Below, piece after piece: positions 1 to 19,372 of a stretch of 19,372 nucleotides of DNA. The notes below the pieces were generated by a model. It saw only the letters and a list, made by a program, of their open reading frames with translations. It searched no databases and had not been told where the DNA came from. The stretch comes from Sandaracinaceae bacterium. GTDB lineage: Bacteria > Myxococcota_A > Polyangia > Polyangiales > Sandaracinaceae. The stretch is taken from the NCBI GenBank assembly GCA_044220955.1, contig JBGAQA010000115.1:1-19372 (forward strand), in the 5' to 3' direction. Both the position numbers and the translations under genes were made by a program. Within the stretch, counting starts at the first letter, position 1, and the number at the start of each line of letters is the position of its first letter.

Positions 1-78
1 AGGCGACCGCACCCGAGGCGACCGCACCCGAGGCGACCGCACCCGAGGCGACCGCATCGCAGGCGTCCGCACCCGAGG
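1..78 (+). repeat. 15-bp tandem repeat (AGGCGACCGCACCCG, about 5 copies, last two degenerate) encoding ATAPE pentapeptides
   Basis: Seen directly. In the frame of the large ORF it reads ATAPE-ATAPE-ATAPE-ATASQ-ASAPE. It may continue upstream of the window. Confidence 0.9.
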
Positions 79-3000
79 TACGGCCCGCTCCGGCGGCTGA
101 CGGCGCGGTGCCCGCGCCGGTCCGATCGGCGGACGAGAGCGCGGGCCCCGCCGCCGACGCTGCGCCCGATGCTGCCGCTCCGCCCACCGCGGAGGCGCGT
201 CCCTCGAGCGTCGCTCCGCCGTCTCCGAGCCCCGCTGCCGTCGAGCCCCCGAAGCCGGACGCGTCGCGCCCGGAGGCCTCGCGCCCCGATCAGGATCGCG
301 GCGCCCAGGCAGCTCGTCGCAGCGTGCGGTCGCGAAAGCCGCGCAAGGAGCACTTCCCGCTCGTCGGTCACGAGGAAGGCGCCCGCCGCGCTCAGCTCGA
401 GATGCTCAGCCGCATCGCCGAGCGGTCGACGGGGGTGGTGGCGGGCCGCTCGTTCGCGACGGCGGCCGACATCGCCGCGGCGATCGGCGACACGGCTGGC
501 GCTGCCCGACTGCGTGAGCGGGCGCGCGCTGCCGATCCGAGCGACATCCTGGCGCTTCGCAGCGCCCGCAGGGCCGCGCAGCAGCGGGGCGCGTGGGAGG
601 AGATCCGCGCGAGCCTCCGCGCCGAGGCCGCGCTGCCGGGCAGCAGCCGCGCGCTGGTCCTGGCGACCCTGGCGGAGCTCGAGCTCGGCCCGCTCGGTGA
701 CGGGAGGGCGGCCGATGCGACGGCGTCGGAGGCGCTCGCCGACGGCGCCGTGTGCGTGGGCGCGGCGCTGACCCGGCACGACGCGGCGGAGGGCGCGCCG
801 GGGGAGAGCGCTTACGCGGCCCTCGTGGCCGGGGTCGGCGCCGGACCCGCTGCCGCGCTGCTCGATCGCGCGCGGGCGCGGGCCGCCGAGCGCGCTGGGC
901 GTCCGACGGAAATCGAGGGAGACGACGTCGAGGCAGCGCTCATCCGGGCCCGGACTGCGCTCGCACGGTCGGCGCCGATGGCGCTGGCGAGCGCGCTCGC
1001 GGCGCTCGCGGCCCGCGCGGCCCCGCCGGAGCTCGCGGACGCGGCGCGACGAGCGGCCGCGCTCGCCCACGCGCGGACCGGCGATCATGCCGCCGCGCTC
1101 GCCCACGTCACGGCGCTCGAGGGCGCGAGCCTGCCGACGCTGCGCGCCGCGGCGCGTCTGGCGGCGCGGGTCGGCGACCCGCAGCGGGAGACGGCCGCCC
1201 TGCGGGCGTGGGCCGCGGCGACGAGCGGCAGCGACCGCGCGTCGGCCCTCGCGCGCGTCGCGGATCTGGCCGTCGACGGCGGCGACCTCGACCAGGCCGA
1301 GGCCGCCCTTCGCGACGCGGCACTCGCCGACGCGTCGCTCGGGACGCTGCGCATCGTCCGCGACCGCATCGTACGCAAGGACCCCGCCCGCGCCGGGCGC
1401 GCCGACGGGTCCGAGGGCGCGCTCGTCCTCGCGGCCAAGGTCGCCATCGACGTCGACGACGTCGGCCGCGAGACCGAGCTGCTCGCGCGCGCGCGCACGG
1501 AGGACGACGCCCCGGTGACGGCCGACGTGCTCTCCCTCGACGCGGCCGTGCTGACCGAGAGCGCAGGCGGCCTCGCGCAGACCGATCACGCGGCCGTCGA
1601 TCAGGGGCTCGCGCGCGAGGTCGAGCGCACGCCGGCCGACGCGCGGACGCCGATCCTCGTGGCGTTGGCGGATCGCTTCGCTTCGCGGGGCGACGCAGGG
1701 GCACGCGAGCAAGCACTGCGTGACGCGCGCTCGCTCTCGCCCGGAGAGGCCATCGTGGTGCGCGATCTCGCGGCGATGCTCGCGCCTCGATCGCCCCGAG
1801 ACGCGGCGGCGCTCTGGCTCGAGGAGGCGAGCGCCGCGCCCGATGCCCGCGCGGCGTTCGCGGCGTCCATGGCGGGCCGTCTCCTCGACGGGGAGGGCGC
1901 CGTCACGGCACACCGCCGCGCGCTCGACGCACGGCGTGGCCACGCTCCGTCCATCGATGCGCTCGAGCGTCAGGCGAGGGCGCTCGGTGACGCCAAGCTG
2001 CTCGAGGAGGCTCTCGAGCGCGGCCTCGCGCTGCCCACCGTCCCGCTCGACCGCGCAGCGCAGCTCGTCCGGCTCGCCCTCATCCGCGCCGAAGATCCGG
2101 TCGCCGCGGCCAAGACGTTCGACGAGGCGCGGGAGCTCGCGCCGGACGATGCGGTGCTCGCCGACCTCGCGCTGCGTCTGGGCGACGCCCTCTCGCTCCG
2201 GCAGCGCGCGGATCTCGCCGGGCGCGCGGCGGCGAGCGCGCCGTCGGCCCTCGCGCCGGCGTACCGGCTCGCGCACCTCTTCGCGCTCGAAGACGCCGGC
2301 GACCTCGCCCAGGCCGCGGCCTCGGCGCGCGATCTCGCGTCGACGCCCGGAGCCGTCGGGCGGGCCGCGCAGACGGTGCTCGACCGCGTCGAGATCGCCG
2401 CGGGCGAGCTGCCGAGCGTCGCGGAGCGACGCTTCGCGGCGCTGAGGAGCGCGACGCCCGCTGACGGATCGACCGGCCAAGAGAGCTCCCGGGTCCGGGC
2501 GCTCGAGGAGCTGGCCGCGTTCGATCTCGAAGTGAAGCGTGATCCTTCCTCGGCTGCGGCCTCGCTCGCCGGCATCCTGGAGCTGCGGCCCCAGCACCTC
2601 TTCGCGCTGCGCGCCCTCGAGCGGCACGCGATGGAGACGAACCAGGGGGTCGAGCTCGCCGCGCTCGAGGAGCAGCTGGTGCGCGCCGGCATCGCTCCGT
2701 CCGACGCGGCCGCACACCTGAGGCTCGCGGTACGGCTCCTGCTCGCGCCCGCCGACGCGCGCGGCGATGCCGCGGACGATGCGGCGCTCGCTTCGCGCTC
2801 GGCGGTGGGCGACGACGCGTGGACGCTGCGCCGCGTCGTGGCGGCGGCCCACGCGAAGAACGACGCCGCGACGGCAGCGGCCGCCGGACGTGCGCTCGCC
2901 GAGCAGCTCGCCGGTCCCGTCGAGCGGGCGACCTACGCGCTGCGTGCTGCGCACAGCCTCGGGCGCGCGCATGCGGGCGTCCCGACCGCCGCGGCGAGGG

Positions 3001-4991
3001 CTGCGGAGCTGCTCACCCCCTTCGCGGCCGCGGCGCCCACGCACGGCCCCATCTGGGAGGAGCTCGCCGAGCTCCACGAGCAGGCCGGAGCTCACGCGAA
3101 GGCCGTGGACGCGCTGGAGGCGGCCGCGGCGGCTTCGAACGTCCCCGCGCGCAAGGTCGCGCTCTTCCATCGGGCTGCCGTCCTCGCGAGCGACCGAGCC
3201 GACGACGACGCGCGCGCGCTGGCGATGCTCGAGGGCGCGGGGGCCATCGACGTCGCGTACGCGGACGTGTTCGAGCGGACGCGGGTCATCCTGGAGCGCC
3301 AGGGCGATCGGCACAAGCTCTCGGATCTCGTGAAGCGCAGGGCCGCCGCCGGCGGTGACGGTGCGATGCTGGTCGAGCTCCACCTCGCGGAGGCGGGGCT
3401 GCGCGAGGCCGATCAGGACGTCGAGGGCGCGAAGGAAGCGCTGCGCGCGGCGCTGGCCATCGCGCCCGAGAAGCTCGAGGCGCTCCGCAAGCTCGCGCAG
3501 CTCAGCCTCGCGGGCGAGGACTACCGCACGGCGGCCGACGCCCTGATCCGCATCGCGCGCATTCGAAAAGACCGCGAGGAGCTCCGGTGGGTGTTCTTCA
3601 CGCTCGGCGACATCTACGACCGGCACATCCCCGACCCGAAGCGAGCGGAGGCTGCGTTCCTGCGCGTGCTCAAGCTCGACCCCGAGGACGTTCCCTCGAT
3701 GGAGCGCCTCGCCGAGCTCTATCAGCGCGAGCGGCAGGTCCCGCAGGCCGCCGAGATGCTCGAGCGGCTCGCCAAGAGCGAGGTGGACCCCGATCGCGTT
3801 CGCCGGCACCAGCTGGCGCTCGCGAGCGTGCTCGAGACGGGCGGCGACGCGCGCAAGGCCGAGCAGGTGCTCGAGATCGCGCGTCGCGCGGCGCCGACGG
3901 AGCTCGAGACGCTGCGCGCGCTGGCCGAGTTCTACGGCCGCCAGCGCGCCCAGACGGCGCACGCGATGCACCTCAACCGGGCGGTCTCCGACTTCCGGCA
4001 CGCGCTCCTCACGGACCTGGCCGACACCCAGGCCTGGCTCGGCCTCGTGGAGGTGCTGGGCTGGCGCGGCAAGCGCGACGCCGCCCGCGCGGTGGCCTCC
4101 CTGGCCATGGCGATGGGCATCGTGGACGTGGAGCTCTCGAAGCTGCTCGACGCAGCGGGCGGCGCTCCCGGCGCGGGGCAGCGCGGCGCCGACGGCGACC
4201 TCGACGACGTCCTGGCGAGCGCCACGCTCACGGCGCCGACGCGCTCGGTGTTCCGGTTGCTCGGGGCGGCGCTCGAGAAGGTCCTCCCCTTCGACCCGCG
4301 CACCCTCCGTGCCGAGAAGCTCGGCGCGAAGGACACCTCGCTGCGTCCCATCGCGCTCGAGATCGGACGCTGGATGGGCCTGGGTGACGTGGAGATCTGG
4401 ATCGCGCCCACGGCGGGGCGCGTCTGCATGCCCGTCTCGAGCCAGCCGATCGCGCTCGTCGTCGGGCGCGATCTCCTGAGCGCAGACGAGCGAGAGCGGA
4501 CGTTCCTGCTGGCGCGCGCGCTCCGGATCGCCAAGAGCCAGCTCACGCTCGCGCTCCGGGCGCAGCCCGCGGAGCTGGCCGCGCTGCTCGCCGGGCTGGT
4601 GCTCAACTTCGACCCCCACTACCAGATCCCCATGGGAGTCGACGCCGCGCAGGCGCAGGACTTCATGCGGCGCGTCGCGCGCCAGCTGCCACGCCGTGCG
4701 CAGGAGGAGATCGGGCCGGTGGTCTTCGAGATGGCCGGCGCGCCCGAGTACGAGCCGACGAAGCTCGCGCTCGCCGTCTCCGAGCTCGGCGATCGTGCGG
4801 CGCTGCTCATGACGGGCAACGCGCCCGCGGCGCTCTCGGCGCTGGCGAAGCTCGCGGGCGAGGCGGCGCTGCCGGCCGATCCGAGCGCGCGCGTGGCGGC
4901 GCTGCGACGCTCGCCCGAGTCCGCCTCGCTCGTCTCGTTCGCGCTCTCCGACGCGCACTTCGACGCGCGCCACCGGGCCGGTCTGAGCTGA
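3..4991 (+). CDS. Giant TPR/alpha-solenoid protein (more than 1660 aa, 5'-truncated) with a Pro/Ala-rich linker and a C-terminal globular domain
   Basis: The frame is open from nt 3 through the track's GTG108 to TGA4991, so the true start is probably upstream. TPR-like helix pairs include AKEALRAALAIAPEKLEALRKLAQL and AEAAFLRVLKLDPEDVPSMERLAELY. Codon third positions are strongly G/C. Confidence 0.85.
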   Translation, partial: ATAPEATAPEATAPEATASQASAPEVRPAPAADGAVPAPVRSADESAGPAADAAPDAAAPPTAEARPSSVAPPSPSPAAVEPPKPDASRPEASRPDQDRGAQAARRSVRSRKPRKEHFPLVGHEEGARRAQLEMLSRIAERSTGVVAGRSFATAADIAAAIGDTAGAARLRERARAADPSDILALRSARRAAQQRGAWEEIRASLRAEAALPGSSRALVLATLAELELGPLGDGRAADATASEALADGAVCVGAALTRHDAAEGAPGESAYAALVAGVGAGPAAALLDRARARAAERAGRPTEIEGDDVEAALIRARTALARSAPMALASALAALAARAAPPELADAARRAAALAHARTGDHAAALAHVTALEGASLPTLRAAARLAARVGDPQRETAALRAWAAATSGSDRASALARVADLAVDGGDLDQAEAALRDAALADASLGTLRIVRDRIVRKDPARAGRADGSEGALVLAAKVAIDVDDVGRETELLARARTEDDAPVTADVLSLDAAVLTESAGGLAQTDHAAVDQGLAREVERTPADARTPILVALADRFASRGDAGAREQALRDARSLSPGEAIVVRDLAAMLAPRSPRDAAALWLEEASAAPDARAAFAASMAGRLLDGEGAVTAHRRALDARRGHAPSIDALERQARALGDAKLLEEALERGLALPTVPLDRAAQLVRLALIRAEDPVAAAKTFDEARELAPDDAVLADLALRLGDALSLRQRADLAGRAAASAPSALAPAYRLAHLFALEDAGDLAQAAASARDLASTPGAVGRAAQTVLDRVEIAAGELPSVAERRFAALRSATPADGSTGQESSRVRALEELAAFDLEVKRDPSSAAASLAGILELRPQHLFALRALERHAMETNQGVELAALEEQLVRAGIAPSDAAAHLRLAVRLLLAPADARGDAADDAALASRSAVGDDAWTLRRVVAAAHAKNDAATAAAAGRALAEQLAGPVERATYALRAAHSLGRAHAGVPTAAARAAELLTPFAAAAPTHGPIWEELAELHEQAGAHAKAVDALEAAAAASNVPARKVALFHRAAVLASDRADDDARALAMLEGAGAIDVAYADVFERTRVILERQGDRHKLSDLVKRRAAAGGDGAMLVELHLAEAGLREADQDVEGAKEALRAALAIAPEKLEALRKLAQLSLAGEDYRTAADALIRIARIRKDREELRWVFFTLGDIYDRHIPDPKRAEAAFLRVLKLDPEDVPSMERLAELYQRERQVPQAAEMLERLAKSEVDPDRVRRHQLALASVLETGGDARKAEQVLEIARRAAPTELETLRALAEFYGRQRAQTAHAMHLNRAVSDFRHALLTDLADTQAWLGLVEVLGWRGKRDAARAVASLAMAMGIVDVELSKLLDAAGGAPGAGQRGADGDLDDVLASATLTAPTRSVFRLLGAALEKVLPFDPRTLRAEKLGAKDTSLRPIALEIGRWMGLGDVEIWIAPTAGRVCMPVSSQPIALVVGRDLLSADERERTFLLARALRIAKSQLTLALRAQPAELAALLAGLVLNFDPHYQIPMGVDAAQAQDFMRRVARQLPRRAQEEIGPVVFEMAGAPEYEPTKLALAVSELGDRAALLMTGNAPAALSALAKLAGEAALPADPSARVAALRRSPESASLVSFALSDAHFDARHRAGLS

Positions 4992-4997
4992 GCTCCG

Positions 4998-5591
4998 ATG
5001 CGCATCGGCCTGCTCGGACCGGGAGAGGACGAGGCGCTCTTTCGCGAGGCCGCCACGTTCCTGCTCGGTGATGCAGGGGCGGAGCAGGTCGTGTATCTCG
5101 GCGACGGTGCCTTCCTCGAGGACGCGACCTCTCGCTGGGCGCGCGAGCTGGGCGTCGCCACCGAGGATGCGTTCCTGACCCACGCGCTCGACGTCGCGAT
5201 GTCGGGCGGCGCGGAGGACGTCGACCGACTGCTCGCGCGCGACGCTCTGACGTCGCGGCTCGCGCACATCCGCAAGCTGCCGCCGCCGCCGGCTCGAGCC
5301 ATCGAGCTGATCGACGAGCGCGTGGTGGTCTTCGTGCACGACAAGGCCGTCCTCGACGAGGAGGACATCGCCAACGCGGCCGTGGTGGTCTACGGCCGCT
5401 CGACGGAAGCGGGCGTCCGGCGCTTCGGCAAGCGCCTCTTCGTCACGCCGGGGCCGCTCGAGGGCCGCCGGGTCGGGATGATCGAGGACGAGGATGCGGG
5501 CGCGTTCGTCTCGCTGGTCGACCTCTCGGGACACGCGCTCCTGCGCGAGGCGCTCGCCGCAGGCTCGACCAAGCTCACGGTCGCGGGATGA
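4998..5591 (+). CDS. Hypothetical protein, probable degenerate calcineurin-like (YfcE/Vps29-type) metallophosphoesterase fold
   Basis: Starts 6 nt after the TPR stop and overlaps nadD by ATGA. The motif order MRIGLLG / VVYLGD / VFVHD / VVYGRS / FVTPG parallels MKIxxxSDxH / GD / H / GHTH / NPGS. The CDS is solid; the fold call is inferred. Confidence 0.65.
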   Translation: MRIGLLGPGEDEALFREAATFLLGDAGAEQVVYLGDGAFLEDATSRWARELGVATEDAFLTHALDVAMSGGAEDVDRLLARDALTSRLAHIRKLPPPPARAIELIDERVVVFVHDKAVLDEEDIANAAVVVYGRSTEAGVRRFGKRLFVTPGPLEGRRVGMIEDEDAGAFVSLVDLSGHALLREALAAGSTKLTVAG

Positions 5592-6151
5592 GCGAGCCGG
5601 GCGCGCTCGGCGTCTTCGGCGGCAGCTTCGATCCGCCGCACGCTGGACACGTGCTGCTCGCCGCGTACGCGCTCGCGTGCGCACCCATCGCGGGGATCCT
5701 GGTGGTCCCGACCTTTCAGCACGCGTTCGGCAAGCGATCGGCGTCCTTCGACGACCGCGTCCGGATGTGCGAGCGCGCGTTCGGTGGCCTCGCGGGCGTC
5801 ACGGTCACGCGCATCGAGGAGCGGCTGGGGGGCGCCAGCTACACGGTCCGCACGCTCGAGGCGCTCGGGTCGGAGCGTCCCGGGGTGCCCCTGCGCCTTC
5901 TCATCGGTGCCGACGTGCTGCCCGAGACACCGCGATGGCGGCAGTGGGAGCGCGTCGCCGCGCTCGCGCCGCCCTACGTGGTCGGACGCGGCGGCAGCGA
6001 CTCGCCCGAGGACGCCCCGGTGCTGCCGACGATCTCGTCGACCGAGGTGCGCGAGCGCTACCGGATCGGCGGGTCGGTCGAGCGCTGGGTCCCGCGCGCG
6101 GTCGACGCGTACGTGCGCGCGCACGGCCTCTACGGGACCGGCGCCCCGTGA
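5588..6151 (+). CDS. nadD: Nicotinate-nucleotide adenylyltransferase
   Basis: GVFGGSFDPPHAGH (HxGH motif), SYTVRTL, LLIGAD, W..W and ISSTEVR motifs; 187 aa. Confidence 0.93.
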   Translation: MSEPGALGVFGGSFDPPHAGHVLLAAYALACAPIAGILVVPTFQHAFGKRSASFDDRVRMCERAFGGLAGVTVTRIEERLGGASYTVRTLEALGSERPGVPLRLLIGADVLPETPRWRQWERVAALAPPYVVGRGGSDSPEDAPVLPTISSTEVRERYRIGGSVERWVPRAVDAYVRAHGLYGTGAP

Positions 6152-6922
6152 CGCTTCGCGTCCTCGTGATCGGCCGCGGCCGGCTGGGGACGAGCGTGGC
6201 GCGCGCGCTTCGGGCCGCCCGCGCATCCGTCGTGCACTGGTCCGGGCGGGGCCCGTGGCCGGTGCGCCGCCCGGCCGTGGACGTGGCGCTGCTCGCCGTC
6301 GCCGATCCCTTCGTGAGCGACGTCGCGGCTCGCCTCGCCGCGCGGCTGGGCCGCGCGTGCGTGGTCCTGCACGCGAGCGGTGCGCATGGAGCCTCGCTGC
6401 TCGATCCGCTCGCGCCGAGAGCACGTGGCGTCCTGCACCCGCTGGTCTCGTTCGCGGGGGCGCATGCCCCGAGGCTGGAGCGAGCGACGGCGGTCGCCGG
6501 CGGCGACGCGCGGGCCGTCCGCGCCGCGCGCTCGCTCGGGCGGGCCCTCGGCCTCGAGGTCGTGGTGCTGCCGATCCACGGGCCCCGGTATCATGCGGCG
6601 GCTGCGCTCGTCGCCAACGGCGCCGCGGCGCTCGCCACGTTCGCGGTGCACTCGCTGCACGCGCAGGGCATGCCGCGACGCGTGGCCGAGCGCGCGGTCG
6701 GCGGCTTGCTCCGCTCGGTCGCCGAGAACGTGGCGACGGTCGGGGTCCCGCGCGCGCTCACCGGTCCGATCGTGCGTGGAGACGCCGCCGGCGTCGCGCG
6801 ACACCGCGCGGCGCTCGATCCGCCGACGCGCGCGGCGTATGACGCGATCGCGCCCGTGATCCTCGCCGTCGCCCGGGAGGCGGGGCTCCCGCCGGCGCGC
6901 GCGCGCGCCGTCGGCGTCGCGC

Positions 6923-8236
<1,314 letters not shown>

Positions 8237-8286
8237 GTGCGGGCCTCATGTATTCCTGTCGGCCCGGTTCGCGCAAGCCCGAGCGG

Positions 8287-8637
8287 TCACGCGACCCGGC
8301 GGTGCACGCCGGTGCCCGCCGCCCTTCCCGGTTCGAGGGCGAGCGAGCAGTTCCGGCAGATCGGCCGCTCGTTGGCGAGGCGGTTCAGGGTCCCGCCGGC
8401 GAAGACGAAGGCGAACGAGCTCGGGATGAGGATGCAGAAGTCGGCCCCGAGGACCGGCGAGAGCGCGAGCAGGAGCGCCACCCCGCCCCACCACGCCATC
8501 CGCAGGCGGGCCCAGCCGCGCCAGGGGACGATCGCGGAGACGACGTCGTCGCAGCGACGGCAGTACATCTGCGGGTCGGAATCCTCGACGCTCTCGGCCA
8601 CGACCGGAACCGTGGTGCCGGGGGCCGGCCGACGCAA
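8287..8637 (-). CDS. Small membrane-associated protein with two CxxC motifs flanking a hydrophobic segment (start uncertain)
   Basis: YCRRC ... WWGGVALLLALSPVLGADFCILIPSSFAFVFAGG ... ICRNC. Fills the gap between exbD and the kinase on the same strand. Confidence 0.7.
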   Translation of the reverse strand: MRRPAPGTTVPVVAESVEDSDPQMYCRRCDDVVSAIVPWRGWARLRMAWWGGVALLLALSPVLGADFCILIPSSFAFVFAGGTLNRLANERPICRNCSLALEPGRAAGTGVHRRVA

Positions 8638-8668
8638 CGCCTTTCAAGCGATAGGCTGGCCGAGCCTG

Positions 8669-9184
8669 TCACCTCACCCCGGCGCTGATCTGGACGTCGG
8701 GGAAGAGCGGGACATCGTCACGGCTCCGCAGCGCGTCCATCGTCGCGATCACGTCACGATACGGAATGCCCGGATCGGCGCTCACGACGACGGTGTGCTC
8801 GGTGGGGTGTGCCGCGTGGAGGACGGCGGCGCAGCGCGCGATCGCCGCGACCTCGAAGCCCTCGTCACCGCGCGCCGCCATCGGGACGACGGGTCCGCCG
8901 ACGCGGCACTGGGCGTCCACGCCGCCCTCCCGCGTCGCCATGACCGCGCCCCGCTCGGTCAGCGTCACCGACAGGCCGAGCGGCGGAGCCCGGCCGGGGC
9001 CGAAGCCCGGGAGCTCGGCGCGCACCTCGCTCACGGTCGCGATGCTCGCGCTCGTCGCGAGCAGGAACAGCATCAGGTTGGTGACGATGTCGAGGAAGGG
9101 GACGATGTCGAGCTCGGTGCTGCCCGTCTGCTCGCTCTCGCGCTGACGGATCGCCCTTCGGAGCGCGCGCCGGATGTTCGTCAT
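8669..9184 (-). CDS. ExbD/TolR-family biopolymer transporter subunit (myxobacterial AglQ/AglS-like)
   Basis: TM segment ELDIVPFLDIVTNLMLFLL with the conserved Asp. Periplasmic VVVSADPGIPYRDVIATMDALR and terminal LFPDV. Confidence 0.88.
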   Translation of the reverse strand: MTNIRRALRRAIRQRESEQTGSTELDIVPFLDIVTNLMLFLLATSASIATVSEVRAELPGFGPGRAPPLGLSVTLTERGAVMATREGGVDAQCRVGGPVVPMAARGDEGFEVAAIARCAAVLHAAHPTEHTVVVSADPGIPYRDVIATMDALRSRDDVPLFPDVQISAGVR

Positions 9185-9299
9185 GGGCGAACCGACACCG
9201 GCCGTGCGCGCCGGTTCCCGGGGCCCGACGCGGGCGGAGCGGGCGCCCCGCGCGCAGCGACGAGACGCGACGACGGGGCGGGGCCTCGCGGCCCGGTGA

Positions 9300-10205
9300 T
9301 CAGTAGTTCCGGACGACGACCTCGGAGACCAGCCCGCGCTTGTCGGCGTCGCAGTTGATGGCGCGCGGCGCGGCGATGGTGTCGATCCGGTAGTCCGCGT
9401 AGAGGCCGCGGATGAAGGGCACGTCGCTGTTGCTGAGCATGATCTTGCAGCCGCGCCGGTCGAGCTCGTCGACGACGTCGCGCAGGCGCGTCTGGTCGGC
9501 CTGCGAGAAGCCGTCCGCGCCGTAGGCGACGAAGCTGGCCGTGGTGCTGACCGGCTCGTAGGGCGGATCGAGGTACACGAAGTCGCCCGGCTTCGCGAGC
9601 GAGAGCAGGCCTTCGAAGCTCGTGTGGCGGATGTCGGCGCGGTGCAGGGCGCGGCTCGCCGTGCGGAGCGCGTGCTCGTCGCAGATGTTCGGGTTCTTGT
9701 AGCGGCCCTCGGGCACGTTGAACTCGCCGCGGCGGTTGACGCGGTGCAGCCCGTTGAAGCACGTCTTGTTGAGGTACACGAACATCGCCGCGCGCTCGTT
9801 CCTCGAGAGCTCCCGGCGCTCGGCGTTGTAGCGCTCGCGCACCCGGTAGTAGCTGCCCGAGGCGTGCGCGAGCGAGAGCACCTCGAGCTCGCCGATCACC
9901 GCCCCGACGTCGTCGCGCACCGCGAGGTACGTGTCGACGAGCGACGCGTTGAGATCGCAGAGCAGCGCGCGCTCGGGCCCGCGAGCGAAGAACATCGCGC
10001 CGCCGCCGGTGAAGGGCTCGACGTGCCGCATCCGCTCGACCCCGGGGGGCAGCATGGGCAGCAGCTGCCCGAGGAGCCGACCCTTGCCCCCCACCCACTT
10101 GAGGAAGGGAGACGCCTCGCGGGCGGCCGGCGCTGTCTCACGCGCGATCCGCGGAACGGGCCTACGGGAAAGCTTGATCCGCGCGACCGCCTGCGATGTA
10201 GCCAT
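9300..10205 (-). CDS. dam: DNA adenine methyltransferase, Dam/D12 class
   Basis: PFLKWVGGK, EPFTGGGAMFF (SAM binding), YLNKTCFNGLHRVN..GEFNVP.G, DFVYLDPPY (catalytic) and MLSNSD. ATG10205 is preferred over the track's TTG10241. Target specificity cannot be shown from sequence. Confidence 0.92.
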   Translation of the reverse strand: MATSQAVARIKLSRRPVPRIARETAPAAREASPFLKWVGGKGRLLGQLLPMLPPGVERMRHVEPFTGGGAMFFARGPERALLCDLNASLVDTYLAVRDDVGAVIGELEVLSLAHASGSYYRVRERYNAERRELSRNERAAMFVYLNKTCFNGLHRVNRRGEFNVPEGRYKNPNICDEHALRTASRALHRADIRHTSFEGLLSLAKPGDFVYLDPPYEPVSTTASFVAYGADGFSQADQTRLRDVVDELDRRGCKIMLSNSDVPFIRGLYADYRIDTIAAPRAINCDADKRGLVSEVVVRNY

Positions 10206-10227
10206 ATGTGCGACAGTAAGCGCACAT
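10206..10227 (-). promoter_or_regulatory. Putative -10 element (TACTGT, 10213-10218) 7 nt upstream of the dam ATG, bracketed by the inverted repeat ATGTGCG-N8-CGCACAT
   Basis: The minus strand reads tacatgtgcgct-TACTGT-cgcacat-ATG. The arms 10206-10212 and 10221-10227 are perfect reverse complements, in a locally AT-richer patch. Confidence 0.5.
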
Positions 10228-10239
10228 GTAGGTACACCC

Positions 10240-10289
10240 AAGAAAACGGCAGATCACGACAGGCGAGCCGACCCCATCCGCGGATCGGG

Positions 10290-10291
<2 letters not shown>
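10240..10291 (-). terminator. Possible intrinsic terminator or hairpins after the aminotransferase
   Basis: Inverted repeat GACCC-C-ATCCGCGGAT-C-GGGTC (10270-10291) at the stop codon, then an imperfect CGGC...GCCG stem followed by TTTTCTT on the minus strand. Confidence 0.3.
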
Positions 10292-11552
<1,261 letters not shown>

Positions 11553-11661
11553 CGCGCGCTCCTTTACCACACGCCTGCGGCGCTCGCGTCGGCGACGCCG
11601 CGCTCGCCCGCCTCGCTCGGGCGCGCGCGGGTCGATCTCGGCGCCGCGTGGGGCGGCGCGC

Positions 11662-11667
11662 TATGGT
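11662..11667 (+). promoter_or_regulatory. Putative -10 box TATGGT 6 nt before GTG11674 (leaderless folB-cupin transcript)
   Basis: gcgcgc-TATGGT-cctcgc-GTG, with no SD in the spacer. Confidence 0.5.
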
Positions 11668-11673
11668 CCTCGC

Positions 11674-12462
11674 GTGCGAGCCAACGCGCGAGATCGATCC
11701 CGGCGAGACGTCATCCGCATCCAGGCGCTGCGGGTCGACTGCATCGTCGGCGTCTATCCACACGAGCGTGACACGCCGCAGCCCCTGACCCTCGACGTGG
11801 AGATGGAGCTCGATACCGCGCCGGCCGGCGAGACGCAGCGCCTGCGGCGAACGATCGACTACGCAGCCACCGCGTCGCAGCTCGCGTTCCTGCTCCAGAG
11901 CTGCCGCTTCGACCTGCTCGAGACGGCCGCGCACGCGCTCACTCGCTATCTGCTCGCTCCGCCCGCTCTCGGCGAGGAGCGCGCGCGGGTGCAGGCCGTC
12001 ACGCTGCGACTGGAGAAGCCCCTCGCGCTCGCGGGCCGCGGCGTACCCTCGCTCGAGGTCCATCGAGACGCGAACGACGTGCAGATCGCGCACGAAGACA
12101 AGCCCTTCGGTCGCGTCGACATCGTGGCCGAGACACGCGACGTGGGGATCTACCGGCTCAACGTGGCCCCCGGCCGCGGCATCCCGCTGCACGTGCACCG
12201 GGTGATGCAAGAGTCCGAGATGGTCCTCGGCGACGGCTTGTTCCTCTCCGGGCGGCCGGTCGCCGCGGGCGCCGTGCATCGATGGCCGCACGACGCCGCG
12301 CACCGCTACGACAACCCGACGACGCGCTGGCAGTCGATCCTGTGCGTGGACGCGCCGGCGTTCATCCCCTCCGACGAGATCGAGGTCGCGGGCGAGCCCG
12401 CGCGCGTGGCGCCCGAGGCGCCGTTTCTTCCGCGCCACCCGGTGATCGAGGGCCGCTCGTGA
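11674..12462 (+). CDS. folB: Dihydroneopterin aldolase (FolB) fused to a C-terminal cupin domain
   Basis: FolB motifs IRIQALRVDCIVGVYPHER..PQPL, TIDY, FDLLETAA and LEKP. Cupin motifs IPLHVHRVMQESEMVL and AGAVHRWPHDAAHRYDN. The start at GTG11674 is inferred. Confidence 0.85.
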   Translation: MRANARDRSRRDVIRIQALRVDCIVGVYPHERDTPQPLTLDVEMELDTAPAGETQRLRRTIDYAATASQLAFLLQSCRFDLLETAAHALTRYLLAPPALGEERARVQAVTLRLEKPLALAGRGVPSLEVHRDANDVQIAHEDKPFGRVDIVAETRDVGIYRLNVAPGRGIPLHVHRVMQESEMVLGDGLFLSGRPVAAGAVHRWPHDAAHRYDNPTTRWQSILCVDAPAFIPSDEIEVAGEPARVAPEAPFLPRHPVIEGRS

Positions 12463-13223
12463 GCACCGTCATCGTCACCGGCGCGAGCCGCGGCATCGGG
12501 CTCGCGACGACCGCGGCGCTCGCGGCCCGAGGCGACAGGGTGATCGGGATCGCGCGCTACGACGCCGGGAGCGAGCACGTGGCGAAGATCGCCGACCCGC
12601 TCGCGCTCGACCTCTCGCGCACCGAGGATGCCGAGCGCGCGGTCGCCGCGGCGGAGGAGATCGCAGGGCCCGTCGACGCGATGGTCCTGGCCGCCGGCGT
12701 GGCCGAGCACGCTCCCCTCGAAGAGGTCGACGCAGCGCGCATCGAGCGCCACTTCGCGCTCAACGTCCGCGCGCCCCTCCTGATGTGCCGCGAGCTGGCC
12801 AAGCGTGCGAAGGCGCGAGGCAGGGGCGCCTCCATCGTGATGGTCGCCAGCACGCTCGGCATCGCACCGGCCAAGCGCACGAGCGTGTACGCCGCGACGA
12901 AGGGGGCGCTCATCGCGATGACGAAGGCGCTGGCCCTGGAGCTCGCGCCGGCCGGCGTGCGCGTGAACGCGATCGCGCCTGGCGTGGTCGACACCGAGAT
13001 GACCCGCCGGCTCCGCCTCGAGCCCGGCGAGCCCATGCCCGGCGGTGCGGAGCGCGCGCGTCGCGAGGACGAGCAGATGCGCGCGCTCGCGGGGCTGCAC
13101 CCGATCGGACGCGTGGGCCGGCCCGAGGACGTCGCGGCCGGGATCCTCTACCTGCTCGACGCGGAGCTGGCGGTCGGGACGATCCTGGTGCTCGACGGCG
13201 GGCTCACGGCGGGCAGCGCGTAG
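12459..13223 (+). CDS. Short-chain dehydrogenase/reductase (classical SDR)
   Basis: GTG overlaps the folB stop (GTGA). TGASRGIG, catalytic S (VASTLG), YAATK, VRVNAIAPGVVDT and LDGG. Confidence 0.92.
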   Translation: MSTVIVTGASRGIGLATTAALAARGDRVIGIARYDAGSEHVAKIADPLALDLSRTEDAERAVAAAEEIAGPVDAMVLAAGVAEHAPLEEVDAARIERHFALNVRAPLLMCRELAKRAKARGRGASIVMVASTLGIAPAKRTSVYAATKGALIAMTKALALELAPAGVRVNAIAPGVVDTEMTRRLRLEPGEPMPGGAERARREDEQMRALAGLHPIGRVGRPEDVAAGILYLLDAELAVGTILVLDGGLTAGSA

Positions 13224-14214
13224 CGGGCGGCTCTCGGTCGGACGTGGCGCGCGCGCCGCGGAGCTCCTCGATCTCGCGCTCGAGCTCCGCGATGCGTCGC
13301 TCCTGGGACTGCACCGTCGCGAGCACGAGGCTCGTATAGCCGTAGAGATCGACCCGCGCGCGGGAGGCCTCGACCGCGTACGAGGGGTCGGGCTGGTCCT
13401 CGATGACGAAGCCGAGGTGGCGCGAGCCCGCGAGCGCGGGGTCGGTGTACTCGTAGGTCGCGAGCTGCACGTCCTGGGCCTCGGCGGCGAGCGCGTCGAC
13501 CTCGTCGGGCGCGAGGTACCGGATGTCTCGCTTCAGGCGCCGGGTCGAGATCGGGCACTCGCCGCCGCGCTCCGTCACCCAGACACCGCCGGTGCATGCG
13601 CGGCCGCCGGCGTCCCCGCACTGATAGACGCACGTCTGCCCTTCGGTCGGGCACCCCGCGCCCAGCGCCGGCATCGCGGGCGGGCAGGCGGGATCGGGGT
13701 TCGGCACGTCGCAGTCCCACACGGGGGACCCCGGCCCGCAGAGCGGCGCGCCGCGCGGGCAGTCGGTGCAGTGGCAGGCGAGGTCTCCGTACGCGCAGAC
13801 GGCGCCGAGGTTCGTGCAGGGCTGGCGCGCGGCTGCCTCGCGCGTGGCCGGACACGTCTCGGAGGGAGGCGGGGGACAGCCTGGCACGGCGACGCGGAAG
13901 GCCCCGCCGGTGCAAGTGGCGGTCGTGCGGCACTCGCGTCGGGGGTCGCTTCCGTACTCGCAGACCAGCCCCTCCCGCGCGCACGGCGCGCCATCGGCAG
14001 GGACCGCGCTACCGCAGGGGCCCGCGGTGCCGCCGGCGTCGGCCCCCACGTCGCTCGGGGTCCCGGAGTCACTCGGCGTTCCGCCGTCGCCGCCCGCGGA
14101 GTCGACGGCGCCGCCGCCGTCCGCGCCCGAGGCGTCGGCGGGGGTCGTGCTCTGCGCGCACCCTGCCAGCGCCGTCATGGCGCAGAACAGAAGATGGAAG
14201 GACGCGTTCCTCAT
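13204..14214 (-). CDS. Lipoprotein with three Cys-rich modules and a C-terminal peptidase S74-like intramolecular chaperone/autoprocessing domain
   Basis: Lipobox LAGC (C19), a Gly/Asp linker, three C-x10/11-C-x6-C-x-Y modules, then STRRLKRDI, YEY, HLGFVIED, VDLYGY and coiled coil LATVQSQERRIAELEREIEELR. SD GGAG upstream. Confidence 0.85.
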   Translation of the reverse strand: MRNASFHLLFCAMTALAGCAQSTTPADASGADGGGAVDSAGGDGGTPSDSGTPSDVGADAGGTAGPCGSAVPADGAPCAREGLVCEYGSDPRRECRTTATCTGGAFRVAVPGCPPPPSETCPATREAAARQPCTNLGAVCAYGDLACHCTDCPRGAPLCGPGSPVWDCDVPNPDPACPPAMPALGAGCPTEGQTCVYQCGDAGGRACTGGVWVTERGGECPISTRRLKRDIRYLAPDEVDALAAEAQDVQLATYEYTDPALAGSRHLGFVIEDQPDPSYAVEASRARVDLYGYTSLVLATVQSQERRIAELEREIEELRGARATSDREPPATRCPP

Positions 14215-14250
14215 GGTGTCTCCGTTCCTGTGGTGCGCGCGCCCGAGGCG

Positions 14251-14892
14251 CTACTCCTCCGCCGCGTCGTCGAGCGTGGGGATCGACCCGAGGAAGGGCC
14301 CCCACTCCGGGTAGCGCTGGCTCGGCGCGGCCATGCGCAGGGCCGTGCTCCAGCCCGGCCGCGCGGGCCTCGCGCGCAGGACCATGCCGCACTCGTCCGG
14401 GAGCTTGAACCCCTTCTTGAGGTTGCACTCGCGGCACGAGGTCACGAGGTTGTCCCACGTGCTCTTGCCGCCGCGGCTCTTCGGTAGGACGTGATCGAGG
14501 TTCAGCTCTCGCACGTGCGGGCGCTCGCCGCAGTACTGGCAGGTGAACGAGTCGCGCAGGAAGATGTTGCGACGCGAGAGCCGCAGCGGTGCGCTCGGGA
14601 CGCGGCCGTAGCTCACGAGCAAGAGCACGCGCGGCACGCGGATCGGCCCCCGCATCGTGCCGACGGTCTCGTCGTCCGGCTCCGGCTTGGCCCCGGCCCA
14701 GTCGTCCCAGCCATGTGGCTCGAAGCGCGCGTCGAGCGCGCGGGCACGGCCCAGGAAGAGCAGCGTGAAGGCTTGACGCGCCGTGGTGATGCGGACGGGC
14801 GCGAAGTTCCGGTTGAGCACCAGGACCGGCGCGGCCAGCCCCGTCTTCGTGGTCTCTCTGGGGGCGTTCGTCGCAGTTGGGCCCGCGAGCAC
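14251..14892 (-). CDS. HNH endonuclease (McrA-like family with an N-terminal VLVLN motif)
   Basis: VLVLNRNFAP, PRVLLL, LSRRNIFLRDSFTCQYCG and LDHVLPKSRGGKSTWDNLVTSCRECNLKKG. The start is placed at GTG14892 because the longer track ORF overlaps the divergent ATPase gene. Confidence 0.9.
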   Translation of the reverse strand: MLAGPTATNAPRETTKTGLAAPVLVLNRNFAPVRITTARQAFTLLFLGRARALDARFEPHGWDDWAGAKPEPDDETVGTMRGPIRVPRVLLLVSYGRVPSAPLRLSRRNIFLRDSFTCQYCGERPHVRELNLDHVLPKSRGGKSTWDNLVTSCRECNLKKGFKLPDECGMVLRARPARPGWSTALRMAAPSQRYPEWGPFLGSIPTLDDAAEE

Positions 14893-14898
14893 GCGGGG

Positions 14899-14904
14899 AC
14901 TATA
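14899..14904 (-). promoter_or_regulatory. Putative -10 box TATAGT 6 nt before GTG14892 (leaderless HNH transcript)
   Basis: The minus strand reads ttgcgc-TATAGT-ccccgc-GTG. Confidence 0.55.
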
Positions 14905-14965
14905 GCGCAATGCGGGCTTCGGTCCGTTGCTCGCGGTGGAACGAGTTGGTAAGCCGGTCGTGACG

Positions 14966-16528
14966 ATGTCCGACACGCTCCCGCCGCCGAGCCCGTCCGA
15001 GGGAGCTGCGCCCGACGGCGACGGGGAGCGCGCGGCGACGCCGCCGCCCGACGCGCCCGCGCGCACGGGCGGGCCCCGGGTGTTCGTCGTCAGCGGCGGA
15101 AAGGGCGGGCTGGGCAAGACGGTCCTCGCGGCGAACCTCGGCGTGTACCTCGCGAGCGTCGGCCGCCGCGCGTTGCTCGTCGACGCCGATCCGCAGGGGG
15201 CCAACGCGCACACGCTGGTCGGTGTTCCGGGGTCGCTCGCCCGGCGATCGCGCGAGCCCATCGAGACCCCGGTGCCGGGTCTGCGGCTCCTGCACACCGG
15301 GGCCGACGAGGGGCTCTCGGGCCTGCGCCGGAAGAAGAGCACGCGGGCGCTCTTCGACGAGCTGCTCGCGTTTCCGGGGATCGACTACGCCGTCGTGGAT
15401 CTCGGCACGGCGACCAGCCGCGCCGCGATCGCCGCGATGCTGCGCGCGAGCACGCCGATCCTCGTCACCCTGCCGGAGCCGACCGCGCTCGAGTCGACCT
15501 ACCGCGTGATCGCGCGTGCCTTCCTGGCCCGGCTGCTCTCGAGCGCGGGCCGCGCCGACCGGCTCGTGATCGCGACGCGCGCGCGCCAGCTGGGGGGCTC
15601 ACCCCCGCCCCTGGACCTCTGGCGCTCGCTCGAGGACGACGGACACCCGCTCGCCGACGACGTGCGCGCCGCGATGGAGGCGTTCCGCCCGGGCCTCGTC
15701 CTGGCGCAGACGCGGCTGCGCGCCGACCTCGATCTCGGAGACGCCGTGCGGAGCACGGTCCGGCGGCGCCTCGGCATCAGCGTCGAGTACTTGGGGCACG
15801 TCGAGTACGACGACACGGTGTGGACCTGCGTGCGCTCGAGGAAGCTCCTGCTCGTCGAGAGCCCCGGCACGAAGGCGGCGAAGAACATCGAGAAGATCGC
15901 GCGGCGCCTGCTCGCGCTCGAGTCCGGCAAGCGCCGAGCGCCGGTCCGGGCCGTGCCGCCCGAGAGCCATCACGATCTGCTCGAGGTGGAGCGCGGCGCG
16001 ACCGAGGAGGAGGTGCGTCGCGCCTACAAGCGGAGCCGAGAGGTGTATGCGCAAGGCGCGCTCGCGACGTACGGCCTCTTCGAGCCGCACGAGATCGAGG
16101 CCCTGCGTGCGCGGCTCGACGAGGCCCACGACGTGCTCCTCGATCCCACGCGGCGCCGGCCCTACGAGCTGAGCGTGTTCCCGCCTTCGCCCGAGCACGA
16201 CGAGCCCGTACAGGCGCGCGGCGAGGGCGAGGAGCCGCTGCCGCCGCCGCCGGAGATCACGCCGGACACGGCGTTCACGGGCGCGATCCTCAAGGCCGTC
16301 CGCGAGAGCCGCGGCGTGAAGCTCGAGGAGATCAGCGCACGAACGAAGGTCGGCATCGCGTATCTCGCCGCGATCGAGGGCGACGACTTCACGTCGCTAC
16401 CCGCAGCGGTCTACGTGCGCGGGTTCGTCGGCGAGCTCGCGAAGTACCTCGGGCTCGACGCGGCCCAGGTCGCGCGGACGTACGTGCGGCGCCTGCGTCG
16501 GGCGACCGAAGAGCGCAGGGCGGGGTGA
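14966..16528 (+). CDS. MinD/FlhG-like P-loop ATPase fused to an HPD-less J-like domain and a C-terminal RodZ-type (HTH_25/XRE) helix-turn-helix
   Basis: Deviant Walker A SGGKGGLGKT, LVDAD, VVDLG and TLPEPTA. J-like HDLLEVERGATEEEVRRAYKR...LDEAHDVLLDPTRRRPYE. HTH GAILKAVRESRGVKLEEISARTKV..AYLAAIE....LP..VYVRGFV. The start is ATG14966 or GTG14960. Confidence 0.85.
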   Translation: MSDTLPPPSPSEGAAPDGDGERAATPPPDAPARTGGPRVFVVSGGKGGLGKTVLAANLGVYLASVGRRALLVDADPQGANAHTLVGVPGSLARRSREPIETPVPGLRLLHTGADEGLSGLRRKKSTRALFDELLAFPGIDYAVVDLGTATSRAAIAAMLRASTPILVTLPEPTALESTYRVIARAFLARLLSSAGRADRLVIATRARQLGGSPPPLDLWRSLEDDGHPLADDVRAAMEAFRPGLVLAQTRLRADLDLGDAVRSTVRRRLGISVEYLGHVEYDDTVWTCVRSRKLLLVESPGTKAAKNIEKIARRLLALESGKRRAPVRAVPPESHHDLLEVERGATEEEVRRAYKRSREVYAQGALATYGLFEPHEIEALRARLDEAHDVLLDPTRRRPYELSVFPPSPEHDEPVQARGEGEEPLPPPPEITPDTAFTGAILKAVRESRGVKLEEISARTKVGIAYLAAIEGDDFTSLPAAVYVRGFVGELAKYLGLDAAQVARTYVRRLRRATEERRAG

Positions 16529-16532
16529 CCCG

Positions 16533-17147
16533 GTGCGGCTCGTGCTGGCATCGGGCTCGCCGCGGAGGCGGGAGATCCTGACGGCGCTCGAGATCGCCTT
16601 CGAGGTGCGGCCGACCGGCGCGGACGAGACGCCTCGAGCCGGGGAGAGCGCGCTCGACCTGGCGATCCGCGTGGCGCGCGCCAAGTGCGCGGCCGCGATG
16701 AGCGAGTCCGAGGTCGGCGGCGCGGTCGAGGTCGAGGGCGAGGGCGACGTCGAGACGGCCTTCCTCGCCGCGGACACGGTCGTCGACGTCGACGGCGCCC
16801 CCCTCAACAAGCCCGACGGCGACGACGAAGCGCGGCGCATGCTCCGACTGCTCTCCGGCCGCACGCACCTCGTGCACACGGCGATCGCGCTCGGCGTTCG
16901 AGGCGAGGTCCACGTCCGGAGCGTCTCGAGCGAGGTCGTGTTCCGCTCGCTCGATCCGGCGGTGATCGACCGCTACGTCGCGAGCGGCGAAGGCCGGGAC
17001 AAGGCGGGCGCTTACGCGGTCCAGGGCATGGGGGCGGGCCTGGTGCTCGCGGTGAACGGATCGCCTTCGAACGTGATCGGGCTCCCCGCGGCGCAGACGG
17101 TCGCGCTGCTCGTCGACGCGGGGGTGCTGCCGCGGTGGCCCACGTGA
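16533..17147 (+). CDS. maf: Maf-family nucleoside triphosphate pyrophosphatase, YhdE subtype (dTTP/UTP)
   Basis: LVLASGSPRRREIL, ADTVV, KP, LSGRTH, DKAGAYAVQG and NVIGLP. The R/V/Q signature is that of the YhdE subtype. Confidence 0.93.
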   Translation: MRLVLASGSPRRREILTALEIAFEVRPTGADETPRAGESALDLAIRVARAKCAAAMSESEVGGAVEVEGEGDVETAFLAADTVVDVDGAPLNKPDGDDEARRMLRLLSGRTHLVHTAIALGVRGEVHVRSVSSEVVFRSLDPAVIDRYVASGEGRDKAGAYAVQGMGAGLVLAVNGSPSNVIGLPAAQTVALLVDAGVLPRWPT

Positions 17148-17809
17148 GCTCGATCGCAGAGAACCTCGCCGCCGTCCGTGAGCGCATCGCGCGCGCGGCC
17201 GATCGGGCGCGGCGCGATCCGGCGAGCGTCGCGCTCATCGCCGTGAGCAAGATGCACGACGCCGCGGCGATCCGCGCTGCCTACGAGGCCGGCCAGCGAC
17301 GCTTCGGAGAGAACTACGTCCAGGAGCTCGACGCGAAGGCGACCGAGCTCGCGGCGCTCTCCGATCTCGAGTGGCACTTCATCGGACACCTGCAACGCAA
17401 CAAGGTGAAGGCGGTCCTGCGCGCCCGTCCCGTCGTGCACACGGTCGACTCGACGCGCCTCGCGGACGAGCTCGCCCAGCGCGCGACCGGCGGGCGCGCC
17501 CGGGTGCTGCTGCAGGTGAACGTCGCCCGCGAGCCGCAGAAGTCGGGCGCCGCTCCGGAGGAGCTGGACGCGCTCGTCGCGCACGCGCGCGCGCTGCCCG
17601 CGCTCGACGTCCTCGGCTTGATGCTGATCCCTCCCGAGTCCGGCGATCCGCGGCCCCACTTCCGTGCGCTGCGGGCGCTCGCGGAGCGTCACGGCCTCGC
17701 GGAGCTCTCGATGGGCATGAGCTCGGACCTCGACGCGGCCGTCGAAGAGGGCGCCACGCTCGTCCGCGTCGGGACCGCGATCTTCGGTCCGCGCGCGCCG
17801 CGGCCCTGA
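17144..17809 (+). CDS. yggS: YggS/PLPBP pyridoxal-phosphate homeostasis protein
   Basis: GTG overlaps the maf stop. LIAVSK, FGENYVQE, WHFIGHLQRNK, LSMGMSSD and VRVGTAIFG. Confidence 0.95.
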   Translation: MSSIAENLAAVRERIARAADRARRDPASVALIAVSKMHDAAAIRAAYEAGQRRFGENYVQELDAKATELAALSDLEWHFIGHLQRNKVKAVLRARPVVHTVDSTRLADELAQRATGGRARVLLQVNVAREPQKSGAAPEELDALVAHARALPALDVLGLMLIPPESGDPRPHFRALRALAERHGLAELSMGMSSDLDAAVEEGATLVRVGTAIFGPRAPRP

Positions 17810-18040
17810 TCAGGAGTCCGCTGCGGAGGGCATCGGTACGCAGGACCACACGCGGTCGCGGCACGAGCAGAGGGTCGTATGGCCGCCGCTCGTGTACGTG
17901 CATGCCGCGAACCCGGGCGGCGCGCACGCGGTCCCGGTCACGGGCACGGAGTGCGGGCACCCGGCGGGCGGCAGCGCGTCCGCGCTCGCGCTGCTCGCGA
18001 GGCCGATCAGCGAGAGCAGCCCGAACGCGAGCGTGCGCAC
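17810..18040 (-). CDS. Small secreted Cys-rich protein (76 aa; signal peptide plus one 6-Cys module)
   Basis: GTG18040 lies 5 nt after the DUF962 stop. MRTLAFGLLSLIGLASSASA (AxA cleavage site), then CPHSVPVTGTACAPPGFAACTYTSGGHTTLCSCRDRVWSC. It is the C-terminal part of track ORF 17810..18751. Confidence 0.75.
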   Translation of the reverse strand: MRTLAFGLLSLIGLASSASADALPPAGCPHSVPVTGTACAPPGFAACTYTSGGHTTLCSCRDRVWSCVPMPSAADS

Positions 18041-18045
18041 GGCCC

Positions 18046-18570
18046 TCAATTCGGCTGGGCCGCGGGCGTGACGGCGTCCGTCTCGCGCGGCGCCGCGCCT
18101 GGCTTCGCGGGCGTCTCGAGGCCGAGCTCTTCGAGCGGGTCGCCGCTCCAGAGCTTGCCGCGCGCCATGTTGCTCCACATGCGCAGGTCCGCGAGGAACG
18201 ACCAGAGGGGATACTCGAACGTCGCGGGCCGGTTGCCCTCGACGCCGAAGTGGCCGATCCACGCGCACGCGTATGCGCTCACGACGCCCGCGGGGAACAG
18301 CACGGGCGAGGCGAGCGTCGGGAGCGCCAGCATGCCGGCGACGTGCGCGAGCGGCCGGCCCTTCGGCTCCTGCGTCGCGCCGTGGGCGAGCAGCGCGGCG
18401 AAGCCGGCCATGGCCAGCGGGAAGCGCACCGGTCGAGTCACCGCGCTCGCGACGCAGCTGGCGAAGAAGCTCGTCGTCCCCACGAAGTGCAGGCGCCGCG
18501 ACGTCGGGTTGCGGTGCTCGGAGAGGTAGTACGGCCAGAACTCCTCGAAGGACTGGTAGCGCTCGGTCAT
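18046..18570 (-). CDS. DUF962/Mpo1-like membrane protein
   Basis: FEEFWPYYLSEHRNPTSRRLHFVGT and YACAWIGHFGVEGNRPATFEYPLWSFLADLRM. Confidence 0.9.
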   Translation of the reverse strand: MTERYQSFEEFWPYYLSEHRNPTSRRLHFVGTTSFFASCVASAVTRPVRFPLAMAGFAALLAHGATQEPKGRPLAHVAGMLALPTLASPVLFPAGVVSAYACAWIGHFGVEGNRPATFEYPLWSFLADLRMWSNMARGKLWSGDPLEELGLETPAKPGAAPRETDAVTPAAQPN

Positions 18571-18576
18571 GGCGCG

Positions 18577-18582
18577 AGGATA
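18577..18582 (-). promoter_or_regulatory. Putative -10 box TATCCT 6 nt before the DUF962 ATG (leaderless)
   Basis: The minus strand reads gtcgcg-TATCCT-cgcgcc-ATG. Confidence 0.55.
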
Positions 18583-18635
18583 CGCGACGGCGACGGCGAC
18601 GGCGAGCGGGGCACGGTACGCTCGAGGCCCGGCCC

Positions 18636-19178
18636 GTGGTCCCGCTCGCGCTCGTCTGTGCGTTCGTCGCGCTCGCCTGGCCTCTGGCCGCGCTCGTGCT
18701 GGCCCGCCGCGGCCGCGCGCGGCCGGATCGGGACGCGCGCTTCGACGCCATCGTCGTCCTCGGCTGCCGCGTGCGCCCGGACGGCAGCGCGAGCCCTTCG
18801 CTGAAGCGGCGCGTGGAGCTCGGCTGCGCGCTCCTGCGCGCGGGTCACGCGCCGCGGCTCGTGGTCACCGGTGGCCGGGTCGGTGGCCCGGTGACGGAGG
18901 CGGCTGCGGCGAGGGCCCACGTCGCGGCGCGCGCGCTCGCGCCCCTCGACGCGCTCGTGCTCGAGGAGACCGCGACCTCCACCCGCACGAACGCGACGTG
19001 CACGCGCGCGCTGCTCGGCGACGCCAGCGTGCTCGTGGTCACCGACGACTGGCACGTGACGCGGGCGCGGATGCTCTTCGGGCGCTCGTTCTCGCGCGTC
19101 GCGTGCGCGGGCGCCCGGGCGAGGTGGCGCGGCGCGCTGCGCGAGGTGCCGCTGGTGGTGATCGACTGGGTCCGGTGA
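18636..19178 (+). CDS. YdcF/DUF218-family protein with an N-terminal TM segment
   Basis: Hydrophobic N-terminus, DAIVVLGC, RRVELG, LVVTGG, TEAAA, LEETATSTRTNA and LVVTDDWHVTRA. Upstream are TACGCT (18617-18622) and GAGG before GTG18636. Confidence 0.88.
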   Translation: MVPLALVCAFVALAWPLAALVLARRGRARPDRDARFDAIVVLGCRVRPDGSASPSLKRRVELGCALLRAGHAPRLVVTGGRVGGPVTEAAAARAHVAARALAPLDALVLEETATSTRTNATCTRALLGDASVLVVTDDWHVTRARMLFGRSFSRVACAGARARWRGALREVPLVVIDWVR

Positions 19179-19295
19179 TGAGAGCGCGCAAGCGAGCCGC
19201 GGGCGGAGCGCGCAACAGCAACATCGGCGGCGCGCGGCGCCGCGCAGAGGCCGCGAGCTGCCAGGCCGGTGGCGCGACGCGGCTCTCCCATCGGA

Positions 19296-19372
19296 GCGAG
19301 GGCGAGGGCGAGGGCGAGGGCGAGGGCGAGGGCGAGGGCGAGGGCGAGGGCGAGGGCGAGGGCGAGGGCGAG
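19296..19372. repeat. Perfect hexanucleotide microsatellite (GCGAGG)n, at least 12 copies, running off the window end
   Basis: Seen directly. Confidence 0.95.

Follow-up and report, generated by a model that had tools for sequence, protein, structure and literature searches.

The gene considered here occupies positions 13204 to 14214, on the minus strand, of a 19,372-nucleotide stretch of DNA (the window), which is contig C17 of a 7.5-Mb genome with 72.5% GC. It encodes a protein of 336 amino acids, read as a cysteine-rich lipoprotein with a C-terminal S74/ICA domain, the self-cleaving trimer-assembly domain that phages carry on tail fibers. The gene is flanked by one for an HNH endonuclease and by a convergent SDR gene, in surroundings made up of housekeeping and signaling genes. 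Its parts are as follows, with a slash marking a predicted cleavage.

14158..14214, minus strand: lipoprotein signal peptide with lipobox LAG/C19 (residues 1-19), from the sequence, lipidation being predicted
14017..14157, minus strand: flexible tether rich in Gly, Ala, Asp and Ser (residues 20-66), from composition
13876..14016, minus strand: Cys module 1 (C67-C113, 6 Cys), from the sequence and a module-profile match
13711..13854, minus strand: Cys module 2 (C121-C168, 8 Cys), the core module plus a probable extra loop pair, C152/C159
13555..13686, minus strand: Cys module 3 (C177-C220, 6 Cys), its final Cys at position -3 relative to the predicted cut
13531..13557, minus strand: junction C220-P-I/S223-T-R-R-L-K228, with the predicted cut I222/S223 and the Ser-Lys dyad, from conservation and analogy with MYRF and T5 pb1
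13315..13548, minus strand: compact S74/ICA core (residues 223-300), containing the motifs LGFxxED and VDLYGY, its tentacle replaced by a short loop, from Pfam and HHalign
13255..13314, minus strand: C-terminal coiled coil (residues 301-320), its core reading V/Q/I/L/I/L, with RIAELE (307-312) as its RhxxhE motif
13204..13254, minus strand: unconserved tail and stop, with a 20-bp overlap with the 3' end of the convergent SDR gene

The elements that a sequence-only reading had picked out are all present in the open reading frame: the lipobox, the linker (rich in Gly, Ala, Asp and Ser), S223-T-R-R-L-K228, HLGFVIED (residues 266-273) and the terminal coiled coil. A similarity search with the 336-aa protein matched 128 proteins at E<=1e-3, and the architecture is therefore more than a product of chance. 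In an alignment of 90 sequences, S223 and K228 are each found in 89, lipobox C19 is kept in 86, and 83 have exactly 20 Cys in the passenger, as I will call the part preceding the S74/ICA domain. The tether contains 13 G, 9 A and 7 D, and its mean column conservation is 0.16. By its SPII signal and lipobox LAGC19 the protein is classed with the bacterial lipoproteins, its lipidation being probable. A metatranscriptome contig of 151 bases, from one dataset, is identical to part of the gene, but it covers 13225 to 13374 only and does not establish transcription. No promoter or terminator consensus was found.

The C-terminal domain had been called S74 by eye, with an HMM search offered as the check. 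The protein taken alone fails that check and the family passes it. Pfam PF13884 scores the 336-aa protein at 14.7 bits (E 0.038), under the 22-bit cut-off, and nothing in NCBIfam matched it, but a profile of 68 sequences of the domain, compared by HHalign with six canonical S74 domains including that of K1F endoNF, aligns over 87 columns at 96% probability (E 3.2e-9), with Ser and Lys, the Y-x-Y strand, G-x-I and the coiled coil all in register. PF13884 matches 49 of the 90 aligned homologues at E<=0.05 (best 9e-7), and several members of the subfamily exceed the Pfam cut-off. In the PDB, the whole-family profile returned a single chance match, and the ICA profile weak matches only, the T5 L-fibre (E 0.52) ranking below chance matches, with interferon gamma above it.

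Of 119 full-length homologues collected by whole-protein similarity, 118 have the Ser-x4-Lys dyad (S223/K228), as do 347 of 349 proteins overall, the latter set being partly chosen by a profile that includes the dyad. The residues between Ser and Lys vary while the two themselves are nearly invariant, and the ICA core is more conserved (0.69) than the passenger (0.56-0.59). As judged by homology and the dyad, the domain is a divergent member of S74/ICA. It is also a compact one: the loop equivalent to the tentacle is 12-16 aa long in all 325 proteins measured, as against roughly 60 in endoNF. In 295 of 324 proteins the ICA region contains no Cys. The core positions of the coiled coil are conserved across 338 proteins, 82 of which have the RhxxhE motif, where 8 would be expected by shuffling (a tenfold enrichment). 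The trimer is a prediction from sequence, and the motif is described as enriched in trimers yet not diagnostic of them, being found in dimers too (PMC13060782).

MYRF and T5 pb1 are cut at P586/S587 (PMC8326128) and T1263/S1264 (PMC4690869), respectively, and by analogy the present protein would be cut at I222/S223. The predicted C-terminal fragment has 114 residues and a mass of 12.8 kDa, close to the roughly 13 kDa estimated earlier. I consider it very probable that autocleavage does take place. Three loci, L098, L100 and L101 (genomes G183, G168 and G083), encode long Cys-poor proteins with an S74 domain seemingly intermediate between the canonical form and the subfamily with Cys-rich passengers. 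The match of L100 to the profile has an E-value of 1.8e-12, and long branches prevent the three from being placed.

The sequence-only reading counted three Cys modules, with 6, 8 and 6 Cys. The counts stand, but all three are copies of a single module with six Cys: the profile of module 1 matches module 3 in 89 of the 90 sequences, with a best E-value of 1.2e-12. In module 2, C152 and C159 probably form an additional loop pair. An even number of Cys follows the lipobox in 180 of 186 passengers, a pattern compatible with full pairing in disulfides and in agreement with the disulfide-bonded lipoprotein envisaged from the start. The passenger resembles nothing catalogued in the collections searched: it matched no family in Pfam or NCBIfam, its profile found 0 matches in the PDB at E<=10, and the ESM Atlas gave no usable passenger match lacking S74 clusters.

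The passenger meets the ICA domain in a nearly constant way. The junction reads C-P-x/S in 72 of 77 locus entries, and a Cys stands at -3 from the predicted cut in 313 of 324 family proteins (15 of these classed by that motif) and is absent in the other 11. The same ICA subfamily caps other passengers as well, among them a module with a TCGDPVC motif and Kazal, antistasin-like and Dickkopf-like repeats, and occasionally TIG or cohesin domains. P0202, P0220, P0214 and P0261 are examples in which the ICA follows passengers not made of such modules (TIG, cohesin and unnamed domains), two of them lacking the -3 Cys.

Conversely, the six-Cys module is found in at least seven proteins of the source genome that have no S74 domain. 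What precedes the cut appears from its sequence to be a third repeat of the Cys module, one that also occurs alone and in non-S74 proteins, and not a triple beta-helix or beta-prism, which would place the protein outside the class of beta-helical fibers. The surface fiber proposed earlier finds no support here: the modules run directly into the scissile bond and leave no room for a beta-helical stalk, the loop in place of the tentacle is short, and homologues lacking the ICA are common. Within the window itself, an ORF of about 79 aa at 17810-18049 (minus strand) begins with a signal-like sequence and holds a single copy of the six-Cys module on its own (pairwise E 2.6e-7), and similar single-module ORFs lie on contigs C240 and C292 of the source genome.

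The family is found widely among Myxococcota. A scan of a genome collection confirmed 179 of 182 candidate stretches, and the named homologues come from Sandaracinaceae and other Myxococcota. The 79 loci returned are mostly titled Myxococcales, Polyangia or deltaproteobacterium, with a few other labels, and near-identical DNA is present in activated-sludge and bioreactor metagenomes. The ICA profile collects 916 clusters at 50% identity with E<=1e-10, the longest among the 150 best representatives having 717 aa, short of the about 1000 aa of a long fiber of the MAT kind. Within the order it matches at least 63 of 301 genomes, with one to three copies each (16 candidates were scored per genome, and some ICA copies may be missed). 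The distribution is patchy, the ICA being present in 7 of 41 relatives. A sister architecture occurs in cultured strains of Sorangium and in Polyangium jinanense, where the database label "tail fiber domain-containing" on the protein is misleading. In L022, L036, L045, L051 and L145 the passenger and ICA motifs lie in different frames or in a broken ORF, as a result of assembly error or decay.

The label raises the matter of phage. The sequence-only reading saw no phage genes in the window, which is correct for structural genes (0 matches to head, tail or connector PHROGs among 19 window proteins or segments), although the HNH endonuclease and a DNA adenine methyltransferase are of types also found in phages. 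Nor are the homologues embedded in prophages. The called genes beside them, up to two per side, were taken from 42 and 28 of the 79 loci, and among the resulting 136 + 91 = 227 neighbors there is no head, portal, terminase, packaging or baseplate family. The ICA family has no match among the viral contigs of IMG/VR, and tblastn against annotated phages found nothing better than E 0.03. Counter-matches are few: L026 has an integrase at a distance of about 5 kb, L056 has a transposase, and there are partial matches to "tail" or "lysis" categories in L021, L037 and L042, which I read as peptidase or hydrolase domains. An origin as the tail fiber of a prophage or eCIS was rejected, there being no linked phage structural genes among the neighbors covered and no viral homologues in the collections searched. 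The neighborhoods also contain no conserved operon partner, the largest clusters of neighbors being generic families, kinases and ABC transporters among them. The HNH gene upstream was considered as a homing partner and rejected, as it is not kept beside homologues (a single HNH match was found, next to L017).

The passenger is also found without the ICA. A search with the passenger alone gave 27 proteins, and of the 10 that were new, two lack the ICA. The passenger profile matches 78 of the 301 genomes, 31 of them with no ICA match (by comparison made by hand, with 16 ICA candidates scored per genome). Forty regions were fetched, chosen for having no adjacent ICA match, and they contain 43 passenger ORFs, every one of which ends in a real stop. 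The stop falls exactly two residues past the last Cys in 28 of the 43 and within 11 residues in 42. The 28 ORFs that end in C-x-x thus have the same end as the predicted cleavage product. As a control, among 275 Cys-rich proteins of the source genome, 203 end 0-5 residues after the last Cys and 39 exactly two after it. The shared C-x-x end is enriched, then, but it is partly generic, and the 43 ORFs are kin rather than independent cases. The 275 (called proteins with at least 5 Cys in the last 60 residues, against one protein with this ICA) make up a very large set of disulfide-rich proteins that are probably exported.

The Cys count is even in 32 of 33 ICA-free homologues and the Cys pattern is that of the ICA-bearing passengers, but the two forms are only about 36% identical, and the ICA-bearing ones keep extra conserved residues (ATRE, CTNC), their consensus being one residue longer ahead of the last Cys. 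All of the 30 top-scoring passenger matches carry the ICA. A second type of passenger has it in 23 of 29 ORFs, with ICA-less ends such as GGCPI-stop. Both forms coexist in several genomes (G268 and G315, for example), and ICA-free passenger genes form tandem arrays, of two and three genes, at L175 (contig C4 of G315) and L192 (contig C20 of G319). On the passenger tree the state of the ICA requires 4 changes, as compared to 29 when shuffled, and the well-supported branches are compatible with 1, while the ICA tree has long branches and resolves poorly. No order of ICA gain or loss is claimed from these sequences. Recent loss through nonsense mutation of the Ser codon was tried as an explanation and rejected, as there is no remnant of the ICA downstream of 49 ICA-free ORFs.

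Kin recognition had been suggested as a role for the protein and is disfavored. The passenger is conserved across several families rather than hypervariable, with a mean identity of 47% among 30 ICA-bearing passengers, a figure inflated by the 30 being the top profile matches. The kin-recognition receptor TraA is, like the present protein, a Cys-rich surface protein of myxobacteria. TraA, however, is polymorphic and works with TraB, whereas the lipoprotein family has a conserved passenger and no conserved partner gene.

The closest published parallel is also bacterial. The domestication of S74 by a predatory bacterium has been described in Bdellovibrio bacteriovorus, where 13 of 21 MAT fibers have S74 and Ser-dependent self-cleavage of Bd3182 was demonstrated (PMC10769870). 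S74 is present on eCIS fibers too (PMC12923769). Like the MATs as there portrayed, the protein considered here is chromosomal, non-phage and exported, with a C-terminal S74, and its passenger family includes S74-less members. The MATs, in contrast, are beta-helical fibers of about 1000 aa that share an N-terminal beta domain, quite different from a 336-aa disulfide-module lipoprotein without a beta-helix, and the ICA-free twins here just stop at the cut site, with no alternative tip swapped in. The terms "lipoprotein", "disulfide" and "Myxococc" are absent from the main text of PMC10769870. Full-text searches found no paper on an ICA attached to disulfide-rich lipoproteins, the searches excluding paywalled papers and the supplementary tables of MAT-like proteins in PMC10769870, which may bear on novelty.

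The S-x4-K dyad, the Y-x-Y/W strand, G-x-I and the terminal coiled coil align with those of phage K1F endoNF and T5 pb1 (PF13884, MEROPS S74). Phage ICAs, however, are described as bearing long beta-hairpins as tentacles and, in the triple beta-helix upstream, an Arg that acts as sensor (PMC4690869), while in the present family there is the 12-16 aa loop, a disulfide module upstream and no viral member found. The ICA of MYRF and MrfA is also compact and without long tentacles, with a trimer driven by the coiled coil, an X-P-like junction before the Ser and a membrane-tethered precursor (PMC8326128). MYRF differs in having a beta-helical stalk and in being anchored at the C-terminus, from which its N-terminal part is released. 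Here it is the N-terminal part that would be anchored, with no stalk.

The explanation I favor, at roughly even chances, is that the ICA serves as a transient, self-removing trimerizing cap or a checkpoint in assembly and folding, and not as the scaffold of a beta-helical fiber. The protein would be exported and anchored by lipid at Cys19, and the 20 Cys of its passenger would form disulfides. The coiled coil and the ICA would bring three copies together, and within the trimer Lys228 would activate Ser223, the I222/S223 bond would be cut, and the 114-aa (12.8 kDa) cap would be freed. I infer these steps of trimerization, cutting and release from the conservation of the dyad and from the mechanism described for MYRF, T5 pb1 and Bd3182. 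The membrane would then keep a tethered protein of three modules with C-P-I as its end, the product that the ICA-free homologues would encode directly. Until export and disulfide formation are done, the cap would cluster three passengers and shield the last module. There is a precedent in T5 pb1, whose uncleaved chaperone is reported to mask binding (PMC4690869). As for the passenger, its architecture suggests that its likeliest job is binding an extracytoplasmic ligand or surface, and a surface location and a role as adhesin would be in keeping with this.

That the ICA is needed to fold or trimerize the passenger, as had been supposed, finds no support, given how commonly the same passenger occurs without it, ending at the predicted cut site. 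Since homologous passengers exist without the ICA, it is unlikely to be required for folding, and no trimer interface is apparent in the passenger sequence. Several considerations count against the cap. The C-x-x end is partly generic and shared among kin, RhxxhE is found in dimers as well, and the scan for the ICA may have missed some copies. The ICA-free forms, at about 36% identity, may do a different job, and the characterized clients of S74 (T5 pb1, MYRF and Bd3182) are reported to stay trimeric after cleavage (PMC4690869, PMC8326128, PMC10769870). The last point favors a different outcome, a rather unlikely one in my estimate, in which the ICA templates a permanent trimer, through a cyclic inter-chain disulfide swap at C220 or the packing of module 3, and then leaves behind an avidity cluster with three anchors and nine modules, the sequence-only idea minus the fiber. 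The Cys sits exactly at -3 across different passengers (the 313 of 324 noted above), tighter than the genomic background of tail lengths, an even Cys count suits cyclic swapping as well as it does pairing within a chain, and the additional conserved residues of ICA-bearing passengers (ATRE, CTNC and the one before the last Cys) also fit. But the ICA-free homologues share the Cys pattern, 11 of the 324 ICA-bearing proteins have no -3 Cys, and passengers as different as Kazal, antistasin, TIG and cohesin would all need the same swap. A bolder form of the idea, and one I hold to be less likely again, makes C-P-x/S-ICA a plug-in cassette throughout Myxococcota, turning monomeric disulfide-rich lipoproteins into covalent trimers by a cyclic inter-chain disulfide at the terminal Cys, which would replace the Arg sensor of the beta-helix, before excising itself without trace. 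If this were true, the ICA would be a template for oxidative oligomerization instead of for a beta-helix.

The remaining explanations seem to me improbable. The ICA could be a largely dispensable hitchhiker that removes itself, like an intein or BIL, and is tolerated at the C-terminus through its traceless excision. Its patchy distribution (at least 63 of 301 genomes, 7 of 41 relatives), its many unrelated passengers and its traceless junction are what one would expect of such an element. A conserved endonuclease or mobile gene adjoining it is not seen, however, nor are decayed copies downstream of the 49 ICA-free ORFs, and the clustering of ICA-bearing forms on the passenger tree means that the domain has been retained over long times. 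Even less probable is that the released ICA trimer, or the release itself, acts as the output, with the meeting of three copies in the membrane setting off a signal or timer. The ICA is indeed the most conserved part, and in MYRF its cleavage is reported to serve for release and apparently not to depend on the folding of what lies upstream (PMC8326128), but the passenger is conserved too and exists alone, and no receptor, sigma factor or kinase is a conserved partner in the neighborhoods. To the same slight degree one might suppose that the ICA no longer cleaves and is a permanent trimerization tail, in view of its Pfam score below threshold and the replacement of SD by S-[TSR] and of IAQE by IIED. 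Against this, Ser and Lys are almost invariant amid varying residues, and endoNF itself has SN where the canonical motif has SD. I prefer the transient cap or checkpoint to each of these.

All of the S74/ICA clients compared (T5 pb1, MYRF and Bd3182) are described with a beta-helical stalk, while here a large subfamily resides on small disulfide modules. Its natural ICA-free twins provide a ready test of how an ICA works without a beta-helix: does trimerization alone trigger cleavage, and does the client stay trimeric? A traceless trimerizing tag of about 100 aa that tolerates unrelated passengers could also serve protein engineering.

Other features of the window deserve mention. An ExbD/TolR gene lies at 8669-9184 (minus strand), with no adjoining ExbB/TolQ gene in the window. 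The end of the contig (about 19290-19372) is a low-complexity hexamer repeat, reading GEGEGE in one frame, which is the likely reason for the break in the assembly. At 14966-16528 (plus strand) a MinD/ParA-type ATPase is fused with a DnaJ-like segment and, at the C-terminus, an HTH_25 domain.
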